This document shows, in pieces, positions 1 through 64,000 of a stretch of 64,000 nucleotides of DNA (positions within the stretch are counted from its first letter, which is position 1; each line of letters begins with the position of its first letter). Under the pieces are notes generated by a model. That model was not told the DNA's origin and ran no database searches. It worked only from the letters and a program-made list of their open reading frames with translations. Position numbers and translations under genes: made by a program. The DNA is from Lytechinus pictus (lineage: Eukaryota). The stretch is taken from NCBI RefSeq assembly GCF_037042905.1, contig NC_087251.1:4838001-4902000 (forward strand). The letters are read 5' to 3'.

Positions 1-512
1 CATTTTCCACTTAAAATTGTTCGACCAAACAATTAAATTGTTGGATTCAGCTTTATGCAAGGTTGGATATAACATTTGGAGAAGGTTGCCACTCCTCCAA
101 CCTTTCAGTTGTTAATTTAACGTTTCAGTTTTTAGAGTGGATCAGCTCATTTTGATTGTTGGTACGCCTCCTCAAATCATCGTTAAGATACAGGAAACTT
201 TCGGTTATTTATTAATATTTCAAATATCCTGCATATTTAGAAACTTAATTTGAATAGACTTTCCAATGGTGATGCATTGTTCATTTTTCTTATGCACCGT
301 CTATATACGCAAAACGACGACATTGGCATGTGATCTGCCCGACGACAGATAAAAAGAAAACTTCATAATTTACATATCAACTAGGTATGTGTAGTGGCTT
401 GGTCTTTTTTCGAAATAATTTCATGAAGGTAAAAGCTTGGGGTCGACATTATTCAAGGTAAAGAAAAAGGATTTGAAAAATATAAGCATTTTTACTTCCT
501 ACAAGGTGAGAA

Positions 513-740
513 CAGGGGCGGATCCAGGATTGTCCAAAAGGGAGGCACATTTTCCCTAGAAAAATTAGACAAGCCAAAAAATAAAGGCCTTCACTTTCAA
601 AAGGAGGGCGGGGAGCACACATCCGTTTTAACGGCATTTTTACATTACAAATTTTAATTGTGCCTCTCAAAGGGGGGGGGGCACAGCCGGCCCGTGCCCC
701 CCCCCCCCCCCTTGAGAGGCACAATTAAAATCCACCAGTG
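513..740. mobile_element. hAT-type MITE with rearranged right end
   Basis: Starts CAGGGGCGGATCCAGG and ends ...TCCACCAGTG. Flanks GGTGAGAA (505-512) and GGTGAGAT (741-748) form a 7/8 TSD. Confidence 0.65.
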
Positions 741-1774
741 GGTGAGATCATTAAAGGGCATTATTCCGCTGAATACTAAAAAAAATTGCAGCCTAAATGA
801 AACTTTTACCAACCTTTTGGGGTGTAATCTTGCACCCTAAAGTGTCTTTTAAGGTGCATAATAAATGAGCACCCCAACCCCTAGGGTTCAAATTTGAATC
901 CATATTTCTCTGTGAGTACAAATCAAACTGTCATTTTATTATACGAAACTATTGTCTTTTCAAACTATTTACATACTTGGGGGTGTGTATGTACTTTTGC
1001 ATGATAAAGCGGAGCTCAAATAAACATTCCTTAATTTATGTCACGAGGGTCCAAAGTCATGATCGAGCAAAAAAAGTATCGTGGAAGGTTAAACCATGGA
1101 GCTTATCCTTCATTGAAGTTTATAAGTTATAAGGACTCCGGTATGCCAAGAAACTTCTCAATGGTCGTGCAAACGTAACATCTATTGTAACAAATAATTG
1201 TATCAATGATGGAAACAAAATGACTAGTGACATATTTTCATGCATATTGAAAAACAATTAAAAAGATATGAATTTTGAAATCTAAACATAGCATCTGAAA
1301 TGAGATTTTGTACCAACCCCCCCCCCAAAAAAAAAAAATCCAGTTGGACCGATATGAACACGAAGTTTTTCCCATACCGTGATAATAAAGTATGAAAATG
1401 TATGAAACATTTTTTTTTCTCCATCAAGAAGAATTCTTTTACTATAGGCTACATATTACCCAAAATTAATTGACGAGGAAATGAGGTTGATCGCCTTATT
1501 CTCCCCAAATTAATGAACAGCATAAAATTAGCTCGAATTTTGCTAAAATGCTACCAATTTCTTTATAATTCTGCTATGTTTAAGAGAATTTTCAATTTTG
1601 AGTTATTTGTCGGGTGTAAATCAGTACTGTCCATCGGGATGTTGAAATCTCATAGTCCTTAAAAAAGGCGTGCATCTTTATTGCCTAGACCAATCTTCAA
1701 AGGGTATGACATTGTCTATACAGTATAGAGATCAAATAGAAAAAAAATCTACTAGTAAATATTGTTCGCTTCTA

Positions 1775-2720
1775 CAGTGCGTATAAAAAAAAGTTTACAC
1801 TTTGAAAAAGCCCTGGGAATTAAAAAATATACAACATGTGGGTAATTTATTCACATATAATCTTGGGTTGGGTCTCATCTATCCAATGGAAGTAAAAGTT
1901 TTGACAGAATGATATACTTGAGTGAGCACTGTCCATTTTTGTAAAGCTCGCAGAAATCTGTTTGCGCAGAAATGCTGGTTTTCACGCTGTGTCAAGGGGA
2001 AAGGGCGAAATCAAACTTACCCTGCGAAATATTTCTCATAAAATTCCCTTGCACTTTTAGTCAATTGAAATAAAACGGATACATTCAAGCATTTCGTAAC
2101 AATTTTGCCACCCAAATTGAAATTTCAACACGTAGTAAGCACAACCTTTACCCTTTTTGTGCCAGCTGGATCTGAGGACTTAACTGAATCTGAACAAAAA
2201 CTTATATCAGACATCTCCAGCATTTTATCACTAGGTTTTTATCATTTAAAATGGGTTTACATTTCATTTTTCATTTAATACTTGTTTCTCCACACTTTTT
2301 CCAAGCTTGACGATGATTAACAAAATGAAAATCAAGCCTTAGCCATTTCATGTAAATCACAGCTCAGTGTAAAGCAAATATCGTCACGATGGCCTCGGTG
2401 GGTGGGGGAGTGGGATGGGTTGCAATGCACTCTTCGAAGTGTTTTGGGCAAGGAAACAAGTTAAAAAGGGTAAAAGATATCTTCAAATTAATTTTATTAG
2501 CTAAATTCCACGTGTTCTTCATGATTAAGGTTACTTTTATTCACATAACTATTTCAAAGTAAGTGGTGCTCACTCAAGCGGAAATATTTTTCGACAGTTA
2601 TATCGTCATTTGCTTAAATGGATCTGTACTAATTTTAGAATGTGGAAAAATCTTCAGGATATTACAAATGTACAATTTTACAGGATTTTTTCTAAGTGTA
2701 AACTTTTTTTTGATACGCAC
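1775..2720. mobile_element. Tc1/mariner-type non-autonomous element
   Basis: Left TA|CAGTGCGTATAAAAAAAAGTTTACACTT is inverted to right AAGTGTAAACTTTTTTTTGATACGCAC. The extreme right tip is altered and there is no ORF. Confidence 0.7.
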
Positions 2721-2859
2721 CAGTGTTGTATAGATGAATGTTTGGATTTCATCCCACATAGAAATTCTAGAAGCTCTATTTTGTCCCGTACTTAGAACCT
2801 TGTAAGATTATTTGAAGAAGAAAACGGTTCTAGTCCTTTAGAACCGCTTTATTATTTCA

Positions 2860-3123
2860 TGTGGGGGCATCGTGGTCTAGCGGTTATGACTCTCGTCTTT
2901 AAATATTGGTTCGAATCCTAGCCATGGCGTGTTTTTCAGCAAGGAATTCACCCACATTGTGTTGCACTCAACCCAGGTGAGGTGAATGAGTACCTGATAG
3001 GAATAAATTCCTCGAATGCTCGAGTGCCTAGTATAGGTAGCCGAGCTAAAGCCGGGAGAATTGTTTTCAGAACTGAATTGGCTACCCTGGTTAAATATAC
3101 CATTATTAATAGTATTGTTGTTG
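2860..3123 (+). mobile_element. tRNA-derived SINE
   Basis: A box GTGGTCTAGCGG, B box GGTTCGAATCC, central CACTCAACCCAGGTG...AATGAGTACC domain, (TTA/TTG)n tail. 11-bp TSD TTATTATTTCA at 2849-2859 and 3124-3134. Confidence 0.85.
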
Positions 3124-3302
3124 TTATTATTTCACAGGGAACCCTCCAGGTTCTTAATACACTTTATAGGTTCTTGGTGTAAAGAACCCTATACAAAATT
3201 GGTTGTAGTACCAAAAAAGCTCTAAAGGACATTTTACACTCTTAAAAAGGTTGGGCAAAAAAAGGCCAAATTTTTAACCATCACTTGGCAACATACTGTC
3301 CA

Positions 3303-3458
3303 CAGGGGCCGCGGAACGGTTTTCAAAGTGGGGGGGGGGGGGGCTGACCATGCAAAAAATCACAATCATATGGTCATTTTTACGTTTTTGTAAACGGTTT
3401 TGGAAAAATTGGGGGTGGGGGCTGAAGCCACCCCAGCCCCCCGCTTCTGCGGCTCCTG
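3303..3458. mobile_element. short hAT-type MITE
   Basis: Termini CAGGGGCCGCGGAA / TTCTGCGGCTCCTG. Partial TSD GTCCA on both sides. Confidence 0.6.
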
Positions 3459-4165
3459 GTCCACACAACTTTTGTTAAAATCTGCCCAACTTGGGTAATA
3501 AAAACTAATAATAGGGTAATATTTATGGTCAATTGGATAATAATTGCCCAGAATATATATATTTTTACCAACATACATTACCCAATAAAGTGGACAGTAT
3601 GTTGCCCAACATTGCAGAACCCTTTATCGTCCTTAAAAAGTTCCAAATACGGGACAAAGGAAGGTTCTAATAAGCACTTTTTTCTAAAAGTGTATTTTTT
3701 GCGTCGGAGCCAGAAAACTCGATCTGTCTTTACGAGCATGATCTTTGGCTACGGGTGATCGCTATTTATAATAGCTAATCTTTACTACGATCATCTTACG
3801 ATGTATTATAGTCTGCGATGTAGGGGACATCTAGAGGTGGCTACGAGCTCGATTTATCGTACCTGCTTTTATTTGTAAGGCCTCTTATAAAGGGACAAAG
3901 ACAAGGCCATACAGAGGCTGTAATGAGATTATTAACAATCGTATGAAGGTCGTGAGGAGATGCAAGGAAGTCGTACGTTGCCTCGAGGAGGGGGAGTAAT
4001 TGATGGGTCTCCGGTTTGTTCCCTCACTCCTACGCAAGCATCTAAATAGAGTAATCATGAATTTTTAATGTTGAATTATAACGTTCACCAGAGCGATAGG
4101 AGAGTCTAAAATTTGCTCGATTTTTTGTATTCTTTCTAAAAATCATTAGTAAAGAGTTGTCTTAC

Positions 4166-4439
4166 CTCCAGTGTCGTCAACATCGGTTGGTTCGCACGAT
4201 TCAAGTTTCGTTTGTGCATCGACAAGGCGATCGATGTCTCCATTCGCAACAGAGCGTAATTCAGCAACGTTGTTATTTTCTTTGACAGGGTGATCACAGT
4301 TCTTTCCCAATTGTTTGGCTGATCGGGACCCATCTCGATCACGGGTTATACGTACAAAGCTCGCTACGACGAATCCAATGATGATGGCGAGTATATGCGA
4401 CCAATAGGCCGACAGGAATGGCGCGTATGTGTCAAACAT
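4166..4439 (-). CDS. candidate first coding exon of a gene for an N-terminally membrane-anchored protein, continuing leftwards
   Basis: ACC-ATG at 4439 (in-frame alternative ATG at 4451). Reads MFDTYAPFLSAYWSHILAIIIGFVVASFVRITRD..., a hydrophobic helix followed by a charged linker. GC content is higher than the flanks, and it ends at a strong GAG|GTAAGA donor (phase 1). Family not recognised. Confidence 0.6.
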
Positions 4440-4921
4440 GGTGTCAATCATGAGACGAAAACTGGAAAAAATAATCAGCTCCCAGACGGAATCTCTCAAA
4501 TAATCGTATATTTGATGGAGGTAATATTGCGAAGATGTTGTATACTTTGTGAAGTGAAATAATGCACACGCCCAGATGTCGACTGCTTCACAGCCACGTT
4601 CGGTTTTAACTAAATTGTTCTGTTGAGAGCAAGCGGAACGAAAGATCCGTTGGCCCTTTCTCAATGCTTCCATGCAACAATAGGATTTACGGAGCACGTT
4701 ATTGACTTGGTACTACTATGACGTAAGCTACAGCAGAACATCGCATGCCTCTTAATTATTGGAAGCAGAGGTGCTGGGGTGCTGAAACACCCCCAAGATT
4801 TGTCTGATTTGATTCGTTTGCCTATAATATGTATCACCCCCTGGAAATATAGGGTCAATGTGCTGAAAAGTAGAAATTTAACCAAAATCACCTTCATTTG
4901 GCATTTTCAAGCAAAACTCAG

Positions 4922-5078
4922 GGGAGCGTTTCATAAACATTTCCATCCGACAAGTTGTCAGATCTGATAACTTTCCTTGATTTTGATTGGCTGAGAAGCA
5001 CTGTTACTATGGTAACTGTCAGATAAGACAAGACTTGTCGGATAAAACGTCTGACAAGTCCTTTCATGAAACACTCCC
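4922..5078. mobile_element. PIF/Harbinger-type MITE nested in an older hAT-like element
   Basis: TIRs GGGAGCGTTTCAT / ATGAAACACTCCC. 3-bp TSD CAG on both sides. Confidence 0.75.
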
Positions 5079-6351
5079 CAGCACCCCTCTTAAAATCGTT
5101 CCCAGGGCCCAGCGGGAGCTGAAGGGCCCCCGATAAAATTGAACCAAGATGGGGGAGGGGGGAGCAGTGTAAGATTATGATTTGACTGGAAACCAGCTAA
5201 AGTGTGAATATTTTTTTATATGCCTCAAATTGTAAAGCAGGATTTGCCTATTGTTAGAATAAGCAAGTCAAATTATCTTTAATATTGATGATCACAATAA
5301 ATATAAATTATTAGAAATCAAATTTTGAAAGACTAAGAATAACTACTTGCATACAAAAATTTCCGGAATATTTCCGGGAAGTATAATCGGTTTTGAATCT
5401 TTGCCAGTCGTAAGACTGCTTATACCCAGTTCCCACTTAATCGTGGAGTAATCGTGGTGATGTTATCGTGGCTTTCGTAAAGGATCGCACGAAAGTGGAA
5501 ACGAGGTATAGACCTGACTACGACTAGGTCCGATTTTAACTTCAATATTTGTAAGTAGTTCCCACTGTCGTGATTTGAGCCACGATTGAAATCGTGGTGA
5601 TCGTATCAGATCACGGAGTCAGTCGTAGCAATCGTAGTGATTGTAGAAATTTTTTTGAACTATTCCATTTTTTTCTACGATCAGCACGATGAGCTGTCAA
5701 TCGTGATAATCGCATCACAATGCATTTGAATGCAAGAGAACGTGACAAAATACCTCTACTCCTTGTTTTAAATCGGGGTGATCTTAGCCATCCTGAGACA
5801 AGTTTAGTGTGTATTATTTCATTTGGCGACCTATGAAGAAGGGTAATTAAGGATCCCTCAATATGTTTGTATTTTTTGTGGGGGGGGGGGGGTGACTACG
5901 TCAAAAATGTATATATACCTTTCTTTGTTTTGGAAGAGGAAAAGGATTGTTTGCAAATTAAATTTCTGATTTTCAGAAAGAATTTTGAAATTTGCATTGT
6001 TTTATCATTTTGTTTGTGGTGGTCGTGGATTTATTTATTCATTTTATTATTTATTCAATTCTGTTTTCTTCAGACAGGGTGATCTCTTCAGTACATAAAA
6101 ATCTGCTTTTCGAAAGAGCCCTATATTTCATTTCTTTAATAACTATTCTTTTACGCAACCCAAAACATGTTTACGCTTGCACAATAATGGCTGGTGCATA
6201 TTCGGAACCATCTTTGAGATGCTGGACATTCCATACCTAAAAGCCTACGCAAGAGACTATTATGTCTCCAGTGGATATGTTCTCAGAGTATATCTGAGAC
6301 CAGGTGAGAGGGCCTGTCTAAAGTTTTCCCTCTTAATTAATGGGGCCATCC

Positions 6352-7059
6352 CATGGCTCATGGGAAGCGGGGGTGCTGTATAGAGTTTTAGATCAGAATA
6401 TCACAAATTCTGCTTGCGCTTCGCGCTCACATTATTAATGTAAGAAGATTACAAATTATCCATCCTTTTCCTGATTTACAAAACATGAATGTGTCCCGTT
6501 TTTAGGTCTGAAATCTCAATTTTGTTTCCCCTCGTGCTTCGTGCTCGCATCATTATACCTATCCTGTTCATGATTAGAAAAGTGCTTAGAATGTCCTGTA
6601 TGTTTTTAGGTCTGAAATCTCAATTTTGTTTTCCCTCGTTCAATATTCAATTTTCAGGATAGAATTCGTGAATTCTCAAAAAAAAATTAGCTCGCGCTAT
6701 CTAATTATATGTCTATGTTCTTAATTTTTATAAGAATAAAGCTAAGAAGTGATCTTTGAGGAGAGATATCAGCCCATTGAAAATATCGTTCCCAGGACCA
6801 CTAGCGTACCTACGGGGGGGGCAGTCTGCCCCCCCCCCCTGACGAGCTTGAAGACCTTTATTGCCCCCCCCCCCTGACGAGCTTGAAGACCCTTTTTTTT
6901 TTTTTTTTTTGCTTGTCAAATTTTTTTCTGGTACGAAATCCTTCATTTGTGATTGAAGACCTTTTTTTTTTTTTTTTTTTGGCTTGTCAAATTTTTTGGC
7001 GGATGGTTTTGCCCCCCCCCCTGTGAAAAATCCCAGGTACGCCACTGCCCAGGACATTG
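6352..7059. mobile_element. hAT non-autonomous element (GCTCGCGCTTCGCGCTCGC subterminal-repeat family)
   Basis: Perfect 8-bp TSD GGCCATCC at 6344-6351 and 7060-7067. Imperfect CA...TG TIRs. Confidence 0.75.
6799..7047. mobile_element. hAT MITE (CAGTGGCGTACC family), nested in the right TIR of the 6352-7059 element
   Basis: Termini CACTAGCGTACCT / AGGTACGCCACTG. Perfect 8-bp TSD CCCAGGAC. Same family at 25931-26236 and, truncated, at 31261-31420. Confidence 0.85.
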
Positions 7060-9640
7060 GGCCATCCTCTGCAAAACTTCACCCAAGAGCTGTGGTGTTA
7101 ATCTTGTGTAATTCTGGAATGCTACCCGACCTTCAAGAGCCCGGAGGACTGGCCCAAATGTTCTCTGTGTGCCATGGACAACCCAAAAAAACTGCCTGAC
7201 TGCAGATCTCCTGACTTTCTGTGGTTAGTGTTGCTGTTTGTTTTGCTGTCATCTTCCTACACTCCTGCCATTATGAATGATTGTAGGTCATATTATTCAT
7301 TATTTACTCTATGGAAAGTCAAGAAAAGAATGAAGGCTATGGCCACTTGGATTTTATTAATATCAGTCAGTCTCCAGATGTAGCGCAATTCGTAATAACT
7401 TTCGATCCCAGTCCGCATCATTTCGTAACAAACCACAGTGGTTCGTAATGGTCGTATCCGAAAGTACATGCACGTACCAGAAAGTCCTAAATCAGGTTTT
7501 CGATCGTGATGTTCGTTCGTATCAGATCTTTACCTAACCGCGTACTCAACCAGGACTATAATGTATTCGATCATATCTGAACGAGATACCAGATCGTAGC
7601 ACCTGAAAATGAACAATCGTGACCATATCCCATCCAAGCGCATTAAATCTTATCCATCAGTATTACCTCATATCTCAACGTAAAATTATAGATAATTTGA
7701 CAAAAAAAATCTGCGACCAGCTACGAAAGAACATTCGTATCGCGAATCTTGACAGTGGGAACTATGTTTTGTCATAAATTAAGGGGTTTCCATGTTCAAA
7801 TCAATTTTGTGTACTTCCCCTTCCCGTTAAAAATAGATTTACAAAATCAAATATCAGGTTACAATTACTGTAACTGAAGCGAGTTTTTAAATTTGAAAGA
7901 GAATAATACCGTATATCATGTATAGACACGATAGAAAGGAAACAATATTATGATATTATAACAACTGTGAATTTCACTGTCCTATTTGTGTACTGCGTGA
8001 AGAAACGATGGCTGTGACAACTTGATAAAGTGTACATGGCTAATACCACTGGCAAAGGTATTTCGTATGACTGTTGATATGAACAAGATGTGTATAATTT
8101 AATTTTACACATCTTTATCGATTAGCAGTTTTTGCTGCATGAAGAAATTTAATTCAAATTTTGGAATAATACATACCGTTATATCTCCCAATGCATTTAG
8201 CTTGAATATCATTTGAATTTAGAGAATTAAACCATCATGACCATAGTGATAACGCTGACAATAAAGGGAAATTATTCAAAGCATTGCAAATGAAATAACA
8301 AATAAACATGATAAACAAACGAACAAAAGAAAAAGTGAATAAATACAAAATTATTAAAAATTACCTGTGCAATTTATTACGATTCTATGTTTAGAAGAAA
8401 TAAAAATGCGGTTCTAGATCGGTTGCTTTTCAAACGTTTTCTGCTTATTTTACAAAAGTATATTTTTTCTTTCTGATGAATTACGATTATGATTACTACC
8501 ATTGACCTTCGTGCTGAAAAATATTGTAATGTTTATCTTTGCAATTGGCTATATTCAACAAGTGTTATTACAGTAAGTGGGCCCTAACAGCATGTTTTTT
8601 TCCAACAAGGTGTCATGATATTTAAATCAATTCATCATATTTCATCTTATTTTTTTTTAATTTCAGCTAACCATATAAAAGAAACGGAGCAAAATATTAA
8701 TCCTCCTTCATCATCCCTTGATGATTTGACCAGGTTTAATGATGAGTGTTTCAAGTTGATCAATAGAGGGCGGCAAACCCCTTTCTATCCTGTTTTAAAT
8801 TAGGCTGAAGTCAAGAAAACTGGAGGAACAAGTCAATAAAAAATAAAGAGAAATGTTGATTTTTTTTTTAATAACATGTTTTTACTATTAACATCAATAT
8901 TATAATTATCATTATCATTCTCAATAAATTAAAAGGCATCAGTAGAAATTGGGATTCTTTTTAAACAAAAAAAATTAATTTCATTTATTAATTTCATTAC
9001 TTAATCAAGATTATCATTCTTGTTGTCATTGTCATTGTCATCATCATCATCTTGATTATTACGACGACGACGACGATGATCATCTTTGTAATTTCCCAAG
9101 AATAGGAATCAGATATTACACATGTCAAGGCCGGATAGATGCAGAACTATCTTATCTATCATGGACGATATTTAAGCTATAATACAAACTCAGAATAATC
9201 ATCAGCCGTCAACTTCCCATGCAAAGGTTAGCAGAACACCCAGGCGGTAGCCCCAAGGGCAGCTGCTACAAGAATATCCAGATCTGTAGGGATGTTCTCC
9301 TCTGTAGATACATAATTATGTATAATAGAGTTTGTTGTAGAAAAAAGGTGTATGGTGTATAATTATGTAGGGGATTTAAATAAATATATGTTTCTATCCG
9401 TTAAGAGCGATTGTATTTTTTGTAATCGGATAATGTAAGGAAATAGTTTATATTAATGAGTAATATGGGGGGCATTGTCAAAATAATTCTAAAGTTTGCT
9501 AGACATTAACTCTATATAGAGCTAAAGTGTGTAGGTATACTTTAAAAGGGTCTAAAATTTAAAAGTCGTAGTTGTGATTTGTAACCACTTCTCGAGACTA
9601 CATCTCCCCAAGTGCATTTAGGAGTATTCAGTAAACTATA

Positions 9641-9990
9641 GGTCACACGGGCCTATTAACAACGGGAAAGAAAAATATATTAATTCGAGCCAACCCTTCT
9701 TATTAAAAAAAAATATTTTGATATAGCTGATTGACAAAGTAGAATATGATTGTCCCTCTATCACTGATTCTTTGGAGGGTAACTACTGAACTTCCTTTCC
9801 AAAATTGGGAAGAAATATCTCCAACTATGGAACTATATTTGGTGACTGGCGGAAGGATTATGGCGATTTTACTGTTTCAGGCGATGGATTTAATCCCTCA
9901 GGAGATGTCTTCATGAATGCCGATTTATTTTTAAAATCGAGGGACCCTTTTCTGGTCAGATATGGACTGTCCACAGAGATATATCTCTAT
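9641..9990 (-). repeat. diverged inverted copy of the ~465-bp repeat at 60002 and 62064
   Basis: Begins GGTCACACGGGCCTA, the reverse complement of that family's right end. Shares ATTCGAGCCAACCC, GACTGGCGGAAGGATTA and GGGACCCTTTTCTGGTCAGATATGG in reverse complement. Confidence 0.7.
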
Positions 9991-10589
9991 GGGATTGTCA
10001 GATATTTTTTTAATCGGCTGCTCACAAAGTTAAACAATACCTTTAATCTTCCCAGAATACCCAAAATGCCTCCCAAAATCCAACCGAATTCCATCGGAAT
10101 ACATCCCAAATGTGGCCCGAATGAAATTTGTTGTGGTCACATTCGGGAGTATTCTGGAGGGTATTCGGCTGGTTTTGAACATTTCAAAATGAGCTGAATT
10201 CATGAATAACAATAATTATGATTACAGAGTAAATAAAACAAAAATTGTAATTACAGGATTATATCAAAACTTAGTCTACTTGCAAGATATATCTCATGAC
10301 ATGGAAGGTAATATAAAAAAGAAAGGGAGATAGCACTGCCGGGGAGAGGGAGAGAAAGAAAGTGATTGGGAGAAGAGGAGAGAAAGAGAGGGAGAAGGTG
10401 GAGAGAGATGTGAGAGAGAGGAGGAGTGGTACTGGAAAATAGAATGAGAAAATTGAGTAAAAGAGAAGGAGGCTGGGGAGATTGGAATGAAAACATAGAC
10501 GTAAAATATATAATAGTTTATCATGATAAACAAAATACATACTAGGCACATAAATATTCTTTATAAGATACAAACAGAGATTTCCACAT

Positions 10590-10760
10590 TGTGATGCACT
10601 CAAACCACGTGAGGTAATTGGGGTCCGGTATAGGAAGTTATTCCTCAAAAAGCTGTGCGAGCACCGGAAAGCCGGGGTAATATCATGAATATAGGAGCGC
10701 CTTGAGCATCTAACAAGGTGGATACGTGCGCTATACAAATTTTATTTATTTATTTTTAAT
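10590..10760 (+). mobile_element. 5'-truncated SINE body and tail
   Basis: GCACTCAAACCACGTGAGG...GCCGGGGTAA resembles the SINE at 2860. Ends GCGCTATACAAAT(TTTA)n. Confidence 0.5.
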
Positions 10761-11607
10761 TCTCATTAAAAACATTCAACATGAGTATCATTAATATAAT
10801 CAAATATTTCAACAAGACAATAATTGCAGTCATTCTAAACTTACATGTATGTTTATACTACAGATTAACGATGGAAAGCCCAAGAATAGATTATAAAAAA
10901 AAATAGAGAAAGAGAGAGGGGTATACATAGCGAAGGGTGTACAAGAAAGTCATAGAGAGAGAAACGCGGACAGAGGGGGGGGGGGTGCACGTACACAAAG
11001 TATACTATGTATATTAAAAAGAAATGGAATAAGAAGGCATGTTGATATGGTACCACCGAGATGTTGGACCACTGGACATGTTGGAAGACAATCAAGTGAC
11101 AATCGCAGTGTGTGATTAACGTAACGTTTTACTACTTTTCCAATGTCAAATCAAAATCAGTTCCCAAACTGGAAAATTATGAATACGCCCCTGACACAAT
11201 AATGTAGCTATGCTATCATAATAATTGTATCCCCGAGTACGTCCAGTCCGACACGTATTTTGTGACCGATAAGGGATAATAATATACTTGTGTCTGTGAA
11301 AACTATTTGAAACAGACTTGCAGAATCTCATCCTACACAATCCTACAGTGTGAAATCGTCTTCACATTGTAAAATCTGAGCATTTCAACAGTGTGAATAA
11401 CATATCCACCCGGGATATCCACATAGGCATGATAGTCGGCCATAATTATGTCAACACGCTGTGAACAGTCATACCGTCGAGGTCTCCACATTGAAAATAA
11501 TTATGTTCACACTGTTGAATTTGAGCATTTTAACAGTGTGAATTAAATTTTCACATAGTCCACACTGTGAACACACTGTGATCACACTGTGTGACACTGT
11601 GTTCTAT

Positions 11608-11808
11608 TCAGCAGAAATCACCATGAGGATTCCCACGAACGTCAAATTCTGCATTCTGCATCTGTTGTCGCCGTTTAGTGATATTTTTAATGTATCGGGA
11701 AAGACGAGTGGAGATCAAAGTGAAGAGCTCTTCTTGGAACTCTCTGAAACTGTTGACAAATGAAGACACGGCGCCAAGGCACATGTAGAGATAAGTGAAG
11801 ATAAAGAT
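11608..11808 (-). CDS. K2P potassium channel, exon 3 (TM4 and C-terminus, stop)
   Basis: Acceptor TTTTTGTTCCAG|ATC, phase 0. IFIFTYLYMCLGAVSSFVNSF (M4 helix) ...PHGDFC*. Confidence 0.85.
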   Translation of the reverse strand: MFIFTYLYMCLGAVSSFVNSFREFQEELFTLISTRLSRYIKNITKRRQQMQNAEFDVRGNPHGDFC

Positions 11809-12365
11809 CTGGAACAAAAAGAAACATATACAATTTTAGTCAATTACAGAGTGATTTTTCGTCGCTCACACCACTTCCAGAATGGATGAGTCAGATCGGA
11901 TTGCTTTAAAATGATGATTTCAAAATTTGGTCTGATGGCAGCTTAACAAGATTTCTAACACACAGGCTTTATGATATTGTCTCTGGCGAAAACTGCTTCT
12001 GTATAACACCTGCAAAACAATGGACCTACTACATAGGTTCATGGCAAAACATATCCCTAACCATAATCCTAATCCACACATCTCAAACTCTAGCATAACC
12101 ATGATAACCCTAATCTTAACCATATTATGTATAAATTAATACAGAAGCATCGACGTGGGAGCTTATATTGGCCATTTCTGATGGTAGGACTTCGAGTTTA
12201 AAATCACATGACCCTAACTCTGCAATAGCACTATTTCGTATTGTCCAACATCCCATGTATATAGGCCTACGTTCCTGGAGAAAAGTGTCAGAACAATCAG
12301 AAGCAGGCTTAGGTAACATCATTGGTCTAGTCACATCATTTACCCCTAAGATCAACATGACTTAC

Positions 12366-12751
12366 TCTTAACAAATCCAGCTGAAAACCAGAAATTCCTG
12401 AGAAGTCTGGTCGAATATCTCCGAACCCTATGGTGGTCACAGTCTCAACTATATAGTAAAAACTGCTTGTGAATGTCCAGTTCTGCTGCGTGAAGTAGTA
12501 TGCTAAACTGGGCGGGATGAGCATCAGTATGACGATATGATATACCAAAGTCATATCAGCAGAAACAATCCCAATTTTTGGACAGCGCTTTAGACAGATC
12601 TGTAGACTCATACTGATTCTGTTGAGGCAGAGCCTCTGGAGGATTTGACCCACTGAGCCAATTAAACTCCATGTAAGTAAGATGCCTACGACAGCGTAAG
12701 GCATGCAGAAGATCTGAGCCAGTCCCGTACGTGGAGAACAATAACCAAATC
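12366..12751 (-). CDS. K2P potassium channel, exon 2 (end of pore 1, TM2, TM3, pore 2)
   Basis: Acceptor CTTTCTTCAG|GA completes TTVG-FG. GFGYCSPRT...FCMPYAVVGI...WTFTSSFYYIVETVTTIGFGDIRP is the K2P signature. Donor AGA|GTAAGT. Confidence 0.92.
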
Positions 12752-12959
12752 CTGAAGAAAGTATAAAGACGGATAAACAAACCCTAAAATAGTTATCATG
12801 GTTCATGAATATATATAGTTGCCTGTGGGGTGGGCATAACTCAAGTCTTATTTCATTTAAATGACAATTTGAATGAATATTAATCGCAAGGGCCCCAAAT
12901 TACAACATTAAAATTTTCGGTTGACTATGTCCATAGGTTGACTGATAATAGTATACAAA

Positions 12960-13116
12960 TAATGAATGTTTATGAGTGCAATGGACAGAATACTTCATGA
13001 GGTGAAAGATGAAATGATCCATTCAACGAGGCGTAGCCGAGTTGAATAGATCATTCATTTAATCTTTCATCGAATGAAATATTCTGTCTATTGCACGAAT
13101 AGAAATAACATTCATT
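12960..13116. repeat. imperfect ~155-bp palindrome centred on CAACGAGGCGTAGCCGAGTTG, part of a dispersed non-autonomous element
   Basis: Arms AATGAATGTTT...TGCAATGGACAGAATA...ATCCATTCAAC and GTTGAATAGAT...TATTCTGTCTATTGCA...AACATTCATT. Confidence 0.65.
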
Positions 13117-13971
13117 ATTTGGTTTTTATATGACAACTAAAAAAAGATTCTTTTTCATATGAATTTTGAAGCAAAATATGCTCATGCGAGCTCGGTCTTT
13201 TGATTGTCGCGTACATGCGTGCTGCAAACACGAGTGGTCTTACTTGTAGTGCCTGCAGTCTCGTTGCGCGCGTGCAATGGACAAAATCGTATGGATTCAA
13301 AATTGCACGGTTGATGATGTCATTGTAAAATGGGATGAATGATGATATCAAACAACCAATCAAGTGACAAGGATATATATTGTAACGAAATGAAAGGTTT
13401 ATTGAATGTTCAGCATGGTTTCGTAACAGTGAAGAACGTAGAATAATTTTTAATCCATGTATATAGTTGCATAGGGAAATTAAGTAATCGTTTGTAATCG
13501 ATTATTTAGGTATTTTCTTTAAAATGTGTTTTTAAGCACTATTTGCTGAGAAATAACGATGTTTACAACTGTATGATTATGTTAGATATGTTTTTTAATT
13601 ATTTTTCACTGGTCTGGTATTATATAGTAGTGTCAATTACCATTGCTGTAGTTGAAAAGATTTATATTACAACCTTAACTGTTTTTAAAAGATGATTAAA
13701 TTTTATGGCCTGACAATCTCCCTCATCACTCGTCGGGCGTAAGTACGCTCAATTTTAAGCCCTGCAGTATGTTTGGCAGAAAGAGGTTTCTGAACGAAAC
13801 TCCGTTCAATTTTCATTGGAACCTGCCGTGACAAGATGAGCACGATTTTTTTTAGTAAAGTTATCATATATCAGAACTGAATGCCTTGCTTCCTGCTCGT
13901 CGTTATTTTGTTGTATGGAGCTACAAGTATGCATTTTTCGGAAAAGCAGAAGTACAGACTAGAGGAGTGAG

Positions 13972-14100
13972 AATACTGACTTTACTGAGATACGGAAAAT
14001 GCTGAATTTACCGAAAATAATGAATTTACCGAAAATAATGAATTTACCGAGATACTGAGAATACTGAAATTACTGAGATACCGAAATACGGAAATTTATA
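13972..14100. repeat. short tandem repeat, TGAATTTACCGAAAATAA / TACTGAGA units
   Basis: Direct repeats visible in the sequence. Confidence 0.6.
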
Positions 14101-17010
14101 GGAAAACTGGACAACTGCATATCAATGTATCCAGTCCAAACGTATTATTTTAACCATGAAACTTTAGTGTGGACACCGTAATCATATCTCCTTGGTGGAT
14201 TTTAAATGAACTATGTCCATTTTTAAAGTAACAGCAGTCATTTTAGAATCCGTTTTTTGGAAGCCATTTCGGATTTTCAACATACTGGATGACCACTGAC
14301 CGTCCTTGTACCTAATTTCCTGACTTTTAAAACCACGGTAAAGACATCAAAATCATATGCCCATGACGGATATTACATGAACTATGTCCATTTGTAAATA
14401 CCAGCGGCTAATTTTTACTATTTTTTAAGCTACCGTGGACTTTAGGACATAATTGTCCACCCATCGTCCAGGCTGATCGTCCTTGGAACTTATCCTAATG
14501 TATTGTTTGACCCATTTAACCATGGTATAGGCACAAAAACCATATTTCCGGATATTGAACAAACTATGTTTTTTTTTTTAAGAAGCAACAGTATTTTTTA
14601 CTCCATTTCTGGAAGCTATCTTGGATTTTTGAACATACCAGACCACTGACTGTTGTCCCAATGTATTATTCAACCATTGAAACCATGATCTAGACACCAA
14701 AATCGCATCTCCCAGGTAGATATGATATGAGCTATGTCCATTTTAATTATTAAAAGCCATTTCAAACATAATATAGACCACAGACAAGCTACAGCAACAC
14801 TAGAAACAAGGAGACAAAAGGGGCATTAGTGAATATATAGAGAAGACCAATCAGGTTAGTGAAGGGGATGAAAGAAAAGGAGTAGGCAGACACAAAGGGA
14901 AGTTCGTGTAAGTAAGGCCAGTAAAAGACCTCAAATAAAGAGGGATTAAGATAATGAGGCAGGCAACATCAAACATGATCTGGAACAAAACAGTGTTAGA
15001 GGGTATGAGGAAGAGATGAATAACAAGAGAATTAGTGAGAGGTGGGTCAAACAGGTTACAAAGAAAGGCATAATAAACTGGTGCATAAGATAATGTGCAA
15101 AAGACATATAAGTATATATGATAAAGCATTAAACAAACTAAGAGAAGAAGGTAAGTGTAAAGATGTATCTATGAGTGATATGTATATAAATATATCCAAA
15201 AAAGAAATGTATATGAACAAATATAAATACACATATGGTGTAACTGATATTGTAATCCGCTATATAGGTGTGACGGGAAAAAAACATAAGACTATATGTA
15301 GTAGGAAAAAAAAACCCTGTATATGTGAAAAAGAGGAAGCAAATTGCCTAAAAAGGTAAAAGCAAATATAGAAGAGAGGGGGTGTATTATGAAGAAACCA
15401 TAGTATACATGTAAATAAGCAAATGTGGTAAATCTAAAAGAGGTGAGTGGAGAAAAAAAAATATATAATAATTATTATATCGCCTGAATAAGGAAGGAAA
15501 AATTGGAGCTGAGCTTGTATGAGATATGGGAGGAAAGTAGAGGAAGAAACTATAATGTAACTATTCAAAAGAGATGAGAGGAAAAATATATGTATATATA
15601 AATTGAAAGTGGATAGGAAAGAATAATCAGTCGTTCCTTATTTTAATTAGAAGAACAGCGTTGAGTGTGGTTTAAGTTTGAACACTCACCATTAACATAG
15701 TCAATTTCATATATCTATTTTCATTTCCGATTCTTCATTTGTTATCCGTGAGTTCACTGTATCACGCACAAATCTTTCGCCTTTTATTAAAGATTTCCGT
15801 GCAGAGGACCAATAAGATCGGAATTTAATAATTTATTTCTGCCTTGTCTTCGGATGAGGCTTACATTCATGTAACGAAATACATAATTTAAATCAAACAG
15901 CGAAGATATGGAAGATATCAATAAATATTTGTAATTAACTGCGAAATTATGTTTCAATGTTTTAAGTTACCGACCGTAATATGATGAATAACATAACAAG
16001 GTGGGTGAGGCGGCTGGCTATTTTCATTGGAGGCACACGACTTGAAGTGACGTCTTTTTTTCCTCAAGTGAATAGGGTATTATTGAGTATTATTAACGGC
16101 TCAGATCTACTCTTTACAATCATCTTTCTTCTCTTTCCCATTTTATTCGTCTTTTTATTTTATTTCAATTTTTTCTCGTCTTCCCTTGCGTTTTCACAAA
16201 CTGAAAAATCACGGGGTTGGGGCAGGGTGTCACCTTTGCCACTGTAAAGTGTATCGCCGCATCTGCTACTTTTTGAACTACGCTTCTCAGCATCAGTTTG
16301 TACATTCTACATTAACTAGATTTCATGCACACACTGCCCCCTTCCAGCTCTTAAGTTAAACAGTATGGCCCATGGCACAGAGTTTTGTTTACATTCATTA
16401 TGGTGATATCACACGAGTAGCCTACAACTCCCCCTTTAACACTAAAAATATACGCACATTCAAACATATTTTTTGCTCATTCTGATGATAGGACATAATT
16501 ATAATCCATGATATGATGTTGAGAAATGATCTGTATTACATGTCATCTCATAAAACTGAACACTGATCTTGCGATATAGACTAGATAAAAAATGGAAATT
16601 ATACACTAATTGATGGGGAGGTTGCCTTATCTTATTTGTAAGTTTAAAGCTAAAAATATATATACTTAAACATCATTCTTTAGGACTACCCCTACCTGGC
16701 CCCTACACCCGTTAAAATTCCGTCTATGGCTCTTGTCAAAAGGAATAGGATTTCTAGTAAAACGTTTGTTTAAAAATCAAAAGAAATGCTTCATTTTACT
16801 TTATTTGAAAGACTATAGAAGTCGGAGAAGAGGCCTTTTGTATATAAACGTATTTTCGTGATGTTTGAGTAAATTGCTTTGGAGTATGCTTGAAAAGTCT
16901 ATGCTTTCCAGTACATTCCCTTTTCATCTTCATCTTATTGTATTTCGTTTTAATTTCATGACCATTCTTAGACTAGAGACTCAACGAGCTTGTATCATCA
17001 TGAATCTTAC

Positions 17011-17473
17011 CAACTGTAGTCACCACTGTTAATGCAAAGAAGTAAGTGTGTTTTACGCTCCATGGATGGTCAAAATAAGTTTCGTCGACCGTTCCTGTGC
17101 TGAGTTGGGAAGAATAAGGATGACCACTCGAGTATCCCCCTTCTCCTATGGCCGTGGTCACGATCCTCATCATCTCAGCAACATCGTCCTCCTCAATGCA
17201 ATCATTTTCTGACGAAAGTCGTCTGAGTGCTTCGTGAAAGTCTTCATACGCCTCCAATGCAGTCTTACGCTCGAATGTGGTAAAAATGACTGCTCCAACA
17301 AACATATATGCCAACACGATTGCAAAAGTAAACCAAATTATCACCCATTTTGTCTTTTCCGGTGGCGATAATTTCCCTTTGTCTTCATCTTCATCTGAAT
17401 TGTCTTCAGTCTCTCCTCCTATACCACTTTCTTTCTCCCCATTTTGACCGTCGATTATCACGATATCTGTCAT
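17011..17473 (-). CDS. two-pore-domain (K2P/KCNK, TREK/TALK-like) potassium channel, exon 1 (TM1, cap, pore helix 1)
   Basis: MTDIVII...IVLAYMFVGAVIFTTFE (M1)...WSVKHTYFFALTVVTTVG, then G|GTAAGA donor in phase 1, the typical K2P intron position inside the first filter. The three exons join in frame (463+386+201 nt = 349 aa + stop). Confidence 0.92.
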
Positions 17474-18009
17474 TATTTCTAGTCATCATCAACTACTTAC
17501 AGATCGAAATGGAAACACGAAATCACGATACAGTCCATCACCACTAGACCAAACATAAAAAGAGGTGTCAATTTATATCAACTAGCTTCTCTGTACATTA
17601 TCACTTGAAATACTACCAGCGTTATTACGTAAGATCACCTAACTTCAGAGCTCATATAGAAATCCACTCCATATTATACCTCTTTTGCAACAATAATATT
17701 AATATGCTGGTGGCCTACATGTAGTTACGTATTTTCCAATATCTGTCTGATAACCAGATCAAACCGATTGGATTAAGTATATACTAGTGGTGGATCCTTG
17801 ATTGACCAGGTGGACAGTCCACCTGGTCAATAAAGGATCATGGACTAAGCCAATGATCGACATCAAGGTCAACTGAATCTTTGAGTGTGAAAAATACCCA
17901 CAATTGCACTGCCTCATAATCATGTAGCCATGGAGGTATTTGAAATAAGGTTTCGAAAATTTCATCTGTACAACTCTTATAGCAACATGCCTTACAGGAC
18001 CGACGGCAA

Positions 18010-18031
18010 ATATATATATATATATACATAA

Positions 18032-18105
<74 letters not shown>
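18010..18105. repeat. (TA)n microsatellite
   Basis: Seen directly. Further (TA)n tracts at about 18574-18615 and 19438-19554. Confidence 0.95.
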
Positions 18106-18114
<9 letters not shown>

Positions 18115-18571
18115 AAAGACTTAATAGAAACGCCGTGAGGAGACATAATCTTCCCAATTTTCGGTCATAGACCTTCTTCAGGGATGAATTTATTAAATCC
18201 AAAACAGGTTGCATCATTTGGTGATGGTACCAACGCGCAATAAATACAATGCGCAACAACATAACTAACGCGACAGGTGCATTGTTAGATGATATTCTGA
18301 CGTAATGAGTAAAGTCCAGGCAACTATTATGACGTAGAGTAAAAACGGCAAAAGAGTCTATCGATCCATCGGTAAAGAAAGAAAAGTTCACTTGGTCTCA
18401 GGCATTGGGAAGGCGAGGGTCCCGAGCCGGGGTCCCGAGACTGTAGATCAGCTTCTCTTCTTTGCGATCCGTCTCACGGTCGCAAGGGATGGCAACGCAT
18501 ACCTGTAGATCGTTGATGAAATGTCCAGGTTTTGTCAGATTTTGGGGAAATTTATCAACACAGATTTTGGG

Positions 18572-18618
<47 letters not shown>

Positions 18619-18713
18619 AAAGAAATGGATGAAGAGAACAATGGTAGGCGTAGCTTAAATCAAGGTTCCCCAGAGCTATCTACCCTTTGGAAAAATTGGT
18701 GATGCCGAAAAAA

Positions 18714-18785
18714 TGTCTCTGCCGGGAATCGAACCCGGGCCCCCAGCTTTGAACGCCGGTACCTTAACCACTAGACCACAGAGAC
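18714..18785 (-). tRNA. tRNA-like gene, anticodon TCA (copy 1; D-stem has an extra G-T pair)
   Basis: Cloverleaf as in copy 2 with AGGT instead of AGGC in the D arm. Followed by TTTTTT. Confidence 0.55.
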
Positions 18786-19120
18786 GGGTTAGTGGCTAGG
18801 GCGACCCCGATCCGATTGACCGTCAGATAGACAGATTTTCGACACTATACCAATTATAATTTCCTTTGTCGGGTGAAGGTGGGTTTCGAACAATGACAAG
18901 CCGCCATGCTTCAGCTGGATCAAAGCTATTGCTTTGATACAGTACACGTATGGGAGAAAGTATACAAATGTGTAAAGTTATACATGTACAACAGCTTTGG
19001 CAACTCTTTTATTTAAATATTGTAAAGAAGTGGATGAAGAGAACAATGGTAGGCGTAGCTTAAATCAAGGTTCCCCACAGAGCTATCTACCCTATGGAAA
19101 AATTGGTGATGCCGAAAAAA

Positions 19121-19192
19121 TGTCTCTGCCGGGAATCGAACCCGGGCCCCCAGCTTTGAACGCCGGTGCCTTAACCACTAGACCACAGAGAC
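19121..19192 (-). tRNA. tRNA-like gene, anticodon TCA (UGA-reading, not Sec-type) (copy 2)
   Basis: GTCTCTG TG GTCT AGTGGTTA AGGC A CCGGC GTTCAAA GCTGG GGGC CCGGG TTCGATT CCCGG CAGAGAC A. All four stems pair, length is 72 nt, A and B boxes are present and a T6 terminator follows immediately. Function unproven. Confidence 0.6.
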
Positions 19193-19437
19193 GGGTTAGT
19201 AGCTAGGGCGACCCCGATCCGATTGACCGTCAGATAGACAGATTTTCGACACTATACCAATTATAATTTCCTTTGTCGGGTGAAGGTGGGTTTCGAACAA
19301 TGACAAGCCGCCATGCTTCAGCTGGATCAAAGCTATTGCTTTGATACAGTACACGTATAGGAGAAAGTATATAAATGTGTAAAGTTTTACAAGTCCACTC
19401 CCAAAAATGTACATACATACATAAACATGTATATGTT

Positions 19438-19557
<120 letters not shown>

Positions 19558-19697
19558 ATGGGGGGGGTGGGCAAGACGACCCAAATCATTGGGGAGTTGA
19601 AGCCTTGGGGTTAGACCTGGGCGTTGGGGTTTTAGTTCTTGACCACGACATTAGTTATCTGTATGATACGATATTGGGGTTTTGCCATTTCAACCAG

Positions 19698-19865
19698 GGG
19701 ACCGTTTCATGAAAGTTGTCAGCACTGACAAGCCTGTCTTTCTCCAACAGTTACTATAGTAACAGTCAGAGGACAGAGCTTCTCAGCCAATCAAAAGCAA
19801 GGATTTCACTGAAATAGTCAGCACTGACAATTTAGATAGTGCTGACAACTTTCATGAAACACCCC
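19698..19865. mobile_element. Harbinger-type MITE related to the one at 4922
   Basis: GGGACCGTTTCATGAAAGTTGTCAGCAC ... GTGCTGACAACTTTCATGAAACACCCC inverted ends. Shared CTCAGCCAATCAAAA core. Confidence 0.65.
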
Positions 19866-20307
19866 TTTTACCTTGTTCGGGGAAATGTATGGGGGTGGGG
19901 TTGGTGATTGGCCTCCTCCTCGCATTATTATTTCAATTTTAATTTGCGTTGTCTCGGACGCATTGTTCGTACGAATGGTTAGGTAGGCACTTTTGATGAC
20001 AAAGTACAGCGAGGGGTGATAAAATGTCCAGCTCCTACGTCACTATCCATCCGACGGCTCGCCGATGAATATTCATTAGATCGTGGTCGTGTGCATGTGT
20101 GTGTGTACAATACCGAGAGTGAATAACCAAATAGAGTTTTCAAATGGTGTGTGTGTGCATAAAACAACGTAGGAGTTTATAGTGTAGAAAATAAGTGTTT
20201 GATGAAGTTTTTACATAAGAGGAAATAATATAAATATATGGAGGACAATGGAAGATGAGGTGAGGCAAGTGTGCAGTGAGGGTTTTTATCAGAAGAGGAG
20301 GTAATAC

Positions 20308-22485
20308 CATGGGCGGAAATCCCAGGGGGGACAGGGGGGACGTGTCCCCCCTACTCAAAATAGTAGGGGGGACACAATATCAATTGTCCCCCCTACTATT
20401 TTTGGTCTTTTATGATTGGGACGAGTTGGGACAAGATGACCTTATATACTTTTGGGATAACCTTTTTTTATTTTGCTTGTCAAATTTTCCCGCCCCTTGT
20501 CTCCGTAGGCGGACCAGGGGGCCGAGGGGCCCGCCAGCCCCCTACCCCTCCCCACTCTTGGCGGACCGAAAAAAGAAAAAAAAAGGAAAGAAAGAAGGAA
20601 TAAAGGAGGGAAAAGAGAGGAGAAAAAGAAGAGAAGGACGACGAGTGCATAAAATACAAAACACATTTCACCTCGGAAATCAAACTTTCATTATGTTGTG
20701 TGATTTACAAATTGATTTTTAAAAAGTGCTCTGTAAAAATGTCAGTTTTATGGTCTGAATATTAACATTTGCTGCTTGTGCTGCGCGTTCGCAAATTTTG
20801 ATTTATCAGGTACCTATTATTTTCGTGTATTTCATAAAGTTTTCAAAATATCCCTGAATAGGTCTGATTGTTAAGACGTATCAGCTAGCGCGCTGCACGC
20901 TCGCGTTTTGATTGGCGAGTTATTATGTTTCAATATTGATTATACAACAAACTACTTAAAATCCCCTTTTCATGACAGTTTATCAAAAATTTTAGCTTGC
21001 GATTTGCGCTCGCATTAATGGTTAAAAATATATTAACTGATGCATCCTATTCATAATTACAAAAGTGAAATGTCCAGTTTTTATGCCATAATATCATCAG
21101 ATTTCGCGCCCTCATTAGGCATTAATAAATATGATATTAATTTAATAATCAAATTGTCCCTTTTGTTTCATCTCGCTTAGCAAGAGGAATAGGAAGATAG
21201 AAGATAGGAAGATGTCGTAAGGATGTCCCGGTCCTATGTCAAAACTCGGAGTAATAATAATGAAAATATCAGCTCTTTTTTAAGTGCGATCCATATCCAC
21301 CTTCAATTTTCTACAAAGTGCTTCAAATATAAAGCTGAAATTTTCAGATCGGAATATCAAAGTTTCATGAATTTCATGATGTATTTAGAATGCCTAGATT
21401 CTTGGTCTAAATATGAAACACGCGCGCGCATGTTTATTCAGATACTTAACTTGTTCTCTTTTTAAATCATTATCCAGTTTCAGATGACAATATCAAAATT
21501 TTTCTGCTCGCACTTTGTGCTCTTATTATTAATGTAGGAAGACCCCATATTACTCATCCTTTTTATGATTTACAAAACATGAACAGAGTGGCCCATTTTT
21601 AGGTCTAAATCTCGATTTTTTTTTCTGCTCGCGCTTCGCGCTCGCACCAATTATTAAATTATATAGCTATCCTGTTTACGATTACGTAAACTGATTAAAA
21701 ATTTCCATTCTTTCTTTAGAAAGTTCAAAAATTTTCAGCTCTCGCTTCGCGCTCGCATTTTTTGATTGTTGAAATATGTAACGCCTTCATGGCTAAGTGC
21801 AAGCAGTCTTTGACAGTTACCTTTTCAACAGGTTCCAGTTCAAAACGTGTATAAAAATTTTCTGCTCGTGCTTTGCGCTCGCATTATTAATACTCATCCT
21901 TTTCATGATTTACAAAATATGAATAGAGTGTCTCGTTCAGTAAATATTATAGGACTAAATCTTGACATTTTCCGCTCGCATCAATTGTTTACTTATATAC
22001 CTATTCTGCTTAAGTTACAATTCTTTAGGTGAAAATGTAAAAAAAAAAAAAAGCTCGCGCTTCGCTCTCATTATTTGATTGTAAAATGCTACTTTATAAC
22101 GGGTATCTTTTCCATCAGTTCATTTCTGCTCGCGCTTTGCGTTCGTAGTAATTATTAAGTTGCATACACATCTTTTTCAGGATAACAAACATTGCCCAGA
22201 ATGTTCAAATTTTAGACAAAAATACATAAAATTTCCAAAAAATTAGCTCGCGCTTCGCGCTCGCATCATATAAATAAGGATTATGATATTATATATTAAT
22301 TTATAAGAATAAATCTAAGAAGTGACTAATGAGGACTACCCCTTCAAAGAAACAAACAAAAATCATCTTCGAGCTGCCGATCGGGGAAAATACGGCTGAA
22401 ACAAATTTCGCCCCCCCCCCCCTCTTGGCGAAGGCTGGATCCGCCCTGTGTCCCCCCTACCTTTTGGGAGAGATTTCCGCCCCTG
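20308..22485. mobile_element. hAT non-autonomous element in the left foldback arm, with a second hAT-like element (~20504-22448) nested inside
   Basis: CATGGGCGGAAATC ... GATTTCCGCCCCTG with TSD GGTAATAC/GATAATAC. The inner element ends GGATCCGCCCTG and has many GCTCGCGCTTCGCGCTCGCA repeats. Confidence 0.8.
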
Positions 22486-22489
22486 GATA

Positions 22490-23222
22490 ATACAAATATA
22501 TTATGGAGGACATGAAATGTAAGATGAGCAGAGGCAAGTGTACAGTGAGCTAGTTTTTCAAAAAAGGAGATAATACAAATATATATGGAGGACAATGTAA
22601 GATGAGCTGAGGCAAGTGTGCAGTGAGGTTTTTTCGAAAGAGGAGATAATACAAATATATATGGCGGAGGACAATGTAAGATGAGCTGAGGCAAGTGTGC
22701 AGTGAGGTTTTTTCGAAAGAGGAGATAATACAAATCATGTAAGATGAGGTGAGGAAAGTGTAGGCCTACGGTGATGGTTTTATAAAAAAATGTATAATAA
22801 TAATAAAATATATGTAGAGGACAATGTAAGATGAGATGAGGCAAGTGTGCAGTGATGTTTTTTCAAAGATTGTATAATGATAAAATATATGTAGAGGACA
22901 ATGTAAGATGAGCTGAGGCAAGTGTGCAGTGAGGTTTTTTCGAAAGAGGAGATAATACAAATCATGTAAGATGAGGTGAGGAAAGTGTGCAGTGAGTTTT
23001 TTTCGAAAGAGGAGATAATACAAATCATGTAAGATGAGGTGAGGAAAGTGTACGGTGATGGTTTTATTAAAAAATGTATAATAATAATAAAATATATGTA
23101 GAGGACAATGTAAGATGAGATGAGGCAAGTGTGTAGTGATGTTTTTTCAAAGATTGTATAATGATAAAATATATGTAGAGGACAATGTAAGATGAGATGA
23201 GGCAAGTGTAAAGTGAGGTTTT
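22490..23222 (-). repeat. tandem array (~57-76-bp units), left arm of the foldback element
   Basis: Repeated GAGGACAATGTAAGATGAG...GAGGCAAGTGTGCAGTGAGG. Confidence 0.9.
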
Positions 23223-25639
23223 ATCCGATTTTGATGAAATTTTCAGTCTCATGAACTTTAAGACAAAAATGTAATGAAAATAGGCTTATGTGGCGGTAAG
23301 GCAAGTCTCAAATCATATGGATTAATTGGGGGCCAATTTTTTTGGAATGAACTTAACATCTCGAGCCGAGTGCTTTGAAGTTTGAACCTCCTGCTTGCAT
23401 GAATGAATTTTGAACCTTTCCACTCCCAAAATATATAAAATCTCTTCCCAAAAGTTGCAAATCTGATAGAAATAATTGTTTTGTCTTTTTAAAACCAGAA
23501 TATGCAAAACAATTGTCTTAATATTTTTTCTTAGTCATGTTTCACCCAAGTCAGCAGGAAAACTATGGTCCCAGAAAAAATTGACCGAGGCAAATTTACG
23601 TGGGCTGGTTCAACTGTAAGTGTCGATTTTGAAAAAAATCAAAAAATAATATCTTGTCAGTTCATAATACTCATTTTGTCGATAGGAGTCCATTCAAGGT
23701 CAATAATCATAACTGATATTAAGTGGAAAGGCTATATCTTTTCCTTGCTGATCTAGCATGTCATGATCTTTACCTCTGTCATTTTTAACTCTGCCATATT
23801 TACCCGGCACCATGAAATTGAATACCAGCCCTGAACCTTATCATCATTACCATCGATCACTTTCAAATATACCTCACACCATTTACATCATCACAAACTT
23901 CAACTCTCACACTTTGAGTCAATCAACTTAACACTCTCATGCTTGATTAATAATTTTCTGTTGTAACGGGACGCACACATTATTACTACACCAAACTGTG
24001 AGAGAACAACAGCACTTGAGTCATAACATTATGCCAAAATACCACTTAGTCTTGAATTTATTAAATTAATCAAATTGAAATATATATGACATACTGTTGC
24101 ACAAGTGGAAGCTACGTTGTCATGATAAGAATAGTAATAATAAAATTCAGAGTATATAATTAGCCATAGTATATTTGATTGACTTATACTTCAGGTTTAT
24201 GTAGCTATACATATTTCAAGTAATTGGGTTTTTTTTTTTTGGGGGGGAGGGGGATTGTCCTCAGTGATAGTTGATACCTACTGTGTGTTTGGCCAACTTT
24301 AATTGGTAAGCATACATTGACTTAATTTGTAAATGATAAAGTATATAGACCGTGCACATGTAAAGAAATTAAGTTAAAGAATATATAAAAAAAAACGACA
24401 ACAACAAACAGTATAAATGCATAACAGGTAATACAACCTATTTGAACAAAAGAACTTTCACAATTTGCAAGCACTACATTTGACAGTAAGCTGAATCAAA
24501 TAGTATAATCTGATATGGGACGGAAAGAGATTATATGTCATAACGCTTGAAAGACAATCTATTTATATGTAATTAATGGTAATTACAGGACCACTAAGTT
24601 CTTCTACATCACGGCTTTATATATTGTTGATTTATCAAGTTGTGTAAGTAGGCCTACTGTTACAATATCAGTTGCCTGGTTGAGGCAAGATTAATGGTTG
24701 TTGTGATTAAATGAAATCTATAAGAGTTAGATAACAAAATAAATACAAAAAAATACCAACAGCTAGGCAACTTTTTTTTATTTTTAATTTCATACACTAT
24801 GTGTGTTTTTTTTTTCTCATCAAAACTAAATGTGACCAGCCACCCAGAATCAACAATAAGTTGCCATGGAAAGTTTTTAGTAAATAAGCACAATAGTTTT
24901 TAATAAAAGAAAAAATATCAAAATTTAGTTAATCTAAAAGGGTAATTATTTTTCTTTATACTGTCCAAATTTAAGGTTGTAAAAGTTGAAGACAAAAATA
25001 CAAGAGTTTCTTTGAAAACCATTGCTTAATAGTTTAAGGTTGCATATTACACATCTCACAATTGAGTGAACCCCAAATATCGAACCTTGTTTTCTCCGAA
25101 TTCGTTGAAGCTCTCACCAAATTTCCTGCATTCAATCAAGTACTTAAGAGGGACATTATTGACCTCAATTGATATATCATTTTAAAGCTCATGATGTGCT
25201 TGTTCAAGATGCCATGAAAATCTTCAAATTAATATATGGCATTTATTGTTAGTTTTAGGGTGGCTGGAGACATATAGCTTGTCAATTGCATAAAACGATC
25301 AACTTTTTTTACAAGTGACCCACATTTTTCTCAAGTTTTACTTGATCATTTTATAAACTGACCAAGCCATGGTCATTTGAGAGCATAAGACTATCAAAAG
25401 AACAAGAAATCATGACCAAAGTTTAATGTGTGGTAACAGATGCATGTTAACAATGTTTCTACACCGTCTCCTAAGACTGATGTATAGGCAGCAAAATGGT
25501 TGCAAATTTTGTCTAAAATGGTATGAGGACAATTAACAAAAAAACAAAATACCAAATAAAACACTATACACTAATGGCATAGAATCTTGCATGGAATAGT
25601 TGTCACAGAATAATGATCAGCCTCAAAACTGATTACTTG

Positions 25640-27185
25640 ATAAAACCTCACCGTACACTTGCCTCATCTCATCTTAAGGTGTCCTCTACATATATTTTAT
25701 CATTATACATTTTTTTTTTTATAAAACCTCACCGTACACTTTCCTCATCTCATCTTACATTTTTCTCCACATATATTTATATTATCTCCTCTTTTGAAAA
25801 AAAACATCACCGTATACTTTCCTCACCTCATCTTACATTGTCCTCTATATATGGTTGTATTACCTTCTCTTTAAAAAAAACCTCATTGCACACTTGCCTC
25901 GGCTCATCTTACAGTAACATTGTCCTGTACCAGTGGCATACCTAGGATTTCCCCCGGGGGGGGGGGGGGGGCAAAACCGTCCGCCAAAAAATTTGACAAG
26001 CAAAAAAAAAAGTTATCAATCACAAATAAAGGATTTCGTACAAGAAAAAAAAATTGGCAAGAAAAAAAAAGGTCTTCATGCTCGTCAGGGGGGCAATAGA
26101 GGTCTTCAAGCTCGTCAGGGGGGCAAAAAGGTCTTCCAAGCTCGTCAGGGGGGCAGGGATACATCTTTTGCATGGGTGGTGGCTCATCGGGGGGGGGGGG
26201 GCAGACTGCCCCCCCCCCCCCGTAGGTACGCTAGTGTCCTATACATATATTTGTATTATCTCCTCTTTCGAAAAAAAAAAAATCACGGTACACTTGCCTC
26301 ATCTCATCTTACGTTGTCCTCTACATATATTTATATTGTCTCCTCTTTTGAAAAAAACCTCAGTGCACACTTGCCTCATCTCATCTTACATTGTCCTCCA
26401 CATATATTTGTATTATCTCCTCTTTTGAAAAACCTCACTGTACACTTGTCTTTTCTCATCTTACATTGTCCTCCACATATATTTGTATTATCTCCACTTT
26501 TGAAAAAACCTCACTGCACACTTGCCTCATCTCATCTTACATTGTCCTCCACATATATTTATATTATCTCCTCTTTTGGAAAAACCTCACTGCACACTTG
26601 CCTCATCTCATCTTACATTGTCCTCCACATATATTTATATTGTCTCCTCTTTTGAAAAAACCTCAGTGCACACTTGCCTCATCTCATCTTACATTGTCCT
26701 CCACATATATTTGTATTATCTCCTCTTTTGGAAATACCTTACTGCACACTTGCCTCATCTCATCTTACATTGTCCTCCACATATATTTGTATTATCTCCT
26801 CTTTTGAAAAACCTCACTGTACACTTGCCTCTTCTCATCTTACATTGTCCTCCACATATATTTGTATTATCTCCTCTTTTGAAAAAACCTCACTGCACAC
26901 TTGCCTCATCTCATCTTACATTGTCCTCCACATATATTTATATTATCTCCTCTTTCGAAAAAACCTCACTGCACACTTGCCTCATCTCATCTTACATTGT
27001 CCTCCACATATATTTGTATTATCTCCTTTTTTTGAAAAACCTCACTGTACACTTGCCTCAGCTCATCTTACATTGTCCTCCATAATATATTTGTATTATG
27101 ATCTCCTCTTCTGAAAAAACCCTCACTGCACACTTGCCTCACCTCATCTTCCATTGTCCTCCATATATTTATATTATTTCCTCTT
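25640..27185 (+). repeat. tandem array (~76-bp units), right arm of the foldback element
   Basis: Repeated CCTCACTGCACACTTGCCTCATCTCATCTTACATTGTCCTCCACATATATTTGTATTATCTCCTCTTTTGAAAAAA; consecutive unit starts at 26509 and 26585. Confidence 0.92.
25931..26236. mobile_element. hAT MITE (CAGTGGCGTACC family) in the right foldback arm
   Basis: CAGTGGCATACCTAGG ... CGTAGGTACGCTAGTG. TSD TCCTGTAC / TCCTATAC. Confidence 0.85.
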
Positions 27186-27528
27186 ATGTAAAAACTTCAT
27201 CAAACACTTATATTTTCTACACTATAAACTCCTACGTTGTTTTATACACACACGCACCATTTGAAAACTCTCTTTGGTTGTTTACACTCGGTATTGTACA
27301 CACACACACATGCACACGACCACGATCTAATGAATATTCATCGGCGAACCGTCGGATGGATAGTGACGTAGGAGCTGGACATTTTATCGCCCCTCGCTGT
27401 ACTTTGTCATCAAAAGTGCTTACCGAATGGGTAGCCTCGCAGCATGTCCGCTTACGTGTGCAATCCCGGTGGCCGTGGTTGCTAAATAAATCTCAAAGTA
27501 AACTAAGGTCGAGTTCTGTTGATCAAGA

Positions 27529-27540
27529 ATGGCAGAAAAG
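27529..27540 (+). CDS. RRP36: RRP36 putative first coding exon (MAEK)
   Basis: AGA-ATG-GCA GAA AAG|GTATTT in a CpG-rich patch. Phase 0 matches the exon at 39308. I saw no better ATG exon in between, but 12 nt is weak evidence. Confidence 0.4.
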
Positions 27541-27757
27541 GTATTTGAATGATGTGTAGCCTACTAACGTTAACTGTGATAATACATATGTTTTGTCAAA
27601 TTACTAGAATGTTCATAAGCTTCCTAGGACCTATATAAACAACAATCGACACAACTCAGTCTCAGCGCGAGCCGAGCGGCTAGCGGAGGACGCCAGCCGG
27701 TGCTGCCCTGTCCTGGTCAACGTGCGGTACCGTACCGGTGCTCGACCCGGGGCCGGG

Positions 27758-27852
27758 TAGCCAGGCGGCTTCTAGAGAGTAAAAATCATTTACTAACGTA
27801 AGGTCACCTTACGTTAGTAAATGATTTTTACTCTCTAGAAGCCGCCTGGCTA
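27758..27852. mobile_element. 95-bp perfect palindromic mini-element (TAG...CTA)
   Basis: 47-bp perfect arms around one central C. 8-bp TSD GGGCCGGG at 27750-27757 and 27853-27860. Confidence 0.9.
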
Positions 27853-28201
27853 GGGCCGGGTAGACAGCTAGCTTCTTGTCGAGGCCCTGGGCCTGGCGGC
27901 TGCTTTCCCAAGACCCAAGCGAAGCGAATTAGGCCTGGCGCAAGCCAGGGCCTCTTGACATCTGAGCTGAAAAAAAGTGAAATATATATTCATGAGGAAC
28001 GTCTTCCTAATGAATATACATGAGTCATGATAAATTACCGGTCACCTAGTTAACCAAATGTCAATGAAAAAAAGTCAAAGCTGTTTCGTCCGGGGTTCGG
28101 AATAATATTCTGCAGGGGATTCATTTAATTGTGGGACACTATAATAAAGGGGATATAACCAGCAAAAAAGCCAAAATGCTACAAGTAGTGGTACTAGTAC
28201 T

Positions 28202-29053
28202 TAGTCTTGAGGACGCAATGATGATGACTTAAAATCCTGTCATACTTCTTCATTATTGACGTCTTGAACAGCCTCAAGGCTCAGGCGCAGGCCTTCATAA
28301 TGAAGTTCATAAATCAGAATCATAGTCTATAGACATGTAAGAGAACGAAGTAAACAAAGATGGATTTCCCTAGGAAATCCATCTTTTCATAACAGAATCG
28401 CGTGAAACACGTTTATTTTATTAATTTCTACGCCTAATGTGTAGGATTTTTTTTTAGGAAGGTTTTAAAAAATGTTAGATAAAAATGTAAAAAACTAAAG
28501 GTTTCTTACGTTACCTAACTGATGCAGCGTAGACCCCTCGATCCACATGTAAACGGAAATACAATAGCGTCGACTAAAATTTATTACGTAATTATAAATA
28601 ATTGGTATAATACTAAAAATTATTTATAATTACGTTATAAATTTTAGTATTTGTAAAATAATAATTTTTATCTATAAATTGTTCTTCAAAACGGCATTGC
28701 TAGCCGGAAGTACGTCATACATAAGCGGTTCAAGGGTCGACGCTATTGTATTTCCATTGTTTACATGTGGATCGAGGGGTCCACGCGGCATCAGTTAGGT
28801 AAGAAACCTTTATTTTTTTACATTTTTATCTAACATTTTTTTTTAAACCTTCCTACGCATTAGGTGTAGGAAGGTGTAGAAATTAATAAACGTATTTCAC
28901 GCGATTCTGTTATGAAATGATGGATTTCCTAGGGAAATCCATCTTTGTTTACTTCGTTCTCTTACATGTCTATGAAGGCCTGTTCAAGACGTCAATGATG
29001 AAGAAGTATATGACAGGATTTTAAAAGTCATCATCATTGCGTCCTCAAGACTA
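28202..29053. mobile_element. TAG...CTA foldback MITE with ~370-bp TIRs, nested in the Academ element
   Basis: TAGTCTTGAGGACGCAATGATGATGAC ... GTCATCATCATTGCGTCCTCAAGACTA. ACTAGTACT on both flanks (right copy offset by 3 nt). Confidence 0.8.
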
Positions 29054-29149
29054 ACTACTAGTACTGGCCGTAACAGACCCATCACCGCCCCGAAACTGGT
29101 CAGCCGCTGGTCAGACTCGAGTCATGGGGAAGCAACTCCGCTCCAGCAT

Positions 29150-29365
29150 TCCCTCACTGCCCAGCGGAGATCGATAATCGACGCATAGTGGAATCGCATG
29201 AAATATTAAATTTTTTCCATATCCTGTTGGTAGATTTACTAAAACATCTCGTCCTTTCAGTGCAGATTTAATTTCATTTACTTGCAAATCCTTAAATCGG
29301 TCAATATTCAGCATTTAAGAGGCATATTCAATGCTCTTTGATATTTCGTCGTCACTCTTCGCCAA
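29150..29365 (-). pseudogene. RecQ-family (SF2) helicase N-terminal remnant of the Academ element
   Basis: LNIDRFKDLQ..IKSALKGRDVLVNLPTGYGKNLIFHAIP matches RecQ motif 0 and Walker A (GxGKS changed to N). An in-frame TAA lies just upstream and the rest of the gene is missing. Confidence 0.85.
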
Positions 29366-30078
29366 GAATCCATGGGTCACCATTCAAGATGAGCTCATGA
29401 ATATTCAATATGATGTCATAGCAGCCCGCGCTCTCATTGGATGATTTTCACTGACCAGTTTTGGTCGGAATATTGGTAAAACAATAAAAAACAAAAGAAA
29501 GTCTGGAAATTCGGCTCAGATGTCAAGAGGCCCTGTCTCGCAGCGCTCTGCTTCGCTAGATCGCCATGTTCGCTCGGAAAGCAGCCGACAGGGCCTCGAC
29601 AAGAAGCTAGTAGACAGCTGGCAGCCGTCTGTTTTTTAACATTTTGATTTTTTTATTTCTCTCGTACACAGACGGCTCGCTATCGTGCAGCCTCCATTAG
29701 AGAGTTAACGATGCAAAATCCCCCTGACGGGGCTCATTGATTTTTGTCTTTATTTCATAAAAATATAAAAAAGAACTGTACCAAAATAAAGATTATTATT
29801 CCGTTTTGGCCTGAAATGCACCAAAACGGGAAAAAGTAAACTTAAAAGGGGGAAAAAACAGTGACTTACTTCGGCTGTCGGGCAACTTCACTTCCCTGTT
29901 TTATCCGAACTTAATACATAAACATATGGCCATTGAGTCCCTGTACAGATCGAGCTAGAACTTTGGTCTCTGTATTTGGTGAATGGAGCCAACGGAGTTC
30001 AGCAGAACAGCCAACATAACAAAGACCAAAGCTTTTGGTCTAGGCCCGGGTAGCCAGGAGGCTTCTATTTTTAATACT

Positions 30079-31437
30079 TAGACCAAAAGCTTCGGTCTCT
30101 CTGATATTGGTTGTTTCGCTGAACTCCGTTGGCTCCACTCACCAATTACACTACAGAGACCGAATTCTAAGTTCTAACTCAATCTGTACAGGGACTCAAT
30201 GGCCATATGTTGAAGTTCGGATAAACCAGGCCAGGGAAGTGGAATTTGCGCAACAGCTGAAGTAAGTCACTGTTTTTTACTTTTAAGTTTGGCATTATCC
30301 ACTCACACACTGCGAGGTTAGTATACTTTGCCGACTTCGCTTAACGCTTTGCATCGATTTACGTGTAAGATAGTTATTGTGCCTAGTCTATAAATCGAGC
30401 ACCCTCTTTAGCTCAGACGAAAAATTTGGGAAGTTGCAAGCTCGCTCCGTATTTTGTCAACGAGAAGAAAAATCAACGCTTAAATGACGCTATTTGAGGG
30501 ATATTCATCACATAAGGAGGAATTGACTTCACATCGTTCTGTAAGTTTCATAGGAGGACTTGATCCTGTAAATCCTCTTATTAAATTTGCTGGATTTTGT
30601 TCCAATTTTGCCTGCGCTGTGCCTTCAATTTTCCTGTACACGGCAGCAATAATGCCCACCCATGGGTGGGCATTATCCTTGGTGCAATACAGGCCAAAAC
30701 AGAATAATCTTTATTTTGTTCCAGTTCTCTTTATATATTTTTATGAAATAAAGACAAAAATCGATGAGCACCGTCCGGGGGATTTTGCATTGTTAACCTT
30801 CTAATGGTGGCTGCACGATCGCTAACCCAGGGAGCTGTCAAAATTCTGACATCGAGGCACAAACTGGACCCTCACAAAAAGGAAAAGTTAGACGTGTATG
30901 TCGCGTTTGTTTTGGTATCGATCGGCCATTTTGTTTTCAATTTTGACAGAAGGAGAATTAACAAGACAGAAATTTTCCATTTTTTGAGGGTCCAGTTTGT
31001 GCCTCGATGTCAGGATTCTGTGTCTCAATCAGGGTAGGAATTAATTATTTTTTTTAGGGGCTACTTTTTTTTACATTGGGGCTACCACTGAATATCTTGG
31101 GGCTATTTTCTAATTCATGGGGCTACTTTTTTTATCGCATATCAGCAATTACCTATTGACATTCCGAGACTCAATGTGATGCCTAAAAGCTCAGAACATT
31201 TTTAACTGTAATTACTGTAGGCTACAGGCCTTACAATAAACAACAGTGATCCCACCAGAGCAGTGGCGTACCTAGGATTTTTCACAGGGGGGGCAAATTC
31301 GTCCGCCCAAAAATGTGACAAGCAACAACAAAAAAAGTCTTCAACCACAAATATAGGATTTCGTACCAATGAGCAAAAAAAAAAAAAGTGCATGGGTTGT
31401 GACTCGTCAGGGGGGGCAGCCGGCTGCCAGCTGTCTA
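30079..31437. mobile_element. element 'B', an inverted sister copy of element A with secondary insertions
   Basis: TAGACCAAAAGC ... CGGCTGCCAGCTGTCTA. 30079-30290 and 30680-30822 are reverse complements of about 29840-30042 and 29680-29822. Confidence 0.65.
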
Positions 31438-31939
31438 CTAATTACCTAACGTTAGACGAACGTTAGAGATTAAAGTCATTCACTAACGTGCTTAAAGGGA
31501 TGGTTTAGGCTGCAGATATGTATATCTCTATAAATAGAGCAAAATTCACAAAGCAAAATGCTGAAAAACATTGGCGTGATTCAATGACATGTATGGTGTT
31601 GAAATCTGGACTGGTGTTGGAGTTGTTACAACACCGTACTTGAAATCACACCCACTCACCCCAGCATTCTAGCAATCATTATCCCATCCTTTTGACATGT
31701 ACCACTGTAACAACTAAAGCTCTATTAGACTTCATCAGGTTGTTGAGTGACAAGTTTGTTGTGCCAAATCAAAAGTGAAATATTAAGAAAGACAAACTGC
31801 AATTACTGTTTACAACTAAATGGTGTGACTCTCCATATTTGAATCTTAGAAATTCAAACGTAAGTAGCCTGTATACCATACATTCTGTATTAATTTGCTC
31901 TATAACTAATTAATGATTGTGGCAACGTAATGTATAACA

Positions 31940-32035
31940 TAATAATAATAATAATAGACAGTTCTTGTATAGCGCATAACACATTATGAATAACGTCTCT
32001 ATGCGCTTCCAAAGGACTTGGATATTATTACCCTA
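31940..32035 (-). mobile_element. SINE/LINE 3' tail fragment
   Basis: (ATA)n followed by CTTGTATAGCGC...GCGCTT, the reverse complement of an L2-type GCGCTATACAAG(TAT)n tail. Confidence 0.45.
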
Positions 32036-32199
32036 TTATTACATATTCAAGGAGACAGGATGATGGAAGTGATGCAGACAGACACATCATATTATAGTCA
32101 CGTATTGTATTACCGGACACTATCATGATTCCGGACGCGCATATTACTGCGTACGAAAACAATTTTGTACCGTCAGACTTCCGCAGTTCAATTTCACAG

Positions 32200-34408
32200 A
32201 GCAAGGATAAAGGTGTAGAGCAAGGATAAAGGATAAAGGTGTAGAGGATGCCTGGAAGTTTTTTGTAGACACCTTGACTGAAAAAATTGAGAAATTCATA
32301 CCCATGTCAAAACCAAAGCACTGCAGGAAAAAACAGAGATGGATGACAAGAGAGGCCCTTAGGAAGCAGAGCCAAAAGCACCGGGCATGGAAGGAAGCAC
32401 GGAGAACAAATCATCCGGTAGACATCATGAGAGCAAAAAGATTGGCTAAAGAACTGCGAACTGTCACCAAACAGTTATGTAGAAATTATGAGAAGGAGTT
32501 GGCTCAAAATGTGAAGTCCAATCCAAAGGCTTTCTGGCGGTATGCTCATAGCAAACTGAAAACGTCCTGTAGATTAGGAGAAATTCGAGAACCGGAAGGA
32601 GACCCAATATCTTCAGACAAGGGAAAAGCAAATGCATTAAATGCATTCTTTGCCACTACATTCACTGATGAGGATATGAATTGGATTCCAAGACTCAAAC
32701 CAAAGTACACAGGAGAATCATTGACATCCATATCCATTTCTGAAGATGATGTTTATAAGAAGCTTGTCAGCTTGTCAAAGTTTAAAAGTGCAGGTCCTGA
32801 TGGCATCCACCCATGTGTTCTGAAGTCAACAGCTGCATCTGTCTCTGAGCCCCTTGCCCTGATCTACAATGCATCACTGAAGGAAGGCAAACTACCAGGT
32901 GCCTGGAAGGTCAGTCACGTTGTGCCGGTCCACAAAAAAGGTAGTAAGGTGGATATAAGGAATTACAGACCAATCAGCCTGACTTCTGTTCCATGCAAAA
33001 TATTGGAATCACTCATTCGAGATGAGATAGTTGTTCATCTACTAAAAAATGACCTTCTATGTGATGAACAGCATGGATTCGTTCCTGGCCGCTCATGTGT
33101 GACACAGCTCCTAACAGTAATGGAGGAATGGACTAAAATGTTAGATGTAGGAGCTCCTATTGATGTGATCTATTTGGATTTTAAGAAAGCCTTTGACAGT
33201 GTTCCTCACCTTCGCCTACTCTCCAAACTTGATGCTTACGGTATAGGTGGTGAACTTAAGTCTTGGATAAAAGACTTTCTACAAGGAAGACACCAGAGAG
33301 TAAAAGTCAATGAGGAGTTATCTGACTGGACTAGGGTTAGAAGCGGCGTGCCCCAAGGTAGTGTTCTCGGCCCGACAATGTTTGTTATCTCCATAAATGA
33401 TCTGCCAGAATGCCTTCAAGGGAAAGTCAGGATGTATGCTGATGACACTAAGCTCTATGGTAAAGCCTCTACCAACGATGATCTCTGTGTAATACAGAAT
33501 GACCTCGATACCCTAACAGAATGGAGTAATACTTGGCAGTTGCACTTCAACTCAGAAAAGTGCAAAGTATTACATATCGGCCCAGGAAATGCTAAGCACA
33601 CATATTTTCTTGGATCCGATTTACTTGAGCACACTTCAGAAGAAAGAGATCTTGGCATACTGATTGACGATGAACTTAAATTTCATAACCATGTTGCAAG
33701 TACTGTGAAAAAGGCCAACGGCGTACTCTCATGTATACGACGTAGTTTTGAATGCAGAGATAAATTTACAATCCCAAGACTCTACAAAGGACTTGTCAGA
33801 CCGATCTTGGATTATGGCAACTCTATATGGTACCCCAGATTCAAGGGTGATGCTAAAGCCATAGAGAAAGTTCAAAAGAGAGCAACCAAAATGATCTATG
33901 CTATTAGGAATCACTCATACACAGAGAGACTGAAGGCACTCAACCTCCCATCTCTTCAGTACCGCAGACGTCGTGGAGACATGATCCAAGTGTACAAAAT
34001 TGTTCATGGATTTGAACGCATCCCAAGTGATGCCTTCTTTGAACTTTCAGCAGGCAATACAAGAGGTCACAGTCTGAAGCTTTCTAAACCCAGATGCTTG
34101 ACCAAACTGAGGCAAGATTCATTCAGCCAGCGGGTTATAAATGACTGGAACTCACTCCCTGAAGAAGTAGTTACAGCTCAGACTGTGAATAGCTTTAAGA
34201 TCAGACTGGACAAAGTGTGGGCAGACCAGCGGTTCTGCTCACCATATGAGTAGCAAACATCTTATAGAAGGTAGAGATCTGAGCCAAAACGACACTGAGC
34301 AGACACCACACCAATCATTGAGACGGATGAAAATGGCACAGAACTGGAAGCCTGACTGCTGGGATCCACAGCACTCTTCCAGAATCTCGGGTAAAGGTAA
34401 AGGGTAAA
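32200..34408 (+). mobile_element. 5'-truncated CR1-group LINE
   Basis: Uninterrupted ORF2 remnant, short 3' UTR and a GGTAAA-repeat tail at 34390-34408. Confidence 0.92.
32274..34253 (+). CDS. LINE ORF2 reverse transcriptase (endonuclease domain lost by truncation; no true start codon)
   Basis: KSAGPDGIHP, NYRPISLTS, QHGF, YLDFKKAFDSVPH, SGVPQGSVLGP, YADD, ERDLG, RRRGDMIQVYK, TRGHSLKL, FSQRVINDWNSLP are typical of the CR1 clade. Confidence 0.95.
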   Translation: MTEKIEKFIPMSKPKHCRKKQRWMTREALRKQSQKHRAWKEARRTNHPVDIMRAKRLAKELRTVTKQLCRNYEKELAQNVKSNPKAFWRYAHSKLKTSCRLGEIREPEGDPISSDKGKANALNAFFATTFTDEDMNWIPRLKPKYTGESLTSISISEDDVYKKLVSLSKFKSAGPDGIHPCVLKSTAASVSEPLALIYNASLKEGKLPGAWKVSHVVPVHKKGSKVDIRNYRPISLTSVPCKILESLIRDEIVVHLLKNDLLCDEQHGFVPGRSCVTQLLTVMEEWTKMLDVGAPIDVIYLDFKKAFDSVPHLRLLSKLDAYGIGGELKSWIKDFLQGRHQRVKVNEELSDWTRVRSGVPQGSVLGPTMFVISINDLPECLQGKVRMYADDTKLYGKASTNDDLCVIQNDLDTLTEWSNTWQLHFNSEKCKVLHIGPGNAKHTYFLGSDLLEHTSEERDLGILIDDELKFHNHVASTVKKANGVLSCIRRSFECRDKFTIPRLYKGLVRPILDYGNSIWYPRFKGDAKAIEKVQKRATKMIYAIRNHSYTERLKALNLPSLQYRRRRGDMIQVYKIVHGFERIPSDAFFELSAGNTRGHSLKLSKPRCLTKLRQDSFSQRVINDWNSLPEEVVTAQTVNSFKIRLDKVWADQRFCSPYE

Positions 34409-35289
34409 ATACATAGAAAAATTGCAAAAACAAGGCGAAAAAATCCAACTTTTACCTTATTTATCTCTAAAATGACAGAAAATGCTTAAAATATCATATA
34501 ACATAGTTTTGCATTAACAACTGATGTATTTTCTGACGGAAATATGGGCCTGATTTGCCGAATTTCAATTTCGTCCGCTCCTTTGATCGAATGTTGAGGT
34601 GTGGTGGGTGATCGTCGACGGCGCAGCTAGTTCTCAGGGTACCGTGTGCGAGGTTTATCGTTACATCAGAGCCGTCGACGATCAACAGCGCATCGATAGA
34701 ACTTGATGAGCGTCACGATACGAACGATCGAGCATAATATTGGAAAGTGCCATGGAACATGCAGTTAAAAAAAAATCAAATTGGTTAATAGCAAACACAA
34801 ATTTATTACCAACATCTGCTCAGATTGGATATAAAAAAAGCAAACAAAAACTTAGAATTCATAATATGATAAAGAGAAAAAATCACACCAATCCTTTCTG
34901 ACGTAATTATAATCAAGAATATCTTTACCCATCCGGCGTGCGTCCGGAATCATGATGTAATTTGTCACGCACGAAAATAATTGTTTTTCGTGGAGGCGTA
35001 TGCGGCAAGTGCATTGCAAAGAAAATGGTTGGTAAATATAAAATAATTTTATCATATATATTCATAATTTTCATAATATTTGGAATAGCAAGTGCGAAAT
35101 TTTCTTGATTGTTTTTCCTCTAGTTTTTATTTTTAAAGCACTGAAATAAAGGTATCCGGCAATAGGATACACTGCCATACCTTGTGAATAATAAAATGAG
35201 GTATGAGTAATTGGTTACCAGTATCTACTAGTTCTGGATGTATACGATGCGGGGCCCTCCTGGGCATAAACGCATCGGATACTTGAACT

Positions 35290-35550
35290 GAATTTTACTG
35301 GGACTGGCAGGTGCAATACACCGGGTGAACACCCTACTCTTTGACAAATAGTGCATTGGTTTTAATGTGCATAGGATGTGACTCTCCTATACACGGGACC
35401 AACATTTGCGTCTTTTTCCGATGGACAGAGTGTTTTCCAACTGAATTCACACCTGCACTGAATACAGTGGTGAGGCACGCTAACACACAACGCTATAGCA
35501 TCAGACTTTTTGTTAGATGCGTTTCGGCATGAGCGGGACTCAAACCCCTT
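35290..35550 (-). mobile_element. tRNA-derived SINE, degenerate (Nin-domain-like)
   Basis: B-box complement CGGGACTCAAACCC at about 35534. Central TAGTGCATTGG...AATGTGCA...ACACGGGACC block. Confidence 0.55.
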
Positions 35551-35765
35551 TTAGATCTACGATCTTATCCGAAACATGTGCTCTAAATCTAAATTGTGAT
35601 CGGTGTGAACTTCTAATGATATGACAGATGCCTGTATGTGATGCCGCAATGTTTCATCTAATTTTTAAGTTTGACAATGTTTCACTTTGAAATTTATTCA
35701 TTTCTAGAACACTTTAGTTTTCTGACAATTTTCAAAATTCATTTTTAAAAACCCAAATATATTAA

Positions 35766-36342
35766 AGGAGAATGAAACCTTTGGAACAAGATAGCTTGTA
35801 TGAAAAGATAAAAATCAAAGAAACAGATCAACGAAAGTTTGAGAAAAATCGGACAAATAATGAGAAAGTTATGAGCATTTGAATATTACGATCACTAATG
35901 CTATGGAGATCCTCACATTGGCAATGCGGCAAAGATGTGTGATGTCACTTGTGAACAACTCTCCCCATTAGTTTAGTATATATTTCACTTAAACTGGCTC
36001 TTTTATCACGTCTATCAGTAGATCATGTATTTTTTTCTATAGTACTACAGATTTTCAAAGAATACATCATTGATAAAGAGTTTGTATCACCATAAAAAAA
36101 AGCAAAAAGAGACATTTTAGGGTTATTTTCTAGTCCATCAAAGGGAAAGTTGTTCACATGTGACATAACATATCCTTGTCGCATTGCCAATAGGAGGATC
36201 TCCATGGCATTAGTGATTGCAATATTCAAATACTCATAACTTTCTCATTATTTGTCCGATTTTTCTCAAACTCTCTTTGTTCTTATTCTTTGATTTTTCT
36301 GTTTCAACACAAGCCTACTTGTTCCAAAGGTTTCATTCCCCT
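35766..36342. mobile_element. TTAA-targeting palindromic MITE (Kolobok-type AGG...CCT ends)
   Basis: TTAA|AGGAGAATGAAACCTTTGGAACAAG ... CTTGTTCCAAAGGTTTCATTCCCCT|TTAA with long inverted arms. Confidence 0.85.
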
Positions 36343-36612
36343 TTAAGATTTTAGTTAGATGATAGGATTTTTTTTCCTTGAAGTTTGAAAATTTTTCCTC
36401 TTTCTTTCATTTTTTTTCTTTTCTATGATCCTTCTTTAGTCACCCTTTCCTTCCTGCTTGCCTTTTTTGTTCCATCTATCTTTATTTCCAGTCTTTATTC
36501 CTAGCTTTCTTTTCTGATCCTTTCTCTCTTTCTGTTCATTTTTCTTTCTTCCTTCTTTCTCTTACCTTCCTTCTTTTTAAAATTTCTTTTTTTATTTCCT
36601 TCATTCTTTCTT

Positions 36613-36922
36613 CAGGGTTCCCACAGTCATGGAAAATCCTGAAAAATTGTGGTCATGGAAAGTCAGGAAATTTGGAAAATTTGTGAAAATTCATGGAAAA
36701 ATCATGGAATTTCATTTACCTCTTGGCTATGGCAGCTTTCCAGTTTGTCATGTCTCGCAACTCTCATACTATGTGATCATACGCTATTATAATTGATGAT
36801 TTTCATTTTCCCAGTTTTGTGATATCCCAAATTCTACATAACTCCCAGGAAGTCATGGAAAGCAGCAATTTAGTCATGGAAAAGTCATGGAATTCTGTTT
36901 TCAAATTTCTTTGGGAACTCTG
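36613..36922. mobile_element. hAT-like MITE (CAGGGTTCCC family)
   Basis: CAGGGTTCCCA ... TGGGAACTCTG with repeated GTCATGGAA. Second, truncated copy at 50702-50998. Confidence 0.75.
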
Positions 36923-37125
36923 TTCTTTCCTTAAACTTTTCTTTACTTCCTTCTCCCTTTTCTTTTCGTTCTTTTTCTCCTATTGTATTCTTTCTTTTTA
37001 AAATTTTATCCTCTTTTTTTCATTCTCTCCCTTCATTCTGTCCTCCACCTCTTTCATTCATTATTTTCTTTTATTCCTCTCCCAATTCTTTTCCTTTATT
37101 CTTTCTTTCCCTTCCTCCCTTCCTG

Positions 37126-38257
37126 TTTTGTCTCACCTGCGAAGCAGAGTGAGACTATAGGCGCCGCTTTTCCGACGGCTGGCGGCTGGGGCATCAACAC
37201 CAAATCTTAATCGAAGGTTAAGTTTTTGAAATGACAGCATAACTTAGAAAGTATATGGACCTAGTTCATGAAACTTGGCCATAAGGTTAATCAAGTATTA
37301 CTGAACATCCTGCCTTAGTTTCAGGTCACGTGACCAAGGTCAAAGGTCATTTAGGGTCAATGAACTTAGACCATGTTGGGGGAATCAACATCAAAATCTT
37401 AACCTAAGGTTAAGTTTTTGAAATGTCATCATAACTTAGAAAATATATGGACCTAGTTCATGAAACTTGGACATAAGGTTAATCATTTATCACTGAACAT
37501 CCTGTGCAAGTTTCAGGTCACATGATTATAGGTCAAAGGTCATTTAGGGTCAATGAACTTTGGCCAAGTTGGGGGTATTTGTTGAATTACCGTCATAACT
37601 TTGAAAGTTTATTGGTCTAGTTCATAAAACTTGGACATAAGAGTAATTAAGTATCACTGAACATCCTGTGCGAATTTCAGGTCACATGACCAACATCAGA
37701 GGTCAATGAACTTTGGCCATAATGGGGGTATCTGTTGAATTGAGTGTATTGGTCTAGTTCATAAAACATGGACATAAGAGTAACCAAGTATCACTGAACA
37801 TCTTGTGCGAGTTTCAGGTCACATGACCAAGGTCAAAGGTCAATGGACTTTGGCCATGTTGGGGGTATTTGTTGAATTACCATCATAACTCTGTAAGTAT
37901 ATTGGTCTAGTTCATAAAACATGGACATAAGAGTAACCAAGTATCACTGAACATCTCATGCGAGTTTCAGGTCACATGACGAAAGTCAAAGGTCATTTAA
38001 GGTCATTGAACTTTGGCCATTTTAGAGGTAATTATTAGATTGCTGTCATAACTTTCAAAGTCTAGATATAGTGTATAAAATGTGGATATAGGGGTAATCA
38101 AGTGTCACTGACAAGTTTTAGGTCACATGATCAAGGTCAAATATCAATGAATGGTGTTTTTTGTGAATAATTATTTTATAGTAGTTTTCAAAGTCAGCAC
38201 TGCTGCTATATTGAATCGCGTGATGCAGGTGAGACCGCCAGAGGCATTCCACTTGTT
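37126..38257 (+). mobile_element. Helentron-associated non-autonomous element (HINE/DINE-1/Tsp-like)
   Basis: T-rich ends, subterminal IR GTCTCACCTGC / GCAGGTGAGAC, GGC microsatellite, and a central tandem array with GGTCAAAGGTCA. Confidence 0.8.
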
Positions 38258-39307
38258 GAATGATGGAAACATTTTTCTTTCCTTCATTCTTCCTCTTTTT
38301 TTCTTACTTTATTTGTTTTCCCTTTCTTTCTTTTATTTTTTCTTTCACACATTCATTCATCTACCCTTCCTTTCTTTTTCTTTCTTTCTTTACTCATTTC
38401 AAAGAATGATGGAAACTTTTTTTCTTTCAATTTATTCTTTCTTTCATCCTTTATTCTAACTTTCTTTTATTTTTATTTTTTTTCTTTCATTTTCTTTATT
38501 CATTTTTTCTTACTTTCCTCTTAATTCATCTTTTTTCTTTCCTCTTCTTTCTCTCCTTCATTCTTTCATTCACCCTCCCTAATTCCTTTTCTTTATTTCT
38601 TTTTTTACAAGTCTAACATTGTGTAGCCTTTTTTGTTAATTTTTTTTATTAAGACCTGGCTCGGTTGATCCGCTCGTGCATCGTGGTTTGTCCATTGTTT
38701 TGCATTTCATTTTGTAAAATCTGGTCACCCTGGCCTAATTTATTTGCGCCTATCAGCAATGTCTTTGACATGTTAAAGATAAATACCAGTTGTGGTAATG
38801 ATCTCAAAATGAGTTTGAACAGAATCCAATAAAATGACCACCCAAGTGTTTTTATGTATTATTAAATTGAAAAAATATATATAATTGCAAAATGGCTCTG
38901 GAAAAGAATGTGTAATTGCTGAGAAATTAGCAATTAAGCATGGAATTCCATAAAATGTCAGGTATTTTTCCAAGCAATATTAATACACTGTCTCCCGTGG
39001 CCTTTTGTGTTAGTGGTCGTCAGAATTATCAGTTTTCAGCTAAGATTTCATGATTTCACAAAGATGAGTTGATTTTAATGAACCAGATCGAGATCTATAA
39101 ATATGGTGGTACTAATTAAACTTAATGTAAAGGCTTTCTCATGAAATAGTTGTTTGCTGCAATTACTTTATTTTACCTTTATGCTCCTCTGCACTGTCCT
39201 CCATACTTATAGTGTAGAGCCTTGGCGACCATTGTATGTAGTATGGAGAAATCACCACACAATTTTTACACCAACTCTCTCACTTTTCTCTTTGACGTAT
39301 GCTCTAG

Positions 39308-39352
39308 AATTCTCATGGACTTGGTAAAAGACAGTCAGATAGTGATAAATTG
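39308..39352 (+). CDS. RRP36: RRP36 exon (NSHGLGKRQSDSDKL)
   Basis: Pyrimidine tract + TAG acceptor, TTG|GTAAGT donor, 45 nt, phase 0/0, in frame with the downstream exons. Confidence 0.65.
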
Positions 39353-40301
39353 GTAAGTGTTTATAAACTTGAAAACAATCTCAGGTGGTGTGAACACATG
39401 CTTTAGATGTGGATTTTTTAACCCTATCATTTTGATCAATTAATTATTTAATCTATATTTAATTCAGCTAATGTGTCCTATGGCTCATCCATTTTCATTG
39501 ATTCTACCTTGGTAAATTGACATTGGCCTTTGAGGCATGTTCATAGAGATATTTTGAAAGTACATAATTAGAAAAAAATTATTTGAACAGCAGAGTGATA
39601 ATTGAATATTTTCCCGATGTTTGAAAATATAAATATGACTTAATTTTTGTACAAATTACAATGATCAGCCTAAGTGTTACAAAAGAATGACTTTTATATT
39701 GTGTTTTAACAAAACAAATTTTAATTCACTCTTTATGTGTAGATCTGAGACCCAGATCTGAGATTGTGTATCTACATTGAATCCAATCTGGCAGGCGAAA
39801 TTGAGTTTGAATTCTTTGTTTTTATATCTCTTAATTCAAAGATCTCATAGAATACAAAAAACAACAAATTATTCATTCACTTATCCAATGTACTATTAGT
39901 TGAATGTTGAAAAAGATTTAATGATATACTGTATCATGGGAGTAAGAGATCCACATCATGTATGGATTTCTTGGTATCACTATCAGCCTCAATGTCAAAA
40001 GTTATTTACAAAGTATAAATTTATAAATTTCACCACAGATGTTTAACGTGTGGGAACCTCTTGAGTCAAAATTGTTGGGGCCCCTGTAAAATTTGGTCTT
40101 CTATCCTTTGAAAATTGGAAGAATGATTGCATTATGGAATTGTAACATTTCTTGTAAGATTATTGTTTGAGCATATTCTTCTTGTACATGTAGTTCAGAT
40201 TGGTTCACATGCTACATATATTTTTTTTTAAATCTTTTTTTAAAAACATGTGCACATGTTGGTATCAATGGTGCTCAAGGCCATGCCGGGAATAATGCCA
40301 G

Positions 40302-40471
40302 GTGGGTGATTCATAAAGCTGTTCGTAAAGTTACGCACAACTTTATGCATGACTGGAACATGTTCTTAGGTCATAAATCAACAATACAGGGATATCATTT
40401 AGCACAAGAAAGGATCACCATTCATGTGTAAAGTCATTCATAACTTACAAACAGCTTTATGAAACACCCAC
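40302..40471. mobile_element. Harbinger-type MITE
   Basis: GTGGGTGATTCATAAAGCTGTT / AACAGCTTTATGAAACACCCAC. TSD CAG. Confidence 0.75.
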
Positions 40472-40674
40472 CAGGAATCAAACCCCGGACTTCCACAGTG
40501 TAGTCGGCCACTTCCCCTTCACTACAGAACAGTTTATAACTTTAAACATGAACCATTTTTTTATCCATTTTGCTTGCTTGCCATGTGTTGGTTCATAATG
40601 AAGATATTAACTACCTAACAGCAATACTTTTTTTACCTTGTTCTCTCTCTTTGTTTTCTACATTTCCATTGCAG

Positions 40675-40690
40675 AAAGCAATCAGAAAAG
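40675..40690 (+). CDS. RRP36: RRP36 16-nt microexon (KAIRK)
   Basis: Long polypyrimidine tract, GCAG|AAAGCAATCAGAAAAG|GTGGGT. Supplies the phase 0 to 1 change required by the 41928 exon. Confidence 0.7.
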
Positions 40691-41118
40691 GTGGGTGCTA
40701 TAATATTTATATCTTGCTTGTACATGTAGATCTCAAAATACATTAGTTTTATAGTTTCCAAGAGAATTTCAATACAACCTATTTTTTATGTTTTAGAGCC
40801 TAACTTGGTCAGTTTGAGTATTATATGTGCATTTTTCAATTTATTGATATATGGGTTCTAAATGTATATACTATACTTAGGACAGTTGAAAGATAAGGAG
40901 AATTGCTGGCCTCTCAAATCCTTCTTACTGGTATATATTAGGCCAATATGTATTGTGGACTTAATTCTTATGTCTATTGATTTCATTGTCAATCATTTTG
41001 TAACGGTTAAGAGCAGGATTTTTTAGTGAGTGGAAATGTATATCCCCGAAACCTATGCCATGGGGGTCCAGGGGGACAAATAACTAGACAGTTTTCAGGG
41101 TTTATTTCTAATTCATCC

Positions 41119-41460
41119 AATTGCCAACTCGTCTACTTTCATTTGGTCTACCATCAGTTTGTCCACTAATCACATGGTCAAATTGCCAATTTGTCTACTC
41201 ACCATTTTGTGTAATAACTTTACGTCCAATAGCCATTTAGTCCATATACCATTTGGTCTACAGGTAATTGGACTAAGTGAATGAAAATGAAATGGATATT
41301 GGACCAACTGGTTATGAGATGAAATGGTCATAGACGAAATGGTGATTAGACAAAGTGATGATTGGACCAAATGGTTGTAAGTTGAAATGTTGATGGATGG
41401 AATGGCATTAGACTAAATGAAAGTAGACCATGTGGTGAGTGGACGAATTGGCAATTTACC
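41119..41460. mobile_element. MITE with short internal tandem motifs
   Basis: AATTGCCAACTCGTCTAC ... GTGGACGAATTGGCAATT inverted ends. TTGGTCTA / TAGACCAA-type repeats in opposing orientation. Confidence 0.6.
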
Positions 41461-41927
41461 ATTTTCACAGCATACAGAGTTTAAAAAAAACTACAATTGC
41501 ATGTTTGTAGGTGAGAAGTCATAATATGTTTCCCCCCTGTCAGTTTTAGAAAAATACTGAGCGGATGGTTGTGATAATTGCCATGAGTGGTGGTTGGAAA
41601 AAGAGCCTCTTGTACACATGGAAATGACAATCTGATCATAATTTAGTTTTATGTCAAATTTCAAATGTTGCAAGGGTCAAACATGGAAAGTGTACGTTTT
41701 CAAGATTGTGTGATGGATTACTTAAAACAGGGATCATCATGTACATGTGAGCGATTGGATTTGGTGGTCACAACTCACACTCTCAAAGGTGTTAGAGGTC
41801 ATGGCTTATTATCAAGGCATATTGTCACATTTATCTATTGATTGAGTGTTTGTAATGTATTTTTAATATATGGCAATCACAGTCCTGAGTATTCATTTAA
41901 TCTCATTTCTTTTATTTCTGCAATTAG

Positions 41928-41988
41928 AACTCTCAGAAGTCCCATTTGGTGAATTACAGAAACTGCAAGAAAAAATTGGATCCAAAAA
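41928..41988 (+). CDS. RRP36: RRP36 exon (ELSEVPFGELQKLQEKIGSK)
   Basis: AG/GT boundaries. Resembles the RRP36 'LS.MSFEELL.LQ..VG.K' block. Confidence 0.85.
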
Positions 41989-44468
41989 GTGAGTCAAATA
42001 TTTCAGGTTATGATTTTAGTCTAATTAACAGTAACTATCATTAAAGCAGATACGAACCAATAGCGCCATCTCGAGTCCTCAACTACTCATACCTGGCCAG
42101 TTTCCTGACCCATACTGCTAGTGTAGTCTAGTGATATAGACCCACTTGAATGATCATAACATGCTAATTAACTAAGTTTATACCGCAATAATTATGTTAC
42201 CAAGTAGCAAAACAATTACTTTTCCTCTAAAAACATTTTAGTTTGTAAATACAATTATAGGTCAATTTATTCTCAGTAGTATTAGTAGATATATCTGAAA
42301 ACATATACACTCGACAAAAAAAGTTCTTGGACACTTAAAAAAAGTTAAAATATTCTATATAGATATTTGATTAAAGGCCAATTATTGTATGTCAACATGA
42401 CCAGACAATATTCCTCTTCCAGTATGACATGACATTTTCATGTGAACAGTCATGCACGGGTGGTTAAATGCTTTAAACAATAGCAATGTCAGTAAAATAA
42501 AATTGCAAGAAATGGATCAGTCAGTGCATGGCTGGTTACAGGCATTAAACAATAGCAATGTCAGTAAAAGAAAATTGCAAGAAAACGATCAGTCATTCTT
42601 TCAGTTGTGAAAGTTTATGTGGCATAAATATCCATTAAATGATAAAAGCAAACTTCAAAGAAGTTATTAAGCTTTGGTGAGAGTATCAATTTTCACATTT
42701 ATATTTATAACAAATATCCACCAAAAATTGCAAAAAATAAAATTTCTTTGTATTTTTGTTTTTTCGAACCTTTATTTTTTCCGAGGAACTTTGACGGGAC
42801 TCTTTTGCGATCATAAATAGCATAAAATGAATCTATTTGAACCAACAAAAGTAAAAAAATATTCATACATTTATGACTTTTGGTTGAAAAACACAATTTG
42901 CATTGACCTTGTACATGGAATCACGTTTTTGAACAATTTTGGGTCCGAACATGCACATACAAAATGTTGCGTAATTTCGAAACCGTGCACACAGGCATTG
43001 CAAATTTGGTCTCAAATGATGCGCAAGACTTAAAAGTAAAAAGTCAGTGAGCAGTGTAGTAAAAAAAATTCGCGTCACGGCGTAGTGACAAAATTTCTAT
43101 AGGGGGTGGGGGGCTCAAATTGACCCCCCCCCCCAGTTTGATAAGGGTTAATATTGCATTAGGGGCCTACAATAGGCCTTAAATGCACACTCAGACCTAA
43201 CTGATAAACCTAACAAGCATGGTATTCAATACATGTTCAGAAGAGTGTGAAATACTTTATATATTTTTTCTCATATCCAATGTTTTTCATTCATAATCAT
43301 GTTTGGGGTAAGTTGGAACATGTTCCAACTAGCCCCTTCAATTTTGTTCCAACTAACCCGGAGGCCCATTTGACGTTTATAAGCTTACAGCACAAAAAAG
43401 GGACTTCACCATGGCATATTAATAACCTCATTTTGTAGCTTGGTATAAGTGTCTATTATACCCCCAAACTGGCCAACTTGATCTATAAACTTCTCTGAGA
43501 TAATCAAACATTTCTGAAAGAGAAAAAAATTACTCAGAAGGTCAAAAAACAAAAATTCCTTTCTAACTTCACCAGGCTTGTTGCACATGTGTTGTCTGTA
43601 ATATGTTGGATGGCTGTTGATAATGACAATAACTTGAGGGCAGTGTTGAATAAATTTATTTAAAGACGTTAAAGAAAATTACAATGTTTCAACTTACCCC
43701 GTGTTCCAACTAACCCCGGTCTCCCCTACTGTCTAAAAAACATAATTTTTAACGAAATATATCATTCAGGTTTAAAGTTTGTGTTTAATACTGTATTTTG
43801 ACTTTCAAAATGGCCGCCATAGACATTGATTGTATTGTACAATGCAAAAGTTCTAGGAAATAAATTTTCACATGAGTGAGCACCATAAATGCACGTAATT
43901 GTGATCTATGAGTGAAATATTGTCTGAAAGCATAATTTCTAACAAGATATATCAGTTCTTCTGCCAGGTAGGTGATAAATACTGTATTTTGAAGGTCAAA
44001 ATGGCCTTTACAGGCCCCAACAGTATTATGTACAATGTGAATGGGGACAAATGATTTTAACAGGTTTTGGCTTTGCTTGACTAGATGGTGTTGTATGAGT
44101 GAAATATTGTCTGAAAACATGATTACTAACGAAATATATCATATCATCTAAAATTTAGCTGATAAATGTTATATTTCAACATTCAAAATGGCTGCCATAT
44201 GCCCTTTTGTGAAAATTATCTGTCCTCATTCAAATTGTACATAATTATCAATAAGGGCCCATGGCGGCCATTTTCCATTCCAGAATGCAGCATTTATCAC
44301 CTTAAATGCACCAGATAAGATATACCTCGTTAGGAACCATGGTTTTAGGCAATATTTCACTCTTACATCACAATTATAATATGCAATACTTAATAGTCCA
44401 GCAAAGCCAAACTCTGTCAAAATTATATGTCCCAAAGTACAATGTACATAATACTTTTAGGACCTATG

Positions 44469-46822
44469 CAGGGTGCTACATAACTTTTTTGAAGCACTTG
44501 CCCAGTCGGGCAAGTAAATTTTCAAATAGTTGGAAAATACTTGCCCGAATATAGATTTCACTTGCCCGAAAAAATCCTTCAAAACAAAGTTTTATTGCTT
44601 CAAAACAAGTTATAGCCTTATAGTTTTACATACCATACCATTGACGGCTTTAAAAATACATTTTTCAACATGACTACTGACGTACCCTGTAGTTGTATTT
44701 CTTTTTTTTTATGATTTTTATCTTGAACATCATGACAAAATATATGGTAAATATGCTCTTCAATTAATTTCCTAATCTCATATATTTTCCATATATTTTG
44801 GAGGGGACTAGGACACACAATAAAAAAGGGGAAATCACTGAAAATAACAAGAGAAAAAAAAATATGAGAGGGGGAGAGAATGAAAGAAAAAAAAGTAACA
44901 TGAAAGACAGAAAAGACGAAGAAATAAAGGAAGGAAGAAAGACTAATAAGAAATAAAGAAAGAAAGAGAGAGAGAATGGCTGCGGGGAAGAGAAAGATGA
45001 AAAGAAAGAAAGAAAGGAAGAAAGAAAGGAAAGGAGAATGGAAAGAAAAAAAAATAGAAAAAAATGAGAGGAAGAGAAAGGAAGGAAAGAAAGGAATGAA
45101 TAAAAGGAAAAAAGAAAAAAAAAAGGTAAACAGAAAGGAAGGAAACAAGAGAAAGTAAAGAAGGAAAACAGGAAGAAAGAAAAGGTATAAGGATAGATGG
45201 AAGGAAGGAAAAAAGACAAAAAGAAAAGATAGATACAACGAAAGACAGAAAGAAATGAAGGAAAGAAGGCAGAAAGAAAAAATAAGGAAGAAAAGAAAGG
45301 ATGGATGGAAAAAAAAAGAAAGATCAAAAGAACAAAAGACAAAAAAAAAGAAAATCAGAAAGAAAGAAGGAAGGAAAGAAAAAAAATTGAAAAAAAACTG
45401 AGGGGAAGAGAAAGGAAAGAAAGAATAGAACGAATAAAAAAAGAAAAAGAAAGAAAAAAGGTAAAAAGGAAGAAAGAAAAGAGAAAAAGAAAAGGTAAAG
45501 GATTGATGGAAGGAAGGAAAAGAGAAAGAAAGAAAATGAGAGAAAGGAAAGAAAGAAGATAAAAAAAAAGGAAAGGTATAAGGATAGATGGAAGGAAGGA
45601 AAAAAAAGATAGAACGAAAGACAGAAAGAAGTGAAGGAAGGAAAGAGATCAAAGGAAGAAAGAAAAAATAAGGAAGAAAAGAAAGGATGGATGGAAAAAA
45701 AGAAAGATCAAAAGAACGAAAGACAGAAATAAAGAAAAACAGAAAGAAAGGAGAAAGAAAGAATGAAAGACAAAAAGAAAGGAAGGAATGAAGGAAAGAA
45801 ATAAAGAAAGAAAAGAAAGAAAGAATGAAAGGGATGAAGAAAGTAAGGAAGAGAAAAAGACAGGAAGAAAAGGTAAAGAATTGATGGACGGAAGGAAGAC
45901 AGTAAGAAAGAAGGAAAGGAAGGGGAAAAAGAAGGAAGGATTAAAGAAATAGGTAAACAAAGGTTGGATGGAAGGAAGAAAAAAAAGAAATGAATGACCA
46001 AAAAAAACAGCTATAGTATAGTAACAGAAAAAATGAACAAAAGGAAGGAAATTTAAAGAAATAAAGAGAGATTCAAAAGAAGGAAAGAAAGGCAGAAAGA
46101 AAGAAAATAGAGAGGAAGAAAGCTCAAACTATCCAGTCATAAATAAAGAAGAAAATTTATCAATTTCCTTGGCTAAAAAAAATAGTTACGAAAGAAACCA
46201 TGTTTATCAACATACACACAAATGCATATGTGGGACTGTCAAACAATGTATTTCAGTGTGTGCGATACAGACGATCATTCGAAACCCGATCTTTTTGAAG
46301 CATAACATAAGTGAAAATTTCTCCTTTTACTGCTTACAAATGACAGAGCTACCCCCAAATTTTAGGAAATATGGACACTACAAGAATTTTCATTGGTAAG
46401 AAATGCGAATTTTGACAGTTCTGTGGGAGATTTCTTCCAGAGCAAACTTCGGTTCGTGCAGCACCGTACTCTGTAGAAATTTGTAGAAAAATCGGCTGCG
46501 TGGACTATAGGCGCTAGCTAGCTAGGTATGCTAGACTGCCATTGATTCTGTGTGTGTGTGTACGTCTCTGAGCTGTGTGTTTATTGCAGAAAATGGCGCA
46601 AATTTTGCAATTCGAAAGAAGAAATTAATGATATTGCTTTTTTTTTGTCTCTTATTCTTTTCTATATTTTGATGGTGAAATATGGGGAATCTTTCTAAAA
46701 TATAATTTCCACAGGAGAATTTTGCTTGCCCGATTCGGGCAAGCAGTTTTTGTCTTTGCTTCAAAACACTTGCCCGACTCTAACATTTACTTGCCCCGGG
46801 CAAGCGCTTATGTCGCACCCTG
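44469..46822. mobile_element. hAT non-autonomous element carrying a ~1.3-kb polypurine tract
   Basis: CAGGGTGCTACATAA ... TTATGTCGCACCCTG. Perfect 8-bp TSD GACCTATG. CTTGCCCG subterminal repeats. Confidence 0.9.
44840..46160 (+). repeat. (GAAA/GGAA)n polypurine low-complexity tract
   Basis: Seen directly. It produces the F/S/L-rich and K/R/E-rich pseudo-ORFs. Confidence 0.95.
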
Positions 46823-48745
46823 GACCTATGGCAGCCATTTTGAATTTCAAAGTACAACATTTATTACCTCCATGACCAATATGTGATGTATTTATTTAGA
46901 AATCATGTTTAAGACAATATTTTTAGTCATACATCACAGTTACATGCATTTTATGATTCTCACTTTTGTAAAAAGTAGATTCCCTATACGCATGTAACAT
47001 AATTTAGTTAGGGCTTGTATCAGCTTTTTTTAAAATGTCAACGGTATTTATGCCTTACGTGCCAGAAGAAATGAGCACTGTATTTCATAAAAAATCGTGT
47101 TTTCAAATAATGTTTTATCATACAGCAGGATTTTATGGATTTCATAGTCAAGTATGTCCCCATTTACATTGTAGATAATACTCTTAGGGCCTATAGGGGC
47201 CATTTTGAATTTCACAATACAGCATTTATCTCATGCATGACAAAAGAAATGATATGTTTTGCTAGAAAACATGTTTTCAGACATTATTTCACTCGGTGAT
47301 CACAATTACATGCATTTTATAGTTCTTACTCTTGTGAAAATTAATTTCTCCAATCGCATTGTACATATGTATAATGGGCCTATGGCGGCCATTTTTGAAT
47401 GTCAAAATACAGCATTTATCACATAAATTGCATTTATATTTCTTTAAAATTATGTTTTTAGCCAGTATTCCACTCGCTTATCTTAATACTAGTAATATGC
47501 ATTTTACATATGTATAATGGGCCTATGGCGGCCATTCTTGAATGTCAAAATACAGCATTTATCACATAAATTGCATTTATATTTCTTTAAAATTATGTTT
47601 TTAGCCAGTATTCCACTCGCTTATCTTAATACTAGTAATATGCATTTTAGTACTCATTCTTGTGATTTTCTTTTGTCCCCATTAACATTGTACATAATAC
47701 TGTCAGGACATTTGGTGGCTTTTTTTATTATTAAAATGCTTCATTTATTACATACATGACATAAAGAATGATGCATTTCGTTAGCAATCATGTTTTCATC
47801 CATTATTTGACTAAAAATCACAATTACTTGCATTTAGTGCTCACTTTTGTGAAATTTAGTTGTCCCCATTCATATTGTACATAATATAGAATACAGGGGT
47901 CTATGGCGGCCATTTTGAATATCTAGAAAATAATTTTTTTGTCAAAAATCGCTTTTTCAGAGAGTATTTCACTCCTGCAACACAAATACATACATTTCAT
48001 ATCCAATGTGTGGGCAATTATATGATTTTCATGGGTAATTTACATATTTTGGCAGCCATATTGGATTTTGCCAATTTGCGGAAAATGCTCAAGGTTACAT
48101 GAGTGGCATCATTCAGATCCGTAATCAGCACCCTCGAATTGACAAGAAACCATTAAAATATTATATATGAAAAAACAAGGTTTGGTCAAATGTGTATGGG
48201 GCCTATCCTGGACTATCAGGTTTATTTCTATGAAGGGATTACCAAACCTATCCATCTGTCTCTACAATTGATTGATCAATTAAGAGCATCCTGTTCATTG
48301 TTACACCATATACACCCTTCTTTCAAGATTTAACCATAATAGCTCTATGATTTAACTCTGTTTTATGTTTTCAGAGTGGGACTGGTCTTAGGGATTGTGA
48401 TAATTCAATAAAGTCTACATTTAATAAAAGAAATGTACCACACAGAGCAAATCATTAATTCTATGGTGCCAGATCACAGAAAAAGGAGATAGATATTTTG
48501 GTCTGAAAAGGTCATTTAAAGATAAGGGGGGAATAATATGTTGCTGATTTAAAAAAATATCGGTATTTCAATGTACTTGGTTTAAAACTTGGTGGCAAAA
48601 TTTCTGGTATGTTTGCACCATTTTGAAGATGAAATGCTTGCAGAGAAAAAAAAGCTGTATACAATTGCAAATGTTGCATCATGATACACTTGTGTTTATA
48701 TCGGCTGTATATTAATGATAGTTTCTTTCAAAACATATTTCACAG

Positions 48746-48826
48746 GTACAATGAAGCCCTATTTGGCAAACAGGAGCAGAAATCCCATGATGCATCTAAA
48801 CCATTCAAACGTGCCAATAAGAACAG
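48746..48826 (+). CDS. RRP36: RRP36 exon (YNEALFGK...FKRANKNR)
   Basis: CACAG|...AG|GTTAGT, phase 2/2. Confidence 0.9.
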
Positions 48827-49009
48827 GTTAGTGATGAGTTTAACTTTGATTTATGAGACCCTGTGATATCTATGAAAATGAAGATGGCCATTACATTACA
48901 GTATATCCATAAGATCCACGCTGACATTAGATTGCAAAAAGATTTTGTGTTATTTCATAACATGCTTTGTCCTGACATTAATTTCAAAGATTCTTTATGT
49001 ATTTTCTAG

Positions 49010-49076
49010 ACCACGCGAAGAATCTTCTAAGAAACATGTGTCAAGATTCAGGAATGTGGTAGAGGTGAAGAAACAG
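49010..49076 (+). CDS. RRP36: RRP36 exon (PREESSKKHVSRFRNVVEVKKQ)
   Basis: TTCTAG|...CAG|GTCAGT. Contains the conserved 'RP.E.S.K..V...R.VV' motif. Confidence 0.92.
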
Positions 49077-49979
49077 GTCAGTGTTCATAACCCTTTTGTC
49101 ACACAAGAATGATTCGTACATTCAATGATACACAAATCATGGTCTGCTGCAAAGATAAGCTAAATAATATTTCTATAGGCCTGAGTGTTTTATGCTAAAA
49201 TACCAGAATCTGTCCAATGCGATCTGAGTTCTGGCAAAGTCTTTCCAATTCTTGTCTGATGAAACAAACGACAGCAACATCATTAGGCCAATAAAGTCTA
49301 TCTGAGAGTAAAATATTTGGTACCAGTATTTGTTTTAATTTAACAGGGATGTACGTCTTGGAAACATTTCAGGATTTTTATGTGAATTTTTTGCAAAGGT
49401 GCAACTTGTGCACACTTGCTCTTCCACATGTTTAAAGACCTATAATATAAATATGTTAGGAGATATGCATGTTCTGATATACATTTCAGAGTTCAGACAA
49501 CAATTAGAAATATGATTAAGAGATTGCATTGTTCATCTGAATAGTCACAGAAAATTGTTTTTTAAGGAAAGATTCCATCGCAATTGATATTCATGCTGAG
49601 CCTGAGCAGCTGAAATGACTCATGTATGTGTGTGCTGACTATGATCTATGGCATGAGGACATGACACATGCACAATGTCTTGAAATGACATGAATTTATA
49701 CCAGGTTACTATGGTGACCTACAATTCTAAAACTCCTTATTGTAGAATAAGTGATTTTGGATGAGGAGGTGCTACATGCTATTATCTTGCTTCATGATTT
49801 CATTGATGATAGTGTGGAAATCAAAGGGATTCCTGGATGTGGCCGAGACTAGGCATTGAGCAGTGATTTATTAAAAGCAATATTTTTTTTTCTCTCCCTG
49901 TTTATGACACATGCATGCTCTCCAATCTGTTACTCTCCATGAATTTTGCATTCATCTGGCCTTTTTTTCTCTCTTTCAG

Positions 49980-50084
49980 ATGGCAAGAGATCCTCGGTTT
50001 GATGATCTGTCTGGAGATTTCAGGGAAGAAACATTTGAAAAGAATTATCAATTTCTTTCTGACATCAAGGAAAGGGAGAAAGGG
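49980..50084 (+). CDS. RRP36: RRP36 exon (MARDPRFDDLSGDFREETFEKNYQFLSDIKEREKG)
   Basis: RDPRFDDLSG...Y.FL.DI hallmark of RRP36 (DUF947). AG/GT boundaries. Confidence 0.95.
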
Positions 50085-50551
50085 GTGAGCATACAATTAA
50101 AGGGCCCCGTCCCCTGTTTTCAACAGCTTTAATACCAAATTTATTTTATCGTTTTTTTCATACCTTAACCAATGAATGTGGAGTTAGCTGAATACCTTGG
50201 TAAAGAACCTTTCCCGAGGCGTGTAACAGAAAGAGTGGCACTTTTGCTTTTTTGTATTCTCTGTGACAGTTGTGCCCCTCCTTCAGCTTATAGGCTCTTA
50301 CTAGACATATCACGGGGGCTCATTGCTCGAAAATTAAGTTAGGGTTAAGTCTTTATTGTACAGATTGGTGTGAACTGGCCAGAAGGAAAAGCAATTATTT
50401 TCAAAATTACTTTCAAAGATTAAATACATGTATGTGACACAAAGACAGACTTATGATAATTCACATAAAAATGTTGGTAGTGGAATGTTTTGTGTATAAT
50501 AATCATCATTATGATTGTATTTTTCCTCTTTTTTGATCTAATATTGTATAG

Positions 50552-50626
50552 GAATTGGAGAAATCAATGAAGGAAACTGATGATCCTCAGAAGCAACTCA
50601 AGATTCAAAGATATCTCTATAAATTG
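50552..50626 (+). CDS. RRP36: RRP36 exon (ELEKSMKETDDPQKQLKIQRYLYKL)
   Basis: TAG|...TTG|GTGAGT, 75 nt, phase 0/0. Confidence 0.9.
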
Positions 50627-50701
50627 GTGAGTTGGATTTTCTTCCTTTGGTTGTCCATTTAATTCTCAACCGTGATTCTCAACCATGAGTGCGATTGATG
50701 G

Positions 50702-50998
50702 CAGGGTTCCCACAGTCATGGAAAATCCTGGAAATATTTGTGGTCATGGAAAGTCAGGGAATTTGGAAAATTTGTGGAAAGTCATGGAATTGCATTTACC
50801 TCTTGGCGATGGCAGCTTTCTAGTTTGTCGTGTCTCGCAACTCTCATACTCTGTGATCATACTCTGCTATTACAATTGGTGTTCATGATTTCCATTTTTC
50901 CCAGTTTTGTGACATCCCAAATTCTACATAACTCCTGGGATGTCATGGGAGGTCTTGCAAAGCAGCAATTTAATCAAGTAAAAGTCATGGAATTCTGT
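50702..50998. mobile_element. truncated copy of the CAGGGTTCCC MITE
   Basis: High similarity to 36613-36900. Confidence 0.75.
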
Positions 50999-51616
50999 GA
51001 TGGTTATTAGTGAAGCACAAGCTATATGAAATGATATATGCCTTCATAAAAATTTATGTTGGGTTATTTGTTGAATTTACCATGTTGTAGTATGCATGCA
51101 GGGAACTAGTTTAGACATGGCTTTGTCTTGGCAATATAATTAAGAAAATGTTCTGAGTTCATTTGTAGTCTTTGAAATATAAATTTTGACTTAACTCTTA
51201 ATTTTCTTTTATATTGTATTTAATCCAGATTGATTCAGATATTTGGATTTCAATAAATATCTGACCAGGCTGAAAGTGATATAGATTTACACTTTATTGA
51301 CATCTCTGCATTGTCAACAAACATTACAGACCTTGTCACCTATCAGAGACAAATCATTTCAAAAAATTATCTTATAAACTGTTTAGACATTGGCTAGAGC
51401 AATTTAAAGTAGTATAATTACCCAATCTGAACTTATTATAAATTGGCTGTAGGAGGGTAGGCTTATGAAGGAAACAAACATAAGAATTGATTATGAGCAA
51501 ACAGATCAAAGAGGTCAAATTAATGCAATACTTGACAAGATGGTGTCATACACTACTTTGTTTTGATGTGGTGTAAGTCCCCCTCTTACTATACAATGTT
51601 ATTCTCATTCGTTTAG

Positions 51617-51734
51617 GAACAACAAGAAAGGGCGAAGAACAAGAAAAACAGTGCCAAGGAGTTGGAAAAGAAGTACATGAGAAAAGAGAAGGAACTAGTC
51701 AAACAAGGAAAGAAACCATTCTTCCTCAAGAAAT
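51617..51734 (+). CDS. RRP36: RRP36 exon (EQQERAK...KQGKKPFFLKK)
   Basis: GKKPFFLKKS motif. TTTAG| ... |GTAAGT. Confidence 0.95.
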
Positions 51735-52386
51735 GTAAGTTGACTGGTGATTATGGATGCATGGCAGTCTACTTGATAGAGCAATATTTTCATTTAACAA
51801 TGAAAGCATGTTGATATATTTTCGTTCTGTAGAAGGGCATTAATCATTGCCAGGTGTAGAGGACCTAGGCCATATGACTCTGTTCATTGATATTTATAAT
51901 AGTCCTGTTCACTGATATGAATTATAATTTATATGTTTGTTATGAAGCTAGTTTGTTTATCTTTGAATCCACACTGTGTGTAATTGGATCGTTTAACAGC
52001 ATGTAGCTTCTATAACAAATATAATGTTTATTTTATTAGTCTTGAATTTATTGCATATTTATGTATAATAATCCCTAGTTGTGGCAATATTATTGAGAAG
52101 GAGTTAAGCCTACAGAGAAGGAAGATTTTCTCTCTTTTTTACCAAGTGATGATTGATATTCTTCTTAAGTGTGTAATGTGCACTGCTGAGGTCTGTCAAT
52201 TTGTACAAGTTCCTATTATAGTGTTGCATTTATGATATTCACTTTAATACAGCAGGGACTTGATAATATACCTGGAATCTTGATGAACAATTTACTGAAA
52301 GCCGATATTAATGACTCCATAAAAGTGGTAACATTGACGTAATTAAAGAATGTTTTCCATGTTTTTTTTTTGTCCCTTTAAAACAG

Positions 52387-52532
52387 CTGACAGGAGAAAG
52401 CTGGAGCTAGCAGAGAAATTCAAAGCACTGAAGAGGAGCGGGAAGGTTGATAACTACCTTGCGAAGCGGCGGAAGAAAAATGCTCAGAAGGACCGGAAAA
52501 AGATGCCTTCCCTTGTTCATGATGATAGCTGA
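52387..52532 (+). CDS. RRP36: RRP36 last coding exon (DRRKLELAEKFKALKRSGKVDNYLAKRRKKNAQKDRKKMP...*)
   Basis: Conserved RRP36 C-terminus, phase-consistent acceptor and TGA stop. Confidence 0.95.
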
Positions 52533-52883
52533 TCACTACTTGGGTTGCTCTGATGGAAGGAGAAGGTTTGTGATTCCTATCCTAACCATGTTGCATGATG
52601 GAATATGATAGAAAAGGACATTGTGAATGAAGGCACTATTCACCAAGTACGGTGCAGTACAGCAATGCATTATTCTAAGACAGCAAGCTCACATGAACTT
52701 TGGAGACCAAGAAACATTTCACAAGATAGAATCTGTATCAGTTGTAAAGATTAGATTAATGTTTGCACTACTTCAAGTTTGTTTCAAGTGGCATTGCAGA
52801 CACCATTGTACACTACCACTTCAATCCAGACATAGTACTTGGGTGCCATGTGATTCTCCCTGTATTCTCTCATCATAGGTATG

Positions 52884-53049
52884 GGGCCTTGCCGCCTGGT
52901 AATAAGACTTACAATTATGGTAACTTTGCGGTTATATCAACTACCATGGTAACAGGGCTCAACAGCCAATCAAAATCAAGGTTTCCATGGTAGTTACCAT
53001 AATGGCAAGGTTAGCGTAGTTGTAAGTCTATATTATATGAAGCAGGTCT
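52884..53049. mobile_element. degenerate palindromic MITE in the RRP36 3' UTR region
   Basis: AGACTTACAATTATGGTAACTTTGC is inverted to GCAAGGTTAGCGTAGTTGTAAGTCT. CAGCCAATCAAAATCAAGG core as in the Harbinger MITEs here. Confidence 0.55.
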
Positions 53050-54252
53050 ATGGTCAGCTTATAATGACCAAGGATGATACTTCAGCATTATCTGTACATT
53101 TGACATCACATGATAGTAAGGTTTCAAGTACATAATCTATTTTAACAAGTTATTGTACTGTAACTGTTATAATACATATCTTAGAAATGAAGGTATTATA
53201 CTTATAATTGTGTAGATGTTATCCAAGATCTATTGCCTTTTATTAACTTCTCTAATTTAAAGGTAGGGGAGAAATTTATTGTACAAATTATGCAAGATTG
53301 CAACATCAGCGCCCAAAGGGTTAAGAATCTGTTTCACTGACGTAAGCATATCTCTATTAATTTCAACATATGATATCATGAATTAACAGATTTTTCACAA
53401 AGTCTCCCACTCTCCTGCTGAAGTCTTGATTTCTCAGTTTTTCTTCTGATTAAGATGTATTTTCATGCTCTCAAAATGCAATTAAAATAATATGTGACAT
53501 TAATCATTGTTGTCTTACTTTTGGCAGCTTTTATATATCACTTCAGTCTGTTTTTTTTTCATTCAAAGTAATCAGTTTCATATTTCAATTCAATTAAATT
53601 CGGTTTGTTATGAAAAGACATTGTAAAACAGTCCGAAGACTGACACATACAAAGTTAACAGAAAAAAAGGAAAAATACATTAAATTATATAATGTACCTA
53701 CGAATTAAAAAAATATAATAAGAACATAAGAGTAAGATTAAATATTGCACTCGAGGTTCTACACATTACAGAAATATCATTAAGGGGGATAATGCTATAT
53801 AAAGAGAAAATAGAATGACCGATAAAAACATATGTATTATGTTGATTGATTTCAATTCAAATTGAGGGAAAAAAAACTGTTGTAAATTATGAAAAAGGAG
53901 GTGAAGGGTGAAGGGAAGAAAACAATGTCATACTTTTACACACAAATTATATACAAACATGAACAAGGGTTGACTGTTAATGACATGGAGTTCAATGGCA
54001 TATACAGAGGCAAATACATAGCAATATCCAATTTCAACATATCACAGAGCAGCATTCAATAATGCTGTGACATGAAGGATCGTTGAGTTCTTGTATCTCT
54101 GAGAATAATGTTATGAGGTTTCCTTTTTCTCAAGCTCAGAACTAGAGCACATAAGTGGATTCATTACATAAGAAATATAATGAATATAATAACCAGATCA
54201 GAAAAGGGGCTAGACTTCTTAATCACCAGATAATAATGATCAGGAACCCCTG

Positions 54253-54397
54253 GGGTCCGTTGCAGAAAGAGTTGCGTTTAAACACAAGTCAAGAAATCAA
54301 TCGCAAGTCCCAAATGCGCGCTGTTGATTGGTTGAAAATCAAGTTGCGCATGATTTTTAGAGTTGAGATTGATTGCAACTCTTTCTGCAACGGGCCC
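54253..54397. mobile_element. Harbinger-type MITE
   Basis: GGGTCCGTTGCAGAAAGAGTTGC / GCAACTCTTTCTGCAACGGGCCC. TSD CTG. Confidence 0.85.
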
Positions 54398-56769
54398 CTG
54401 GGGCAGGGATATTGATTTTAATGTTGTTCATCTGGTATGCTTGTATTATGTAACACAATCTTACGCTACATATGGCTGACCTCACACTTGGAATTATTAT
54501 TATAAAATAAATGTTTCTTTGCATGAGATCAACTACATGAAATTCATATCAAGCAAGCATATAAAAGATGCATCAGGATGATATAAAAATTACCCGTTGT
54601 AGGACTATAGAATATGAAATGTTCAAGATCATACTTTTTGTCAATAAAGAAAACTTAAACTTAAAAGTTTAATAGCAGCTTGTTCTTTTTAGCAATTATG
54701 TTCACCTATATAGTGTTCCTATTCAATCTATGTTATTCTTATGGGATGCATCATTCCCCCTTCCACACCGGCATGATGATGATTACTTTTCACAAAATTT
54801 AGGTTGGGAGGGGGGGAGAAGGAACCTGAATGGGAAGCCTGTGATGTTGTCCTTTAAAAATAAATTTATAATAATTTGTTGTATGCAAGGGTGCATAGGA
54901 ATCTAGCCAGGAATATGGCCATACAAAGATTTTTATTCCCGAGGGGGGAGGGAGACATATTAACAATATTGAAAAAAAAGTGAGAGAGCACAGTGACTGA
55001 ACTTATCTTTAGGGCACTTTTGCTTTTTCTAAAGTAACATTGAAGGATTTTGTGCACACTTCTGGTGAATTTTGTTAAAATATTTAGATAAAAAAATAAG
55101 TTCTCAGAGTTTCTTTTGGGGCAACTACCCCCTGCCTCTATGCTGCATAAATCCATGGTTATAAGTGCTATTTTTGAGAGGGAAACCAGACATTTCATAT
55201 TTGTAATATGATTAATAAATAGGGTGTTGCTAGAAATAGGGTTTGTGACATTACCTTCCAAAATATTAATTTGAATTGTTCATCAGCAAGAGAACCCATC
55301 TACCAAGTGACAAAACTTGCAATTGTAAATAACTTGACTTTATTAACACATAACATGGTAAGCATTACATTTGGCTTATTTAAGTATTGCAAAAAACACA
55401 ATGCAGGCATGAATATTTACATGTATAATGGAATATTGTTCCACACTCCAAAACTTATTCAGAGGGGCACTTACTACGTTTTTCCAAAATGAATTTTGTC
55501 AAGATGACAAGAATAACATTGAAAGGTTACTAGAATTCATGTAAGTTGACCAGAATATAGCTCAGACATATATTGATAGGGAGGGGTGGATGATCTCCAA
55601 AATAATGTATATTTCTGCCATGGATGGTGATGAATTGTATGTTTGAAGAACACTAAAATGTAAGCAAATGTGGCATGCTGTTGAGAAAGAGACAGGGGAG
55701 AAAGATAGAGAGAGAATGAGGGGGATATTAAGAGGGGTTGTAAATGAAGGTATTGAGACTAAGAGTGGAGGAGAATGAACAAGTGAAAAGTTTGTCAGGG
55801 GGGGGGATAGCATTGAACTTTATCACAAGGCCTGTTTCAGTTAGAATCTAATAATAAAGCTTTATCAGCTCAAGAGCAAGCAAAATGCTGCTTTGATCAC
55901 TGGTATATTAATGGGGAGCACCGATTCCCACCCCATTAGTTCCATGATCAATAATAGATAAAAAGGAATGAAAAGGGTTAAGATAAGATGTCAAAATGTA
56001 TCACAAAGTTAGATATCCATTTTAATTAATCCCTCTTTTTCAATGCTTGAAATATCTAATGGGCTGTGGTGCACTGCCCCTGAAGTATTGTATTTGCATG
56101 AAACAGTTACTGTTTTACGTGCCCAATTTGTTTCATTTGTTAGTCTGTACTGAAAGTTCAGCCCCCCCCCCCTTTCAGGCATGCAGCTAGAGAAAAAGGG
56201 GGAAACCCCCTGAATAATGTTTGATTTTTTATTTTCTCCTCATGAAAGTGGGGTTTTAGGGTTATTTGAGATGGTTGTCTTCATGGATGTTTTCTCTTAT
56301 GGGGGGGGGGGGAGTATCTGCACCTACAGCATATTTTGGGGGAATCATCCTCTGGGGTTCTTTACAGGAGGCTGTGGTGTTCATAGTTGGTGGATGATTG
56401 ATGTACAAAATATCAAGTTGTTCTCTGTGAGGTATTTTCATTATTCCTATTAGTTTTATTTCATATATATACTGTATATATAGAAATAGTCTGCTTCAGC
56501 ATATGGAATAAAATAATCATAAATGGTTTAGAAAATGCCGTTGGGGGGGGGGGTCAGTGGTGTAAAGAGCCTAGAATTTTCAGGGGGCAGTCATTGCATA
56601 ATGGGCAAAATTTATAGAAAGTTGCCAGCAAGGGAAGCAAGCAAGCAAAAAATTGACCCTTTTAATACAAAAATCTAATTTCGTGCCATTTTTTGACACG
56701 TTTAAAACTAACTGGGTTCTAAAAGAAACTTATCACACTTTACAAGTGCACTACACAAATTCCACTCAG

Positions 56770-57287
56770 TCAAAATGAACAAAATTTTGACAAAGGCTAG
56801 CTTCAATAAAGTTAACTAAGCACATGTCAATAATTACGAGATTGGTTTAATCACAAAGAGGCTGTAGCCCCTCGAATCAATTGGTACTGGAATCCAAAGT
56901 CACAAAATGGCAAAGGAAAGACCAATGAAAATGAGATGGGATTACACAAACTTACCAATTTATTAAAGTTCACAAATGTTTAATCGATTGCCTCAATAAC
57001 TAAGAAGTTTCAGGAAGTTAAACATTTTAGACACACTTATCGAGGTGAAAGAAGCATAATGCCTGAATGGACTCAATAGCAATTAAGCAAAGAATGACCA
57101 TTTGGTTTAATCCCATGTCATTTCCATTGGTCTTCAGTTTCTTTTGCCATTTTGTCACTTTGGATTCTGGAACTAATTGATTTGAGGGGCTATAGCCTCT
57201 TTGTCATTGAACCAATCTCTTATTTATTAACATGTGCTTAGTAAAGATTATTGAAGCCAGCCTGTGTCAAAATTTTGTTCATTTTAG
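56770..57287. mobile_element. foldback MITE with ~175-bp diverged arms
   Basis: AAAATGAACAAAATTTTGACA...GATGGGATTA is inverted to TAATCCCAT...TGTCAAAATTTTGTTCATTTT. Confidence 0.7.
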
Positions 57288-57441
57288 TTCAGTTTACTCC
57301 AACGATGTAGGACTAAGCCTGTTCATCGATCAAAGTAGAATGTCTTTTGCTGCTCTCCTTCAGACAAAATTAGTTATTTTGACTTAGTGGAATTTGTGTA
57401 GTGTGCTTGTGAAGTTTTTTTGGTTCCCACATATTCCACCA

Positions 57442-57511
57442 TTTTTGTCTCACCTGCATAGCAGAGTGAGACTATAGGCGCCGCTTTTCCGACGGCGGCG
57501 GCGACGGCGAC

Positions 57512-57542
<31 letters not shown>

Positions 57543-58272
57543 GCGGCGTCAACACCAAATCTTAACCTGAGGTTAAGTTTTTGAAATGACAGCATAACTT
57601 AGAAAGTATATGGACCTAGTTCATGAAACTTGGCCATAAGGTTAATCAAGTATTACTGAACATCCTGCCTGAGTTTCATGTCACATGACCAAGGTCAAAG
57701 GTCATTTAGGGTCAATGAACTTAGACCATGTTGGGGGAATCAACATCAAAATCTTAACCTAAGGTTAAGTTTTTGAAATGTCATCATAACTTAGAAAATA
57801 TATGGACCTAGTTCATGAAACTTATACATAAGGTTAATCAAGTATCACTGAACATCCTGCATGAGTTTCACGTCACATGACCAAGGTCAAAGGTCATTTA
57901 GGGTCAATGAACTTTGGCCGAATTGGGGTATTTGTTGAATTACAGCCATAAATTTGAAAGTGTGTTGGTCTAGTTCATAAAACTTGGACATAATAGTAAT
58001 CAAGTATCACTGAACATCCTGTGCGAGTTTCAGGTCACATGATCAAGGTCAAAGGTCATGTAAGGTCAAAGAACTTTGGCCACGTTGGGGGTATTTGTTG
58101 AATTGCCATCATATCTCTATAAGTGTATTGGTCTAGTTCATAAAACGTGGAAATAAGAGTAACCAAGTATCACTGAACATCTTGTGCGAGTTATAGTAGT
58201 TTTCAAAATCAGCACTGCTGCTATATTGAATCGCATGATGCAGGTGAGACGGCCAGAGGCATTCCACTTGTT
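57442..58272 (+). mobile_element. Helentron-associated non-autonomous element, same family as 37126
   Basis: Same subterminal IR and 3' end. Expanded (GGC/GAC)n microsatellite and fewer central repeats. Confidence 0.8.
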
Positions 58273-58630
58273 TTTCCTTTTCTTTCTTTTTTTTTTTTTT
58301 TTTTTAGGGGGGAGGGTCCATAGAGTCCCATCAGGCCCAACATCTGTATGCCAGTGGGGGGAGTCCTTTAGACTAAAGTTTTAAGTATTTGTAAGCTTTA
58401 TTTTTACAACAAGATTTGATCGATCAAAAAAGACTAGATCAATTGTATGATTTAAATATTTACCTGAAAATAAGCAATTTTGAGGCATTTGTTGGTTTTC
58501 ATGGTTATTTCTTATTTTATACACTGTTTTAGTTTTCAATTCTTTTGTTTCAATTTATTTTGTATGTTCTCCACTTATTTTACATCATGAACCTGCCAGA
58601 GTAAGGAAAACTAACAAAAATTATATTTAA

Positions 58631-59222
58631 AGGACATGTCCACCCCATCAAAAAGTTGATTTGAATAAAAAGAGAAAAATCCAACAAGCACAACACTGAA
58701 AATTTCATCAAAATCGGATGTAAAATAAGAAAGTTATGACATTTTAAAGTTTCGCTTAATTTCACAAAACAGTTATATGCACATCCTGGCTGGTATGCAA
58801 ATGAGGAGACTATGACGTCATCCACTCACTATTTCTGTTGTATTATATTATATGAAATATTCTTATTTTCTCCTCATTGTCAAGTGATACAACGATTAAT
58901 TCCTCCATGAACATGTGGAATTAGCATTGTTTAATACTTTATGGTTCAGCTAGTCAAGTTGGTCCTTATTGTCAATCTGTAAAAAATGAAATATTGTATA
59001 ATTCAAACAATAAAAAACAAAAGAAATAGTGAGTGATGGACATCATCGACTGACTCACCTTAATTGTTGTGCATTATCACTGTTTTGTGAAAAATAAGTG
59101 AAACTTTAAAATGTGATAACTTTCTTATTTTACATCCGATTTTGATGACATTTTCAGCATAATGCTTGTTTGAATTTTCTCTATTTATTCAAGTCAGCAT
59201 TTTCCTGGGGTGGACTTGACCT
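58631..59222. mobile_element. TTAA-targeting MITE (Kolobok-type)
   Basis: TTAA|AGGACATGTCCACCCCA ... TGGGGTGGACTTGACCT|TTAA. Confidence 0.85.
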
Positions 59223-59670
59223 TTAAAAGGGCGGGCCTACATACTAACATGAGCATACCCTATAGCTAGATCATCCTGGAATTTCTTCTTTCACTTTATC
59301 TTATTCTATCAATTTCTGAAAGGAATGGTTTCATTTGATAACAATGAAATAAGAATGTTATGAGAAAAAATGATGATCAACGTCTGTATACTTTCATCAT
59401 CATGACATGAGTCATCATCTTGTACTCCCTCCTTTGTCATCATGATCATACTTCATTATAATTCAATTATTTTCGTGGGGTGGGGTGATAACACAGATCA
59501 TCCCTCCCTGAGGCTCCCTCAAAAGACCACCAATTCATTCAAGAGTTCTGTCACACCCCGGGGTCACACCTTTGGGTCAGGGTCACATGGCCAGGCCACA
59601 CCCATCAAAACTGGTATCCCATGAAGCACCACGGTACGGTACGGCCACGGCAACGATTTCGGCGTCCAAA

Positions 59671-59840
59671 ATGGCCGATAAGTCTTCTGCGAACAATCGT
59701 AAATTTCGAATCAAACAACAGCCAAACTTCGTTGCTTCCGCTAGCAGTCCACCAAGTGATCACATGATTGACCAGATTCATCAGATTTCACACCAGACAC
59801 GAGTTAAAATATCAAGCTTGAAGCAAGAAGTTGCAAAGAA
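59671..59840 (+). other. candidate first exon (coding MADKSSANN... or 5' UTR) of a downstream gene
   Basis: CpG-rich patch, CAAAATGGCCG start/YY1-like context, open frame up to an AA|GTGAGT donor. No recognisable protein and no downstream exon found. Confidence 0.35.
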
Positions 59841-60001
59841 GTGAGTAAGATCTCCGACCTCAGCGGAGGAAGAACAGAGAGAGTTGTTTATGTTTGAAGT
59901 GCCTGTGCAGTGCATGCTGTGTACGTACGTGTGTAGCTTTTCGGCAAGCCGCTGCTTCCCGATCCCGCTGGGCCAGGCCTCAACGCTCCATCCATGTATG
60001 G

Positions 60002-60468
60002 GGTATCACAGGCCTAACTCATTCCCCATAGACTCGTGTGTTAAATTGGCATTTTAAAAAATTCATAAAAAATAAGGATGAAATTCGGGGGTCGAATGTT
60101 TACTACCAGTGGATAGGATATATGTCTGGCAATCCATATCTGACCAGAAAAGGGTCCCTCGACCGGCTCATTTTAAAAATAAATTGGCGTGTTTGAAGAT
60201 ATCGTCGGGGGGAGCAGATTCATCACCTCAAACAGCAAAATAGCCCTAATCCTTCCGCCAGTCAAAATATAGTCCGAAATTGGTGATATTTCTTCCCAAT
60301 TTGGGAAAAGGAAGTTCAGTAATTACCAAAAATAGAATCAGTGTTAGATGGACAATCATAATAATTAATACACTTTGTCAATCAGCCATATCAAAATAAA
60401 AAAAATAGCAATGGGTTGGCTCGAATGAATATCTATGGCCTGCCACTAGTGATTAGGCCCGTGTGGCC
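60002..60468 (+). repeat. ~465-bp dispersed element, copy 1
   Basis: Nearly identical to 62064-62526. Imperfect inverted ends GGTATCACAGGCCTAA / TTAGGCCCGTGTGGCC. Confidence 0.85.
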
Positions 60469-60525
60469 TGTATTATATGGCACATGAAGGTTTCTTTTTA
60501 ATTTACCTTCCTGGCTTTTCTTTAA

Positions 60526-61108
60526 AGGAGAATGAAACCCTTGAAACTAGCTGAATCCATATCAAAGAGAAAAATCAAAGAAACATATTGTTGAAAGTTT
60601 GAGGAAGATTGAATGAATAATAAGAAAGTTATGAGCATTTGAATATTGAGATCACTAGTGCCATGTAGATCCTCCCATCGGCAATGCGACCAAGATCTGT
60701 GATATCACACACGTACAACTCCCTCATTACTTTAGTACTTATTTCAGTTATATTCTCACTTTTATAGAGTCTATCACAAGGTTAGGTGTTTTCTTTATGA
60801 GATGACAAGTACAGAGGTTTCACAACATTATATCATTGATGAATCGTTTGTCATATGATTAGAATGAGCAAAAAGAGATGTTTTGGGGTATATTTTCAGT
60901 GTCCGAATGGGAGAGTTGTACGTGTGTGACATCACAGATCTTGGTCGCATTGCCAATGGGAGGATCTCCATAGCATTAGTGATCTCGACATTCAAATGCT
61001 CATAACTCTTTTATTGCTAGTCCTATTTTACTCAAAGTTTTGTTGATCTTATTCTTTGATTTTTCTGCTTTCACAAAAGCTAACTTGCTCCAAGAGTTGC
61101 ATTCTCCT
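60526..61108. mobile_element. TTAA-targeting palindromic MITE, same family as 35766
   Basis: TTAA|AGGAGAATGAAAC ... GTTGCATTCTCCT|TTAA. Confidence 0.85.
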
Positions 61109-62063
61109 TTAACATCTGTACACTCACTTTATCACAAAGAAATGCATGAAATATATAGGGCCTAGATGTGTTATGTAATGACCAATTTTAATGTTACTCC
61201 TAATGTCTAGTGCCCTATGGATTTACACACATCCTACCTGCCTATATGTAGCTCAACAATGGATGCAATGTAGGGCCCAAATCCTATAATGCAAATTGTA
61301 GATATGAATAGTGTGCATATCTGGATTCAAGATCTGCCCACAATATAAATACCAGATTCACATGAGTTAAATTAGATAACAATAAAAAGAAATGAGAATC
61401 CACATACAAGCATACTATACATTCACATCTTCCTATGACAAGGGCCCAAGCCAAGGGATGTAAGAGAGAGAGACAGGGGGTTAGATGGCTTGTATTCTAA
61501 ATGGATTGGGGTTAGTCTGGCTAGAAGTCAGTAAAAGTTGAACAAGATAGCAGTAGCACTCATTCTCAGCCCCCCCCCCCAAAACATACTAACTATGCTT
61601 TTCTCTACCCCCCCCCTCCCTCTTGAATCCACCACTCTTCAGCCAAATTCTAAAGTTTTCTCTTCTCCTTCCCTTCCCCATGAACCAATTTCACAAGTGC
61701 AATTGATGCAAGGCCTATCTAATGTGTACTATATCTTGTGATGGATGCTATAGGCCTACACGATTTACAGCAGCGCTCGTCGGTATACGAAAACACACGA
61801 CAACATGCAACGCAGAGACAAACACACAGCCTACACAGCCTAGCCTAGGTACACAAACACAGAGTTACTAATCACAATTTGTTACCTGTTATACCCCCTA
61901 TGTAGCCTTGTATATAGCCATGAAGTTCAGTTTTGGACCTCTTGATGATTGAAACATGTATACTAGTGAAAGCAATCTGCTACTGAAGAGTTTGGGCCCC
62001 TTTTGGGCAGGTATTTCATCAACTAGGGAATTTCCTTGTAATAGGCTATGGTCAAGGCTTATA

Positions 62064-62526
62064 GGTATCACAGGCCTAACTCATTCCCCATAGACTCGTG
62101 TGTTAAATTGGCATTTTAAAAAATTCATAAAAAATAAGGATGAAATTCGGGGGTCAAATGTTTACTACCAGTGGATAGGATATATGTCTGGCAATCCATA
62201 TCTGACCAGAAAAGGGTCCCTCGACCGGCTCATTTTAAAAATAAATTGGCGTGTTTGAAGACATCGTCGGGGGGAGCAGATTCATCACCTCAAACAGCAA
62301 AATAGCCCTAATCCTTCCGCCAGTCAAAATATAGTCCGAAATTGGTGATATTTCTTCCCAATTTGGGAAAAGGAAGTTCAGTAATTACCAAAAATAGAAT
62401 CAGTGTTAGATGGACAATCATATGCATACACTTTGTCAATCAGCCATATCAAAATAAAAAAAATAGCAATGGGTTGGCTCGAATGAATATCTATGGCCTG
62501 CCACTAGTGATTAGGCCCGTGTGGCC
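62064..62526 (+). repeat. ~465-bp dispersed element, copy 2
   Basis: Direct repeat of 60002-60468. Confidence 0.85.
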
Positions 62527-63148
62527 ATGGTGAGACTACCACATATCGACCACCTCTTTTGAAACCGACCACCTTGCGCGCATTAAAATTATTGCGTATT
62601 ACAAGCGAGAGAGTAGGCGCAGTGTCCATAGAAACGGTAAGAATCGAATTTACGAGAAAAAAAGAAGCAACAAAAAGTAAAAATTTTGTAGAATTAATCG
62701 AAATTGTATTGATCAAACCCAAAACCCGCTGAAAAACCAAGAAATCCGATAGGAAACGGCTTTAGAACAAATATCCGTCGTCAATCGTCGAATCATGCGC
62801 CGAGCTCGCAGTGGAAGTAGTGAAGCGATCATTTAGCATGTTGACGTCATGGAACTGATTTGAAAGAGTAAAAATATTTCGCCACCGCGACAAGAATCGG
62901 CCGTAAACTTAGTGTACCGCGGGTGGTCGGTTTCAAAAGACGGGTGCAAATGAGCAAATGGAAAATCGTCGCATTCGTTGATCGTCGATATATACGCGGA
63001 TTGAATCGGAGTCGCCGAGCGAAACATGGGAATCTGATCTGCTCAATTTTCTGCACAAATGAGACGAAAACTGGGTAAAATTGATGAATATTTTCGCAGA
63101 TACGATGCTTAGAAGATTAGGTGGTCGATAAGGGGTAGTTCCAACCAT
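62527..63148. mobile_element. CpG-rich TIR element
   Basis: ATGGTGAGACTACCACATATCGACCACC is inverted to GGTGGTCGATAAGGGGTAGTTCCAACCAT. Internal IR TCTTTTGAAACCGACCACC / GGTGGTCGGTTTCAAAAGA. Confidence 0.65.
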
Positions 63149-63422
63149 ACTCCCCGGTCCGGTTCTTCTTCTTCCTGTAATAAAGTACAGACTGCCGGTT
63201 GTGAAAGTTAACGACGTAAACTTAAAGTATGCCCTTAAAGTTAGACTGGTAATCGGCTGTTTCGGAGGAGTTTAAAAAAAAACATATGCTGATTTTTTTT
63301 CTCCTACACAGACAGATGTCTGCCATAGGCATAGGGCATAGCCATGCCATGGCATAAGCCCCCGATAGGGCTCATATTTATGCCATGGCATGGGATGGCA
63401 CTCACGCGTATGGTAGTGTGAC

Positions 63423-63864
63423 CAGTGCTTCCACTTTTCAAAACGGAACTTCCTGGAATTTACTCTGAAAGTTCTTGTATTGTAATTTTACTAAACATCC
63501 TGGAATTTTCTGAACGGTTCTCCAGTCTTCCATTATAAGTTATATAATTCTCTTCTAATATACACACACACAAAATGAAATATATTATACAATTTATAGG
63601 GCCCAGTGCCGTAATTGAGCCAAAAATGTTGAGGGGGCAAAACATGTCGTAACAGGAAAAGTTAATCAAAAGTCGCGAGCGAGCAAAAATTTTGATATTT
63701 TAATTAAAATGATCCAATTTTGTGATAGAGTTTGACATAATATTCAGATAATATGATATCATTCTCGAAAATGATATAGGCCTACTTCCTGGAATTGGAA
63801 TTCCTCACTTCCTGGAATGATACTGGAAAATAGCAAAATTTCCTGGAATTTCCTGGAAGCACTG
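63423..63864. mobile_element. hAT MITE with TTCCTGGAA subterminal repeats
   Basis: CAGTGCTTCCA / TGGAAGCACTG. Perfect 8-bp TSD AGTGTGAC. Confidence 0.85.
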
Positions 63865-64000
63865 AGTGTGACCTTAAATTTCCACGTTACCTAATTTTGC
63901 GCACGGTCAAATACCTCAATATCTAATTAATATTTTGAAAAACTGATATCACCAACAGAAAGAGCGACTTAATATTACCCAGTATAGTAATTTTTTTGAA

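Follow-up and report, generated by a model that had tools for sequence, protein, structure and literature searches.

A probable Penelope-type non-autonomous element carrying a UCA tRNA in Lytechinus pictus and a putative tRNA-splicing route to a circular RNA

The window analysed here, a 64,000-nt stretch of Lytechinus pictus DNA (assembly GCF_037042905.1, contig NC_087251.1, positions 4,838,001 to 4,902,000), holds exactly two tRNA genes according to ARAGORN, each 72 nt long, with the anticodon TCA and on the minus strand (window positions 19121-19192 in the upstream and 18714-18785 in the downstream unit of a tandem repeat). Both are also recognized by the Rfam tRNA model RF00005 (60.9 bits, E 9.8e-11 for the upstream and 58.5 bits, E 4.6e-10 for the downstream one), which finds each of the four stems paired, and the complete cloverleaves described in an earlier note on this DNA are thereby borne out. 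The 7-bp acceptor stem, A73, the 4-nt variable loop, G32, the T arm and the T6 that follows directly (19115-19120 and 18708-18713, minus strand; Pol III terminator-like and also paired in the predicted RNA rod discussed below) all agree with the sequence. Small amendments concern the stems: the upstream cloverleaf has the majority sequence of its family, whereas the downstream one carries C25T, which leaves its D stem with a G-U closing pair; one G-U wobble each is present in the D stem and the anticodon stem. The anticodon loops (positions 32-38) lie at 19155-19161 and 18748-18754 on the minus strand. Elsewhere, the window contains a U5 snRNA gene (15743-15861, plus strand; Rfam, 76.6 bits) whose loop 1 ends in U as compared to the consensus C, a 680-aa open frame with an RVT_1 domain (32211-34253, plus strand) that is probably a LINE-type retrotransposon fragment, a frame matching Ion_trans_2 (12336-12899, minus strand) that is likely an exon of a host potassium-channel gene, and arrays of 76-79-bp units in opposite orientations (22486-23224 and 25642-27199), suggesting inverted ends of another repeat element.

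The two cloverleaves belong to neighbouring units of a 407-bp tandem that are 97 % identical and flanked by two (TA)n tracts, i. e., (TA)62 at 19430-19554 on the 5′ side and (TA)21 at 18574-18615 at the 3′ end. The whole insertion (18614-19397, minus strand) comprises 1.9 head-to-tail units of a 405-bp repeat, is 5′-truncated at about 19397 and runs into the (TA)n with a 3′ end that we term end A. Within the unit, the tRNA occupies positions 226-297 and thus the middle. A stretch of about 50 nt (18961-19012, minus strand) corresponds to a "tail" at which insertions at other genomic sites have the other of their two fixed 3′ ends (end B).

While the earlier note spoke of two copies, which is correct for the window, at least 1,750 sites of the 812-Mb genome match exactly the 28 fixed bases that surround the free anticodon (0 with the reversed control), 1,723 of them (98.5 %) with TCA, and a motif in the 3′ flank of the repeat has 3,125 matches. 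The proposal that a mobile repeat carries the tRNA has held up. In addition, the 405-bp unit forms satellite arrays, one of at least 44 units (C2:8866000-8883700) and others with higher-order periodicity (C28:762000-908000), which together amount to hundreds of tandem UCA tRNA look-alikes.

Sampled insertions have a characteristic architecture. Inverted parts were found in 60 of 135, and the outer 3′ ends (n=193) fall on end A, the unit end, in 84 cases, on end B, about 50 nt further on, in 87 and elsewhere in 22, with TA or CA repeats adjoining 139 of them. The 5′ ends, surveyed in 71 segments picked via the flank motif, are scattered. Three of them fall 5 nt or less from where the tRNA starts and position 38 has none; a sharp pile-up was likewise absent from position 58 and from either end of the tRNA, and the mild excess between unit positions 278 and 297 (12/71) is unconvincing. 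Segments longer than one unit account for 22 of the 71. Units diverge by 1.2 % inside one insertion as compared to 3.7 % between insertions, and non-majority variants are held in common in 161 of 383 cases within and in 2,430 of 59,324 between insertions, which points to one monomeric or homogeneous template per insertion. The window insertion is an unclean example of this rule, as its two units differ at 8 of 369 sites and have no minority variant in common. According to the accessible text of PMC8557442, insertions of Penelope-like elements (PLEs) comprise partial tandems, an inverted 5′-truncated copy and a tail and are targeted to (TA)n, and the tail was ascribed to reverse transcription that starts at two internal sites under the guidance of an RNA element (PMC11167929, available part). 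The repeat displays the partial tandem, the inverted 5′-truncated copy, the tail and the microsatellite target, while an ORF is absent. Partial tandems, inversions, two fixed 3′ ends, random 5′ ends and (TA)n targets together make up the Penelope-like signature, and the inverted copies agree better with PLE-type inversion than with a foldback DNA element. We are highly confident that the repeat is non-autonomous and of PLE type, and that its tRNA acts in the life cycle of the element and not in the decoding of UGA.

The same features set the repeat apart from the two classes that its tRNA first brings to mind, in agreement with the earlier assessment that it is neither a tRNA-Sec nor an ordinary SINE head. 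The likeness to tRNA-Sec consists in the UCA anticodon; as far as PMC5330540 describes it in its accessible part, tRNA-Sec has a 9/4 fold, a 6-bp D stem, a long variable arm, G73 and about 90 nt, whereas the present tRNA has 72 nt, a 7/5 fold, a 4-bp D stem, no variable arm and A73. The tRNA-Sec model RF01852 scored above its cut-off at two other loci only (L207 and L208), where the host tRNA-Sec genes are identical; one of them is on a small contig and possibly an assembly duplicate. With tRNA-derived SINEs, as portrayed in the available part of PMC3531059, the repeat has in common that it is short and non-autonomous, has many copies (at least 100) and intact A and B boxes, and reaches 60 % identity to a tRNA over 60 nt (48/72 to tRNA-Glu). 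By comparison with the SINEs of that account, its tRNA is internal and tandem instead of forming a 5′ head, T6 follows directly after the tRNA, 5′ ends are random and insertions are of PLE and not LINE type; a 5′ tRNA head and interspersed non-tandem copies were accordingly not found. Another tRNA-like repeat of this genome (L198:2075-2146 and L151, about 3680-3730; tRNA-Met CAT according to ARAGORN), with an imperfect acceptor stem and a read-through body, is probably an ordinary SINE.

PLEs of the Hydra clade are the candidate partners. Their ORFs in this genome encode 719-810 aa with the motifs RW[KR], DKT, CxCx5C, CxxC and CxH, and the elements end in (TA)n; Pfam gave no match for two Hydra ORFs. 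At least three such families (loci L147-L176) combine long open frames, (TA)n targets and tails of about 66 nt; two families have hammerheads near the 3′ end, and one has a CUGAAGA variant of the hammerhead core. The 405-bp element or an older relative was present in 9 of 30 Hydra loci and near none of the 16 C-terminal-endonuclease PLE loci retrieved by a GIY-YIG family search; leaving out the three loci that first pointed to Hydra, the numbers are 6/27 and 0/16 (p 0.049). (TA)8 is present in 13 of these 16 other loci, yet without the 405-bp element. ORFs adjoining the unit were considered as its own coding part and rejected, as they proved to be separate Hydra insertions in the same (TA)n and no long ORF was continuous with the unit. 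No terminal sequence common to the unit and PLEs emerged from 46 PLE loci compared, a set without Naiads. Likely, the unit depends for its copying on Penelope-like retrotransposons that act in trans, probably those of the Hydra clade, the partner being suggested solely by co-targeting. The Hydra/Naiad endonuclease-positive PLEs in the accessible text of PMC8557442 resemble the repeat in partial tandems, the inverted 5′-truncated copy, the one-end tail and the (TA)n targets, as opposed to which the repeat has no ORF, is non-autonomous, bears a tRNA and lacks the hammerhead with which Hydra ends are equipped.

How selection acts on the tRNA becomes apparent from a second, older family (B; loci L177-L206, about 404-408 bp), which was first met beside a Hydra copy and has the same layout as the young family A of the window. 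Its copies are about 80 % identical to each other, and young family-A copies often adjoin them. Within family A, private changes per site amount to 0.0066 in the tRNA and to 0.005-0.0085 in the flanks (in a sample partly picked through the tRNA), indicating that single copies decay neutrally. Between the families, for which a family-B majority tRNA was built from 47 fragments of 30 loci, 10 of 72 tRNA positions differ, 8 of them in stems, and all eight stem changes keep pairing, and in pairs 2-71, 6-67 and 28-42 both partners have changed. No difference between A and B was present in the D and T arms (p ~1e-5), while the flanks are identical at 143 of 195 positions (73 %). This stem compensation and the constancy of the D and T arms against flanks that have diverged by 27 % indicate that the fold is selected at the level of the active lineages of the element. 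In the comparison against the flanks that the earlier note called for, single copies change at the flank rate and the stems covary between families; selection on the fold is upheld at the latter level.

The anticodon itself gives no such sign of selection. Family B keeps G32-U-UCA, with a TCA majority (28-31 of about 32 fragments at each anticodon position), and retention of UCA (p ~0.39) or of positions 32-36 (p 0.21) between the families is within chance. At a neutral rate of 0.5 % per site, the 98.5 % TCA in the genome reflects the youth of the copies. Moreover, U33A occurs in 16 copies at 10 loci, and an A36C (UCC) lineage is defined by eight insertions with 2-6 linked rare markers in common; both changes break UGA decoding and were nonetheless copied onward, so that decoding is dispensable for spread. 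Among the host tRNAs compared, a set without Gly(TCC), tRNA-Glu(TTC) has the nearest body (48/72), matching at 15 of 15 positions in 7-21 and at 21 of 22 in 44-65.

In the predicted RNA structure, the tRNA is embedded in a rod. The unit RNA folds far below shuffled controls (z -6.5, and -6.8 for the circular fold against 60 shuffles), with outer arms formed in the window's downstream unit by 18846-18907 (5′) and 18647-18707 (3′, both minus strand). The 60 nt upstream of each tRNA (19193-19252 and 18786-18845, minus strand) are a decayed antisense copy, i. e., a degenerate inverted tRNA without the anticodon arm, which we refer to as mask and whose predicted pairing partners are tRNA positions 7-25 and 44-72. 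In both families, the predicted mask leaves positions 26-43, the anticodon arm, free; 35 tRNA positions are masked in both and 10 changed pairs are still paired, which is partly circular because the pairs come from folds. The antisense duplicate has decayed and the sense tRNA copy has not. In the rod, the 5′ strand of the acceptor is unpaired. Predicted folds lose the cloverleaf with a leader of at least 15 nt, while with a leader of at most 5 nt the acceptor forms (p 1.0). No hammerhead was matched by Rfam in the unit at E up to 10, and a CUGAAG...GAAA look-alike was discarded, as neither the core A9 nor closing stems are there and 40 sampled insertions have a broken GAAA.

Three raw RNA-seq runs from one study place 910-1,764 of 12.9 million reads on the unit, unstranded and equally on both strands, without pile-ups of read starts or ends. 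The best share (0.014 %) is below the rough genomic share (0.10 %), hence these three runs show no high expression of the unit. Reads spanning the unit junction are present, which tandem loci would yield as well. Neighbouring repeats have a depth of the same order or few-fold lower, and the U5 snRNA gene of the window received 0 reads, according to which the libraries seem to miss small non-polyadenylated RNA and are uninformative on a mature tRNA or circle. In run X21, about half of the depth over window positions 18612-19016 stems from one sample-specific haplotype (about 96 % identical) that mostly crosses the unit junction and represents either a transcribed array or a circle.

Close to the repeat in organisation are animal non-LTR retrozymes, for which the accessible parts of PMC7229834 and bioRxiv 10.64898/2026.07.22.740005 describe non-coding units of 150-450 bp with low GC, dimers to long arrays, strongly self-paired RNA, a proposed PLE-driven spread and circles that are proposed to be closed by RtcB. 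The repeat resembles them as a short non-coding tandem unit of low GC that ranges from dimers to long arrays and has self-paired RNA, but a type I hammerhead was not found in the unit, where a conserved tRNA and an antisense mask are present instead; no sequence link to PLE terminal repeats was found, and the circles of the repeat are putative. We consider it nearly an even question, with the balance slightly on the doubtful side, whether the tRNA is a central module that replaces the retrozyme hammerhead, in that host tRNA-splicing enzymes cut a two-unit RNA into a unit-length circle. Somewhat more tentative is the full scheme, in which the selfish RNA would serve as its own tRNA intron: a pre-tRNA assembled from halves in adjacent units would be cut out by the endonuclease of tRNA splicing (TSEN) at a bulge-helix-bulge around G32:C35′ and closed by RtcB, the restored tRNA would be masked, and the circle would be rolled into (TA)n by a Hydra-clade PLE reverse transcriptase, with a UCA tRNA shed as by-product.

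Starting from the insertions of Penelope-type architecture observed in (TA)n targets, the scheme would run as follows. In an RNA reaching from one tRNA to the next, a single tRNA body is predicted to arise from the 5′ half of tRNA n together with the 3′ half of n+1, with both inner halves sequestered by the antisense mask. Swapped anticodon stems would then put the whole unit at the canonical 37/38 intron position, which in the window predicts a 5′ splice site between 19156 and 19155 in the upstream unit and a 3′ splice site between 18749 and 18748 in the downstream unit (minus strand). G32 of unit n would pair with C35 of unit n+1 (in the window, within the downstream loop) and, across two weak U-U pairs, C35 with G32′, with 3-nt bulges, giving a motif akin to a bulge-helix-bulge. 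The odd G32 would thus be explained as part of the anticodon-intron pair, and UCA would largely be a by-product of the self-complementary G-U-U-C. TSEN would cut and RtcB close the 405-nt intron, which may fold as a rod in which the mask would shield the restored tRNA against RNase P and Z. Finally, the PLE reverse transcriptase may prime at nicked (TA)n, begin at one of two internal sites and, by rolling round the circle, generate truncated, tandem and inverted copies.

Known tRNA-splicing substrates offer a comparison. In the accessible parts of PMC6614914 and PMC10485636, pre-tRNAs that release circular introns (tricRNAs) would resemble the predicted two-unit RNA in the tRNA body, an insertion placeable at 37/38, a strong pair at 32 and weak inner pairs; they differ from it in that here the "intron" would be a selfish unit with a permuted second tRNA, the exons would come from adjacent units, and G32 replaces the usual C32. 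Reporters from fly and human are sensitive to how strong the pair at 32 is, and an anticodon-intron pair of G-C performs like one of C-G. Weak inner pairs occur naturally, whereas full pairing lowers the yield, and the intron circles are made by RtcB (PMC6614914, available part). For Xenopus TSEN, a bulge-helix-bulge by itself was enough in vitro (PMC10485636, likewise in part). For family A, folding of the two-unit RNA (ViennaRNA, from G1 to the T6 of the next unit) yields the acceptor in trans at p 0.99, a D arm of n at 0.61-0.67 and a T arm of n+1 at 0.83-0.86; for family B, it gives a poor D arm of n (0.09). The predicted fold, however, keeps the anticodon stems in cis (0.92 and 0.81, as compared to 0.02-0.04 for the swap, with G32:C35′ at about 0); the swapped arm lies 2.2-3.0 kcal/mol above the minimum, and to force the G-C pairs takes about another 5 kcal/mol, apart from the U33A variant. 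ARAGORN calls a split tRNA when an intron of 300-450 nt is allowed, but at register 31/32 instead of 37/38. When the upstream mask is present, as in Pol II read-through, no tRNA body is predicted; the precursor consequently needs a Pol III start or truncation at the tRNA. The circle route must also have Pol III pass a T6 and later a T5, and read-through by Pol III is reported to be common in yeast and to fall with tract length (bioRxiv 2021.08.27.457903, accessible part).

Variants of the loop that are common to at least two units of a multi-unit insertion bear on the pairing at G32:C35′. Changes of G32 (0/6) and C35A (0/2) were never shared in this way, in comparison to U33A in 4/4, U33C in 1/4, U34A in 0/1, C35U in 2/4 and A36C in 2/3, i. 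e., 0/8 for pair-breaking and 9/16 for other variants (post-hoc Fisher p 0.009, or 0.045 if C35U is counted as pair-breaking); taken by itself, the 0/6 for G32 does not differ significantly from the 14 % sharing rate of private variants (p 0.40). It speaks against the circle model that C35U, which gives a G-U pair, is nevertheless common to units in two of four old insertions, as a G-U anticodon-intron pair gave almost no product in a fly reporter (PMC6614914, accessible part). That the unit has no sequence in common with Hydra ends also counts against it, as judged from the sequence comparison. Furthermore, long tandem transcripts from the C2 and C28 arrays could template multi-unit copies without circles.

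This last point leads to the strongest competing explanation, an unlikely one that deserves serious consideration, in which the tRNA is an internal Pol III promoter and/or a tag for processing by RNase P and RNase Z, the anticodon loop is incidental, and multi-unit copies derive from tandem read-through transcripts or from monomers joined in another way. The unchanged D and T arms, which contain the A and B boxes, fit this, as do the acceptor that forms behind a short leader, an acceptor covariation that suits RNase P and Z, and an anticodon retained no better than by chance. Stem covariation would, however, be unneeded for a promoter alone, the 5′ ends do not pile up at the tRNA start or end, and cleavage by P and Z together would remove the tRNA, which the copies nevertheless retain; G32 and a mask that spares exactly the anticodon arm in both families are left unexplained. 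Distinctly less probable is that the tRNA-derived rod recruits the PLE protein or protects the RNA, with the tRNA fold kept for binding and not for cleavage. The strong rod predicted for both families with its (partly circular) common masked positions would agree with this, and so would the guidance of internally starting PLE reverse transcription by an RNA element (PMC11167929, available part), but with the 5′ strand of the acceptor unpaired in the rod, the double changes that preserve the acceptor stem have no explanation.

We judge very improbable what the earlier note had suggested, a working UGA-reading or decoy tRNA that the repeat spreads for the host or for a partner with in-frame UGA. 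It is true that the element has the cloverleaf with UCA, intact boxes and T6 of an opal suppressor, that nearly all family-A copies and the family-B majority read TCA, and that a short Pol III RNA is predicted to fold as a tRNA, which splicing would yield as well. No purifying selection was found on the anticodon or U33, however: the share of TCA is what young neutral copies lead one to expect, copies decay at the flank rate, and lineages with U33A and UCC were propagated. In the long RNA, the cloverleaf is predicted to be masked. A purine at position 32, here G32, is rare in decoding tRNAs, and thousands of suppressor genes would presumably be costly. Decoding of UGA in a Hydra partner was also considered and dropped, as the long Hydra ORFs examined are open without UGA; Naiad selenoprotein elements lie outside this set. 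Least credible of all is that a young repeat captured a tRNA-Glu gene of which the tRNA is a neutral remnant. Although single copies decay neutrally and the body matches host tRNA-Glu(TTC) closely, the pairing kept in 8/8 stem changes, D and T arms frozen beside diverging flanks, and an antisense duplicate that decayed next to an intact sense copy all speak against it.

Summed up, the fold is conserved as part of a Penelope-type selfish repeat and not as a suppressor gene. The element would work like a retrozyme but has no hammerhead and is not counted among the retrozymes, nor is it a SINE or a tRNA-Sec; we file it as a variant of non-autonomous PLE. A literature search returned no description of a tRNA-bearing, PLE-mobilised tandem element; Repbase or supplements may hold the family under a repeat name. 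If the route through TSEN and circles holds, the repeat would be a new kind of mobile RNA, a transposon that hijacks the tRNA-splicing endonuclease and hence a natural non-tRNA use of metazoan TSEN, which would open a new natural route to replicating circular RNA. It would likewise provide a simple and abundant substrate for asking how tandem and tailed insertions of PLEs arise and whether their template is a circle. For the genome of L. pictus itself, the repeat would account for the flood of false tRNA-Sec and suppressor calls and would pose the question of how a genome tolerates thousands of intact UCA tRNA genes.
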